Positions 1 through 64,000 of a DNA stretch of 64,000 nt are shown piece by piece. Position numbers and translations under genes: made by a program. Source of the stretch: Polymyxa betae A26-41 (taxonomy: Eukaryota; Protista; Endomyxa: Phytomyxea); the NCBI GenBank assembly GCA_003693705.1, contig RBZT01000588.1, forward strand, positions 62,001 through 126,000, in the 5' to 3' direction. Every line of letters begins with the position of its first letter. The first letter of the stretch is position 1. The notes under the pieces were generated by a model. The model was given only the letters and a program-made list of their open reading frames with translations. It did not search any database and was not told the origin of the DNA.

Positions 1-1136
1 CGGTTTTTGAATAGCACTCTTGTCACATTCGTATTACAGATCGGCAGCTGGACATAGCGGACCAACATTGGCATTAAGTTCGATTCGTTTTGAAACCTTC
101 GCTGGTTTGCCGATAAATCAGATCATCTGGCTGCCAAGTTTGGCATAGATCAAGAATCGAAGTTGTGCCGATTGCTAATGAAGGCTGTGCCCAAATGCGC
201 TCGAGTGTCTCTCAATGAATGCAGATTTTGTAATTTGTAGAGCAGAGACGAATTCTGCCGATCACCGGCGCGGGTAGGATCGGGGCTTCCACAATACAGA
301 CATAGGAACCCGGAGAGTAATCCCAACAGCCGAAAGCTTGCTGTATCGTGGATGTTTAAACTGAAAGCCAGTTATGAGCTGGTTTCCATTTGCTCAGGAA
401 AGCCGCAAATGGAATTGGATTCATTACGGGACGGGCGCCGATCAAGGAACACTCATCTGAATACGAATCGCGGAGCTGACCTTACTGCAACTACGAGGGG
501 GTTACTGGCATCGATGAGATACATTGCCGATCGAAATCAAAATCTCATCGGCTGGTCATTGGTTATATTGTCTGCGAAGACCAATGGGATTGACCCAATC
601 GGGTGTTGCCTTCTGAATCTTTATTGAAACCCAGAGCACTTCAGGTTCTAGAACCGTCTTTCTAGAGAACGACAAACAGGTTTTGGTCAAGTCACTCCCA
701 CCAACAATCGGAACTCTCCCGGATTCCAATAATCAAAGCCGTTCTCCAGCAAGCAATGGCTGATATAGGTATATATTGTGACGCAGCGAGCCATTCGATA
801 TTCGGTGCCTGAGGCGGAGTACATGTAGCCCCTGATGTATCTTCTTGTCGAATGCACTGAAATGTATTTTTAGATCAGCGCTGAAACCCGCCCCAACCAA
901 AACATATTAGAAATGGCCAACAAATTCGCAACTAAGCTGTACAGCTAGATCCCGAATGGGGCGCCATGTTTAGCGCTAGCGCGGCCTTTGCCTAAGTACA
1001 CAACCACTTGAAAGCAATCCCATTCGGCACTCCAGATTCAATACGAACATTTGTTGCTGTCAGTTAGCTGTTGGCTATTTTAGAAACCTGCTGGCTGCCA
1101 AAACGATCGCAATAAACAAGCTTGATCCTTTCGCTG

Positions 1137-4100
1137 ATGGAGCCATCCTCTGTCTGGTCCAAAACCCTTTCACAAGTTTGTTGTGAGGATGTTTGAACTT
1201 AATAACCTTGTTGATGAGTGGCATTAGTATTATGATGAAATACAAGAGGCTGCCAAGTTGGTGTTATCTCGTTTGGGAGAAGTCGATGTTGCTGTGGTGC
1301 TCGGAAGTGGGCTGAGCTCTTTCTCATCGAATTTATCTTCGACAAAGAAAGTTGCATACGAAGATATACCTCATATGCCTCGCACTACAGTTTCTGGTGG
1401 AGAGATCAAAATATTGTCAGCGCTGTATATTAACATTGTAAAGGACACGCTGGCGAGCTTATCTCTGGTCAATTACCGACAAAATCTGGGAACACCTTGA
1501 GGATTTTATGCTTCTCTGGGCGAGTTCACTGGTATGAAGGGTTTACTTTTGAACAGGTACGCCGTCGCTGAATATCTTTCCTCGTAATGCCAAAATCCAC
1601 CTTCAGGTTAACTTTCTAGTTAGACTGGCAGCTGCCTGCGGCTGTTCGTCGTATATTCTGACAAATAGTGCTGGTGGTGCGATTCCTCACATGAATCCCG
1701 GATCAGCGATGATTATAACAGATCACATTCGGTTCACTCGAATCGGTTTGTTTGTTTGTGCACATCCAATGTTTTCTGCTCACATTTTTCTGTTAAAGAT
1801 CCACTTCGGGACGTTGTTGCTGATCAACGCTTATGCCCTCCTAATCTTGAAAATGTCAGTGTCTGAATTGCTGATTCTAAATCTTACGGGTGATTCAGAC
1901 CGGCCTTTACAGTAATCGGCTCATCAAGTTAGCAAAAGAAGCAGCTGAGAAATTAGGGGAAACCGTCTACGAAGGCGTGTACTGCTGGTGTGGAGGGCCC
2001 ACTTATGAAACTCCAGCAGAGGTGAGATCGTATCATTAAGTTGTGGAAGGTTATCACTGCTGAGAATCTCGCAGGTCCAAGCTGCAATGCGAATGGGTGC
2101 AGACGCTTTTGGAATGAGGTACCGAATGCTGATATCCTCGTATCGTTGCGTGATAGCTGTTAGTACTGTGCCAGAAGTTGTAGCTGGTCGTGCAGTCGGT
2201 ATGGAAATCTTTGGCATTTCTCTATGCACCAACATGGCTTGTGGATTACAGCGTGATGAGAAGCTGGTAGAGTCATATGGTTATTGCTTTTAGTTATGCA
2301 TTACTCTCTCTTTCAGCTTCATGCTGACGTAGTGAGGGTTGCCAAAGAATCCGGGCCCCGTTTTGAGAGGCTACTTCTCGAATTTGTAATAGTTCTTCGA
2401 TTTGGTTTGGCATTGACCTAAACTATTACTGTAGTTTTACAACTTCGATCTTCCCTCCACATCTGGCAGTCTTGCTTCTCAAATAAGTCCTGAGCAGAAG
2501 GCGACCTTAGAGGACAGGCGAATCCTGCAGGTCCCAGGTTTTTGGGCCGGCTCGAGCGCCGTCAGTTCTGACGCTGCATGCCTGCAAAGAAATTTCCAAG
2601 AAGATTGCTATCGGATTGCGGTCTTTATTGACACCAGTTCAGAACCTGGATTAATTCCGAGCACACTTCCAAATGTTCAAGCGATCGGCTTCTCTGATCT
2701 TGCTGGGCTAGTTTCTGTCTCGCCGAGTGTTATCGGAAAAGGACGAATCTTATGTTTAAAGGGCAAACAGATTCTGGACGGGCAAAGCGACGTTTCCGTG
2801 TTGGTTGTTGAACATAATGCAAGCTTTGGGCCCATTCTCGGTATTTGTTTCTACGCTACAGGATCTGGTAACTCAGTGTACTCCTCAGATATTGAATCCC
2901 ATCACCTCGTTGGTGTCATGAGCCGATTGGGAATTCGTCGCGTCATTCAGGTTGTTACAGGACGAACTGAAACAGCTGCTGAGGGCTGGTTCAGTATCAC
3001 CGGAATAGTCGATCTGACAAGCGATAAAACCTATCCAGGTTTTGTGCCAGCCATCAAACGCTTAGGTCGTCTTTTCTTGACTTGATCAGTTCCCTTCCAG
3101 TTCTGAGAATCTACTAGATTCCAGTCTCTGTCAAAATCTGGCACCTGCATCGCTTTGCGTTTTTCCCGGGCCGACCTCACCATCGCCAACGGAAATCAAG
3201 CTGAGCGAACTGTTTGATTGTCCTTTGTATACTTGTACATCCCTGTCTCCAGCATATTCTGCTTTACAGTCAGGATTAGACTGTAGCGTCTTCGCTCGTG
3301 CTGGTTCATCAGCATCAACCGACACTTTTAAGACGATGTGTACAATATGTATGCCTTGCGAGATTTTAGGCTTCTTGATTGATCATACGCACAGTAAAAT
3401 CTGCTGTCATTCATAGCGAATCCCCTGTGAGATCAGCTTGGCAGTATGATGTCCCCCTTCTGCGATATCGCCAATCTGTTCAAGAAAAGGCTGCATTGGT
3501 TAATGCCGCAGCAGCTGAAATTAAAGGAGCAATTCTGACTGGAATCGATCAAGTTGAAATCGTTCTTGTAATCGATTCCCCATTGTTATCTATCGTATCG
3601 GACATCGCATGTATCCCCATCATAATATAGCCTTCCGTAACCCCTGACCGTTATTCAGGGCGCTCCAGTATTGCAGTTGAAAATGTGCAGGGCTGGCAAC
3701 AAGACTTAGGCAAAGATTGGAAACTCAGCCTTGGCGATTGGCCCAATGGGAAATCATTTTTATGCTTACATTCTTGCAGCCGAGACCGGAACTACAATCT
3801 CGTCCGTCTTTACGATGCAACGTTTGCCATTCGTGTGGGAGCCTGCACATGCTATATAGGAGCATTTAATAATTTTCTCTAGGTCTTCAAAGCGTTAAAT
3901 ATAGAGACCATTGTGTTCGTCGGGGCTGGTATTTCGGCTCACGAAAGCATCCCTGTGGGATCCGTTATTGGGGTTGGGGTCTTTCTAGTTTAAAAATCAA
4001 ATATTGACCACGTTTTCAGGTATCAGACCATGTGAATTGCTCAGGTGAAAATCCCCTTTTCGGACCCAACCAAGAACAACTTGGAACGCGTTTCCCAGAC

Positions 4101-4490
4101 TTGGCTGGAATGTACAGCGAAGTTCCATCGGTCCCTAATCACACAATTGTCGGCTATCTTCCTAATGTTTCGGCATTTAGCTCTAAATTCGCAGAACGCT
4201 TGGGATTTCAGGTCTGGGTGATGTTTGCGATTGCCTGTGTGTATACGATTTTCGAATCCCATAGGTTTATTGCTGCAATTTGATTCCCGAGACATTGGTT
4301 GCTCGTCATTCAAGCATGTCTATCTTCTCTCTATGCTGGATATATGGGTCATGTATATCTTACGAAAAGACAGAAATTAATGATTCCGTTCGCAAAGGTA
4401 AAACAATTCAGCTAATGAGATTTCATGTGCTTAGTAGTTCCCAGAAATAACAAACTCATTGAATTGTATATTGCGTTAATTGTAAGATAA
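1137..4490 (+). CDS. Multi-exon purine nucleoside phosphorylase (PNP) with three tandem PNP domains: domain 1 intact, domains 2 and 3 degenerate
   Basis: Domain 1 has VVLGSGL, GRVHWYEG, TNSAGG, GPTYETPAE, GMSTVPE and LCTNMA. Domain 2 has FPGPTSPSPTEI. Domain 3 has DHVNCSGENPLFGPN..LGTRFPDL and LIPETLVARH. Manually chosen GT-AG introns give phase-consistent joins; the 3' end is approximate. Confidence 0.85.
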
Positions 4491-4688
4491 TTTGATGCCT
4501 GGTTGCTATGCTCTATTGATAGTATGAGATGGTATGGATGTCAATGTTGCGAATAGCAAAGTATCCTTAATTTATCTGCAATAAAGCTCCTTTAAACGTT
4601 GAAGCTTCTGCATGCGTTATTTTAATGGATTACGAAAATAATACGGAGTGAACACGCCGGATCCTAATCACACTTCGCATGTGTAAAC

Positions 4689-7263
4689 ATGTCAACGCCG
4701 TCATCATTATCGCAATCTTTGGCGAGATTGCAATCGGCACCGCATGAAGTGTTAACAAATCTGCCGGCCCAGATCGCCAGCGGCCGATCAACCGTCGATG
4801 TGCGATTGGCCAATCTGGCCCTAGCCGCAACCGTTGAAGATTCGGTCCCGGCTCATATCAAGATCCTTTCTGCTCTGACATTAAGAAAAATCCCGATAGA
4901 GACGGAAACATTGAAGAAGCTCGGCGAGATTGTTCATAGTTCAACCGATCCCTATACGATCTGTGCAGCTTTATCAGCAATTCGTAGGCGGTACCGAACT
5001 GAAGTTGTTTACTGTCATTCAATATTTTCCAGATTGTGACAAAATAGTGGATTTAGCCCGGTTCTATCAAATATCGACATCGCTGCAGCATGAATTACTG
5101 AGTTTTTTCTGCTCCAAGGTGCTCAGTTTATTAAAACGCTGTAAGTTTTGTTGAAGTGCTCGCTTGCTAGGACACTCGCATCTGTCATCATGCTATTCTT
5201 GCATTCTCACGAATACATCGATATAAACTTGACAGTGCCATAGCGGCTCTGGACCGAATCGCGAAGCTGCTACAGGACGGGGATATTCCATTTAAGACCA
5301 GAATATTGCTGCTTTGGTTGCTATCGAAGGTTTATCCGGATGAAGACGCCGTTTCGATTTGTCTGCAGCAGATTGATGCTGCTCTGTCTGATAGCTGTAT
5401 GGAAGATCGCCTAAAGAACAGAATTATAACCACAGCTGTTCAGTCCATATTGCATCGGCAATGTGAACCGACGACGGCAACGCTGGAGGCCTTGTTGTCC
5501 CGAAATCTCCATCATTATATTCTAAGCTGTTGTTCGCTAACCGACGCATCGCGATGCGTTTCTGTTCTTTCAGATTCTCTCACATCGTGCAATCCCGTCC
5601 GGTCTCGCCAAGCTCTGCGAGGCTTATTGAGAGCTACCGGCTCAATACCAGACGTTCTTCTGGACCAAGTTCGTTCGCTGCTCTATTCTAATTGCACTAT
5701 CCCACTATGTCTTTCCGTCTTGTCCCGGCATTGCACCCTGCAGGAATTACAATCTGTTATCGAACATGTTCTGATATCATCGGCAGATGGCATCGATAAG
5801 TATGTTTTGGTTCATATCAACGCTCTGGTGCGAAAAGAGCGATCGCATATCGTCTCTCGTTTCTTTATTGAGCATCTCGTTGATCGATTGCGGCTGCCAA
5901 ACTACGTCTCTCGAGATGTCTTGATCTGTTTAGCATTCATTCTACGATATGTAAGAAAATGCGAATTTCGGCCATTGCTTGAATGATAATCAGGTCGATT
6001 CCATTAGTGAGCGCACCGCTTCTGATCTGGCGACGTTTTGTCAAAGCGTATCGGGGCTGCCTGCTCGGCTTGTTGCCCGAGTGTGTTTTATAGCTGCAAC
6101 CAGATGTCCGGCGGTCTCATCACAGTTTCACACCGCCATCCGGAATCTGTTCGAGTCTTGCAGCGTATGTATAAATTCTCTCATTTCGTCCTTGCTGACC
6201 AATTTCAGTCGTCATTCAGCAAATATCTGCTTTGCATTGAGTGCCTGACACATGGACGTTCTGAAGGTAGCAAAATTGCTTCACAGATCCTGGTGGAATT
6301 CCTGTCGGTTTCGCCCAACTGGATATACTGGATATCATCTCTGCTGCATTTAGCAGAAAGCCAGCACGCTGGCAATAATCTGGTATGGATATCAGCAGTT
6401 TCCTCCAACTGTTTCTGATTGTCTCAGTGTCTCGCCATTCATAAACTGCATTCAGTTAAGCAATGCGTCTCAAGTATGAATCTCCAAGGAAGAGATACCG
6501 CTTTCCAGCTCGAATATTGGCAGATTCGAATCGATTTCTTGGAAATGTTCGGAATCTGTCGGAATTGCCCACCATCTCCAGAACAGCGATCTGTCCTACG
6601 TAACGTCTTCCATTAGTCTTTTCCCCATTCCCGACCATGTTTCACAGAAACATACGCTGCCAGGTTCAACCGTCTAACATGTATTTCGACATCACTTCCT
6701 ATGCAGACCAAGCTCTATCTAAAACGGCTCGCTGAAATGTGCGGAAATCTAGCTTCGCTGGAACGATTGTTAGATACTCTTTTCTTTACGACTCTGCCAG
6801 GGATCTTCACGCTTTATCCATCAGATCTCGTGTCCTCACGGGTCTTGGTTTCTGAATCTGGCCAATTGGCAATAACAGGTAACAAGAGTCTTTGAATTTG
6901 TCTCCAATTTGATACCGATACAGTTCGATTGCGCCCTGGTTTGAACGATCGCATTCGAGCAGTTTCAGCTGTATTCCGTGAGAAGCACGTTCCGCTGGAA
7001 TTTCGGAACGGCAACCATTGCGGCGAGATGGATGTTTCCGACAGCTCCGGGCAGGTCGTTATTATTGGCATCGATCATCCTGGCCAACAATACCAACTGG
7101 GCTCCGTTGTTTTTATTATGTCTTAATTTATTCTGCAAGCCTGCATCGAACATGGTCCCTTCACTGGCAGTATGTGACTACAGTAATACAAAGCTTGCAG
7201 AAAATCACATGCAAGGTTCAAGGCTGTGCTGAATATCTATCTATTTTGCAAACATGTCAATAA
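4689..7263 (+). CDS. ARM/HEAT-repeat protein, Integrator subunit 7 (INTS7)-like, multi-exon
   Basis: Motifs HSSTDP..CHSIFSRL, NWIYWISSL and TAFQLEYWQIRIDFLE, plus a beta-rich C-terminal domain ending GQQYQLG, resemble recalled INTS7 segments (HSNDP..HHSIRQSL; HFYFWLNSL; SFQCEFVKLRIDLL). The 3' end is approximate. Confidence 0.6.
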
Positions 7264-7367
7264 AGGCTTTGGGTCGCAATAGTTTCAACACGCAGATAGA
7301 GCGATGGGGTGTTGGGGCGCAGTGGTGTCGCTGAAAACCATGACTATATGGCAGTCAGATCTGTTCA

Positions 7368-8996
7368 ATGACAGTCTGTAGCCCCATCCAGTACTATCCA
7401 GGTCGAACCCGTCGCCGACGATTACTCGATGCCCATGGCCGAATCGCCGCATGGTGGTCCGATCCAGACCTGTCATCCCCTGCTCAACCACTTGGAAGAC
7501 GATCGCTCTTAGGAAAAGCCGACCTGGTTGATGACGACGGCGGGTCCGAGTCGCTGCCCATTGATAACGCCCTGGATGTGGTGGCAGGCGCTTTATCCAT
7601 TAAGCTTCGTGAAAATATCGAGCCTATTCAAATCAGTTTTGTCATCGAGGAGATGCCAAAGCTTCTCGATCGGATTGATACCATTTTGCTGGAGACGCCT
7701 CCGGCACTCGATTTATCACCCTTCAGAGGCATTCGTTTCTATCTGTGCGCCGACCTAGCCCCCAGGCAGCGTTCCAGTTTCATTAGTTGGATCGAACTTC
7801 AGGGGGCCACTTTGGTGCGCGAATTCCATCCCGGCTCAATCGACTTCGTTATCGGCGACGATATACCCCAGGAGGGTTCGTCTCACATCGCCATTCGTTC
7901 GTCTTTGTGGCTGATGTCGTTGGAACGGTGTTCAGATCCATCCGCCCTATCAAGAGGCGACCTTCGCAATCCTGGCATCCATGCAATCATATCCGTGTTT
8001 CAAGAGCTCACCCAGAACTTGATTGGTTTGGGCCAGCACTACGTTGCACACGCCTACGCTCAGATTACCGTAGCCGTCATGCAGTATTATGAAGACAGTG
8101 CCTCAGATGATGGCGCCCTGGATGATCCGCAATTCTTAAGTTCCGCCCTTCAAGGGCCGGCCGATCTTGTAGCTGCCGCCCGACGATTGCTGTCTCGCAG
8201 GCCGCCTGCTGCCATCCTGCATCAGTTGCGATCGAATTCCAGGCTGATCGCTATTACGACTTTGACGCAGAAACCTCTTATCAATGTGTCATTAGCCCGT
8301 CGTCTGCTTCATCGACACGGCTATCTTGATGCCGAGTTCCAATTTTTAAGTCAAAGGCAAAATCAGCTGTTCACCATTGAACCGCGATGCATCTCCGCAT
8401 TGGACGCCGAATCAATGCTCGAGCATTTACGCCGTTACCTTCCGCCAAACTGCTTCATTGTCGGATGTGGAGCGTATCGGCGTCGCTGTAAGGAGATACA
8501 GGCTCTGCCAATCGTCATTTCGGTCGTTACCGGCAATCTCTCTTTGAATGATGTCGAACAGCATCTTAAAGTGAAGCTTGTGATATCGAGAGGCCATGAA
8601 CAAAGCGACATCATCGTTGATGGCGGGATTCGGATTCAAATTCGACTTGTGCCTTGGGCCTGGCGCCACGTCGCCGTTCTCGTTGCCACTGGCAGCGATG
8701 AATTTGTCCGCCGCCTTCGATGGCGCGCTCGCGACCTCGGTTATCTGATCACAAATGATCATCGAGTCTTGAGGTTGGCGTCGCACATGGCGCCGACAAT
8801 GCCTGTTGATACCCTGTTCGAAAGCGAGCGTGACCTGTTCCGGCTGGTCGGAATCGATTTCATTGCGCCGCGATGGCGTCTGGCATTTCCGTTGAAGGCA
8901 ACGCACGCCAGCCCTTCAGAACCGATCATGAGGCCCCCTCGCCTCATCCGTCGGTGCTGGCGTGCACAACGAGCCTTTATTTGTGCATCAACATGA
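7368..8996 (+). CDS. BRCT plus DNA polymerase X family (Pol lambda/mu-like) protein, predicted catalytically inactive; intronless
   Basis: 542-aa ORF with BRCT-like FRGIRFYL..QGATLV..WL, 8-kDa-domain helices, GCGAYRR, VATGSDEF.RRLR..ARDLG and FESERDLFRLVGIDFIAPRWR. Confidence 0.85.
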   Translation: MTVCSPIQYYPGRTRRRRLLDAHGRIAAWWSDPDLSSPAQPLGRRSLLGKADLVDDDGGSESLPIDNALDVVAGALSIKLRENIEPIQISFVIEEMPKLLDRIDTILLETPPALDLSPFRGIRFYLCADLAPRQRSSFISWIELQGATLVREFHPGSIDFVIGDDIPQEGSSHIAIRSSLWLMSLERCSDPSALSRGDLRNPGIHAIISVFQELTQNLIGLGQHYVAHAYAQITVAVMQYYEDSASDDGALDDPQFLSSALQGPADLVAAARRLLSRRPPAAILHQLRSNSRLIAITTLTQKPLINVSLARRLLHRHGYLDAEFQFLSQRQNQLFTIEPRCISALDAESMLEHLRRYLPPNCFIVGCGAYRRRCKEIQALPIVISVVTGNLSLNDVEQHLKVKLVISRGHEQSDIIVDGGIRIQIRLVPWAWRHVAVLVATGSDEFVRRLRWRARDLGYLITNDHRVLRLASHMAPTMPVDTLFESERDLFRLVGIDFIAPRWRLAFPLKATHASPSEPIMRPPRLIRRCWRAQRAFICAST

Positions 8997-9564
8997 ACAA
9001 TACGAAACGGATATTGAACCACTAGAGCTGCATTGGGCTTCTGCAGTTAGTGAAGATTGGCAAGGACATTGTCGATGAAAAGGTCAAATCCAACCAGTCG
9101 TTGCTGTTCTAATCCCCCCAACCATGCGTCATATCTGGACCTTGCGTACTCCAGAAATCTCACCGTTTATTTGCAGTGTCGCAAGTCTGCCAAGTCTCAA
9201 GAATCTGGTTAATCTTGATAACTGAATTTTTTGTCTCTTCGTTATTAACGATTAGCCTAATGGGCATTCTGTATCAAATCCATTCCCATTTTCAATAAAC
9301 CTACCGCACTGTGTTAATGCAAAATCCGACCCTTGTCATTGATCTGTTGGGAAGCTGTTGTTTCGATATACTTGAAAAAGTAACAACACAAGAGTGCTTC
9401 GCATTAGTCTCTTAAATTCGCAATGACCACACACAATTGGACTACTCTAAAAAAAGCCCTATGTCGAGATCCAAACACAGATTGATTAAGCAATCACAAT
9501 ACCATATCACTGGTTTATATCATAGATATGAATACAAGTATACAATACAAGATACAAACTTATA

Positions 9565-10671
9565 TTAATGAGAGCAGCCACCATGACCATGACTGTGCGG
9601 GAATTGAAGAGTTAGAAAACAGATGAAGAGGATGCCGACCGCGAAAGCGGCATGACTAAGAATGGTTTGCCGCCGAGTCATCACCGTTCTTGAGAGAGAT
9701 GGCATCAGCTGGCCAAGAGATACATACAGGAATTCTCCAGCGATGAAGGCAAGACAATACATCTCGATGACTTCGAATTTCTTTGCCAAAGCGAGCCCAA
9801 TACCGACACCGATCAGAATGGTTAGAGTCGATACACAGTTACGAATGATCGCTTTTCGCATCGGCCATCCCGCATGCAGAAGAATGCATAGCTCAGCGAT
9901 CTCTTGAGGCAGCTCGTGGAACACAATCAGCATCGTCATCATAAGTCCTTGCCAGATGCCCTTGGTAAACGTCGTGCCAATCAGCACTCCATCTATGGTG
10001 TTATGTATGGCATCAGCGATCAGCATGTTCCAGGCCATGGCTTGCATCTCAGAGTGATTCTTATGCTTGGACGCTTCGACATCATGAAATCCTAGATCGT
10101 CGTGATCGTGATGATGGCCCCCAATTGAATGGATCACGAACTCCATGATAATGGAAACCAGCATGCCTATTAGAATGGGAAGACCCAGTTTTAGAAAGGC
10201 GTCTGTATCGCGGTTATTGCCCAATTTGGTGTGGGCGACCGCCTCTGGGATGAAATTAACCGTAGCTGAAGCCAGCATCGTTCCGGCTCCGAAGCTGACC
10301 AGCACTGGAAGAAACTTAGTGACACCATCCTTGAAGTATCGGCAGGCGAGATTGCCAAGGAAGGATATGAACGGGACGGAAGCGCCGGCAGCGAAGACGA
10401 TGATGTAGTCAGAGGAAGAACTCAGAGAGCTGCTGTGATCGTGATGGTGATGTTGATGAGCACTTGTTTGAGCACTTTCTCCGCTGGCTTCTTTGCCATG
10501 GTGATGGTCGCTTTCGCTGGTCTCTTTACCGTGATGATAGTCGCTTTCGCTGGTCTCTTTGCCATGGTGATGGTCGGTTTCCCCGTGAGCATGTGTGTGA
10601 TGATCGCATGCCGCAGAGAGAGTCGCGAATGCTAACAGGAAAATTAATAAATATCCCAGTTTAGTATTCAT
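9565..10671 (-). CDS. ZIP (SLC39, LIV-1-like) zinc/iron transporter
   Basis: Signal peptide, His-rich N-terminus, IADAIHNTIDG, FHELPQE, about 8 TM segments. Confidence 0.95.
   Translation of the reverse strand: MNTKLGYLLIFLLAFATLSAACDHHTHAHGETDHHHGKETSESDYHHGKETSESDHHHGKEASGESAQTSAHQHHHHDHSSSLSSSSDYIIVFAAGASVPFISFLGNLACRYFKDGVTKFLPVLVSFGAGTMLASATVNFIPEAVAHTKLGNNRDTDAFLKLGLPILIGMLVSIIMEFVIHSIGGHHHDHDDLGFHDVEASKHKNHSEMQAMAWNMLIADAIHNTIDGVLIGTTFTKGIWQGLMMTMLIVFHELPQEIAELCILLHAGWPMRKAIIRNCVSTLTILIGVGIGLALAKKFEVIEMYCLAFIAGEFLYVSLGQLMPSLSRTVMTRRQTILSHAAFAVGILFICFLTLQFPHSHGHGGCSH
10490..10582 (-). repeat. Coding tandem repeat, 33-bp unit, about 3 copies (D[H/Y]HHGKETSES)
   Basis: Repeated gtgatg(g/a)t(c/a)g..ctttcgctggtctcttt units inside the ZIP ORF. 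Confidence 0.85.
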
Positions 10672-11010
10672 GTCAAGTGGTGCAGATTTGCAGGCAGAAA
10701 CCGATATGGTAATTACGACGGAGCCGGCCTCGATCATTACCTGGGCGGGTCTTCGCCCCAAGTAAGCATAGGAGCGGGGTCGCGGAGATAATCAATCAAT
10801 CGGAGCAGTCCTTGTGAGCTGATGCTCCCAAGGTTGCGCAGTCAGGATCAACCACAAACGCCGCGCAAATCCAAGTGAGGGCCAACTAACCGGCTCCGAT
10901 GGAGTGGTTGCACGAGAATCGTCTTCTTGTGCGAGTGGGCTGTGGTTAGGCTTCACATATGGTAGATCGCTCCCGCAAGTGATATGTCTTGTATCCGACG
11001 TCCATCCATT

Positions 11011-11098
11011 GGACCCAACCCAGCTGCTGGATTGCAAGTTCTAGATTTCGTCCAAGATTACGGTCCCAACGTCGGATCGTTCGAATCCGCTGGGTGTA
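11011..11098 (+). pseudogene. Possible degenerate tRNA-like sequence (Leu-CAA-like)
   Basis: ACCCAGC (11018) and GCTGGGT (11089) are complementary; B-box-like GTTCGAATCC; central CAAGA. The anticodon and T stems pair poorly. Confidence 0.2.
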
Positions 11099-11689
11099 TA
11101 TTGTTTGTGTAGCTTTCTGATCATTTATTGGTTCTCCTATTCCTCAGTTCCAGTGACGCATAGCTTGACGTCTTATACTCTTGCATACCAAACGGTTGAT
11201 TGATATTCTTAGCAGAATTTTCAAAGTTTGAATGACCCGTTACTCTACAGCTGTTTTTAGTTCCGCCTTGCTCTTATTGCATCAAGAATGCTTGTATGGT
11301 CAAATATCAGATCGAAGATTCTCAGATCTTCAATTGAAGAACGAGGTAGATTTCTTCATCAATTCAACGAAAATTTTCCAGTTGACGTTTGTGAAGCAGC
11401 TAATACAGACTTTATAAAAAACCCGCTTTGTATTTACTAACTCAAGTGATCAACGAACATACCCAATCGAAGTTCCAAAGATGTTATACAATGAGGAAAG
11501 CTCAGGCTTACAAAATTGCATGGCAGTCACTGGTTTAATTGTATGCTACTGCTTCTTCATAAGAACAGAATTTTATTGTCGTATATTGATCACATGTTGG
11601 ACAATGGACCAAGACTTAGTTTGTTACTCCCCGCATTCCCAATCTGAAGATGTGATACAATCACGGACATCGAGACATCGTTGTCGGCA

Positions 11690-11953
11690 ATGTCTACAGC
11701 TGTCGCAAGGCTGTACCGATCATATGTTAAAGCGATTCGCGCGCTACCATGCCCCTCCTATGTCAGACGGAAGATGTTGGACAACGTCGCAATCGGATTT
11801 CGCGCTCCGATTGGCGCTGACGAGTCACCAGAGGAGGCATTGAGACGCGGGCGTTATGATCTAGGGACTCTGCAATTCTTAGCTTCACTACCAGAGAGCG
11901 ACTTCGCTTTACTTAGTCGTAAAACTGACTTCGTTAAACCAGACAATCAATAA
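11690..11953 (+). CDS. LYR-motif (Complex1_LYR family) small mitochondrial protein
   Basis: MSTAVARLYRSYVKAIR...IGFR: LYR motif with downstream F-R. Confidence 0.75.
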   Translation: MSTAVARLYRSYVKAIRALPCPSYVRRKMLDNVAIGFRAPIGADESPEEALRRGRYDLGTLQFLASLPESDFALLSRKTDFVKPDNQ

Positions 11954-12070
11954 GTACTAGTGTCGCTAAGTTGTCGATGCATCTCTTCTCTAATTGTTTA
12001 ATAGTTCGGGGTTGTTCACTTTACCAGCGTTAAGATTTTCTAGTCAAATACATAGTATTTTAAGAATAAA

Positions 12071-14847
12071 TTAAAATTTTGTGATCATTCGTTGCATATC
12101 ACGGTCGGCTTGTGAGAGCTCTCTCGGGACTTTAGCACCGCTTTCCATCAGCACTTTACGTAAAGCTGGGAACAGCTCGTTGTCGGCCGTTGTGACAAAG
12201 GTAGTTGCCAGACCCTATGTTCCCACAGTTAAAAACACAACGACTATTCATTCAGGCGGTTAAGGAGTACCTCTCGGCCAGCACGACCAGTACGGCCCAC
12301 ACGATGCATGTAGATCTCAATATTCTTTGGGGCGTCATAATTGATAACGTGAGTGACGCCTTCCACATCGATACCACGACCGGCAACATCAGTCGCTACC
12401 AAGATCTCGTAGCGACCAGACTTAAATCCCTCCAAGCTGTTTTCACGCTGATCCTGCACTTTACCACCATGTAAAACAGTGACCTGCGAGTTGTTAAATT
12501 CTTGCCAAAGAGATAGAGAAGATAACAACCTTGTAATTTTCTTGTGTTAACGTACGTGCCATTGCATCACAGCCAGTACGTTGGTTCATAAAAACAATAA
12601 TTGGAGGCTTCGATGTCGCCAGCAGCTTCAGCAAGCGACCTTTCTTGGCGTTGTCGGTTAAGAATTCGACACGCTGTTCAATAAGTTCAACAGCTTTGCC
12701 TGAAACAAGTTAGAGAAACACAAAAGGCATAGAAGCAACAACCTGTGCGGTCGCCAATGGCAACATATGCTGGATTACGAAGATATTTCTTCGCCTAAGC
12801 AAAGTTAGCGTATAATAACGATTATCGGATGATCTGCTTACAAGTCGTTCAACTTCAGGTGGCATGGTCGCACTAAACATGAACGTCTGACGATACACTT
12901 GATCCGCCATGGCCAGAGTTTCGTCTTCTGGTCGTAAATTACTACTTGGCATGGCATCGAAAATATCTGTGACCTAAGAATACAGTGTCATAAATTCTTG
13001 AAATAGCCGATCGAGAGCTTTACTTGGTCTCCGAAACCCTGTAAAAAGACATTAAAGTAGGAATGCACAGAGGTCATGTAAGCATACCATATCCAACATA
13101 CGGTCCGCTTCGTCCAGAACGATATAATTGCACTGATTTAGCACGAGATAACGCTTACGAAGGCAATCGTTCAAACGACCCTAACACAAGCTTTAGACAA
13201 TATAGGAAACTAGAAAATATAAAACAGACAGGTGTGGCGATAATGATTTCGGCTCCTTCACGAATACGTTGTGTCTGCTGTTCCATAGCCGCACCTCCAA
13301 CAACGCAAACCGATCTCAATCCCAGCCGAGAGATAAACTTGTTCACTTCCTCGTCAATTTGCTGTGCTAATTCACTGAGGCAATATTAGGGATCGACCAT
13401 AACAATGAGAGTCAGTTGTTGATACCGAGTTGGTGCCAAGATGATCGCGTATGGACCTTCGCTAGCTCGTCGCGAATCCATTCGAGGCTGCTTCAAAATA
13501 TAGCTCAACATCGGCAATATGAAAGCACAGGTTTTTCCTGAACCAGTCTCTGCTATTCCCATCAGATCGCGATTCATCAATCCGATCGGAATCGCCGCTC
13601 TAACAAGCATTCGTCATTGAATAGGACAACAAGAAATACAAAGTTCGAGGGGCCAATCATACGGTATACACGTTAGCGAAAAAACCTGTCCAGAATACCT
13701 TTGAATTGGAGTGGGCTCTTTATATCCAATTTCTTTGAGAGCATTGCGAATTCCAGTCGCAAAATGAGCTTCGTCCCAATTACGTAGCGGATGCGGTATT
13801 CCAGTGCCTCTAAAATCACAATTAATCAAAAGACGGACGGATAATGAAGGCAGCACCGTGTTGAGATATTGAAATCTTCATTAAAAATTCGCCAATCTCG
13901 AGTATCCATCTCTTCAAGACTTTTATCGCTCCAGTGCCGGGCTTGCATCACGAGCTCGTCGTCTTTCTTTCGCTGTTTTTCAAGACGTTGTTGGACCTGT
14001 CCGAAAATGAGATAAATCGAGGTACTGACGAATAAGAAAGCATACTATTTCAGGATCTTTCAGACCATCCATCGAGCCATTTCGAAGCTGTTCCAATTCG
14101 GAATAGGCACGAGACGCCAACGTTCGCTGCTGCGTTCGATCGCTGCCAGCAAAAAAACCACGACCAAATCCCAACGTAATGCTGACACAGCATTTAGTAG
14201 AGGTTGATGGCAAAAGCTTTCAGCTTACTCATGCTTGCGATTGTATAAAGGATTGAGATCGGTACTTGTGTCCTCGCAGGTATCCCATTCAAACATGAAT
14301 TTCGACCTGGACGATGCCACAGTCCTCCGTTTCTTCTTTTTCTCTTTCTTTCTATGAGATGGCACTTAATAACAGACTCACGAGACAGCAGGTTTCGTCA
14401 CCCCAGATATGAAGATTTAATCAAAGCAATTTCCTTTTTCTCAGCTTCAGCTGCCGCTATTTCGGCTGAAGACAGGACGGGAGCTGATTCTTGTACGGGA
14501 GCGGGTCGCACTCCATTATTGCCAGATCTCGCTTCAGCCTATGAACAGCATTTCATGATGAGCTAAAACGCAAGCAGCCAATTACCTCTCGTTTCCGCGT
14601 CTGGGCAAGTCTTTCCAAAGCAGCTTCTTCTCTTAAGCGTTTTCGTTTCTCTTTGGATAAAAATACAGGACGTTGTAATGCCTCTTCTATTCAAACGTTT
14701 GTGTCTGCATTGTCAACGGTTTCTCAATGAATTACCCTGCGCCTTTTGGGACTTGGCAATATCCTCCAGCGAGATGGGAACCTTGCGATTCTCACGAGCT
14801 TGGCGCACGGTTTCAACATTCAAAGCATCGATATCTTCAACCTCCAT
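12071..14847 (-). CDS. PRP28: DEAD-box RNA helicase PRP28/DDX23, multi-exon
   Basis: [64 protein letters not shown]. Confidence 0.95.
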
Positions 14848-15878
14848 GCTGGCAGGACTACGACTATACCGAGTGGAAATATTGCCTCGAAATGACTGAA
14901 TGGAGAGAACGCAGAGGCACGGACTATAATAGCAAGCCGTTTCTAATCGCAAAGCAAATCGTCCATAGTCCATCCTCAATACTGGTGATAGAATTACTAC
15001 TTTCAGAAAGACCTACGTTGAAACAAAGAATTGTGAACTGATATGCGAAGAGCATCATTGTTGGTCTGGGCAGTTGTTCCGCCGTGAGGGGATTGTTTTT
15101 TGTTCTTCATTGCAAAAGTGCTGCAATGGATTATGCTGAAATGCCTCGCACAAAAAGCTGATTAAACATCTCTGTATTAATTTAGCGGCAAAACGCTCAA
15201 GGTATACTCGATGACTTGGTGAGCTACGATGTATGCTGTCAATGGAATGAATTAGTTATTTAGCAGCTATAGAGGTTTGCATGGCCATACTGTTATGACA
15301 TGTCGCCTCTCGTTGAACCGAGTCAACAACCTAATCGAATTTGACCCAATACTATCATATACATTGCCGATTGGTTCCGGTTTTGGCTCGTGATAGTTGC
15401 ATTTCGTCTTGAATAGGTGGCTGAATCCACGCCTGTAAGCGGTTTGCCATACGAATTGTTTTTGCTGCCTCTTCTTTGTTTGAATTTTCTTGTCGTTCTA
15501 GTATCTGAATAGTTCACGTAGTTTCTTGAAACTATCGGCGCTTCGACCTCAAACCTAAAACAGATATCCACTTAGCCATACTTAATATCTGCGAAGCAGA
15601 TAGCGGATGATGCCGATTGATTTTACAAAACTTCGCAGGATAAATGTAAAAGTGGACGTTTGCCTGGGCCATTTCGAATTCTGTGTTTCTAACAATACAT
15701 ATCGTGAATCAGACTTGAAAATTAGACAGCAGATGGGGCTCGCCTCTCATCTAGACTGCCCAAGAGGATGAGGCCGTGATTGCAACGGGCATAAATCGCA
15801 ATTTTAGAGATAACAGCCGGTGAAGTGCTGTTAGCAACGAAGACACCCAATAAATAACTTAGACAATGAGGTGAAACT

Positions 15879-17036
15879 TTATTCAATAATATATGTACTA
15901 GCCTTCAGTAAACGATTCATGACAGCGGCACCAAGGCCCTCGGTGGGGAATCCATTGGCAAATATCACATCAACTACATCCTCGCGATCCTCATCGAATC
16001 GCCGAAGACAGGCGTACAGTTCACGAGCGATTGATTCGATATCGTCCTGGGTTCCACATTCTATCAGTTTCGTGTCAGAATAGGAAACCGAGTTGCCGCC
16101 TCCTGGAATTAAAACGCCAACGCGACGCCCTTTTTGAGTTTCGTCTTTAATATATCTATGTAGGGTCTCTTGGTCACCCTTTAAGTAATACATCGGCATG
16201 GATGGGGCATAATGCTGATATCTGATAAACAGAATTAGTAGACAGTGGAAACAAAGTTCGCAGCAACTTACTTCATGCCAGGCGCCTTTGGAACAGCGAC
16301 ATCACCACAGGATACATTCGATCTAACACGTTCGTCAGCAAGAACAGCTTGAATCTGTTCTAATGTGACGCCGCCTGGCCTCAACACAGTATAGGGCACA
16401 GACGAACAGTCAATAACTGTGGATTCAAGACCAACACCAGTAGGGCCACCATCAATAACCCCAGCAATGCGACCATCTAAATCGCCATGGACATGAAAAG
16501 CATTGGTTGGACTTGGGCGCCCACTGAGGTTGGCGCTGGGAGCCGCAACAGGAACATCACAGCGCTCCAGTAAAGCGCGAGCGATAGGATGATTTGGAAC
16601 TCGAACAGCGACAGTATCAAGACCAGCAGTAACCAGCGGTGAGAGAGGTGCTGCTTTCGGCAATATTATAGTTAGCGGTCCAGGCCAGAACGCATCCGCT
16701 AAGCGATCGATGTCTTTCTTGAGAGCTTCCGAGTTTATTTCTACCAAAGGAAGAACTTTCTCATAGCTTGGAATATGAACAATGAGCGGATTATCTGATG
16801 GACGGCCCTATCGGACGAATCAGCTAACATACAATCCCCAACAGCCACACTACTTTGGCATCGAAAATCTTCTTGACGGCAACATCGGAAAAGGCGTTGG
16901 CTCCAGCGCCATACACCGTTTCGGTAGGAAATCCTACCACATGGCCAGCAATAATTGCAGCAGCGGCGGCCTCGATATCGTTTGCTGACCAGTATTGTGT
17001 CACATGCTTGATTGTTTGTTTCAAATGTTGCATCAT
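15879..17036 (-). CDS. SUA5: Threonylcarbamoyl-AMP synthase (Sua5/YrdC with SUA5 C-terminal domain)
   Basis: VGFPTETVYG, K|GRPSDNPLIVH, AAPSANLSGRPSPT, APGMK|Y.HYAP, AVMNRLLKAS. Confidence 0.95.
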
Positions 17037-17490
17037 GTCTAATCCAATAATGCAGAAGCGGATGAGATCATTGGGTCATTCCTCGCAGTTACTGTTGGAA
17101 ATTTCTTTTATGCGCGCAATTGTTTCTGCGCAGTGGCTGAAATGTCAATTCTGGCGTTTGTTTAATCTCTAATAATAATCAGCAGCGTTGGTTGTTCAAC
17201 AGAGCAAACAACGACATCATATTTGAGTTTTGTTAGTGGAATTATCAATCAACATAAGGCGTGGCAGTACGCCTGCAAACTGATTCATTGTGGTCAGAAA
17301 AGGTTAACCCTTTACAGTATAAAAGGTTGAGGTACCATCCGACTCCTGGCACTCAGCCTGTTTAGTAGTACCATCTGCCACAGATCTTCGATCTTGTCGG
17401 CGAATTCTTACGGAGATTCAGGCTGCGCCGCAAACCAGGCTGCATCGTTGAAAGACGGCTGCTCCTGATCGGTATCATTGCCAGTTCCCA

Positions 17491-18974
17491 ATGTCAGCTG
17501 ATGATGTAACACCGAAATCATGGACCGTTGTGACCGTCTCCATCTCGGTGGTGTCGCTGCTTGCCGCTCTCGCTGCTGAACTTGCTCGGGAATTGGGGTT
17601 CGGCGGGTGGCCCACCGTTCTTGTTGCGTTGGGGATCGCGTTCCTCGGCGTCTTGTTGGCAGCGCCGATAACCCATGTGTTTCTGGGCTATGCTCAGCAT
17701 GCTGGCAAAGGATATTCACTGTTTCAGCCTTTCATCGGCGGTTCCACCTTCATTGTCCTACAGATTTTAGGATGGACGCTCTATGCTATCACGATTTCTG
17801 CTTTCATCACAATTTTCTATGCATTGACATCGAAGCTTCCGTTCTCTTCCGGTGCTATCACGTCTGCTGTTGCTGGTGGTGTTGTTGCACAGTTTTCGCT
17901 ATGGCTCTCGCTGAGATATTTCGACGCTAATGAGAATCATCAGCCTTTTCTTCAATCATTATGGCACGACAGCTGCGCTTTCCTAATTGTCGCTACGACA
18001 TACTCAATGCCCATTATTATTGTTCTTCTAGCTGCGATACCTACTTTTTTTTTACCCTGGACGACGTACTTCGCCATTTTACTCCCTTCAACATATGTCT
18101 ATTCGTGGACATATAGAGGTTGCCCTCATAACACTGGCTCTCGGTCATGGCCGAGAATTAGAGATAACGATCGATTCTGGTCTTACTTCGATCACTACTT
18201 CTCGTATCGGCTCGTGACTGAAGCAAAGTTGCGATCGAATCAGCTCTACATGTTTGGCTATCACCCGCATGGTATCTCGATTCAAGTTTGTACTGCCTCC
18301 TTCTCAATTATAATTCAGGAATTTATCCGTTTACTACCGTTTGGGCCACTAGAAGCTTGCAATGGAAATCAGTATTCCCTGATCTGAAAATCGAGGTTTT
18401 GGCGGCATCCGTACTGTTTTACCTGCCTCTCGTACGCGACATAGCGATGTGGTGTGGCGGCAGAGAAGTCACTGTGACTTCTATGGAGCTTGCCTTCCAA
18501 GAAGGCAGATCTGTGATGTTGGTTCCGGGCGGAGAACGTGAGATGCGAGAAAACCGGCCTGAACACTCTGAAATTGTCTTAATCACACGTCATAAAGGGT
18601 TCGTACGGCAAGCTATTTTGCATGGGGCTCATTTGGTTCCTGTTTTCGGCTTCGGAGAATCGCGTCTGCTTGACAATTTCCGAGCGAAATCCACACAGGA
18701 ATGGTTTGCGAAGAGGACTTTGTATGGAGCGCCGCATTTCCCCTATGGGCGATTCTATTCGCCGATTCCTAACCCTGCTCCAGTGACGGTTGTCGTCGGC
18801 AAGGCAATCCCAGTCAAGAAGAACCCGCAGCCGACGGCGGAAGAGATCGATCAGGTTCATCGGGCATACTTTATGGCTGTAAGGGATCTGTTCGATAGGC
18901 ATAAAGGATCCATTGATGGATTTGAACATTGTACGATAGTATGTCCCGACTTTGATTATCAGAAAGGGACCTAG
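17491..18974 (+). CDS. DGAT2: Diacylglycerol O-acyltransferase type 2 (DGAT2) with an extended multi-TM N-terminus; one intron at about 18272-18318
   Basis: YHPHG|IYPF, LVPGGERE, RHKGFVRQA, LVPVFGFGE, VVVGKAI. Confidence 0.9.
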
Positions 18975-19027
18975 TAATTGTAACTGTATAAATGTTGTAA
19001 ATTGTACATACTGGAGACTTTAAACAT

Positions 19028-19077
19028 ATGAATGTTTCAATTTAGCGGTAGATGAATGTTTCAATTTAGCGGTAGAT
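19028..19077. repeat. Perfect 24-bp tandem duplication between convergent genes
   Basis: atgaatgtttcaatttagcggtag occurs twice in tandem. Confidence 0.95.
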
Positions 19078-19099
19078 TGAGGCGAGTCGGTAGTCGATT

Positions 19100-19618
19100 T
19101 CATTTGGCTTTTGGCGCCAACCGATTTGGCGGCGGCCTAATCGAAGTTTTAGTGGTCACCATCGCTTCTGATCCTGTAAAACTTGATAGTCTTGAAACCC
19201 AGCATGCATACTGCAATGAAATCGGGAAAACATCGCCCTGGAAGCAATCCTGAGAAGATCCAGCACCAGCACCATTCAGACATACGACGGTCTGTGCTTG
19301 AGGAGAACCAGTACTGGATTTAAAGCTCCTTGAAGAAGCATCAATTGGCTTAACTCGTACCGAAATTCGAGCGGTGGCCGAACACGGCGAAGGTATACAA
19401 ACCATGCTTGGCGTGCCGAATGACGCAATGCTGGGCGCAGCCATGCCGTCCTGGTGATGGTTCATCTGCGGCGACCGATATGCCAGGACCGAGTTCGAGA
19501 ATGGATACCAATGCGGATCGATCAAGGTGGGCGGATCTGCAGATGACACCAGCATGTCGTACGAGAGTGCCATGGTAACAATGATGAAGACAGCCAGTAT
19601 AATAATACTTTCAGTCAC
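19100..19618 (-). CDS. Hypothetical protein with hydrophobic N-terminus; start uncertain
   Basis: 172-aa ORF with IIILAVFIIVTMALS; no recognised domain. Confidence 0.3.
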   Translation of the reverse strand: MTESIIILAVFIIVTMALSYDMLVSSADPPTLIDPHWYPFSNSVLAYRSPQMNHHQDGMAAPSIASFGTPSMVCIPSPCSATARISVRVKPIDASSRSFKSSTGSPQAQTVVCLNGAGAGSSQDCFQGDVFPISLQYACWVSRLSSFTGSEAMVTTKTSIRPPPNRLAPKAK

Positions 19619-20337
19619 TTGGGGCTGGTGGGCATGGACAAATCATCAGCGTGGGAAAAAACCGGGCCCATCCTTCATTAATCAGCCGCGTCAATGCGTC
19701 AGAACGTCAGTGATGATAGAACTGCGTCTCACTGGATTGTTGCCATTTCGACTCATTTTCCACTTGAGAGAAGGTAGCGCCTTTCTAGTCCAAATCATGA
19801 GTCGTTGTATCTTCATGGGACGAAATCTGCCTGCTGCTGTCTTATCATCGAACTTGTTATATTGACTGTGCGCCTAGCTGACACTCGGTTTTGACGAATC
19901 TTCTTCTCGCTGCAGGTTCTAGGCTGAGCTTGATGTATGAAGTCAGTCTGCCTACTAGAGAGCAAAGTGTAAATGCCCGCTGGATTCACCGTTGTAGATT
20001 GAATATTAAAGTTGCTGTCATTTGATAAGCCGGGTCCTGCCTCATCTCATTCCTTCCCAATAAAACTTCTTGACTGCACTTCGAGCTTTTACTAGGCTAC
20101 ATTTGGGTGTATTGCAGCAATCATCTGTAAATCGCGATCATAGCTGACTACGAGCTATCCATTGCCCTAACCCATGCAAAACGAATGGCTGTTTTATTAT
20201 CATGCGTTTTAACATGACCTGTTTTGATTAGAACGGCAAACACGCGATGATTCTGTTGCAAATGCGGTGATCGGTACTGTACCCATTCTGGGTATCTCGA
20301 TAATTGATGCCAAGGGTTATTGGCGACCTCAGCACCG

Positions 20338-21936
20338 ATGTCGTTAGAAGGGCTATCGCCTCATTTGCCCTCTACTAACCTGGGCTTAGTAGCTCGCTCT
20401 CTAATTGAATGCGGTGCTTTCCAGCCGCCGTTCGAAGATTTATTCAATACGGCTCTGTCTCTAGTCTCCCCATACAAGTCATTGCAACCGCATATCAAAC
20501 GAGACAAAGCAATCAAAGCGCGAACACAGAAAAAATCAATCCAGAGCAGGCATTCAGAAAACGAATCTGGCCATGAATATGTAGATCGAGGTCAAGCTGT
20601 GTTCGATTCGCTTCCTGAAAGGGCATCGCCGATGAAAAGAAGCATTACTGTAGCAAAGATGCAGTTGGATTTGAAAAACCATCCACAAATTCAGAATTCG
20701 ATGCATTTTCATTGGCTGCTGCTGTGCCCAGATAGTTCAGGGAAATGCAACAAATCGGACTTCGTTGCAGCGCTTACAAGATGGTATGTTGCTATTGTCC
20801 CCGGCATCGATCACGTTCATGCTGAAAAGATGGCTAATATTGAATGCAACGTCACCAGAAGACGCGGGTTCACCGCCGAAATGTTTTTCGAGAAGCTTTT
20901 TCAGATCACACACAACTGGTACAAATTTTGAGATCACAGAATAACAGAATTCTAAACCAGAAATAATAGGTGTCATACATTGAATCCAGCAGAGTACTGT
21001 AATTTCCTGTCGTTGCTTTTTCATCGGATTGCGGTTGGAGATATGCAGACTATGAGCTTCAATTGGAAGCCAATCGATAAGGTTTGCTCGCTGACAGAAG
21101 ATGAGCATCTAGACCCCAGTACGGTACAGCTTCCATTCCGCAACCAGCATTCGCTGAGTGATGTTTCTGCTGAAGAACCTGCAGCTTCTGATGCTAGAAA
21201 TTGTTACACTGAGGACGCCATTGACCGTGTCCTTGTAAAAACCAGTGCTGCTTCTATTCCTGAATCTGCAATGAAGCTAAGCGACCAGAAAGGTCAGAAC
21301 GAACCGAGAATGATCAAGTTGAACAGCGCGTTCGGTGGTCTGCGTTCAGTGAAACCGAAACGGAAGACGCTAAATGAGAAAGCGAGGCCATTACAAGGCC
21401 TAGTAAAGCCCAGTACAGTACTCCAACCTTTCGATAAATCAAACCCCAAGCTGGAACGTGACCAAAATCCTCAACTGACGAACAGTGAAGGGGATTTTGA
21501 TAAAGCAACACCGGCATTAGGCAGCGATTCAGAATCCGATCTAGGAGAAAATTCAAACAAGAAACCAAAGAAATTCACGCTAGCGATGCCAATATCGTGT
21601 TCTGAGGAGGCAAAACTGCAAAATCACAATGAACGTTTAAAGCGCAGAATTAGAAAGGCGACCCGGAACGAGCAGGTATCCAGCGAGATCATGCAGGTTA
21701 TTGCTGAAAGGCAGCGGTTGCTTGTTGTAAAAGCAATGGAAAGTATTAACTGGACTCAAGTGCTTATGAGCCAACAATCGACATCTGGTAAAATGAAAAG
21801 AAATAAGACCTTGCGAATAAAGACGACGAAGAAAGGCAGAAGAAAACAAACAGCGAGAGGGTTAGAGACCAGGAAGGCAAAAAAACCCACCAAAGGTGGT
21901 CCTTCAGAATTAGATTTAGGAATACAGACAAAATAA
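20338..21936 (+). CDS. Hypothetical protein with an EF-hand-like helical domain and Lys-rich C-terminus
   Basis: ORFs 20320-20931 and 20980-21936 are joinable by a short intron; DSSGKCNKSDF, FFEKLFQITHNW..EYCNFLSLLFHRI. Confidence 0.6.
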
Positions 21937-22082
21937 AAGATGACGTCATCATCTTTGGGAAACCATACAATTCTGGAATATATTCTTTATCCCCGATCAT
22001 ATAGAGAATTGATAAATACAGGATGAACCAACCGGAAAAGGTGGCGATTTCGTAGAGAGAGAATACAAGCAATGAAAGGGTT

Positions 22083-23412
22083 TCAGGAATTATCGGAACT
22101 CTGATCAAATTGCTCCCAAACTCTAATAGTGCCGTCTTCCGACCTAATTATGTCATTAGCGAAACACGCACGATCAAAGGAATACCATTACCCTGAAGCG
22201 AATGCATTTCCCATCGGTGAGAAAGCAATACAGCGAACAGGACCATGGTGACCTTTCAGACAAGCTGCAAAATACTTTCAGAGGGTATAATGAATTCAAA
22301 CAATTCCTACAGATTTTTTTTCCGGTTTCGAAGTCGTACAATCGAGCCCATAGCTCCGAGTTACTACCGCAAACGAAAGAGGATCCATTCGGGTGCAGAG
22401 AAGCGCACTTGACATCGCGATCGAGAGTGTGCGATTTCAGCAGGGTAAACCTAACCAAGGTCGAAAACAAAGTCGGGACTTGATTCAAATTACGTACGAC
22501 GAAAGGTCCCAGAACTTCACTTCGTTTCCGGTCGACACTGTGAGAATGTTTTTGGTCTTGGAGATTTCGATGCCGCAAACAGCACTATTTGTCGGCAGAG
22601 TGTTGACCACAGTTCCTGCTTGATATTATGAAGTGAAACAAGATGATGCTGTTTGTTGTACCTGCTCGAAGATCCCAAATCCGAACATCGTTATCGTCGC
22701 CCGAGCTCATCAACAAGTCAGGCTGTCCAGGAACAGGAGCGACATTACACACTGATTTCGAATGACCCTCCAGAATCAGTACGGGCTCCACTGAATCAGA
22801 TTCAATGTCGAATACGCGAACCTTCATTCACTTTAGAGTCTGAAATCCAGTGCCTAACTCGTACCTTCTTCTCTTGACCGCCAGAGTAGATACGTCTGTT
22901 ATCACAAGAGAACACGGCTGATTTGGCAATGTGCCTGTGAACGAACTCGCGAATCTCGGTTCCGTTCACAGCATTCCATAGCTTGACCTAAACGAGCGTT
23001 AATTATAGGCCTAAGCGTCTAAAAAGTAGCCTAACAGTGAAGTCTCCAGAAGCAGTAACGGCCAGAGTATTGTTTGAGTTTAACCTGGCAGACCATACGG
23101 CGCCTTTGTGCCCAGCAAAAGTTCCAATCCAATCACCGGTTGGACCCTTCCTCAACATAGGATTCTTATCTGTTGGATAATCACGAACTGAACGTGATTT
23201 TAACTAAGCGACAGACCTAGCGAGGCGCTAATCAAGAAGTACTCATTGTTGACAACATTCGAATATGTTAGGTCCGAGATCGGTCGAGAGTGCCCCGAGC
23301 AGATAATTGGTCCCAGATTGACTTGCTCATGATGTTCGCGGGCAGCGGGAGAAGGCGACCTGGAAGATCTCTGGGCCTTGGACGGGATAGCTGCCGCCGC
23401 CATTGCCGCCAT
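22083..23412 (-). CDS. STRAP: WD40 protein STRAP/UNRIP
   Basis: [57 protein letters not shown]. Confidence 0.92.
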
Positions 23413-24413
23413 AGACTGATATCGTCAATAAGATTAGCGTGGGCTTATTTAACGCAATTGAACAAGGTCGAACTGGGAAGCAATATGTGCGAGACTTGGC
23501 TGCTCTTTTATTCTTTGTGACTGGTATGAGAAGGTGAAATGAGAGTCTAGAATGGGAATCAGCCGAATGCAATGCTGTCGAAATGCAAGCTCTTTGTACG
23601 TTCTGGCCGCTGTGATTGATCGGTTTAGAAAGTGCAATATGAGTAAACGCGTCACAATTGTTGGTAAAGTAGGGTCATAACTTCATATATCTAGTGTTTG
23701 AAATTGGTGAGGTTTGTTTTCAATTTTAGATGTTGAATTTCTGAAAATGTTTTGCAAGTTTTGTTGCCTCTTCAAATATATGAGAACCGACCCCTAATGC
23801 GAGGGATCCGTGGCGGCATTATCGCATTTTTGAAGACGGGAATGATTTGGTCTGGGATCCGTTGCCCTTGCCATTTCTTGAATGGAAGTGCAGATATTTC
23901 CTCTCGTGGAGCTCATAATTAGGTATGAGCATGTTTGTTTAGCCTTATTTGACATGATGAACAAACAAATTGGGAATCTCGATGATTATCCATGATTTTA
24001 AACATTTGAATTTATTATCTGATCTTTTCTCATGTTGAGATCTTGCAATCGCTCATGAGACTCTATTCTAATTGCCGTCTAGGGATCTGTTTGTTCACGC
24101 CCTTGTCTTCTCTTGTCCGCTTCTGTACAGAAATTAACCTGTTGAATAATACCTATTGACAATAAAAATAATTTCTATCAAATTAAACCCCGCCAGTCAC
24201 TTGTAGAGCTTGAAGAGCATTTTTTGGTCAAATTGAACCTCACCCGCCATTTGAAGAGCTTGAAGAGAAACAAATTTCCTGAGATGAAATAAGCCTCAAA
24301 CAGTCAGGCCGAAGGGCCAGCGAGAAATGATGCCACCGACAATACAATGAATACATGAACTAAATGTAGTTAAAAGGTCACAATTTGTTATATTTTGATA
24401 ATTGAGGGAGAAA

Positions 24414-24883
24414 TTACAGCATGGTACCACGTCCACGAACGCTGCCGCCGAACGCAGGCTTGCCACGGTAGCCATCACGTTCAGCTCGGCCACCTTCACG
24501 GGGACCACGCTCTCCGCCAAAGGACATGGGCAGACGAGCCGTCTCGGTGGCAGCCTTCTTGTGGGTCGAAGGGACGATGGTGGCAGGCAGATGCAGAGTC
24601 TCACGAAGGGACTCGACACCGGCGTCGGTCAGGGTCCAGTAGTAGTGCTGCCAGGCGAAGACCTCAGTGACGTGGTCCTTCGACTTCAGCGACTGCATCA
24701 GCTTCATAACGTGCAGGTTAGGGATCTCGGGAAATTCCGGGTGCTTTAACAAAGCTGGGTCCTTCTTGGCGAACATGACACCATCTGCGAAATGGTTTAG
24801 GGGAAACCGCTGCCAATACGATCCGCTGTACCCTGAAATAGCTTCGTCAGGATTTTCTTCCGGGACTTCGTAGGCATCATCAT
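24414..24883 (-). CDS. RPS10: 40S ribosomal protein S10 (eS10); one intron
   Basis: MMMPTKSRKKILTKLFQ|DGVMFAKKD, IPNLHVMKLMQSLKS, FAWQHYYWTLT, RGG-rich tail. Confidence 0.97.
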
Positions 24884-25275
24884 GGTTGCGAAGGAGTAGG
24901 CTGGGGCGACGACGCCGACGAAATTCAACCAACTATTACAGGGAAGGGATTTGATACCGCGGACACCGTGAATGTCCGTAGCCTGAATTCGTGATGTCCA
25001 CATATACGATCTCAGCCCTAATCTTGTGCAAAAAATCATGCGATTTTTTGCTTTTTTTAAGCTTTTCGGATCATAACTATTTCGTCAACGGATCCAGTAT
25101 GCGATGTGAATAAAGAGCCGATGCTGCTAATCGATTCGTTTTTGGAGAAATTGCCATTCGTTTGAAATTGTGCTGAAACAGGTCGCTCGTTAGGCTGAAA
25201 TGACGTTTACGTAACATCACATGAGTGTTGTTAATCTTTGCATTTTATAGCTTGACTTCGTTGCTGCTCTTTAGA

Positions 25276-26380
25276 TGTCATTCTATATCAAATGCGTCAA
25301 ACAGGCTCCAGGAGCATTCATCACTGCTCCCGGCGAAGAGAACGCTGCACTGAGGGTAGGGGAGCTGCCCTTGGACCGATTTCGTGTAAGGTAGAAATTA
25401 GTCGCCTGCTAATCCTTTCATTGAAATCGCGACAGATCGAATTTTACAACGAATCTGAGATAATTATTCGCGAATCAAATCAATCTGGGAAGTACTGGAG
25501 CTTAGATCCAACTAAAAATACAATAATTCTGGGTTCAAAGCCCGATCCCTTTCGATTTCGTCAAGTTGTCCCTAATTCTGCTGGTAAATGCTTCTACTGA
25601 CATAAAATGTTACTAAGCCTCAAATCAAACTCAGAATTCGTTTTGTCATCCATTACCGGAGGGACGGCAACTATCAGTTCAAATTCTGAACTCGTCATTA
25701 AAAATGGAGGACAAAGTCGGTTTGCACTTTGTTGTCCTGCCGGGATGGACATTGTTTCCGAATTTCCTAAGCCCTCAACAATCGACCTGCTATCCGATCT
25801 GGCAGACGAGACACACAGATCCATGGCCAAAAAGTGTAGTTGTCAGATTCGAGAATTAGAAGGATCGAATAGTCCTAAGCCCATCCTGATGAGGCGAACA
25901 ATGCCTATGTCGTCTGCAAACAAGATAGAATTTTTCTCGAGATTATCAAACATGCTTCGAGTATTGCCTGTTTCGAGCAAACTACAGATATCTATGGTAA
26001 ATGAAGGCAGTTCTGCAGTAATGAGGTTATTACTGCATTCAAGCTTGCGCCTACAGCACATAAATTCAAGCACAGAAACCGAAAGCTCCAACATCCCATT
26101 CGCAATCACATTACCTCAAGAAGTAGAGGATTTTGAAGAACGATTTATTACAGATGAGCAGATAATAATTAGAAAACAGCCGGGCTGGCATAATTCTGAT
26201 ATTATAGCGAAGGTACTTTAGACTGCAAGCGCCAGCAAATTGCATATAATCGGTTTACAGATTGACGAAGCAATCAAACTCGACATGGCAGAGCCATACC
26301 TAAAAATTCCTCCTGCGGTGTTGGATATCTTTCAGCAGAGAACATGGAATAGACTACGTGCTGCTACAGCGTCTGATTAA
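25276..26380 (+). CDS. Hypothetical multi-exon protein; N-terminal part beta-rich
   Basis: Exons joinable through GT-AG introns, including a 204-aa ORF; no family recognised; start uncertain. Confidence 0.5.
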
Positions 26381-26549
26381 GCAGAAACGCACCAGAATAA
26401 ATACCCAGTCAGGTTCAGATGATATCGGGCATGTATAAGTACGATTTGACACTGTAAAATAAATTTGGCACACGCGGCTTGTTCGATCTAGCGCCTCATT
26501 ATCAAAAAGAAGCACTACTGGGCCAATGCTGTGCCAGAATATAGCACGT

Positions 26550-27831
26550 TTAAGGCAAAAGGTTTCGAATATGAGCTAAACCTTTGGCACAAAACCTAGG
26601 CCTTCTACGACTTGATGTTGGAGTCGGTTCAGGAAGCTGGAATTCTTCTTGGTCGAAGTATTCCAGCACACAAGCTGGTAGCTCGTCAACAACAGCATCA
26701 GAAGGGACAAACCGCCCTAAACGCGAGAGATTAACGTCAATAAAGTACGACAAAATTAAACAAACCTGTTGCAGTCGCAGGATCGCGCTTTTGGAATCCA
26801 ATAATGAGAACGGTGATATTATCGTCACTTTGTTTCCTTAATGCTTCACGAACAAGAAATTCGCTTGCAGTATCTACACAGTTATACCTAATTGATCATT
26901 ATCAGAATATCTAATAGCAAGCAAGGAGGAAGCACGTACCTAGCAAGATGAGCTCTGGCAAAGCGAATAGCTTCAGCGCTATCCATAACATCCCATAGCC
27001 CATCGCAGGCAACAATTACGAATTCGTCGTCAGCATGAATATTGACCTAATCGGCAATGACTTTGCTGCGTTTCAGAGCAATAAAAGGGCAACTTTGGTG
27101 ATTTCTGGGGATGCGCTGAGCCCACGAGTTTTCAGGCCCAGCTCACAATCAAAATCGCCGATAGCTCGTGATACTTCCAGGTATCCATTCAGTAAATTCC
27201 ATTCGACGGTACCGCCATTTTGGACAACACGCTCCATTTCTTTATCGCTAACCAGGCGTTATCCAGTTTGAAAGAAAGCATATTGTTGCTTGGGTACCAT
27301 GTCGGTTTGTGATCCGCTGTTAGATGAATGGCTTTGCCATTCCTACATAGAACAGCTCGCGAGTCGCCGGTATGGGCGATATGGAGCGTATCTCCAATCA
27401 ATATAGCCGATACACAAACAGATCCAGATTCCTCATTATTGCGGCGTGCTATCTCCAAAAATTCTTTATCTGTAAGCTCGAACCTTAACGGTTTTAGCAT
27501 CGGCAAGCATAGCAAGACCATTAACCCACCCTTTGATCATGGCTTCGCCAATATCAGCGCTGACCGGTATGCTCCGAGCTATATTTCGGTGTAAATTCTG
27601 TTGGCAGAACTCGGCAGCAGCGGCCCCAGCATGGCCATCGAACAGACCGAAATAAAGAGAGCTACGAGTGAGAGGGAAATAAACTGGGGGCTCTGAGGCA
27701 GATTGAATCTCACGAGCGACCAGGTCGGTAAACTGCTGCTCGATAATGTGAAAATCCTCCATCACCCGACGCCTGCCCTGATCCTGATGGACTCCATGGC
27801 GAATGCGGACACGACTGCGGCCATCAATCAT
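26550..27831 (-). CDS. Protein phosphatase 2C (PPM family)
   Basis: QGRRRVMED, FGLFDGHAG, GDSRAVL, DHKP, EVSRAIGD, ACDGLWD, DNI. Confidence 0.95.
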
Positions 27832-28251
27832 ACGGCAACAGAAACCACGATGATCGAAACCCCGTCTACCTGTAGGTTGCTTGGTAATCCGAGTCCGTGT
27901 CAAACATTACATCGTCATCGCTGCTCATAAGGTAAATCTCGACAATCAAAACGTCAGAAAAGTTCTCAGAAAGAGGCCGTGGCCCGGTCGTCAGAGAAGA
28001 TGGTGGCGCGCGCCTAAATTCCCACTCCCTGCTTCGCACATTTTATTCTTCATACTTTTTCCAACACAGTGACGGACGGAAGTTAAATCTGATTCTTCCA
28101 GCGTAGAGCTGAGGAGCTCATCCGTGATGACTTTCAACATCACACATTTCTGCATAATGGGTTTCTTGTAAAAAAAATAGATAAACATGAATTGTTTAGG
28201 AGCTGAGTGCGGAAATTTAATGACTTTTGTGGAGACAGGACAGAACTGTCA

Positions 28252-29820
28252 TTAGCCGAAAAGCTGGGTCAACACTAAACCAAGATTATCAGAATTAAAA
28301 ACTGAGATGAACTGCATTCCCTACTGTATTGGCCACCGCAAGAAACCACTCCGATTCCACACCATTTCGTTTTGCTCAGTAAGTTTTTGCAATGACCCTA
28401 CGCCTGATTTACAGAGCATTTCGTAACAGAAGAAAGGCACCTACAGGTGAGTTTATCCAACCGTCAACGGCGCCTTTGGCAGGATCGGATCCGCCTACTC
28501 TGGAAACCTCAATCAGCAATCAAATTTGCAGTAAACGCAAAGACGGGAAATCGAAGAAACCCGTTAGCATTGCAATGCTAACCTTGCTAAGTTTTCAGCA
28601 GCCATGTTAGATTTCATAGGATACATTGCCACCCGGTCCTTGAATCCCTGATGGCTAAAAGGCACTTTGCCATCAGCCATGTCTTGCGAATGATCAGCTC
28701 CGATATCAGCCAGAAACTGATGCCAACGAAGCGCAGGCAGGCCACGGCTGGCGCGAAATTCATTCGTGTATTTCAACGCCAACTCGCCTATTTGCTTAAG
28801 ATTGTAATCGGCATTCCTCCGTCGGTCGCGCTGTGAATATCTTCCTAGATCACTCTGAGTATTCATGATTTTCCTAAGCGCTTGTTCGTAAAGAAGCTGA
28901 ATGAAAAACAATGGAAACGTGAAATTACCAATTCGAGCAACTCGGTTCTCTTCTTCAACATCAGCAGTAGCAAGATCAGCAAGAGTCACAATGCGTCCTC
29001 GCGACCGTGCATATCTTTGGTGCTGACGTTGGCGAATCTCTTTGAGCTGCTGCGAGATCCTTGGATTTAGATACGAGTCACGCCCCATTCGAATGGTTCC
29101 TGAAGCGTTCGGCGCTGATAAGTTGCCTGAACGAAGGCGGGACTCAACCAATTCAGCAATCTGCAATCGCGATGGCCTTGGTCTGACTGGTGGCCGACTT
29201 AAAGGGATCCTTGGAGGAGCCGGGACCTTGCCAGATCGACCAGCAGTTTCAGTAGACTTTGCTAAATGAAAGATCAGCCAGGGCTGTTAAAAAATTAACG
29301 ATTGCTTTGGCTTCCTGAAAATTGTGCTGAAGAGCGAAAAGACGCTTACATGATGATGGAGTCCTAGCAGGGGCCGGCGGCTTGGGTGCAGGTCTCGATG
29401 GAGCGTCTTCAATCACCTCGATTCCTGTCACTTCGAAAGTTTGATCTTTAATCTCTTTCAACACTTCATCCATGTCAATGGCAGGAGCTTGAACCGGGAA
29501 ACCCATCCAAATCTCATCAGCTTTATTATTATCGCCAATATCGATAAACTCCCAGCCACAAGCTAACCCAACCATCAGCAAAAACTGAGATTCGCTGTAA
29601 ACAAGGCACCTTCCAGGACCTCGATAGAGCTCTCATATTTCGTGAGCTTATCAAATAAGGCAGGGTTTGATAATCGGATTCGATGACGCTCAGGATTCGG
29701 CTCATTAACTCCCTGCATGAGCCGGCTCAGAACCCTCAGCACATCTTCGGCCTGCTCGGGCCCAGCCTCGACACACAGGCGCCGCAGGCGAGCTCGCAAC
29801 GTCGGCATCATGGTTGCCAT
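28252..29820 (-). CDS. PUB-like domain plus C-terminal CAP/SCP (PR-1-like) domain protein
   Basis: N-terminal NPERHRIRLSNPAL...ACGW (PUB-like); C-terminal TNEFRASRGLPALRW, HSQDMA, AAENLA, GWINSP.GH.KNLL, CGIGV, LTQLFG*. Confidence 0.8.
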
Positions 29821-30334
29821 GGTTTCGCGACCGATTCAATTCAGAACCTAACTCGTCCGAGTCCGACTAGAACACAGCATCCAAGTCGATGGTGAGTTCG
29901 TTCGGACTGCGGGTAGACGATTGATTTGCTGTGAAGAAATCGCCTTCTTGTAATCCAATGTTGTGTTGACGTTACGAAACCGTCGTCCCCAAAAGGATGA
30001 ATGAGTAGAGTCCCCGACTTGCATCAGAATGTCTAAAAGCATGCAATTGCCACGAGTTTATCAGGATATAATTTTTTTGACCTAATCTCAAGATAAACAG
30101 AATGAAAGAATCATCAGGAAGAAAATGCCGACAGAGTGAAAGACTAACTTTGAAACGTCTCAAATTTATCTAGGACGCCCAACAGGGCAAAACGCTAGTA
30201 GATTTGTAGCAATGAAATGGCTCTTCTCAGCATTACTATGTGTTATTCACAAGATGGGCTTAAGCTGTACGAAATGTCTACTGGAATGGCGATTCAAAAC
30301 GCAATCAAATCGAATAAATAAATTTTACAAGACA

Positions 30335-31048
30335 TTAATATTTTCGTTTTTTAGGTTTCAGCTTTTTCTTGTTGGGTCTGGTAGCCACAATCTCGGCCGC
30401 CTTCCTCTTCATATACGAACGTACGTTGTCGTCTGCGAGCAGCTCGCGAGCCAGTGATGTGTGCCGATCACGGTTTGCCAAACGAGAAGAGTAGAATTCG
30501 TGTGGCGCTTCGATGACGGTTCCGATTTCGAAGTACTTTGGTATCTGCATGCCTTTCTTTCCGTCTCGTTTGTAATGCCGCTTAGGATCCAGAAATCTGA
30601 AAAACAAGCTAAGCCAAGCGGCCTCTATACAGATTGCAAAAATAAAATGGTAATCCGTAAAAGCTCGATAAACAGTTAAAACCAGAACGTACGCTCGATT
30701 TCGTAGAACACGAAGGTCGTCGCGAATTTCTGGGGTAATTTCAGGACATGACATATTGAACCATCCCTTTCCAGCAGAGTCGATTTTCTTTCCCGGTTGA
30801 TTCTTCTTAGAAAACGAAGCCTCGGGTAATTTCGGCATAGCATTGAGCTTACTGATGCCATTCGAGGTGCTTAGGAATGAACTGGGGGTGACGCCAAGGA
30901 ATTCCAATGACGATCCGACCGAAAGATCAGGAAGATCTTCAACAGCAGGAGAATGAGCAGATTCAATAGCCGATTGGAGGCCAAACATTAATGCATTTTC
31001 AAATGTAGAGCTTGCAGCATCAGCGCAAGGCTCTAAACTAACACTCAT
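30335..31048 (-). CDS. FCF2: rRNA-processing protein Fcf2 (DNTTIP2-like)
   Basis: SAGKGWFNM, DLRVLRNRA|FLDPKRHYK, PKYFEIGTVIE, FYSSRL; contains an in-frame intron. Confidence 0.92.
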   Translation of the reverse strand: MSVSLEPCADAASSTFENALMFGLQSAIESAHSPAVEDLPDLSVGSSLEFLGVTPSSFLSTSNGISKLNAMPKLPEASFSKKNQPGKKIDSAGKGWFNMSCPEITPEIRDDLRVLRNRAYVLVLTVYRAFTDYHFIFAICIEAAWLSLFFRFLDPKRHYKRDGKKGMQIPKYFEIGTVIEAPHEFYSSRLANRDRHTSLARELLADDNVRSYMKRKAAEIVATRPNKKKLKPKKRKY

Positions 31049-31390
31049 TCGTACAACAAAAATAAAGATCCTGAAAACCAGACCTGTCGGATTTATCGTC
31101 ATCCTTTCGGGGTCCGTCACGGACTTTTTTCGAAAAATATTCTGGGAAATGAAGTTTACAGCCGTATTTATATACAATTATTAATATATAGGTTGGTAAA
31201 CTTTGCATTTCAAAGATTTCCCATTTGTGGAGCAAATATCTACAGTACTGCAGGCAATTCTTCATAATCAACTATTCAGTTGTTCAGCCAACTTTTCCAA
31301 ACGGCGCCACTTAAATAAACAAGGACGCTAGCTTTCAAACTTTATAAATAGTTGACAGTTATATATACATCATAATATTATATGACACAG

Positions 31391-34300
31391 TTAAAGTTTA
31401 GCAAGAAGTGGGATTTCAGCAATCATTGCCCGACGCAGAGATGTTCTAAGAAGCGTTATTTCGGTATTTCATGAAACAATAAAACCCAGCAGACCTGACA
31501 ACTGGAGGACGTTTCCGCAATAAATCGATGCGATGTATCAGCTGTTGTAGCTCGACGCCATCCTGATTCATATTGCTTCAGAGCTCAAAGATAAAATCGA
31601 TTGCAATGAATACCTGAAAATTGGGATTTATGCTGATTTCTGTTCGGTACCTCGGAGGTTGAACGGATTCCGAAGACTTGCGCTTTATTCTTTTCTCCTT
31701 TCCTATCTGCTTCCTTGTGCGATCGACGATATTGAACTCTTCGTGAAAGGCAGTCAACGCGTTTCGAAGTGTATCACCAGAGCAACTTTCGTAGAAACAA
31801 ATCATCGATTCATGATAAAGAGTTGTAGCGAGCCACTGAGTACGAAGAATAACCTAACATTGGGAATGAGAAACATGAAACTATCGAGAGAAAGAAAGGT
31901 GTACCTGATGTTCGTCGTGACTTCCTTCCAACGTATGCAGAAGTAGCCCAGCAACATAATAGCTGTCAATAAAAGGCCAACATAAAGTGCACAGAAACGA
32001 GAACATTGCTTCCGACGCAATCTCCACCCTTCCATTCGACCGCAAACGAAAAACGCCTCGGCTGACCATCAAATTGAAGCTGGAATCGAAATCTTCGGGA
32101 ATTGCTGGATTTTGAGAAGTTAAGATCTCCCGTTTGATCAACGAGAACAGAAACGTCGCCGATGTAAATAACAGACCGCAGTCGACGCCTTCAGAAGAGT
32201 CTAGGCCGATTGAATGGAATGCGCAGGCCCAGATTGCTTCTCGGAAGAAAACGTGGACGATCTTGTTGCGATAGTGTCCCAACAATAGCATGTTCGGATA
32301 GTCGCATCGCTGGCTGATTTTCGGTTCAAAAACATCATGGTGGCGTTCTTCGATCAAATCGCGTAAAAGCTTAATTGATCTGCGAACAAGCCATTCGTGT
32401 TTTTCAGACTCAAAAAAACATAGCCTGCCATTTCTGAGGCGAATTTCTCTACGCAGCCAATCAAATTTCAAGGCTAGTTGAGTCTCCGATATGCCTCTTC
32501 GATACATCAGCAGCAAAGTCGCTAAAATATGGGTAGGCATGATTTCGCCTGCATTCTGCAGCTCCCAGCAGACACGATATGCAATAGATTTGGTTACAGT
32601 TGACAAATCCTGCCCTTTAAAAAGTTGTGCTCGAATTGATATCGGCTCTCTAATGTGAATGGAAACCCGACCAAAACTGAATAGCCTTAATCACTAATGA
32701 GTAGCTATGAGCAAAACACTTACTGTGAATTTAAAACCGACGATGAAGCAGAAAGAAGGTTTCTTAAGGTTTCTTTCATTTTAGAACTTCCTTGCAATTC
32801 CTTCGAAAATAAACTGCCTTCTAATGTCTTTTCGTAATTAATAGCAATTGGTCTATGGCAGCAATGTTAGTATTTTGAACCCAACTTGGCAAATATCATA
32901 CACGATGTAAGCATCACGAATGTCCCCGTTCATAACAGTATTCACAATTGTTCTCAGCATTCCAAGCTGTGGATGGACCATCTTCCCGCTGCGGCTACGC
33001 GATCCTTCAATGAAAAACTCCAGAGATTTCCCTATGAACTTCTTATCCAACAAGCTGCAATGCAACACGAAAAATCGCACCCAAACAAAGCAGCTGTCGC
33101 ACGTATTCAGAAAACAGGGCTTTGTACAGATCATCACCGTGGAATGAACGGCGAATAAAGAATGCCCCAGAATGTCGAAACAGCCATCGAACAACAGCGA
33201 GCCTAAGTCAGTTCAGGCCTTAAACAACTCTGAATAAATTCGCCACCCACTCTAAGAAGTCGTCTCCTGCAGCGATAAAAGGTATTGGCAGGCGATGAAT
33301 AAAGCAAAGATAAGAAACAAGAAGAAAATCCATATATGATCTATGTGTCGGAATATAGATAATAGGAATCTCATCTTTTGCAGCTTTACGAACCCATTCA
33401 ACGCCAGGAAGGTTGACGAGAATATCTTCGTACAGACGACCAAAAAGCTTCTTTAGCATTGCCGCCATCGAAACCAACACAGCAGGTCGGGTTTCTCCAA
33501 TCATAACGTCGAGTAGATGTGAAGCATGGGCCGAAGCTTGAGCAGGAGACACATCTGGCTCGCGCTCTGTAAGAGCAGTCAAAACAGCTTGAACGCGAGG
33601 AGAATTCAATACGGCTGTTCGCATCTGGGAAATGTTTGGTCCCGATATCGAATGCTGCTGCTTAAGTTGGAAGGCTGCCCATGATAAGTTTGGTAATAGC
33701 CTAGAGATATAGCCTAAGGCCATAATGATCATCAGCACACCCAGCAAGTTCGGACCATACCAGCGCCAGAGCCATTTTCATTTGTGTTTAGAGAGACTTG
33801 ACGCGAAAGTCGAGGATCGCCAACTTCAATTAAATCCTCTTTCAGGACAAATTTTAGCAACCCATACCTAAAGAAAAAGTTTTCACGGCATGCTGATTTA
33901 CATTTAACTGGGAACTTACGCGAAGGTTTTATGGTATTGGTTGTAATCAAGCTGGCCAAGATCCAGCCAAAAGGTCTCAGCTTCGTTCGCTGGCTGTCCA
34001 CTTAATGTAGAGAACAAATTCTTGCTCTCAAATCTCCATTCTGTTGAGTAAAGTTAAAAATGGCTGCTTAGTTTCGGTCGATTCTTGCCGTTTTCGGTGA
34101 AATATCGGAAGGCGTTCACGATGAAGGACATTTTCATGACGAGACGCTGAAATTGTTCAGCATTTCGCTTCTGTGATTTCGTCCCAATTAAAGCTAAAGC
34201 ATTTAGCACAGCGGAAGGAATGCCATATCTAGCTAAAAATTCTAGTTCGTAAAGAGTTTGATTCGAAACCATTTTGAACGAAAGATTGTGAGTTATTGCA

Positions 34301-35596
34301 TGCTCAGACATATGCGTCCGAAAAAAAGGAGGAAGCTAGATAGTACAGTCAACATAATTGAATGATGGATACAACAAACATACAGTTTCAATAGCTTGCC
34401 GCCATCGCCATGGTTTGCATACCGATGCGGCCGCCTGACATATGAAGAACTTGTTTGGATGGACGAATGCAGCTGGAATAGATAAAACAACTGCATTAAC
34501 GACAAAATCAACAGGAACAATATCTCCTATATGGTCAGGATTGCCTGTGATTTGAAGTTATTTTCAAATCGTTTTTTTAACGCAAACCACCTGACCAGGC
34601 AAAATTCTCAACACCCCCAAAGCACCAGCCACATAGATAGCCCCCGCAGCTGAAATGACATCAATCCAACCTGGGACTGGCTCCAGCCATGCAGCTCCAA
34701 TCATAGTTGGGCGAACCATAGAAACAGCATATTTGCTACGCCCAGAGCAACGCTCATGGATAAGATGTTCGGTAATAAACTTTGTAAAGGTATACGTGTT
34801 GGGCCAGTCTCCGATCAACCCATCAACTGTCACTTTCTGCAACTCTCTGCTGCTGAATCGAGAAATTGTCGACAGCATGGCATGAATCTCGAAAGGACAT
34901 GGATAAAGGCGTTCGCTGACAATAGCGCCACTTGGCTGTGTACAATTTGTATATGCAGTTGAAATATGGACAAAACTAACAATAACACAAATCAGTTAAG
35001 TGATCAAACGCTCAGGCCTCCTCTTACGCAATCAGATCGTGGCAGGCATCTGCGACGTCGAGGACCCGCATGGTCCCATAAACGTTTTGCTCAACAGCGA
35101 GATCAAGACGTAGATTGAAATCGACAGATGCTGCACAGTGTATAATGATGCTGGCATTCGCTTTGATTTCCTCCAACATGTCACTTGATAAACCTGACCC
35201 CCAAGTAACTTAACTACTCGAAGCGTGTGCTCGACGGAAATACCAAGATTCTGTTGGGCAAGATCACCTGAAGCGGCAATGATTTTCTTATGTACAAGCT
35301 GCTGAAACCGATCTTCGCCAAATTCTGAGCGCAATCGGTTGAAAACAGGAGACAAGATGATTTCTTTTTTGACTCGTTCTGAAGCCGAGCATCCTTTTGA
35401 AGGACGAACTAAGACGTGCACAGACCGTAATCTAGACAAAATGGATAAACAAAGACTCTCGCTTGGCTCCACATAATCACAATTCATACCCGGGAACACA
35501 TCTCAGAAGCTTTTCCAGCAAGACTTTGCCAACAAATCCCGTTCCACCAGTTAAAAAAATGCAGCGACCTTCGAGCAATTCTAAAACCGATGACAT
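31391..35596 (-). CDS. Bifunctional fatty acyl-CoA reductase / DHAP (glycerone-phosphate) acyltransferase (FARAT-like), peroxisomal
   Basis: N-terminal [17 protein letters not shown] and WPNTYTFTK (FAR); PTHRSYMD and [12 protein letters not shown] (acyltransferase); C-terminal LLAKL* is a PTS1. Confidence 0.9.
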
Positions 35597-35917
35597 GCCT
35601 AAGGATCGATCCCGTTCAGCCTTTCGCATCAGCGAAATAAAAATTCCGCCGATTCTCCTTTGAAAGGCAATTGAGCACTTGAGGTTACCCGCCTTCTGTA
35701 CTTAAAGAATTGTACTTAGTGCGCTATCAAAAGTCGCCTAAACGTTGACATCAGTCAATCTAGTATAGATCACAGCAAAAATGCAGAGAAGTCATCAGTG
35801 TATATAGTCGGCCATCCTGATAACAGGTTCTGCTTCGATGTCAAAACAAAATTTAAGTATGCCCAGTTGTTGTGATTTAGAATATTATAATTTGAATACG
35901 TGCCGGCCACGATGCTA

Positions 35918-38900
35918 TTATTGATTCGATGAGAGTTCAAGAAATGAGGGCGAACTGGTGGCCTGATGATTGCTTTGATTCCGCCTTAGAACTTTCGTTG
36001 CTTGTTTATCTAGAAACGAATTCTCATACAGGAGTAGAACGTCTTCTGCCGCTCGTTCAGGTTGTTGATGAGGAGCTTCTACATGACCCGCCATTTCGTT
36101 TCTTTTGTCAAGCAAGTCGCGAAATTCAGCTCGTAAACCTGCTTTGACTTGAGAATGGATGAAATTACTCTGCAGCTATGATATATCACCTCCAATACTC
36201 TTGGCTTGATTCCTTTCGTCGTCTGAGTGCATCGTATTTAACAATGATTGATTTTCTGAGTGTTCCATTTGATTAGAATGGGCTTGCATTCCCGATAGAA
36301 AAGAACGCGACGCACCCGTGTTGACCTATGTGTACTGAAAAATGCTATATAACAAAGAATACGAAGCGAGTTACCCGGTAACTTGGCTCGGTTTTAGCCT
36401 GGCTACTCTCTTGATTCCTTACTAGTTCATTATTTTCTCTATTGAATCGCCTTACCGTCAGATTGGGAGAATGCACTTCCTGCTGTGAATGCGTTTCCGC
36501 TCTGCCCGAAGGTGTTTTGCTGGCGTGATCATAGAGTCCAGTATCCTCTATTTCTTTCTGAATCCTTTCCCGTTCTTGAAGTTGGAAGTTCTCTATGGAT
36601 CTGGGATAGTTTTCGAACTCTGCATATTTCATCATAATTAGCGATTGTAATCATTCAGCAAACAAACCAGGGTAGAATCCGCTATGAAGGACAATCCAAG
36701 CTTCGTCGTTAGGTGACAATTCGACTGGGCAGTTTTTACGCAATCGATATCCATCTTGGATTAATCGAGCGACTGATGATCCAAGAATATTCGAGCCTAC
36801 AACAAACTGTTCGATATGGCTGGCATAGTTATGAGAAACCGTTAACAGACTGTCAAGGAAAGCGATTACCTTTGAGAAGTCATCGTTAATATCGCTTTTC
36901 GAATTTGACAAAGATATGCGACGACGATGAAAACAATAAACGAAGGCTTGTTGGATATAATATGATCGAAAAGAATTAACCACTCCGATTTAGGTAAAGC
37001 ATCCGTAAAAAGAGACCTCAATAATGGCCAGGCGTAATGGCTGGAACCAACTTCATGTTTCTGAAAATGTGTCAATATGAAAGCAGCATAACGTCACCAC
37101 TGTCAAACAAAGCAACGGCGTAGATTCCTAAACCAAAATGCATATATATGAACTGACCCGAAAATGCAGAACGAGATCTGGATCTTGATGTTCAAGAAGC
37201 CGTTCAACTTCATTCAGCGCTAGCACAGGGGGGTTTGGAAAAAATTCAAACCAATGACGACCCCAGTTGAGCAATAACGTCATAACGGTTTCAAAAACCA
37301 CATTGTTGTCAGCAGGATAGATACGAAGGAATGGGAACACAAAGGCAGGCAAATAATCTACCTCACTGAAGAGTGGGCACCTAATGAGTTGGAAAGGGAA
37401 TGAAAACAAGTAAATATAACTGAAAGATCTACCAATAGAATAGTGCTGAGAGAACCTGGCAAAGCCGGCGTAAGAGCCTTCGATCTTGTAGAGGATATTG
37501 GTTATGGAAACTCTTAAGTGCAGGGTGTAAGCCTCTTGAAAGATATGCATTGAACTGTTCGTGATTTTCTGGCAATCTTAAAAGTATTCTCCATATGATC
37601 GCACGGTATTCAGCTGGATACTAAAACCAGCTCAGAAAACTCCATGCATAGATCAAACATCAAATCCAAAGTATAGAGCTGATTGCAAACGTTGAACATA
37701 CTTCGCCATGTGCTTTCAATAGAGATTTGAGCTTGAGAGGATCAAGAAGAACGCTACTAACCGGAGACCCGATTCGATGGTTAAACGGATCTGTCTTGAC
37801 TCTGGTAACTAAATTCAGCTGCAAAATAGGAAGAGACAATCGAGCAGTGCATACCGATCACTGTCGTAACCGTCATCTTTCGAGTCCTGAACGCTTTTGA
37901 AGTTATCTTTCTGCATTTCAGTTAATGAAGATTCCAAGCATCTTTGCAAAACAACCTTCAGTTCCCGCTCTAGGGAATCTTGTTGTACCGATTTCATTTT
38001 TACTGGAATCGATTTCAACTCTTCATGGGATCCACCAAGTTCTGGGGCATTCTTTTAAGAATTCAGTGACAAATTTGCAGTGCAGTACCGCCCATGCACC
38101 TTCATTCTGGCCTTTTGAGCGATATATTCAGTCTCGAAAGCCCTGTTTAAATCATAGAGCGAAATACTGCCGTCATCCATCAAACATGTACAATAGCGCC
38201 CACCTGGTGCCAGATCGAAATCTAGCTTACAAACATCAGGTCAGAATATTGGATTTACATTGAAAAAAGCTTATCAGGCACCTCGAATTGCTTTGTTTCT
38301 GTCATGGATTTTGAGAAGCAATCTAAGATTCAAAATGTTGAATACTACAATGCTACCGTCGTCGACAAGGATGACAGCAACATCAGTGTTAGATAAGAAC
38401 TGGACTTTAGAAGCATAAGAAGCTGGTGCTGGTAATACAGCGATCCTTAAAAGTCTGCGAGATAAATAAGAAACCAAAGGTAAAGGAATGCAAATTTGTT
38501 TCCAAACACGGTTGTCTTCAATTCCCACAGATGTAGAAGGGGATGGTTGGAGATTCCAGCTAGCAGATAACGACAATCGCTGCTGACAGAGAAACATGAC
38601 ACGTCGACGGCCGAATCAGATTTGCCCAGCTGATAGAGCATCTTAAAAGTCGATGCATGCCATGCAATTACACCCTCATTAGATACGCTGGTAAATATAC
38701 AACTTCCTAAATGAGATACTCTGAGCCTTGTCGAAGCTCTGTTTTCAATGAGTGTTACCGGATGGTGCATACGTAGTCTGTAGTAAAGGAGATGCTGCAG
38801 TCTCAAGAGTTCGTTTCCGGCGCCAATCTTGAGCATTCCAAACTATTACACGATCTTTGGATGTACTTGCTAGACTTTCTCCATTTGGACTAAACGACAG

Positions 38901-39416
38901 GTATGATACCTACGATGACAACAAGGTCAGTACGTTGATGTTTAATGACCAGAGATGTATCCAGTCAAATTACTGGAAACAGATGCTTTCACCTGAGAAC
39001 GATGACCTTTCAGCGAAGCCAGAAGCAAGGCAGATTCTGTATCGAATATACGTATGACATTATCTTCAAAGGCAACGGCAGCGATTGTATGCGGGGAAAG
39101 CGATGTCGACATCGCTGTTGGTGAAATCCCACCTCGGTAAATAAGCGAATATCTAACAGATGATATAAGTGACCTTGATGACACTATTGGTGCGTTGAAA
39201 CCGATTTTGAAGAACATGGAACTGATATATGTTGCCTCGTGAGTCGCCAATAGTGAACTTGTCACCTCGGGCATTGAAACGAACTACAACGATAATAGCC
39301 CGATGTGTGACAGCTGACTGAATCACCGAGATTAACCCATCTGTCTGAGTGCAAGGCGGCCTTGTCCAAATACGCCCTCCCTGTCCCTGAACATGGACAA
39401 TTTGAGTCGCGATCAT
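35918..39416 (-). CDS. TBC1D31: WD40 plus TBC domain centrosomal/ciliary protein TBC1D31 (WDR67)
   Basis: GRIW.RPP...DG, GDSRGNIYQFHVLQNR, WD repeats, WFEFFPNPP, YAWPLLRSLF, EWLILFDHI. Confidence 0.85.
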
Positions 39417-39899
39417 GGCGACATTCACAATTACAGGTGGCACAGATAGCTGCACGATAGATGTAAGTCGTCAGAGCCAGCAGCGGCCTCCTATTGCAAG
39501 TTTCAATTTCAAGTTCAGGTTAGATCTGAAATGCTTTCACTAACCACATGCTCTCCGAGACCACTTCTAGAAATTGAATTCGGCTACAGATCAAAGTGTA
39601 TTTGACTGATATCAGACGCTACTGAAAGAACTCTCATCATGTTTAGGTATCTGTAGAGGCCTTTTATGGCTTTTGCAAGCTAAAAACAATCAACCAGATT
39701 ATTGCTGAGAGCACCAAATGATCTTAAAAGCCTTTTGTTTGTAAAGCTGCGATATACAGAGAGCTTTGCTCACAATTTAACATCTCATTTTTTTGTTACT
39801 ATTATGTATCTAGCCTTTGGCATGAGTTACATATTTCTCTCTACCATTCGGGCATGGTTTGCTGTTGGATCTCAATCATCACGACTTCAGGGTTTCCTG

Positions 39900-41700
39900 T
39901 CGCTCAGTTTTCTTCAGATGCTTTGCCTGTACCGTTCTCGGTTCAGGGCGTCCTGTCAGCTTTGCAGTCCAATGCGTCCGTGTGCCAGGCCAAGATTCGT
40001 CTCATAGAAACAGAGCTTGCAGACATTGCTTATCACTCCGGATCAGAAATTGTAAATGAATTCCCTTCCAACAGCTACCACTCATCACCGAAGACTCTAG
40101 ATGCTAATTTGCACCATGGGAAAACCATTTCAGAAATTGGCGACATCAATGCTTAGCAACGTTCAGTCGTGTTTAAGGCTACTGGACTGTTACCAGAATG
40201 AGCATGCAAGCCGGCAGTTAATGCAAGATATTAAGGTATTATATTGCAATCGCAAATCAGGTTTTGAAACTGTAATAATAGGTGGTGAATCCAATTTTCT
40301 CCAAGCTTCTTCAAGACTCTCATAATTGGCTTCAATGGATCGGCCTGCCAATCTATCGTATCCACAAACCCAATTCGTTTTTAGAAGATGTAAAGCATTC
40401 TACAGCATGATATTATGCATCTAATCTCTTACAATTCCAGTTGATATCTATAGCAAGGTGCTTCTCAGAAATGGATTGTGCAGCCATTGTATTACCAGAC
40501 GGTTCAATAATACGAAGCTCAGCAGGCTGGTTAAATCTAACCCCAAGTGACATTTGGGCGATTGTTTTGTTAGGATTTACTACTGATGCCGACCCTTATT
40601 ACGAATATTCCATCAAAATAGCAGTTCGTGGAACCGAGGTAAATTCAATTCCTTTTTTTGACAATTATATACAAAACTGGAATGAAGATGGAAAAAAAGC
40701 TGATCATTATCAAATTCCCAAACTATTTCATAACCATAGTCACATCACCTGACAGTACGAAATCGAAAGATGTCGTTGCGGCTCTGAATCAGTTCAAAGA
40801 ATCAGAATCCGCTCTTGAACCGATTGAAAGCGGCTTTGGTATTAAAGGGTAATCAGCAACGAAAACTCTTGCGAACTGTGTTTGACGCAATGCTATAGAT
40901 ACCTATTATTAAATTCATCGTCGGCATCAATCTGGTTAGCTGAAGGTGAGCAATATAGTGATCTTAGCCAGATCCTGCTAGAAGATTATTGTTTATTTCT
41001 GGACTCAAAATTCTCCGTGACAAATGTCGACGATGACATTATGCATGTTGGGCAGTATACAATTGCCAAGGTGACGACATCTGACTCCAGACAAAAGCCA
41101 GATTCTGAAAGCCTGTTTCTTCAGGATTGGACCGTATATTGGTATAATGATGATGATCTCACTTGTATAGTATGTTTTTCAAATGAAGTTCCGCCTTCAT
41201 GCTTTGAGTATGTAGCCAAGAGCCTACTCGAATATTTGAAACCATTCTATCTAGCAATTCTCGAATAAATATGCGAGTTAAGCGTTAATAATTATCAAGC
41301 TCTTCGGACTCCGCAATTCTCCGTTTGGCCGACGGCATTCAATCTCTCGCCATTCGCCAAATTACCATCAATATACAGAGATTGTCTGAATTGGCTGGTG
41401 GGTCGTTTCTCTAATCGCATTCATGAGAGAGTTGTTGGTGTATACTACTATCATGAATGCGTAGGATTTCTAATCCGAAGCATCGCAAGCTGTCATGGCT
41501 TGTCGACGTTGTTCCAGACTTGTTCTGGCGTGATCAATGCTTCGGTAAAGTAATGCGCTTGTTGCTGGGTGCTTTCAGATCAAGCGAGGTTTTCTCGTAC
41601 TGAATGTGCTCCGTGACAGGCCTCTCGACTCCTTAAAACCGCTTCTTGGATGACTTGTCATCGCCAGGCTTTTCGCCTGAAGGATTAGAATGCGTTTGAG
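39900..41700 (+). CDS. Hypothetical multi-exon protein with profilin/longin-like alpha/beta segments; boundaries uncertain
   Basis: ORFs 39854-41268 joinable via short introns (e.g. GIKG|YLLLNS); CAAIVLPDGSIIRSSAGWLNLTPSDI resembles a profilin N-terminus. Confidence 0.45.
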
Positions 41701-41902
41701 TCATGGTCGAGAGACATTTCTCCAATGTTCCAATAAATCATCAATGTTTTCGCTCCAAGCCAGATCGCAATATACATAATGAGAGAGCATAACAGCAGTA
41801 GCCCTTCACCATTGCCAACTCCACCTCTTTGTATCGTAAAGATGTTAGTCGTGGAGGCTCCTGTCTCAAATTTGTAATCTCGTCGCCGCTGTAACTATCA
41901 AG

Positions 41903-44260
41903 ATGGGATTGTCATCCAATCTGCCGTTCATTCTACGACTTGGCCGGCTGCATATGACCCAGTTTAGTGCACTTACATATATCACTGCTGCAATCGTATC
42001 GTGCGAGATCACCAAAAATACGCTCAAATGGTCTCCGTTCTTAACGGGGTACGCGTTCGTGTTTGCATGTCAAATGGTGGCACATTTTCTCGGCGAATAC
42101 TACGACCAAGCGTCGGATCGTAAGTTATATCTCAATCTGAAAGCTACCGGCAATTAATCGCGTCTTTAAGGTCTAAATATACATGGAAGTCCATTAACAG
42201 GCGGATCAGGAGTGCTGCAAGCTAATGCTATTAGCCCAAAGATACCGCTCTATGTTGGATGGAGCTTCTCTGCGTTTTGCCTGATTTTGATCTGTTTCGT
42301 GCTTCCAAGCAATGCTACGGTCATAGCTTTAGCTATGTTTGCAATCGCCCATCAATATTCGGCCCCACCCTTCGTTTTGAATCACAACGGTTTGGGCGAG
42401 ATTGCGGCTGCTACCGTACAGAATATTCTCCTGCCAGCATTTGCTGCAATGTGCCAATCATCCCAGTTTCACCCACTTTTCGACGGGCATCTTAAGCATC
42501 TAGTCTGGCCATCTGCTTTCATCAAATTCGCTCTATTTATTGTGCTCAATCTTAACGATAGGCGCCCTGATTGGCTTAGCGACAAAACCACTTTGCCCAT
42601 CCTGATTGGAGAGGATCGAGCCATTATTCTTCATACGATATTCATGGCGTCAGGCTATGTATTCGCCTGGAATATAATGCCCTTTTCTGTGATGAAACTG
42701 CTTACAATGGCTTCATCTCCATTGGCGTTCTGGATCGTCCTGCAAATGTGGACAAATAGGCCTTATCGATATGACAGAATTCTCGCTCTGAGTCTTGTAC
42801 ATTGCACATTAGTCATGTGGTCAATCCTTGTTGACTCTATGATGCATCATATCTTACGAACTGGGTCTGTCCACTGGTCGTTCATTATAGTTGCAGTTTT
42901 GGCGTATAAGTTCGCATTGAGCTGCAAGGGCTTTTTGGCCCTTTGGAAGGATGTGAATTTAGTAACCAATGAGACAAGGCCTCCAGTTCTAATCTGTGGA
43001 GGTGGTATCGCTGGCCTTGTTTCCGCTATCGTTCTGCACCGTCTTAGGATCCCATGTGTTATAATCGAACAGAGGGATGAAGAGCATTCATTGAATGGAG
43101 CCGATCTTGCCCTATGGCCATCAGCTGTACAAACTCTTCGTGCACTTGGAGTCAGGGAATCATTCTGGAATGACAGCGCTCGTTGTGTAAATTCCGTTCT
43201 AATGCGGCAAATGGAAAACGCAAAAACCATTCAAGTGATTGATATGAATGCGGTTGTGGATGGAACGCAAGAGAAGTTCAGATTGGTTTCTCGTCAACTG
43301 CTTATGACGGAATTGAAGAAACTTATCCCTACTCAACACCAGGTTTCATACAATACTAAACTGGTTGCTGTCAGCCATGCTGATGCCAGTAATCAAGTGA
43401 CTGCCCATATCGAATCCTCTGATGGAAAAGACACAATTACCAGGGCTATCGTTTGCAAGCTGATCATTGGCGCTGATGGCGTTTACTCCACTGTTCGTCG
43501 TTTGACATTGCCTAATTGCGGGATTTCGGTTAGATATTGTGGCGAAATGTGTTATAGAGGTGTGATCGACTTCAATCAAAGTCAAGATCCTCAAGGCCGG
43601 CTCTTGTTACCTGTATTCAAAAACATTGTGACTGATGTTCCAGAAGACACAATGCTTATTACCTACGGTCAGGGTATTAGATCATCTGTGGGATACCTTG
43701 ATGAAATCAACAAATCGAGGGGATACTGGTGGTTAAAACAAATATCAAAGCAAAAAGAAGAGAGCCCAGATACAGCTGATTGGCCAGTCAACTTGAAGAC
43801 TTTATACGATCAGACTCCCAAAGAATGCCTATACGCGCATGAGATCATCGACAGCAGACCCGCTTCTCGCCGTATAACTTCACATTGCTCAGTTTTAATT
43901 GGGGATGCCGCTCACCCAATCACTCCGAATATGGGTCAAGGAGCCTGCTTGGCAATCGAAGACGCTTTCGTTTTATGCACGAATATTGGGTTTTATTCCG
44001 ATTACGTTGATGGAGACACCGAAGCATGCTATCAATATGAAATTTCAAGAAGAAATCACACTGCAGCAATTGCCCGCTCATCCTACATTCAGAGCAAAGT
44101 TGGCCAACTGTCAAATCCAATCTTGGTCTGGATGAGAAATAATATTTTGTACAATCTGCCACGACGCATTTTAATCAACCAACTTCGAAGTAACAATTTC
44201 GATATCAGTCACCATTTAAACTTGTTTGTTCATCAAAGTGCATTAGCCGAAGCTTGTTAA
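41903..44260 (+). CDS. Fusion of a UbiA/MenA-type prenyltransferase and a class A FAD-dependent monooxygenase; about 768 aa, one intron 42120-42170
   Basis: GEYYDQASD, SPLTGGSGVL, YSAPPFVLNHNGLGE, NLNDRRPD..KTTLPI, about 9 TM helices; then GGGIAGL, IGADGVYSTVR, IGDAAHPITPNMGQGACLAIEDA in the same ORF. Confidence 0.92.
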
Positions 44261-44350
44261 TAACCATATCTACAATGAGGATGTATTTATAAACAATTAG
44301 AGATTTGCAATAAGATATATGAGGTCTTATGAAGCTTATGCTGCCTCGCG

Positions 44351-46586
44351 TTAGCAATCGTCGAATGTCAGGACTCTCCTGACATTCGGCGTCCCAAGAG
44401 AAAGATCTTTTTGAAAGGTCGAAGCGATGGTTGCCGCTTTAGAAGAAAACTGAGGCGATTCTGAAATCATCGGCCCACTTGAAAACATCAACTTCGCCTC
44501 TCTTTGAGAAGCGAGGGTCTTTGAAAAAGCTCGTGCTGGCGAAGCTTCTACAAGAACTTGTAAGGGCTTGATGGAAGAAGATTTTTCAGCAAGCATAAAA
44601 AAGTTTGAATCCGAGCGTCGGCGTTTTGGATCACGATCAGGAAACGAACGACTCCATTTCACTTGATTGTCAAGGCGGCTTGAAAAGCAGCTGACAGTTC
44701 GTCTGCGCTTTAGGCAACTCTCTTGCGCAACCAGCTCCAGCAAATTCGAATTTGTTTTTAACATCAATAAATTCTTTGAACTTGAACTGGGAGATTCAGG
44801 TAAGCCAGCGTTCACGGCATCTGTAAAAGTCTCGGCTTCAGGCAGGATTACAGTCTGCGATGATATCTCATCATCATCAGCTCTCGAGAGTGAATCAGGA
44901 GGTTCCAAATCCATGTGATCATAAAGTCCCAGTAAAGTTAAAGGAAACTTGACCCCATAGGAGTAAACAAGAATTGTGTTCAAGAAATTTTCCAGTTCCA
45001 TTGAAGCACTGCCGGCGAACATGACCGAAAGTTTTGCAGCATTATCCTGCAAATAAGCAATAGTTCGCTCTTCGAGCGGATCTTGGCTGTCCCGGAATCG
45101 AGCGATCTCAAACGCAACCACCATTTGCAACTGAATGCCGGGTATCGACTCAGATAGATTGGGCTGAGCTGCTAACGCCTTTTCTAAAGATTCAGCCATC
45201 TGATGCTGGCTTTCCCGCTTATCCAGAGTTGACTGTTGCATTCTATTGATGTTTCGAATCTCTGATGGAGCATCCACTATATCTTTCCTTTCATCCAGTA
45301 TCTGCTTGAAGAAGCTCGAAAGCGCAGCAATAGGAGAATTATCTTCGAATCCAGCGACTGGCCTATCTAACCCTTGCTCTTTACTTTGACGCAAAGCGTG
45401 AAGGCGTACAGAAATGTCATCGCGTTCGCGTCCGACTGTTACATAATCTGATTCAATCACGGCATCGCAAGAGACGGAATCCAGATCGGAGAGAAACTCG
45501 CCCCGGAAATTGAAAGTCTCATCATAAACTCTGGGATTGTGAACAGCGCTTGGAAGCAGATCAAATCGTTGCAATTTCGATATAATATCGTTATGCACAT
45601 CCACGTCGATTTTTAATACGAAGAAAACGAGATCTAAGTCGTTGTGTTAGAGTGGTATTTCTAGATCGCAACAGGCCCGAAAAGAAATTCCCTACCTTTG
45701 ATAGGAAATAATATACCACAAAGATTATCAAACTGCACAACCGCAACAAGATCACGTATGTAAAGATTGCATAAGCTGGGATGAAGTTTTCTTAGAGATA
45801 TCCACGCTGCCGATGAATCCAGTTCTGCATCTCCAGTAATTAAGGCTCTACGGCAATCTCGAACATTAACTGCATAGCGAATGTCGACTCTGCTTTTAAT
45901 GTTATGAGTCCGGATGGATATTTGGGAGCAATCCGGGAACATCAAGGTAGATTTGAAAATATTGACTGTGTTCGGGGGTGCAATTCCTAATGTCTCGGGC
46001 CTAAACACAGTAAGGTGTGTTTCGACCTCATCAGGAGCGATCAACGATCCATTGGACTTCAGCAAAGTTCTGCTGAATGCCAGCGTCGCAGATTTAGAAG
46101 GGTTCGGTGACAAATCCACCCAAATCAAGCGCGAATTCTTCAAGCTTAGAAGAGCAATTCGAAGAGCTCTTGCACATGCAGTAGACAGCGCTGACCTTGG
46201 CGCCGGCCCAAATATGACTACATCGGAATATGAAGGAGTAAGCAACTTGGGCAAATTGTTTAGAAGATCTGTAAATTCCAGCATCATTGGGAGAGCTATA
46301 ATGTGAGCAACGCAGAATGTAAAGCATTACTGAAGACTCAACGAAAAAAGGGCATACTTAACAAATCTGGGGACGAACGATCTTTTGATATTCGTCTCGA
46401 CCAGTCAGAGGTAAATTGTCTCCAAGCAGTGGCCCAACCCGATTCCGAACGTTTCCGATGGGCCCGACCCAAGCTCGTCCAAATCAGAAACGAACAGGGT
46501 CTCTTCTGAGGCAGAAGCGCTTCTAGGATTCGGATCGCATCTTGGCCCGGCAGGAACTGATCAAACCCGATCAGCAGCGACGACAT
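44351..46586 (-). CDS. Treslin/TICRR (Sld3)-like replication-initiation factor
   Basis: QLQMVVAFEI...LENFLNTILVYSY..KFPLTLLGLYDHMDL resembles the Sld3-Treslin domain; paired CDK-like sites VEASP and ISESP; vWA-like N-terminus. Confidence 0.65.
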
Positions 46587-46657
46587 CAAATGACGAAGGG
46601 GCCGAAGGAAGTGATGATTGCGGGCCTCCTCGTCTCTCTCACATTTCCCGCCCCAAT

Positions 46658-46716
46658 GCCCATCACCCCATCACCCCATCTGCCTTTTAACCAATCACCC
46701 CACCACCCCATCACCT
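46658..46716. repeat. (CCCCATCA)n-like C-rich repeat; a second cluster lies at 54240-54268
   Basis: cccatcaccccatcaccccatc at both loci. Confidence 0.8.
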
Positions 46717-47035
46717 CTTCTATCAATCATTCCATCGCTTTCACTTCGCCTATTTGGCCTTTTTAGCGACTATCATGGTGCCCTTCGAATTGCATTCAAT
46801 CTGCAAGCTTGCTCTTTATTGCAAAGTGTCAGCTACCTGCCTGTTGACCTGCGACAGTTTAGTTTTTTTTTTGCTTTCACGACCTCATTGTAGCACAGCT
46901 AGAGGGCGACGACGTGGTCGATTTAAAAACGGTTGAAGGCATCCCCTGCGGCAAAAGAAAGGCCACGAAGAATTGGTGCGCTGTTCCGTTGGGATGAAAT
47001 TCATCCATTCACTAAAGCCGGCTTTTCATGCGACT

Positions 47036-47786
47036 ATGGACGACAGCATATTCGGTGATTCGCCCAGGACGGATTATGTCTGGGTCAAATACTATCGCGA
47101 AGTGATAAGAATCAATTCCGGCGAATGCGACGACGTCGAGGACCTGGCCGGGGAAGTCGTCAAGGCGTTCAGTCCGCTCTTCGACGACGTTCCTTTGCAT
47201 CAAATCGATCTGCATATTTATGGCGATTACGACGCGCTGCCTTTCGATCTCGATCTATACGAATTGTCTCGTTATTTCGGCTTTCAGCTTCCGAACACGA
47301 CCGATTGTCCAATGGTCGTCACGGTCCCTCCTGAATATGATCGCTACCAGCAACGATTATCTGGTTGGGATCTGAAAGCCATCCGTTGTCGTAATAATCT
47401 GGAATGCAGAGCTAATCTCGAGCCAAACTCGTCAAGAATGCTCGCTAGCGAACCTTAATAAGCTCAACCAAAGCAAAGTACCTTTCACAATGACATTACT
47501 GATCGTTTGCTGAAAGATTTCAGATGATTGAGGTTCTCGACGATGTCTGCTGCATTTGCTGGAAACCCATCATCTCGTGTAAACCGTTCACTGTTCAGGT
47601 TGGTGTTCTGAATCGTCCAACTCATGATTGGTTCGTGATCGTGATTCTCTGTAGGACGTCGAATCGGAAATCAAAGCCAATCGTGTGCTGCTTGTAAGCT
47701 GCGGTCATGGATTTCACGACGAATGCATCGTGGAATGGATCTCAGAACGACATATCTGTCCAATATGTCGGCGATTCTTACTCTAA
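47036..47786 (+). CDS. Crinkler-header-like ubiquitin-fold domain plus RING-H2 E3 ligase; 4 exons, about 200 aa
   Basis: VWVKY..CDDVEDL...FSPLFDDVPLHQIDLH..NTTDCPMVV. Introns 47364-47409, 47478-47523 and 47599-47654 join it to CCICW...CGHGFHDECIVEW..CPICR*. Confidence 0.75.
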
Positions 47787-47935
47787 ATCTATCAGACATC
47801 TTCGAAAGTAAATCAGTCATAAAAACTGAGGTTTGAATGCCTTCTCAACGCGAATTTTTTAATTTTGGAGCAATTTTTCGGTTGAAGTCGCTTCATTTCG
47901 GTACATATTAAGGATCGATTCTGTTATCTATAGCT

Positions 47936-49373
47936 ATGTACAGAATCGTCAATCGAGTAGCAGTGAATCCTGCTCGCTGTTCCCATCTGGATGTTACAGG
48001 CGTCTCTAATGATTGGCTTCAATGGAATCTCAATCGAACTCTATCATGCAGGCATTGCCAGGATCGGTGCCGACCATCACTGAAAGCAGCCGGTCGCTGT
48101 CGGAAGAGCAACGCTCCGTCTCAGGATCCTAAAGACAACGCCTTAGTGGCATTCACTGATAATTCGGAGCCTGATGAGAACGCTTCGATGCCGGATGAAG
48201 GTCAAGACGTAAAGAACGAAGATGCCGGTGACGGGACATCTCTGAACGACGACTTCCACACGCCGATAGGATCCACGCCCAGCAATTACGAACAGGATCG
48301 CGAGCGAGCTTTACGAGTTCAACGCAACCTCTCCAACGAATTTCAAGGCGAATGTGATGCCGATGATCTTCAGACAGAATCCGATATCATCGTTCAGACA
48401 TTTCCGATGCCAAGACAGATGCCGCTGTTGTCAGCAGATAATGCGACGCCCATTGAACTGCTGCCGATACTGAATCGCTATCAATTGACAGATTCCAGCA
48501 GAGATTGGTCCGAAGAGCTGCTGCGCGAATCCGAACGTGTTCCAGAAATCGTTCGCGATCCATCATCAACAATGACAGTTGTTGGGGATATCTCGGAATC
48601 GACTGCATCTCAAGCGCCGACTCAGCGACCACGACGCCATCGATCGGCTGCTCCACTGAACCGACCACCTTGGAAACCGATCTTTGTTGGTTCATCAAGA
48701 CGACCATCGATTGAAGTCTCCAGAGCGAATGAAGTCCCTAGAGCCATCTCACCAGAAATTGAACGGTCAGACAGTAGTCTGTTTGGAGCTGGGACTATAG
48801 CTGAGAAGGGATCTGAACGTCAACAAGATCAAGATGAGAATGTCGCTCCTGAGATGAAACCGATCGAACAGAATTTCGAACGAAGAGAAAGTTCAGAGCA
48901 GATAGAATCATTGAGCTCGATCGTTGACATATTCCAACCAATCAGCCAAGCAGGAAGCGCATTTCTGAATCCATATCCGCTTTGCACTTCGCCAGTTCTC
49001 AATGAACCTTGTTTGAGACAACCTGATCGAAACGCAACTCCCATCGAATCCAAGGCCAACGAGCTGAATGTCAGAAGCGATGTCGCGATATCGACGGCCC
49101 CAGAGCCTCGATCACCCAGCAGAATGGCAGCATGCAGAGCGAGTCGTTCGGAAGTGAGAGACTGGCCGCCATCAACAGAATATCGAGTCCAATATCAGGA
49201 TAGATTCGATACTGATGTTCATAGAAGGTCAATATTCAGTAGACCACATAGTAAGTCGTACTAGTTTTGTTGTTGGGGATCTTTCATGATATTGGCGTTC
49301 AGTGTTCGATGAGAGATCTCCAGCTCCGATTATTCCAATGTTTGAATCAGAGTACACCTCCTCATATATTTAA
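47936..49373 (+). CDS. Largely disordered hypothetical protein with C-terminal [ST]EYxxxY motifs
   Basis: 442-aa ORF plus a likely terminal exon; STEYRVQY and ESEYTSSY. Confidence 0.6.
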
Positions 49374-49479
49374 AACGGGTTTTAAACAGTTTAGTTATAA
49401 CACGTTATTGCTGCAACAAACTAATAAATAATCGATCAGTAGCTTGAGATAGAACATTTGGCATGTTCGGTTTCAAAGA

Positions 49480-49879
49480 TCACCGCTTCAGTCGAAACTC
49501 CCCCGACGCCAGGTCGTTATGGACACGAACATGATCCGATGGATCGTATCTGGAAGCGGGCGGATACGACACTGGGTCCTTCGATGGGCCGGCTGTGGCC
49601 GGTCCAGCCCGGCGCTGAAACCCAGGCTGCAGGGCCAGATGGGAATTATCGAACGGGATCCAATGGCTGGCCAGCAGGGCGTCGGTCTCTGGGACGGAGA
49701 TGGTCGGGCATGGAGGCGGCCGAAGGACGCTGGGCACCACCGGATTGACGAGGTCGGCGTCGGCGAACGCGGACCCGAGCAATGGCCAGCTGGAGCTGTC
49801 GCCGACCGTATTGTTCGTCATGGATCGGAACGGATGCATGCCGTGGCGACCCTAAAGAGGCGATGACGCGCACCGCCAT
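49480..49879 (-). CDS. Small GC-rich hypothetical protein; frame uncertain
   Basis: GC-rich block with several overlapping ORFs, flanked by AT-rich spacers. Confidence 0.3.
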
Positions 49880-50136
49880 GCCGCCAACGTCTGTCGTTGG
49901 TAGTCGTCGTCTCTGCTAAATCATTTACATAATGTTATATGTGGTCAGTATGGGCTGTATGGCCCACTGTCATTGATTGTTTTTTTTTTGCAAAAAAGTG
50001 TAAAAATGTGAATAGTTGGCGATGAATCAACCTGTTGAAATTCTCGAACTTTTTTGGGGTTCGTTCTAGTCTTCCAGTCCATACACTCCATCGAGCCACA
50101 AATTTGATTCGGAGCGCTTTCGGCCTTAGAGGAAAG

Positions 50137-50828
50137 ATGCCGTCCAGGCGTACGCTGGCGATCGTCTGGGCCGCTGCTGGACCCGCCCTGGCACTATTCG
50201 TCGTAATGATCACGTCCAGTTCGGCGTCGTCGCCTTCGCAGCTGCAATGCCAATCAGGCGGTATGAAATCGGTCTTCGTCGTCAATGTCGACAACCCACA
50301 GATCAAGACGATGTTGGAGACCTCGATCTTGAAGACGAAACTGAAGGCGTACGTTGTTCTTCCCATCACCATCGAACCAATCCTGACCTGCTTAGATATC
50401 TGCCAAAGGACCAATACATGGTATGTCTAACAGGAGATCAGCTGGGTCAGATTCAAGCACAGAATATTGGGGTCACCCCATTACACCTTGATAGACGTCT
50501 ATCACCAGGTCTATCTGGGGATTCTGCCACTCCAGGGACACAGCTCATCGCTGAACTCTGCGATAACGACGATCGCGATCTCGCCGACCTCGTCCAGCGT
50601 CTTCGACCTCAGCTCGCCGATCTCCAGGTCGCCCTCGACCCGGTCTCCGCCAAACGTCTCAAGATCACCCTGAACGGTAACGCTCAGGTCGTACCCGCTC
50701 CCGTCCCGTTGTCTGATTCACTGGGGTGGGCAGGTACGACGCCGCCGGTTCAGGTCGCCCGCAGCCTCATCGATCTGCTCTGCGAGATCGTCTGGGTCGA
50801 GCCCAAAGGCCGGATCGTCCTGCATTAG
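50137..50828 (+). CDS. Secreted or signal-anchored protein resembling a free-standing subtilase (KP-43/TagC-type) propeptide; about 195 aa
   Basis: Hydrophobic N-terminus; introns 50349-50395 and 50677-50733; AYLPKDQYMV and terminal CEIVWVEPKGRIVLH*. Confidence 0.5.
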
Positions 50829-50917
50829 GGTTGGAGGTGGCACCCGCGAGCAGCAGCCATGGGGGACATACTGGCCCCCGTCGCTTTGTCCCATAATAAT
50901 AACATTGTAGTATTAAA

Positions 50918-52169
50918 TTAATAGAGGCGAATGGGGATCCGTTCCACCATGTACTGGCCCGTGACGAAATGGACGCGCAGCTCGACTTCGAATGCGATCT
51001 GCGAATGGCAAGGGTTAGGGTATTAGGGTTTTAGGGGGTGGTTGGGCATCTCACAGCGAACTCGTCATGGGTTATGCTTGGACATGTCTTCAATCGTGGC
51101 CATGGCATCTGTATAGGTATAGGTAGATTACGGGCGACATTTCCCACCGCCACCTCCATCGTATGAACTTCCGACTTGTCGCTTAACGCTCCTTCGCTGT
51201 ATTCTGCCGCCCCGGGGGGCGTTAGTTCCATCGGACTACTCGGGGACGTGCCGCGCTTGCTTACCGCATGTCTCGATCCGATTCAGCGTCAACGTGATCG
51301 CTCTGATCTGTTTCGTGGATCGTGTGATCACCACCTCCCCGCTCAGCGCTTCCGCCTCAATCGAACACAACGTATTGTCAATGGCGCCCTCCAGATCGAT
51401 CTCCAGGTCGATCTGCGCTTCGTTCTCGCCTGACTGCGTCGTCAGCGTGCCGTACTGGCTCATGGGGGGGTGCCGCCCTTACCCTGACTCTGGCAGTAAC
51501 CGTGTGATCGGAAGGGCGATCGGGCCGGACGACATTCGGACGGCGGTCCGTACGCTGCCACGACGAACTCGCGCGTCGCTTTCGGCGTCGATGGCAGGAA
51601 ACGGCGTCCTGTATAGACCGAGAGCGCGTATTGGACAGCGATCAGTTTGCCTTTGTACGAGGAGATCAGGCGTTGGCCGTCGTCACTGTCGTCCAGCACG
51701 AACTCAAACGGGTATTCGACCTGCGTCGTACTGGTCGCTGCGGACGAAACGATTCAGCGTCGTTCGATCCAAATAATAATCATTGTGAAATCGATGCAAT
51801 GGAGAGACGATATTTGAACATAAATATTTTCAAAAAATCTGTGAAATGCTTTCAAAAAAGTTTGTGAAACTGTTGCAAAAAAGCGGAATCCTGAATGTCA
51901 ATTTGATACGAAATCTTCGTACATGGTGCTGGGAGCAGATTGAGCGATTTATTGAGGACCGAGATGGGTTTCAGCGACGAATAGAACGCCTCGAACAGTC
52001 CCACAGATTTGGGCGACAGGTTCAGGTAGACGGCGCCCTCGGCCTGAAGGCGGATCTGGGCCGGGGCCGCCGCCGCCGTGGTCGGCCACACGACCCGGCC
52101 CCGGACTCGATCGCCCGGATGAAACGCCGCCCGATCTCCAACCAGCTCGATCGCCACACCACCATTCAT
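50918..52169 (-). CDS. VPS26C: Retriever complex subunit VPS26C (DSCR3)
   Basis: EGAVYLNLSPKSVGLFEAFYSSLKPI, YPFEF, LNRIETCG, EVAVGNVARNLPIPI.M.WPRL.TCPS, FEV. Confidence 0.92.
51012..51046 (+). repeat. Telomere-like G-rich array inside the last VPS26C intron
   Basis: agggttagggtattagggttttagggggtggttggg. Confidence 0.8.
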
Positions 52170-52252
52170 CGTCGTCGAGAATAACGTCACAGACTACGAC
52201 GATCGCCTTCGTCGAGCATCATGACTCACGGGGCGGCGCCATTTTCCGAACG

Positions 52253-53140
52253 ATGTTGTTGCTGGTTCTGTTGGGCGCTACAGCGGCGGCGTGGCGATCC
52301 GACCTGCAGCTGACGTTGGACGAGGCCGACACGCTCCGGTTCGCGATCCGTCTCCAGGTCGGCGGCCACGACGTCGCCGTCGAGCTCGATACCGGCTCGA
52401 GCAGGACCTGGATACGTTCGTCGTCATCTCCTCCGACGACGACGACGCCCTTCTCGATCGCGTATCGCGACGGATCCAGCGCGACGGGTGTCGTGACCAC
52501 CGATCTGGTCCAGTTCGGAGCAGGGGCGCCGCCCCGTCTCATGACCTTCGGTCTGGTCAATGAAACCAACATCGACGGCGACGGCGTCGTCGGCCTGCGA
52601 CCGCCGCAGCTCGCCGCGATCGTGGCCGGCGCCGATCAACCTGCGGCGACGTTCATGTTCGCCGAACGACAGGTGCGGTTGGGGACGACGCCGGACGACC
52701 TCGACTGGGTCGGCAGCAGTCCCGATCGATGGACGATCGTGGCCGAGGCGGTCCGATTCGGGGCCGTGGCGGCGTCCGCCGCGCGCGTGCGCGTCGACAC
52801 GGGCGCCGCCATCGTCGGCGTCCCGGACGCGTTCTTCGCACAGCTGTGCGGCGTCCTGGGCGCCGACCCGAACGGGTTCGTGTGCGATTGCGAACGACGA
52901 CGGCGTTGGTGGCCTCCGCTTCAGATCGTGTTCGGTCCGGGTCGGCGTCTGACGTACCGGCCCGCGGCCTGGACGCGGCCCGTGCAGGACCGCCCCGGAA
53001 TGTGTCAGATCGTGTTCAGGTCGGCCGGTGATGATTGGATTCTGGGCGTCCCGCTGCTCATGCAGCAGACAGTGTCGTTCCGTGTTCAACGTCCAGATCA
53101 CGTTCAGATCGGATTCCCGTTAACATCGCTCATTGGATAA
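52253..53140 (+). CDS. Secreted pepsin-family (A1) aspartic protease; intronless, very GC-rich
   Basis: Signal peptide, ELDTGSSRTW, FSIAYRDGS, DGVVGL, RVDTGAA, WILGVPLL. Confidence 0.9.
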   Translation: MLLLVLLGATAAAWRSDLQLTLDEADTLRFAIRLQVGGHDVAVELDTGSSRTWIRSSSSPPTTTTPFSIAYRDGSSATGVVTTDLVQFGAGAPPRLMTFGLVNETNIDGDGVVGLRPPQLAAIVAGADQPAATFMFAERQVRLGTTPDDLDWVGSSPDRWTIVAEAVRFGAVAASAARVRVDTGAAIVGVPDAFFAQLCGVLGADPNGFVCDCERRRRWWPPLQIVFGPGRRLTYRPAAWTRPVQDRPGMCQIVFRSAGDDWILGVPLLMQQTVSFRVQRPDHVQIGFPLTSLIG

Positions 53141-53394
53141 TCGCGCCTCTTTGTTGAGATATATTCGCGATCGGGTATTTACTTTCCGGGGGGTCGCCCT
53201 GTTCATGGCCCTGATCTGGCCAATAAACTTCACTATTTCTTAACATTGTCTAACAGAACGGATTTGGATTCGCCATGGCTGCTGTTGCGATAATTTATCG
53301 TTTGTTGGGACGACAACAATTCGTCTATTCCATCTGGGGTCTAAAACCAATAATTCGGACAGTACCGCCAGGCTGCGTTTAGCTGATGATCATC

Positions 53395-53772
53395 GAAACC
53401 CTAACCCTAACCAACGCCTTGCTGGTCTCTGTGATGTTCACTACCCCTAGTTATCATGCTCTATCAACCTTCACTGTTATCTTGAGAGCGTCGACATCAC
53501 TAAATGCCAAATTCTGATGAGCGATATCTTCGTATATGTCCAGATCTGTGTATCATCAAGATCTCGTTATAAAACAGCTATTGGTTAGGGTTTGGTATCG
53601 AGACAATCTCTTAGCTCGAGCTAAACCCACGTCATGGGATGATCGCTGTCACTGACAAATGCAAAAGGTGCCGAAGCGGCGACAACAAGACAGTATTGGA
53701 ACACAGATATTCAGTTCTAGTGTCGGGGTTTAGGGTTTCCTGCATATCGCCAATCTAGTTTTGGGTTTTAGG
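53395..53772. repeat. Dispersed telomere/telo-box-like motifs in an intergenic gap
   Basis: aaaccctaaccctaacc (about 53396), ggttagggttt (about 53583), gggtttagggttt (about 53726), ttttgggttttagg (about 53760). Confidence 0.6.
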
Positions 53773-54513
53773 TGTCGTGCTGGGTTCATGACTCGGATCT
53801 CTGTCATCGTGATTCAATTGAATCCGCCTCTTTATTCTGCAACTAAATCTATGTCTGATTGTAGGATTTAAAGGCTGTAAACCCTTCCATATAATAAGCT
53901 CCAACATCTCGTAACTGATGATAAAGGCAGCTGAATCAAACGTTCCTTCTTGTTGTTTTCATATCTTGGCGATCCATTGAACAGTTAGTGTGGAAAACGA
54001 CAAAAGAAGGATCAGATGTCGATGGATATTCAGCGAGTTGGATTTTCAGTCCTGCTCCAAAAAATCCCTTAAAAACCTCAAATCTCAACAATGACGAACT
54101 AATTAATTCCTTGGTAATCAATGATCAATATCACGACGTCATATTCCAAAATCCCAAACCCGTTGAATAATAACAAATGTCCAGTTCCCAATAGATTCGT
54201 TAATAAACCAATCCTGAATTCATTATTATACATCTAGAGCCCATCACCCCATCACCCCATCACCCCATTGATAATGTCGAATATATCCCGAGGTTGTAGT
54301 CAGTCAGTATTACGGAGTCTCATAGCCTACAATAGGCCATTTATATGGGATTTATTGATCAAATCAGAAACCTGAATATAGCTGCATCTAACAGTCATGC
54401 AAGAATGGCCAAGACATTGAATCAGTTAGGTAAATGGACAATAAATTTATATAAAATATGAAGAGCTGAGAAAGGCGCTCAAGAATTGCAGTATTGAGAG
54501 AAGTGTGATACAT

Positions 54514-55467
54514 TCATGGCCTGAAACAACTAAAGAATCCTTTCTTCGGAGGACGTTGCATATGAAGATCATAACCATCAGTTGGTCCATAATATTGACC
54601 AGATTGATCTGTACGAGGATGATAGCTGATTGGATAGACGGGGATATCAACAGCTACATTCGATGGAGCAGCAGAGCCTTGTTGTGATGGCATCATACAC
54701 GCCTATAATCAATAATCGTTAACAAACTCATCAATGAGAACAGCGATAATTGGAATTACGCCCGTGTATGATGATGACGACGACGAGGACGGCTTCTCGG
54801 GTTTCGAGTCGCCGCACGACGACGACGACGCCTTCGACGGTCCCGGCAGCTCATACGTGAACGAGGGCTGAATTGACGACAACGGCGGCGAATTGTACGA
54901 CGATGATGACGACGGCTTCTCGTAGGTAAACGATGGCTGAATCGACGTGAACGGCTGCGAGCAGTACGACGGTGCGGACGGCTGCGAATAGCACGAGGAC
55001 GACGGCGGCTGCGAAGTGTACGACGACGACGGCGGCTTCGATTGGTACGACGGCTGCTTGCTGGGTTTCAGAGGGCTGTACGATTCGGGTCCGTATTCGA
55101 TGAGCGGCGTGTTGCCAGCCAGCCTCCTGCGGAACGCCTGCACGAACGCGAACGAATGCGCCACGACCTGGTCGTTCATGAATCTCGACCTGTTCTTGCG
55201 GATCTCGTACATGTTGCCGCCCTTGGCGGTCTGGGCCTGCACGACCGCATCGAAATACTGTTCGTAGTTCTGCAGGTTCTGATTGATCCCCATGAGATTA
55301 TCGAACGTGAATTTGGTCATGGGGACGGATTCATCGAGAGCATCTGATCATGGTCAGATATGGGGTCAAGGGGTCAATCAATGGGGGGCGTCATTGGCAT
55401 TACCGAGATCATGAGGATTGATAGCAGCAACTAGAAGACTGCATAAATACACTCCATAGGTGAAGGG
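54514..55467 (-). pseudogene. 5'-truncated vWA-like family paralog (C-terminal part only) with a Ser/Pro/Tyr repeat tail
   Basis: PFTYGVYLCSLLVAAINPHDL|DALDESVPMTKFTFDNLMG..YFD matches the adjacent plus-strand copy, with the intron at the same position; ends KKGFFSCFRP*. Confidence 0.7.
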
Positions 55468-57000
55468 CTGTTCTTCAGAATCGTCCTCTTCCTGTTGTTA
55501 GTGATCAGGATGATATCAGGCAGTACGAACAGGCCAATCCCAGTGCTAAACCAACACAATCATTCTTGTCGGGTGTTGAATCTTTAACGACGGCAGAAAC
55601 GGCTAGTAAGCTTGGTCTATCAGACCCGGAGTTGATCAAGCAGAGACTCTTCGAGAAGTTCAGGGAATATGAAGTACCTGCTGGCATGCTTGTCAAACTT
55701 CTTCAGATTCAGAACTATGATATTCTCAGCATCTTGATTGATGATTCCGGATCTATGTCCTCGAGTTGCAAATTAGCGGTAAAGTCCATGCTCACCCCAA
55801 GGACCTTCACGATCGATCTTGGAAGCTCCGACAGTCAAATCGACAGAATATTCTTGTGGAAAATCGTTGGAGTCGCTGGGTGATGGCCTGTAATCAATTG
55901 TTGGTGATGCTGGATATTCTGCAATTTATCCCGAAAGGCCCGATCGTCATCCGTTTCTTAAACCGCAGGAATGTCATCACCCTGGAACATAAGGAGACCC
56001 CAACTGGTAAGGAGCCTCCAACTGAGTTCTTTAAACGATCTAAGGAGATAATCCTGAATGCATTCGCTAATGGTATGTCATCGGTGTTGTAATCTCAACT
56101 ATCTAACCTATCAATGAAGGGCCTAACTATAGTACACCGATGCTCGAGCGAATTCAAGAGATCTTACAACTTTATGCTGGCAAGCAGGTCATACACTATT
56201 GGTTCGGAGATGGACAACCTAATGGAGGAGAACCTGCTGTAAGACACGGATTGCTCTGCCTGCTTGTTCTGTGTTCATAATGTGACTTTTCAGATCGACC
56301 AGATCAAGTCGATAGTATCGAAACGACGCCAGCCGGAAAAGCAGCCGATCACGTTCGTGAGCTGTTCCAACATTTCTAAAGATATCAAATGGATGCAAGA
56401 AGTTGAAGAACATGCTCGATACTGTGTTGAGATCTCTGATATGAGGTCCGAAAAGAGAGAAGTGGAACTCGACCAAGGGCCAGTATTACCGTACACCGAG
56501 GGCCTGTACCAGGTCTGTCTGCTGGTCGCCGCCATGAACCCCAACGATCTAGGTGAGCGCGGCGGCCCCGTACTGCCCCCTCCCCCCTGGCGGCGCCTGA
56601 CTCTCGAATTCAGATGCGTTGGATGAATCGGTCCCGATGACGAAGACGACCCTGGAGGAATTCCTCGGAATGTTGCAGACTGAAGAAGATTACTGGCGTT
56701 ATTTCGATTCGGTCGTGTACTCCCAGGAGAACAATAAGGGGATTGTGATGAGATCGATCCTGGATTTACCAAGAGTTCTTGAAAGAGGGAGCTGTGGCTC
56801 TAAATCTTTCATGTGTGAGGTGGTTTAAATCGAATCTGGCGGCAGATAAGTTGGAGCAACGACCCGGACATGTTCGATATCGCAGTCGGGAGTTTGAGAA
56901 TCGACCTGGCGCTATCCGACCCGCACCACGTCTACCACGCCCACAATTTCTTAAACGATCTCTTGCTCTTAATCCATCTTCAACTCAGCACCTTCGTTGA
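55467..57000 (+). pseudogene. vWA-like domain gene, 5'-truncated and frameshifted
   Basis: LIDDSGSM (MIDAS-like), IRFLNR, STPM, FGDGQPNGG, LVAAMNPNDL|DALDESVPMTK; frame change near 55765; no ATG at the start of the open frame. Confidence 0.7.
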
Positions 57001-57475
57001 TCGCTTTTCTAGAAGGATGTTCTGATTGCTGTACAATATCAATACATGAGGGCTCTCTCCAATCTTGATATAAAGTCGAATTTTGTTCCAATGTGTCTTT
57101 TGTCAGTCTCGGTACTGCAATTGGTCTTGTGTGATTGAGTTCATCAAGGACCTGAAGAATGCCGAATCAGAAGTACTACCGGCGCTATCAACATTGCTGG
57201 AATTTGGTTATGAAATGGGAAGACCTCAGCCATAATCCCAATATCAGACATTCGTGACCTTGCAGCTGTGATGTAGTTGGGTTCGGTGCTCGGGTCGTGG
57301 ATCTCTGTTCCTGGGCTCAAGCCAAAATCATTCCGTTGCTCTTTCCTGATAATCCTGAGAGGGCGAGACCGATGCTCCTGAACATAGGCCGAGCCATTGG
57401 CCCCGGTCTTCTGGAATCAGTCCCGACCAACAAACACAAATAGCAATTTCCTAACCCTAACGACGTCAGATATCA

Positions 57476-58281
57476 ATGGAGTTGAGAGTACAAAGGTTAC
57501 TGTGGACAGGCTTTACCTGGAAAATTGAATTTGTCACAGGTGAGGATGTTCAAACCGGCTCGTGTTGTTGCATAAATTTCAAGAGGCATCGGCAAACAAT
57601 GGTCGTAGAACTTTTGGTTCGCAAATGCTCAGAGACGAAACGCGTCGCATCTGCTAAATCTATCCTTACGAGAAGAGCTGGAGATAGAGCCATCACCGGA
57701 ACAACAATAACGCTCGATACGGATCTGTTGACCTCCTTCATTGAAGCGAGAAGCCACAAGAGGTGAATACTATTTCTGAGTCCAAACAGCCTTCCTTACA
57801 TGAATGTTCCAGAATGATGTGATCATGATCTTACAATGTCATGGCTATTTTCGAGCCATTTTCCTAAATCCGCTGACATTCTCTCGGTCAGTTTGCTACG
57901 AGCAGCAGCGATGACTATTCATCGCTGAGCTTATTAATTTCCGTAACAAAACTGTCGAAGAAACAGCACCGAAACTTCATGGTTTCTGGATGACGCGGAC
58001 CAGAAACAATAGTAATGGAATCCATGAGATGAATTCCCATCTGATTGATCCTCTGTCAGAATCAGGGACATTGAATGTTGAATAAGTCTGAGCCCATGGT
58101 CCATCTAGAAATCCTTATCATGCAAGAGCATGATCGAATCCATGATTGCATCGCCGTACTGATTGCCAAAATGAAAACGGCCATCGTGCGTCAACGTATG
58201 GCGGAAAACGTCCAGCTGCTTTTGACAGTATTGCAGAATGTGGCAGAAAAGATTCCTGATCTTTGGTTGAGAATGGTGTAA
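57476..58281 (+). CDS. Hypothetical protein; structure uncertain
   Basis: Short ORFs with possible GT-AG joins; no domain recognised. Confidence 0.3.
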
Positions 58282-59186
58282 TATAGAATACAAACTTGCC
58301 AGTATTACATACACTGAGATAACACTTAACAGTTTCGACATTACAGCAGATATGGCTCGATCCGATGAAAAGGATGCTTGTTGCCCGCCCACTTTGAGAA
58401 AGTCGCGATCACCTGTACAGAAGGCATGATCGTGACGATCATCTCCGAGCTGCGATCGTAGATCACCTAAAGAGATATAATGAGGGTTGTCAAATGGAAT
58501 TCTGGGTTGTATGATGTGATTGATGCTCCTAGAAGTTACATAGGTCATGCATGGGCAGGCTAATGTAGGATTCACTTGATAAGCAGGAAGCTTGCCAACA
58601 TACATTGACCTTATTGCATATCTTTCAGTCCGATATCAAGTAATGAGTATCCTGAATAACTTCGTCGTCGCCTATTCACCTCTTTAAACCATCCATCTCT
58701 CTGCATTATGAAGTACAGAATCAGTAGCACGACACTTCACTAATATCTCTTTCTGATCATATCCTCCTACAGGTCCAGGATTCATGATGAAATCGACGGC
58801 CGTTGCTCAGAGATTATAGACCGAGGAGTGCAGTGCTGACAGACCTGATGGTGCTGAAACAATCCGTCGTACTCGACCCCAGATGATTGGGATCTGGCAC
58901 TGAATGATTGACACGGGACTTCGACCTGCACATGAATGGATCGATTCGCCAGCAGCAATCTGGCCATACAGCGATCAACAAATCGTTACATGAAACGATA
59001 CCGGTATCGTTTATAACAGTCCAGACATCCTTCTATTGAATAATCGGGCAAGAATCGTGAACATTCTGCACCGAGTAATGGTAGAGACGAACTACATTCT
59101 CAATAAGAAGATTGTGTATCAGCATACCTGTGCGACGCTCATGATAACGACTAGACAGAGCTCTTCAAAGCAGTAATATATTGATC

Positions 59187-60229
59187 TTATTGGTTGTGTA
59201 ATTTGGCACGACGTCGAAGAAGTACATAGATGAAGAGCAACATCGGGGACGTTAGAATCACAATCATGATAATGACCAGGAAGAAAATCGTGAGAAGCAG
59301 CCAAATGGCGGCGAGGATCAGTAGAGCAAAACTACCGACCGATAGCCCAGCTATAATATCAACTGACAGCCACATAACCCAAGATATCATATTGGATACA
59401 GTTTCCATATTGATATCAAGGACCGATGCCAACCATGACAACGATGAATTACAGAATACACATCTAAGCGGGTTACATCCGCTTAGATGAGTGATAGAGA
59501 GATGACAATCTGGGCATCGTTGTAGAGATGATTCAATAAAATGTAGAGAAGTCTGTGTGGCCGCTGCCAGAAATATGCCATAACTTCTACATGAGATATG
59601 ATCGTGAGTTTCGTCCCCAATTTGCCATGGTAGATCACATAGTACACAAACAGTTGATTTGCATGCATCACAATAAAATCGACGTTTGTCTTTACCAATC
59701 TCATCCAGTCGATAGGGTCCATGATCAGCTCGAAAATCTTCCTCGACCAGAGGTCGGTCTAACCAGACAACGTTGAGACATCCACGAGTGGGACATCCAT
59801 ATCTCAACGAAATCCTGGAATTGATCGAGCGCAGCTGCGTAATGAGCCATTGATTGTAGAGATTTCGAAAATTCAGGGGCAATTGAAGAATTTCACAGTC
59901 ATTGAAGCCCACAAAACAGAATGGACATTGAAAGTGGAATATTTCACTCTGGATCTTTAGATCAGCATATTTCCTGATGCATACCTGGCAGAATGTATGC
60001 TGGTTCGAACAGGAGAACGACTCTGAATTTGTTCCTCGAAGCAGATTAGACAATCAAAAGGCTGCGATGACGTTGATGGTTTGAAACAGGGCGACGTAGT
60101 TTGACTGTCGCTAGAACTCCATGGTTGACTGTCAGATTCTATATTGGAGATGATGACGGCACTACATGCTGTGATAAAGATCTCGATCAAGACCAGAACT
60201 AGAAAGGGGAAAGAAGGCCGCGACATCAT
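59187..60229 (-). CDS. RBR (RING1-IBR-RING2) E3 ligase-like gene with N-terminal signal/TM and C-terminal TMs; frameshift at about 60025
   Basis: CLICFEE and CSNQHTFCQVC..CPFC lie in different frames; IBR CPTRGC..CDACKSTVCVLC..HDHISC; RING2 CPDC..SGCNPLRCVFC. Confidence 0.8.
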
Positions 60230-60545
60230 CGAGGCCCCGGCTGCTCGTCTTTCAGAAAGAACTTCCACGCGGAGCTCCCGTGGCGCACTTTTCTTCTGTG
60301 AGTCAGTGAGAGATCCGCCACGCAGTTTTTGACGGTAACCTCGTCCTACCGTACAGCGATGACAAATTGCGTAAATGAATCGTGATTGATTTTCCGCACG
60401 AAACCCAGCTCCATCAACTAACTGCGTTGTTATCATCAGGGCTGACTGAATTATCTCCGAAATGTTAAAGTAAGAGTGCCTGGATTTAGGTCCCGGGGGT
60501 AAAATGTGCCGCCCACGCTGCCAAAAAGTGCGATCAAATAGTGCT

Positions 60546-60574
60546 ATCCAGTCCAATCCAGTCCAACCCAGTCC
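60546..60574. repeat. 10-bp tandem repeat, 3 copies
   Basis: atccagtcca atccagtcca acccagtcc. Confidence 0.8.
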
Positions 60575-60839
60575 TTACGGATGCCGTCCGGACCTCTGGG
60601 GAGACGACCTTTTCATTTTTCCAACATGTTTGCATTCTGGTTACAGTCACGGCTTTTGCGGGCGCTGTTCTTGAAACTGTGTGCAATTTTTAGTGATGCA
60701 GGATCTAACACAATATCCGAAATTCCGTCGACACTTCGACGATTTGCATTTCACATTCCTGATTCGGATTTCGGGTAAATGACCAACCCCACCTGTCCCG
60801 ATTCAGTCTTAATCCTCGTTTATCTGATCATTTACCGCT

Positions 60840-61700
60840 CGCTTAGTTTCGCACATGGTCATATAAAATCGGATTCTCTCGCGAATCAGCCGGACACACT
60901 CAACTGTACTTAAAGGTGCTGTTGACGATGTTTCTCCGTAAAGTATTTCAAATAGCCCGCTGCGGATCCCTCTTCAGCTAAGCATGAATTTCTGACAGTT
61001 CGTCGACGAATGCACGCTAGGATTGCTGAAAGAAGTGGCAGGCGAAAAGTGAAAAATCGAAACGCGGATGGTAATCATAATTAGCGAACAAATGGACTAA
61101 AACCGGTAGAAGAATGGACAACGTTGTGTTCGAAATCATCGATGAAAGCATCTACCAGTCATTTTGCACGACGTTTACGAAGTAGAGCATCTACTGCTCC
61201 AAGATCTGCTGGACCCATTTGGTTTGCCCGTCGGATCTGAGATGTCAAGCCGATTATGAACTTCTAAAATTGGCTGACAAATTCTGGGCCTCGGTCTGAT
61301 ACTATGCTGCCTGGGAGGCCATACAGCTTAAACACGTTGGAGAACACGAGCGAGGCAGAATTTTTGCAGGACCTTTTTTAAAAAAGCATATAAACGCAGA
61401 AGCCTGCGATATGTCGAAATCCGGGGTGCATAGTCTGAGTCGTACTACACCAAGAAGGGCATCTCGAGCTTTGACACGGCAAGAAATGGAGACTAATCAG
61501 AAATGCTGCGCAGTCAACGTCCAGGCGATTATTGAGCGAATCCAAATTCCAGACGAGAAGATGCATTAAAGGGAAAAAACAGAAAAGTGATTGAATAATA
61601 TTGTAGTGACCTGACCATGGGACATCATGATCAAAGACTTCAAGCAGCTAATCGGACGATGTGGCGAAACGTGCAAGGACTCGCGCTTCGCTCATTCGAT
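60840..61700 (-). mobile_element. Decayed Ty3/Gypsy LTR-retrotransposon integrase fragment
   Basis: Minus-strand translation with stops and frameshifts: LHFLPC, VFKLYGLPGSIVSDRGPEFVSQF*, DGQT..VQQILEQ*, QNDW, VHSSTGFSPF, ANYDYHPRFD, PCAKL. Confidence 0.8.
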
Positions 61701-61990
61701 GCCAGTATTGAATATACTCTGTGCTTCGACAGTCTTTAAATGCGTTAGCAATCAGGAAATATTTTTAAGAGGTTTTCAGTAATAAAAGATATCCTGTTTT
61801 GGCGCATTCGAAATCACAATCATCGCCGTATGTCACCCATTAATAAAATGGGCAACGTAGCCGTGAATTTTTTTCGTGTTCTGGATTCTGTGACCATGTT
61901 GCCTTTTCGATGCCTGGCAATTTGAAACTTGAATTCTGGTGGTATCGTCATTGGATAAGTGCATGAACTGTTGATTTCCGCAACTAGCTG

Positions 61991-63531
61991 ATGTTTAAAA
62001 GGGTCAGGCAGCGGTCATGGCGTCGCGGTCGAATGCCTCTCGATGCTATGGCGGAACATGCCATTACAGCTACGGGAGCCAAATTGAATCCGGATTGGGA
62101 TCACGCTCTATACCCTCCTGATCTACCAAATTTGACATACCCATCACTTTCCGAGTTTCGTTTGGGACATCCAATGAAATTTCCAGCATCGTTTGCCCAA
62201 AGCGAATCAGAACGAAGCTGCCTCGATCGAATCCTGGCAGTATTATCGCATCAGTAGGTGATGATGCCTGATTTCCACCGAACTAAGTAGCTGAAACAAT
62301 CTTTTCAGAAATCCAGATCTTGAACATTGTCCGCTTTTGGTGTTAATCATGGCATTGATGCTGAAATTCACTGATTCCTCCCGGTACTGGTAGATCTTTG
62401 TTCATGCATTCCGTTATATGTGCTTAGAGCTTATGCGGTTGGTCAAGCAATGATCGATAAATCACGAAGATCGGCAAACACAGTATGGCTGTACTTTCCT
62501 ATCACAGTCCATGGCTTTATTCAAGCCGTTTCGGCACTTCAGCAGCTGTGTAAATTCAAAGGAAATTCTTCCGTTCTTTGTCCATTATTATCTGGCGAAA
62601 TGTTCGCACATTTCCCTTTACATATTCAATTACAGATCCTGGCTTGCTATTTCGCAGAGGGATATAAGATCATGTATCGGATGGCAATTGTCTGTATGGA
62701 TGAATGCAGATTTTCAAACAACGATAACGTAATTAGCGTTTATAAGTTGTGGTCATCAAAATCTGAAAGTGATTAGTTCTACTATGACGAATTACTGCAT
62801 TATTGCTCGAACGTCTCTTTAGACAAACAGTTGAAGCGAATGTTTCGGTACAGGTTAAGTCGTTCGGAGATTGCATTTTTCATTGAAAGCGCTGTCGTGA
62901 AGTATGATCAAAGGCATGAGATAGATCACCACCGCCAAAGAGTTCATTGGCCCGTTATCGACAACATTCGTTCTACTTCCCATATTATTTCAGTTCAGCT
63001 TTGGATCAATATTTGGGCTCATGTGCTTCCTTCACGATTAGTCCATTCTGTTCCTGCGTTAGCTTTCTGCACAGCAAGAGATGGTTATTCGTATTTAACG
63101 ATGCTCCGAAGAGCAGGAGATGCACATGCACCATGTTCCGTTGTCCTAGCTGATGATATCAATAACGTGCTAGGCATATTCTTGCCTGCAGGCTTACAAT
63201 CGGGACTTTCCAATGGTTCAGAAGCAGTAATATTCTCTCATTTTGGGAAGTTCCACTTCTGGCATCTTTCTGATGAAGAAAGCGAGAACAATGCGAGTTC
63301 AATCTTTTGCAAATTGGACAATTCATTGTCTTTAATAATAGGGTATGCAGCTGGTAACAACAAAAGGGAAGCTGGCTCAATGTTGAACCTAGGAAAAGAA
63401 TGATTCTATCTATATCAGAAGACATGTCAACGGGTGTTGCGAATTCTGTCTTCTTTTCTCCAAGCATAGATAAGACGAGTGAATCCAAAGAATTCAATAT
63501 CAATCATATCGAAATCATTTCTCATTGTTAA
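61991..63531 (+). CDS. TBC plus TLDc domain protein (TBC1D24-like), multi-exon
   Basis: PDLEHCPLL, CYFAEGYKIMYRMA (TBC); FCTARDGYS, NVLGIFL, SEAVIFS, SLIIG, FNINHIEI (TLDc). Confidence 0.75.
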
Positions 63532-63574
63532 AGATGTTTGCCTTACAATCTACACCGAAATCGAAAATTTTACT

Positions 63575-64000
63575 TCATAACGCAAACATGTCATCGATGT
63601 CATTATCGGCATCAACTTGAGTAAGGGTCTTCAGCGGTTGAATGCGTTTGCACTCTACTTGGCTGGGAACTCTATCAAGCTGAAAATGATCAATCCATGA
63701 CCAAGGGTCTTTTTCGTTATCCTGTTCCTGGTCGTCGAGTTGACAACAATTTTGCTCACCGGACTCATTCTTGAGCTTTGACTTTGTCGGCAAAAACGAG
63801 TGCGAATGACTGTCCGGTAACGATTGGGTGACAACTCCAACCTCTTTTGGATTCGAATCATATTTGGAAATGGGTGAAGGAGAAACGAAGGGGCAAGGAG
63901 GCGAGCTCTTGTTTACACAATCGATCTCGTTTAACTCTGCCTCATCTATAGATAAAGGCAAAGGAGAATCAAAAGAAAATGAACTGGAAGAGACATCCCT
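63575..64000 (-). CDS. 3' end of a hypothetical gene running off the window
   Basis: Open frame ending DNDIDDMFAL*. Confidence 0.5.
   Translation of the reverse strand, partial: RDVSSSSFSFDSPLPLSIDEAELNEIDCVNKSSPPCPFVSPSPISKYDSNPKEVGVVTQSLPDSHSHSFLPTKSKLKNESGEQNCCQLDDQEQDNEKDPWSWIDHFQLDRVPSQVECKRIQPLKTLTQVDADNDIDDMFAL

Follow-up and report, generated by a model that had tools for sequence, protein, structure and literature searches.

A candidate single-chain pseudo-trimer of purine nucleoside phosphorylase in Polymyxa betae

Purine nucleoside phosphorylases (PNPs) of the trimeric class, such as the calf, human, Schistosoma mansoni and bacterial PunA-type enzymes, are ordinarily homotrimers of chains of approximately 30 kDa. 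In calf PNP, the loop formed by residues 141-168 of one subunit lies against residues 87-91 and 196-205 of its neighbour, and Asn137/Asn145 pair with Asn199/Glu205 across the interface (PMC9916683). [quoted passage not shown] Work that is summarised in the same study found that a Phe159Ala substitution barely alters the activity of human PNP (PMC9916683), so that packing, and not catalysis, may be the reason why Phe159 is conserved. The original prediction for the locus described here took each active site to be completed by the neighbouring subunit; Phe159 does come from the neighbour, but that wording overstates its part, since the chief role of the trimer is to maintain the shape of the site (PMC9916683). 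Because each subunit has its own site, the need of trimeric PNP for three subunits is an open question.

The nearest precedent for the layout that we describe is the single-chain dUTPase, in which tandem copies within a single polypeptide have taken the place of the subunits of a trimeric enzyme of nucleotide metabolism (PMC12524310). The dUTPase of Drosophila virilis is a pseudo-heterotrimer with three domains per chain, while the herpesvirus dUTPase is monomeric with two domains and has been left with a single site through the loss of motifs (PMC12524310). Our literature search found no paper on a tandem or single-chain PNP, on a three-domain PNP layout or on a plasmodiophorid PNP. Thus, the three-domain single-chain PNP layout is undescribed in the literature that we found.

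The window, by which we mean the whole stretch of 64,000 nucleotides of Polymyxa betae DNA that was analysed, contains a gene for three PNP-derived domains, which we call D1, D2 and D3. D1 has the same full fold as the trimeric PNPs and all of their catalytic residues, and this fold is also the origin of D2 and D3. Whereas ordinary PNP consists of three identical chains, the sequence predicts a single chain made of three unequal copies, and one site of three would be able to work; the unequal copies, together with an altered donor loop in D1, speak against a homotrimer. The interface loop of D1 is changed relative to that of ordinary PNP, and only D3 still has the canonical one. The comparison with the dUTPases has its limits, as these have an unrelated fold and chemistry and the copies in D. 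virilis hardly differ from one another, in contrast to the two deeply degenerate copies found here. Long PNPs of Plasmodiophora brassicae, Acrasis, Leptophrys and Luapeleamoeba are orthologues with a collinear D1-D2-D3 order, and the P. brassicae gene additionally shares with the window the linker intron and an upstream G-alpha neighbour.

If the layout is as proposed, a natural PNP with one chain and one site would allow the roles of the neighbouring subunits to be probed directly through the loop with Phe159 and the contacts of Asn137/Asn145 with Glu205. Plasmodiophorids cannot be cultured. A search of the 27-Mb genome found no other PNP-like locus, so that the only PNP-like gene found there has a layout unlike that of the three-chain human and calf enzymes. 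Public records label the proteins of this type simply as PNP, and the annotation therefore hides their three-domain layout.

The transcript and its introns

The cDNA contigs and the sequence together define one gene on the + strand, which runs from position 1137 to approximately 4480 of the window and is interrupted by 17 short GT..AG introns. RNA evidence came from four small runs of one study, two of which were aligned over positions 1100-4600; 65% of the words of this stretch are present in the four runs, which is the share expected of a spliced mRNA. These two runs yielded one contig each, of 3262 and 3249 nt; both match the window exactly and show 16 GT..AG joints each. Introns in the region of the gene range from 44 to 53 nt. 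The joint across 3066-3117 was also seen in a second study, in a contig of 151 nt, and a raw poly(A) run (X10) contained no Polymyxa betae reads. The contigs begin at approximately 563-581 and end at approximately 4606-4611, which is 21-26 nt past an AATAAA signal. The 5' leader, which appears to be approximately 560 nt long, was placed on the basis that the 3262-nt contig has its position 614 at position 1228 of the window and is collinear over 1100-1175; an in-frame stop at 1113-1115 precedes the ATG of the D1 frame. The features of the transcript are as follows.

563-1136, + strand: 5' leader of the mRNA, its start taken from the extent of the cDNA
1137-1175, 1228-1396, 1444-1556, 1607-1745, 1799-1854, 1899-2021, 2075-2118, 2164-2266 and 2317-2385, + strand: exons of D1
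1176-1227, 1397-1443, 1557-1606, 1746-1798, 1855-1898, 2022-2074 and 2119-2163, + strand: GT..AG introns of D1, seen as cDNA joints
2267-2316, + strand: GT..AG intron of D1, 50 nt, needed to join the D1 core to the C-terminal helix and retained in the cDNA contigs
2386-2434, + strand: linker intron, 49 nt, phase 0, the removal of which takes out TAA 2419-2421 and joins D1 to D2
2841-2888, 3066-3117 and 3349-3394, + strand: GT..AG introns of D2, seen as cDNA joints
3611-3658, 3835-3882, 3973-4019 and 4212-4264, + strand: GT..AG introns of D3, seen as cDNA joints
4388-4434 or 4398-4444, + strand: last intron, 47 nt, two placements that fit the cDNA equally
4481-4611, + strand: 3' UTR, with AATAAA at 4580-4585 and the cDNA ends at approximately 4606-4611

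The choice of the last intron places the stop of D3 at 4435-4437 or at 4478-4480, and the encoded chain comprises 822 or 836 amino acids when the intron at 2267-2316 is spliced.

The joint of the linker intron, 2385|2435, is present in both runs with a shorter flank of 224 nt, confirming a phase-0 intron that had been predicted at approximately 2387-2434 and setting its limits at 2386-2434. Because a splice unites two sides of one pre-mRNA, D1 and D2 share one transcript. As the contigs invariably have this intron removed, a complete D1 has to run on into D2 and D3. All three annotations of the P. brassicae gene likewise join D1 to D2 across an intron that has the same position and phase as that in the window and is also 49 nt long. 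Farther downstream, two of the predicted introns (3349-3394 and 3611-3658) were recovered as cDNA joints, whereas the one predicted at 3044-3089 was wrong: the cDNA joint places the real intron at 3066-3117, and an in-frame intron of 48 nt at 2841-2888 had been missed.

These joints bear on a reading in which the PNP mRNA stops after D1, and D2 and D3 are independent genes or the pseudogene remains of decaying duplicates. The frame would indeed stop at 2419-2421 if the linker intron were left unspliced, and the exons of D2 and D3 have no Pfam match, either of which could be taken in its favour. However, one RNA spans D1 to D3 in the cDNA contigs, with the TAA spliced out and with no contig covering the linker intron, which contradicts an mRNA that ends after D1. 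The D2 frame also lacks an ATG before approximately 2919, approximately 550 codons stay open across D2 and D3 through eight spliced introns, and orthologues of both domains have been kept in Rhizaria, Amoebozoa and Discoba. We therefore consider separate genes or decaying duplicates to be extremely improbable.

Three PNP-derived domains and their relatives

We assembled the joined protein model from the window sequence and used single exons as the queries for database searches. The domains and their diagnostic elements are as follows.

1137-2385, + strand: D1, an intact trimeric-class PNP, recognised by cDNA joints, by PF01048 on its exons and by a bacterial PNP HMM
2435-3420, + strand: linker and D2, a strongly degenerate PNP-fold pseudo-domain, in exons 2435-2840, 2889-3065, 3118-3348 and the start of 3395-3610
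3168-3194, + strand: D2 remnant GPTSPSPTE of the motif GPxYETPAE, in which Glu201 has become Pro and Gly-Pro 197-198 and Glu205 are kept
3421-4480, + strand: D3, a PNP pseudo-domain, in the rest of 3395-3610, in 3659-3834, 3883-3972, 4020-4211 and 4265-4387 or 4265-4397, and in the last short exon
4020-4118, + strand: D3 interface loop (calf PNP residues 134-166, DHVN..NPLFGPN..GTRFPD..Y), with the counterpart of Phe159; no other stretch of D3 is conserved as well

D1 matches an HMM built from 30 bacterial PNPs over its full length with 278.8 bits, including the C-terminal helix of exon 2317-2385, and every motif that the original prediction had named for a full trimeric-class PNP is present. 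It is complete for the residues that bind phosphate, ribose and base, while D2 and D3 are incomplete; the catalytic set of D1 consists of Ser33, His64, Arg84, His86, Tyr88, Glu89, Asn115, Gly118, Tyr192, Glu201, Met219, Ser220, Thr242, Asn243 and His257. Pfam PF01048 (PNP_UDP_1) matched exons of D1 with 25, 29 and 13.5 bits against a cut-off of 25.1, such that only exon 1899-2021 (29 bits) passes. An HMM scan had been expected to return three PNP_UDP_1 matches. In the window, the matches fell on exons of D1 and none on those of D2 and D3; three PNP_UDP_1 stretches were found in the Luapeleamoeba protein and in the family member P0038, and two in five other members.

D3 is also recognisable directly. 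The same bacterial HMM gives it 63.3 bits (E 1e-21), a Smith-Waterman comparison aligns it with D1 in register (z 14.2), and its exon 4020-4211 matches solved PNPs in the PDB with an E value of 2.5e-8 and is the best PNP match of the whole genome. As had been predicted, D3 keeps DHVN..NPLFGPN..GTRFPD and lacks GSG, RxH and GPxYE; GMS and TN are lost as well. Its interface loop is 67-69% identical to those of bacterial PNPs. Between the window and a GC-rich relative from a metagenome (locus L037, GC 69%), the D3 loop is 53% identical, as compared with 21-25% for the remainder of D3. The D1 loop is conserved less than the remainder of D1. A word search with the D3 loop exon returned no candidate in the length range searched.

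D2 is the most degenerate of the three, and by itself it gave no Pfam match and no PDB sequence match in the exon-level searches; pairwise Smith-Waterman comparison with D1 was not significant (z 0.2). Comparison by hhalign produced a weak full-length signal, with a score of 24.5 against a maximum of 21.2 among 120 shuffles. The relationship becomes clear through the relatives of the window protein. A D2 HMM built without the D2 of the window recognises the latter as a full-length family member (79.6 bits, E 1.2e-26), and the D2 family profile matches an independent bacterial PNP profile with an E value of 2.9e-21. On these profile comparisons, it is the family of orthologues that identifies D2 as a PNP copy. 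The predicted change of GPTYETPAE to GPTSPSPTE with loss of the base-binding Glu is borne out, with Pro in place of Glu201 in the window and a Pro at this position in 20 of the 21 D2 sequences of the family; Asn243 is lost as well.

Several other approaches to D2 were less informative. An exhaustive search of representatives with the first exon of D2 returned only P0001, a metagenome fragment and a relative with 31% identity, and P0002, which is a spurious repeat protein and was discarded. A resemblance of the N-terminus of P0001 to the C-terminal helix of D1 was rejected as not significant, 18% of shuffles scoring equally well. A MAFFT alignment of D1 and D2 that put D2 exons onto D1 was dropped as a basis for folding, and the ESM Atlas gave no usable match. 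The AF2 model of the first D2 exon has a pLDDT of 38. The D2 of L037 was modelled with a pLDDT of 73, and the top Foldseek matches of this model are PNPs; because its alignment contained PNPs, the model speaks for compatibility only and is not independent evidence.

We found the relatives by a word search that used a long bacterial ORF as a length carrier and then by a search with its best eukaryotic match. These searches yielded approximately 20 proteins of 650-1073 amino acids that have PF01048 as their only family, all with D1, D2 and D3. The named members are those of P. brassicae (PBRA_006724, with CEO98610.1, SPR00741.1 and XXQ38369.1 and three annotation versions of 799, 839 and 860 amino acids), Acrasis kona (KAL0482018.1), and Leptophrys vorax and Luapeleamoeba hula (both EukProt entries, with EP01087_P003654 for Luapeleamoeba); the others are metagenome ORFs. 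Family profiles match the independent bacterial PNP profile with E values of 4e-79 for D1 and 2.4e-37 for D3, in addition to that given above for D2. Family HMMs built without the window sequence recognise the domains of the window with 400 bits for D1 and 170 bits for D3, and each of the three matches, including that of D2, is full length and collinear. In L037, an uninterrupted ORF of 886 codons comprises D1, D2 and the start of D3, the remainder of which follows after one candidate intron; its D2 aligns with its own D1 in register (z 9.2). Identity between the window and P. brassicae is 68% for D1 and 27-33% for D2 and D3, and both species have a G-alpha gene upstream. Within the family, the window's D2 is the most degenerate, and the window's copy of the gene has a stop inside its retained intron.

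Thus, the D1-D2-D3 fusion is conserved across distant eukaryotes, in a family that spans Rhizaria, Amoebozoa and Discoba and includes free-living amoebae. Since the design has been kept in all three of these groups, it is an old and stable solution and not an accident of one parasite. The parasite angle of the original prediction is not sustained, as the same protein occurs in the free-living Leptophrys, Luapeleamoeba and Acrasis. Its proposal of three PNP-derived modules, one intact and two catalytically dead, agrees with the HMM scores, the family profiles and the residue conservation, and there is good support both for the fusion and for this combination of a live domain with two dead ones.

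A proposed intramolecular ring

Residue conservation among 21 family sequences differs between the three domains in a way that bears on how they might assemble. D1 keeps all of the catalytic residues, but its position 137 is Arg rather than Asn in 19 of the 21 sequences, and Phe159 is variable and not kept. The catalytic residues are gone from D3. Phe159 is present in D3 in one member besides the 15 in which this part of D3 is complete, and almost all of these members also keep Asp134, His135, Asn137 and Tyr166. D2 has also lost the catalytic residues and has Glu205 in every one of the 21 sequences, as well as Gly-Pro 197-198 in almost all of them.

We consider it likely that this plasmodiophorid PNP gene encodes one chain with three PNP-fold copies, in which D1 works and D2 and D3 replace the partner subunits in an intramolecular ring with one site. 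D1 would be the working enzyme that splits purine nucleosides with phosphate, and D2 and D3, having lost their catalytic residues, would stand in for the two partner subunits that keep the active site in shape. The ring and the order of the domain contacts are those judged most likely from residue conservation across the family. The domains would be arranged in chain order, with the long interface loop of each domain resting on the next. The loop of D3, which alone keeps Asn137, Asn145 and Phe159, would close onto the active-site face of D1, and the loop of D1, with its change of Asn137 to Arg, would meet the face of D2 that carries the invariant Glu205. A pseudo-trimer of this kind would fit the residue patterns and is the mechanism that they support best.

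The same fused chain could also exist without a ring, with D2 and D3 serving as regulatory, ligand-binding or partner-binding modules and D1 trimerising with the D1 of other chains. Dead enzyme domains often act as sensors. The faster evolution of D2 and D3, approximately twice that of D1 as judged from the identities to P. brassicae (27-33% versus 68%), could be read in this way, and the geometry of the ring is itself deduced from conservation. Nevertheless, D1 has lost the donor-loop residues that a D1-D1 interface would use, precisely these donor residues are kept by D3, and D2 keeps the acceptor Glu205. Every member of the family, moreover, has three copies, as many as the parent oligomer has subunits. 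We regard an assembly without a ring as possible but unlikely.

The retained intron at 2267-2316

The fused D1-D2-D3 frame is continuous only if the intron at 2267-2316 is spliced, as homology requires. The cDNA contigs, however, retain this intron. In both of them the piece 2162-2385 is collinear with the window and its depth is undiminished, whereas the other 16 introns are cleanly removed. A spliced joint for 2267-2316 is absent from every contig, and the contigs show only the commonest path. The intron itself has normal ends and a normal size. It holds a TAG at 2291-2293 in the D1 frame and an ATG at 2296-2298 in the downstream frame, so that retention yields an ORF of 270 amino acids (D1 without its C-terminal helix) and a separate ORF of 567-581 amino acids (the helix, D2 and D3). 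The orthologous intron of P. brassicae is 57 nt long, is in frame, contains no stop and has the same GTAGA donor; it is spliced in one of the three annotations and read through in the other two. As an in-frame intron there is read through, an insertion is tolerated at this site, and the intron may often be left in.

Retention might be the normal state, with a truncated D1 of 270 amino acids and a second chain that starts at ATG 2296 and takes in the helix as well as D2 and D3. These chains could assemble non-covalently, or retention could keep the enzyme off until splicing occurs. This would account for an intron that is retained in contigs of two runs while 16 others are removed, for the ATG that lies 2 nt downstream of the stop and opens the downstream frame, and for the read-through of the same site in two of the three P. 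brassicae annotations. A more specific form of this idea is a controlled unspliced intron, with the commonest mRNA leaving the cell without a complete enzyme or with one that is split by nature, and the splicing of 2267-2316 switching on the fused one-site pseudo-trimer. Since the P. brassicae annotations are ambiguous at the same intron position, such a switch could be shared, but we put it forward only tentatively and think it improbable.

Two separate chains are likewise doubtful as the normal product. Eukaryotic re-initiation behind an ORF of 270 codons is rare, and the chance that some ATG falls within 19 open codons is approximately one quarter. As the contigs report the commonest path, a spliced minority is possible. 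We infer that the fused chain is the actual product in Polymyxa betae. The P. brassicae intron, moreover, has no ATG, and the transcriptome assemblies of Leptophrys and Luapeleamoeba also contain shorter isoforms besides the full one. In L037 there is no intron at this position, and the frame runs straight through.

Upstream neighbour and 5' leader

In both P. betae and Plasmodiophora brassicae, a G-alpha gene lies directly 5' of the PNP gene and on the same strand; therefore, the gene order is conserved between the two species. The gap separating the two genes is approximately 1.5 kb in P. betae, compared with 345 nt in P. brassicae.

C621:60414-61590, same strand as the PNP gene and just upstream of it: G-alpha gene

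The PNP mRNA seems to carry a leader of approximately 560 nt (window 563-1136) ahead of the ATG at 1137, and inspection of both strands showed no convincing ORF there.

Short introns within the PNP reading frame

The second PNP domain (D2) of the P. betae gene is interrupted by a short intron that is itself in frame and free of stop codons.

Window 2841-2888: spliced intron, 48 nt

Reading through this intron adds 16 residues to the protein, among them a GSG that might be misread as the D2 phosphate-loop motif. The orthologous P. brassicae locus (L038, CDSF01000086.1) contains three short introns, each a stop-free multiple of three.

L038 2466-2522: intron, 57 nt
L038 3514-3576: intron, 63 nt
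L038 3643-3702: intron, 60 nt

Three public P. brassicae annotations differ on whether these introns are coding, which accounts for their protein lengths of 799, 839, and 860 aa.

Metagenome relative and other long PNP proteins

The gene call P0024, at the related metagenome locus L037, runs for approximately 100 codons in the wrong frame past the residues SWQ. Removal of a candidate intron restores the frame of the third domain (D3).

L037 6351-6454: candidate GT..AG intron, 104 nt

Sequencing error is a possible alternative to this intron, given a contig coverage of just 2.4x.

Word searches for long PNP relatives also returned many proteins (among P0006-P0023 and P0043-P0053) in which a PNP domain is joined to another nucleoside-salvage enzyme. 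The partners are cytidine deaminase (proteins of approximately 402 aa), a PF01676 metalloenzyme/phosphopentomutase-type domain (approximately 660 aa), thymidine-phosphorylase-type domains, and a nucleoside transporter.

Follow-up and report, generated by a model that had tools for sequence, protein, structure and literature searches.

A UbiA prenyltransferase-like domain fused to a flavin monooxygenase in Polymyxa betae: candidate core of a four-enzyme eukaryotic module

The gene described here, located in a 64,000-nucleotide stretch of contig RBZT01000588.1 of Polymyxa betae A26-41 (hereafter the window), encodes a UbiA-superfamily membrane domain and a complete class A FAD monooxygenase (FMO) within one polypeptide. 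Its relatives form a eukaryotic fusion family that is probably old and whose genes recurrently lie beside those for EboF, an atypical short-chain dehydrogenase/reductase (SDR) and an ankyrin-JmjC oxygenase. Weighing the sequence comparisons, we assign a probability of about 0.6 to a model in which the fusion prenylates and oxygenates a hydroxy-aromatic compound as the core of a four-enzyme module with these three partners. A prenyl-aromatic product, which an earlier note drawn from this DNA had proposed, remains the likeliest reading of the comparisons. A literature search that lay largely outside subscription journals gave no described function for a protein of this architecture, as that note had anticipated, and nothing relevant on the P. 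betae accession, the fusion or the cluster; the type of chemistry is already known, but there appears to be no description of the fusion family, of its altered metal site or of the cross-supergroup module.

Gene structure and the two halves of the protein

The fusion gene runs on the plus strand from an ATG at 41903 to a stop at 44260, with the following features.

41903..42119, +, exon 1: N-terminal UbiA part, including the conserved Arg (RLHMT) and Asp-rich motif 1
42092..42118, +, first Asp-rich motif, GEYYDxxxD: Gly at the position of the Mg-binding Asn (AfUbiA N68, UBIAD1 N102)
42120..42170, +, intron of 51 nt, GT-AG (GTAAGT...TTTAAG): contains an in-frame stop; missing from the Plasmodiophora orthologue
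42171..44260, +, exon 2: remaining UbiA domain, linker and entire monooxygenase in a single open frame
42356..42400, +, YSAPP...LNH..GE segment: catalytic Tyr retained, Asn at the AfUbiA K146 / UBIAD1 K181 position
42548..42595, +, second Asp-rich motif, NxxDxxxD...KxTL: invariant across the family alignment
42983..44074, +, class A FAD monooxygenase domain (PF01494, Pfam)
42998..43015, +, GxGxxG FAD-binding motif
43097..43120, +, family signature GADLALWP: the Asp is mostly Gly in bacterial relatives
43475..43480, +, DG motif
43901..43942, +, GD motif (GDAAHPxTPNxGQG)

Both the DNA and Pfam agree with the earlier description of a 51-nt intron followed by one frame, open from 42173 to the stop, that carries the UbiA domain into the FMO, and each of the motifs then listed (GxGxxG, DG, GD, GGSGVL, YSAPP..GLGE, KTTL and GEYYDxxxD) was found as claimed. 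The exons were searched one by one, and the intronless Plasmodiophora brassicae orthologue PBRA_006090 (766 aa, 48% identical) served as a full-length stand-in. In Pfam, exon 2 alone matched UbiA at residues 15-200 (E 3e-8, 33.5 bits) and FAD_binding_3 at residues 271-634 (E 1e-22); the UbiA score falls just below the 34.2-bit cut-off because exon 1 is absent from the query. The alignment of the Plasmodiophora orthologue spans both exons and the splice junction, and since this orthologue lacks the intron, it independently supports the splice. The fusion is real and forms a single polypeptide, with the splice predicted from the DNA and the orthologue, and the 27-Mb P. betae assembly holds one copy of the gene. 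Curated-model, PDB and fold matches bear out the assignment of a MenA/UBIAD1-like half and a class A monooxygenase half to the same chain. The adjoining gene downstream (44351-45604, minus strand) has a weak match to Treslin STD (Pfam, E 0.014), and GC content in the window rises to 0.54-0.57 at about 50000-54000 from about 0.45 elsewhere.

The UbiA half is predicted to adopt the multi-helix intramembrane fold of its superfamily. An AlphaFold2 model of this half of the Plasmodiophora orthologue (pLDDT 94.6) has DGGGPS, UBIAD1, AfUbiA and ApUbiA as its top Foldseek matches, with TM scores of 0.63-0.66 against the known structures. The model of the complete orthologue (pLDDT 95.1, pTM 0.93) hints at a fixed arrangement of the two domains, whereas the ESM Atlas model has a pTM of 0.71. 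By sequence, the best PDB match of this half is UBIAD1, and 34-35 of 37 family members match curated MenA models, at a best score of about 61 bits against cut-offs of 102-555.

Mapped onto AfUbiA through the UBIAD1 alignment, the conserved Arg, the Tyr, the motif-1 Asp residues and motif 2 are kept. Near-invariant positions in the family alignment comprise motif 2, the Tyr, TGG and the His, Glu, Asp and Asp of motif 1, and in alignment A4 the N, D, D, K and T of the second Asp-rich motif and the TM4 Tyr are invariant. Two ligand-binding positions differ throughout the family: the equivalent of AfUbiA N68 is Gly, which aligns with UBIAD1 position 102 and is itself nearly invariant, and the equivalent of K146 is Asn. 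The pattern HxxG(E/D)xxDxxxD occurs in 37 of 39 pattern-selected members in place of NDxxDxxxD with its Mg-binding Asn, and the unusual first motif pointed out in the earlier note is present as a trait of the whole family rather than as a peculiarity of the P. betae copy. Alanine mutants of AfUbiA at N68 and at K146 abolish GPP binding, and the Asn mutant loses MenA activity (PMC4106721). Bacterial UbiA relatives retain Asn followed by Glu at motif 1, and the Lys-to-Asn change is also found in the Streptomyces clavuligerus relative, which keeps the motif-1 Asn. The metal site of the fusion is thus remodelled, with the Glu possibly standing in for the lost ligand. Given the Gly at the Mg-binding Asn position family-wide, prenyl transfer by the UbiA half is a candidate activity.

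The closest bacterial UbiA proteins are plasmid-borne in Ca. Megaera and S. clavuligerus and belong to a MenA-like subfamily that is uncharacterised; their neighbourhoods had no FMO (a sugar epimerase and transposases in Megaera, a nearby P450 in S. clavuligerus). The nearest of them (L024:9836-10897) lies on a Ca. Megaera plasmid that also bears conjugative genes. Ca. Megaera lives as an endosymbiont in protists and algae, and this plasmid is a possible transfer route. Among ESM Atlas clusters, prokaryotic MenA-like proteins occur fused to flavodoxin-like reductase, luciferase-like, PNPOx or PAS domains, and the UbiA type of the fusion is frequently joined to flavin or sensor domains.

The FMO half has the GxGxxG, DG and GD motifs and the PHBH-type fold of class A FAD monooxygenases. 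Its fold matches HpxO, TrlE, NicC and hydroxybenzoate hydroxylases (TM about 0.8 by target), and its closest solved relatives, NicC, HpxO and TrlE, have N-heteroaromatics or phenolics as substrates. With these enzymes and with the salicylate and 3-hydroxybenzoate hydroxylases and VibMO1 (PRK06753 group) it shares the fold and the three FAD motifs, but it is only about 20-25% identical to characterised enzymes, misses all cut-offs, carries the family-specific Asp of GADLxLWP and falls in a eukaryotic clade of its own. Orthology with COQ6/UbiH or KMO was not found, scores being low and COQ6-like and KMO-like genes being encoded separately in P. betae.

Distribution and age of the fusion family

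A full HMMER scan yielded 54 proteins at E below 1e-30, and about 30 full-length fused relatives were gathered. Named carriers are Plasmodiophora, Planoprotostelium, Rhodosorus, Purpureofilum, Choristocarpus, Tribonema, Blastocladiella, Catenaria, Paraphysoderma, Sorochytrium and Hyaloraphidium; the carrier groups comprise plasmodiophorids, an amoebozoan, red, brown and yellow-green algae, zoosporic fungi and environmental protists, and numerous members from sequencing runs probably belong, judging by the trees, near red algae or Planoprotostelium. A Rhodosorus transcript encodes a complete fusion ORF. Public databases label the family proteins as hypothetical or FAD-binding proteins.

Separate trees were built for the two halves, a check that the earlier note had proposed. 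The FMO halves form a single eukaryotic clade apart from their bacterial relatives (support 100), and the intact UbiA halves group as well (85/92, not starred). The P. betae protein is sister to the Plasmodiophora protein in both trees, which marks its host as a plasmodiophorid, the same subgroups and main clades recur in both, and the pairwise distances of the two halves correlate (rho 0.39, 0/5000 permutations, 29 sequences). Because the half trees are congruent and their distances correlated, the fusion must have arisen once, long ago; its later history was either inheritance with many losses or passage between eukaryotes, both being compatible with these unrooted trees. The suggestion of a fairly recent acquisition or fusion does not hold, as the fusion is common to Rhizaria, Amoebozoa, Rhodophyta, Ochrophyta and zoosporic fungi and the Plasmodiophora copy is intronless; its distribution and long separate branches rule out a recent fusion or a recent transfer. 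No prokaryotic copy of the fusion emerged from two pattern scans of 185,579 genomes, both of low sensitivity, and plasmid, phage and viral searches returned only distant single-domain matches.

Two kinds of derived protein accompany the family. Red-algal paralogues in Rhodosorus (P0025) and Purpureofilum (P0026) have a degenerate UbiA half that has lost its Asp motifs and an intact FMO half. A fungal FMO-only offshoot (L022:5001-10548, P0040, P0047, P0051, P0053), with a long unannotated C-terminal part and a tandem arrangement in GCA_027604645, nests among blastoclad sequences in the FMO tree.

Partner genes and their linkage

Between one and three of the same partners (EboF, the atypical SDR, the ankyrin-JmjC oxygenase) lie beside the fusion at six of the 11 genomic loci.

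Plasmodiophora brassicae: PF01663 protein, an EboF homologue, directly upstream of the fusion
Rhodosorus: JmjC-fusion-eboF as consecutive called genes
Contig L029, freshwater metagenome: eboF-SDR-JmjC(ankyrin)-fusion within 6.5 kb
Choristocarpus: fusion-SDR (same SDR)
Contig L093: FMO part-SDR (same SDR)
SRR25569769 Logan contig: Cupin_8, PF01663, second FMO and fusion, known from Pfam labels alone

Random adjacency would be expected at about 1e-3 per locus, a figure to be read with the shared ancestry of the loci, which are not independent trials. At five of the 11 loci (Planoprotostelium, Catenaria, L031, L064 and the P. betae window) no partner was found nearby, which concerns local linkage only. 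The P. betae genome has all three partners, dispersed as follows.

C621:188003-189631 (L034:5004-6632), -, eboF: 57%, intron-containing, 82 kb from the fusion on the same contig
C758:8168-9545, SDR: 51-62%
C613:74394-75630, ankyrin-JmjC oxygenase: 35-58%, HxD..H kept

Linkage is therefore a feature of distant genomes and not of P. betae, in which eboF lies about 62 kb past the end of the window, adjoining an LSM12-like gene (PF09793) and near a G-alpha gene. In P. brassicae the order is eboF-fusion-LSM12, with the same neighbours as P. betae eboF; most simply, the fusion left the eboF/LSM12 locus in P. betae and came to lie 82 kb away. The fusion itself stands as the earlier note described it; the "one-gene pathway" inferred there is probably too narrow, since three partner genes recur alongside.

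All three SDR homologues inspected have DxxxK instead of the usual YxxxK. The EboF of the module matches that of bacterial ebo operons at 37-44%, and bacterial FMO loci gave no match to the partner genes. Occurrence of eboF without other ebo genes has been described in florideophytes, Stylonematophyceae, PX-clade ochrophytes, Plasmodiophora and an amoebozoan, with the role of the eukaryotic gene left open (Yurchenko et al., PMC5133447). The fusion has the same range of carriers, and the linkage offers a testable answer to this published question.

Candidate chemistry and competing explanations

In the model that we favour, the UbiA half would add a farnesyl, geranylgeranyl or polyprenyl chain to an electron-rich hydroxy-(hetero)aromatic acceptor, and the tethered FMO would work at the membrane surface, hydroxylating or epoxidising either ring or chain. 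EboF would work upstream, acting on a phosphorylated precursor or building the ring, and the SDR and JmjC enzyme would tailor the product, which may be a meroterpenoid or a quinone-like small molecule.

Several known systems resemble parts of this scheme. In the thallusin pathway eboB, C, E and F are each required and EboC farnesylates hydroxyquinolines (bioRxiv 10.64898/2026.05.21.724671); the module shares EboF with it and likewise pairs EboF with an enzyme of the UbiA superfamily, but has an FMO, an SDR and a JmjC enzyme in place of other ebo components. Its UbiA half is not EboC: the family profile gives the Megaera protein 176 bits, and two EboC proteins only -0.1 and -1.4 bits. As EboC is thus excluded and one query for EboE found nothing in P. 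betae, the thallusin pathway appears to be absent there, pointing to a different pathway that reuses EboF. Aurachin biosynthesis combines a membrane-bound prenyltransferase with an FMO and a reductase, and in the Stigmatella set (AuaA, AuaG/AuaJ, AuaH, AuaF) a second oxygenase also acts on the prenylated ring (PMC10295502); the bacterial proteins are separate and depend on a type II PKS for their substrate, with no fusion and no EboF, and the likeness drawn here is one of logic. Fungal meroterpenoid clusters, with a UbiA prenyltransferase, an FMO epoxidase and a Pyr4/PaxB cyclase, follow a similar prenylate-then-oxygenate logic but use separate genes. A search of the P. betae genome for a Pyr4-family cyclase, run without a positive control, gave no match, and no cyclase occurs among the called neighbours.

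It is unlikely, in our judgement, that the UbiA half does not prenylate at all and instead serves as a membrane anchor or prenyl-lipid binder for the FMO, or ionises a prenyl diphosphate for cyclisation or hydrolysis, giving an oxidised terpenoid. UbiA-type terpene cyclases are known, and both the Gly at the Mg-binding Asn and the Asn at the diphosphate-binding Lys, the degenerate-UbiA paralogues and the FMO-only fungal offshoot favour such a role, but the near-invariance of motif 2, Tyr, TGG and the His/Glu/Asp/Asp of motif 1 exceeds what an anchor would need, the neighbouring Glu could take over from the missing ligand, and the Lys-to-Asn change is also seen in one bacterial relative whose motif-1 Asn is intact. 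A role in primary metabolism, as a source of an alternative electron carrier or antioxidant resembling menaquinone, rhodoquinone or a polyprenylquinol, for instance at low oxygen or in resting stages, seems improbable. The half resembles MenA/UBIAD1 in its best curated models, PDB match, fold, motif 2 and catalytic Tyr, the FMO fold includes quinol-making para-hydroxylases, fusions to flavin redox domains occur among the bacterial relatives of this UbiA type, and P. betae encodes chorismate synthase. Against this, the half scores far under every MenA cut-off, has Gly for Asn and Asn for Lys, and is fused to an FMO; an exon-wise search of the draft genome, which cannot prove absence, returned for MenB only a 25.6-bit crotonase-like fragment; COQ2, COX10 and COQ6 are separate genes, COQ2 and COX10 being the only UbiA matches besides the fusion; and the family is patchily distributed. 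We know of no quinone pathway that includes the EboF, SDR and JmjC partners.

The earlier note had raised the modification of a host phenolic. A role for the enzyme in altering or detoxifying phenolics of the parasite's host, salicylate for instance, fits the closeness of the P. betae genome to Plasmodiophora and the resemblance of the FMO to salicylate and hydroxybenzoate hydroxylases. We regard it as very improbable, given that the carriers are mostly free-living algae, amoebae and saprobes and that the protein looks integral-membrane rather than secreted. The P. betae gene model was read from DNA alone, which leaves room for two separate genes or an assembly artefact; the chance of either is close to negligible, since a single open frame crosses the junction and about 30 full-length fused relatives exist, among them the transcript-derived Rhodosorus ORF.

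Returning to prenylation followed or accompanied by oxygenation, the acceptor that we tentatively favour by analogy with aurachins and thallusin is a hydroxyquinoline or another ring derived from tryptophan or kynurenine. One close bacterial SDR belongs to a tryptophan-dioxygenase operon, but another is found in a cluster with an aromatic amino acid lyase, which makes the quinoline hint weak. Genes for Trp dioxygenase and KMO-like and kynureninase-like proteins are present in P. betae; kynurenine genes are common housekeeping genes. On a broader and more speculative view, which we hold to be doubtful as a whole, the module would be a eukaryotic pathway of four genes, either old or spread laterally, that was assembled from bacterial parts and that makes, in plasmodiophorid parasites, zoosporic fungi, amoebae and red and brown algae, a thallusin- or aurachin-like prenylated hydroxyquinoline acting as an endogenous morphogen, metal chelator or respiratory inhibitor, using a UbiA enzyme with a new metal site and accounting for the orphan eukaryotic eboF. 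Metabolic gene clusters conserved over eukaryotic supergroups are rare, and for red algae, brown algae and plasmodiophorids the map from gene to secondary metabolite is poor. If the UbiA half is active, the first-motif Asn would be dispensable; a pathway retained by obligate plant parasites with reduced metabolism could be a control target; and the four named enzymes can be co-expressed to find the product.

Some bacterial gene neighbourhoods touch on these components. Streptomyces plasmids carrying an FMO and eboF proved to hold an NRPS cluster adjoining an ordinary ebo operon, a coincidental association. One close bacterial SDR belongs to a tryptophan-dioxygenase operon on the Ralstonia solanacearum megaplasmid (L060:10217-16677), which encodes a VOC protein, Trp dioxygenase, an FAD enzyme, a class V PLP enzyme, the DxxxK-type SDR and a VioD/GntC-like PLP enzyme; no paper on this operon was found, and the identification of its FMO and class V PLP enzyme as KMO and kynureninase was not confirmed. 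The second close bacterial SDR, also of the DxxxK type, is encoded on an S. clavuligerus megaplasmid (L061:8737-25166), in a cluster with the aromatic amino acid lyase, two adenylation-SDR fusions, an O-methyltransferase and a PLP decarboxylase.
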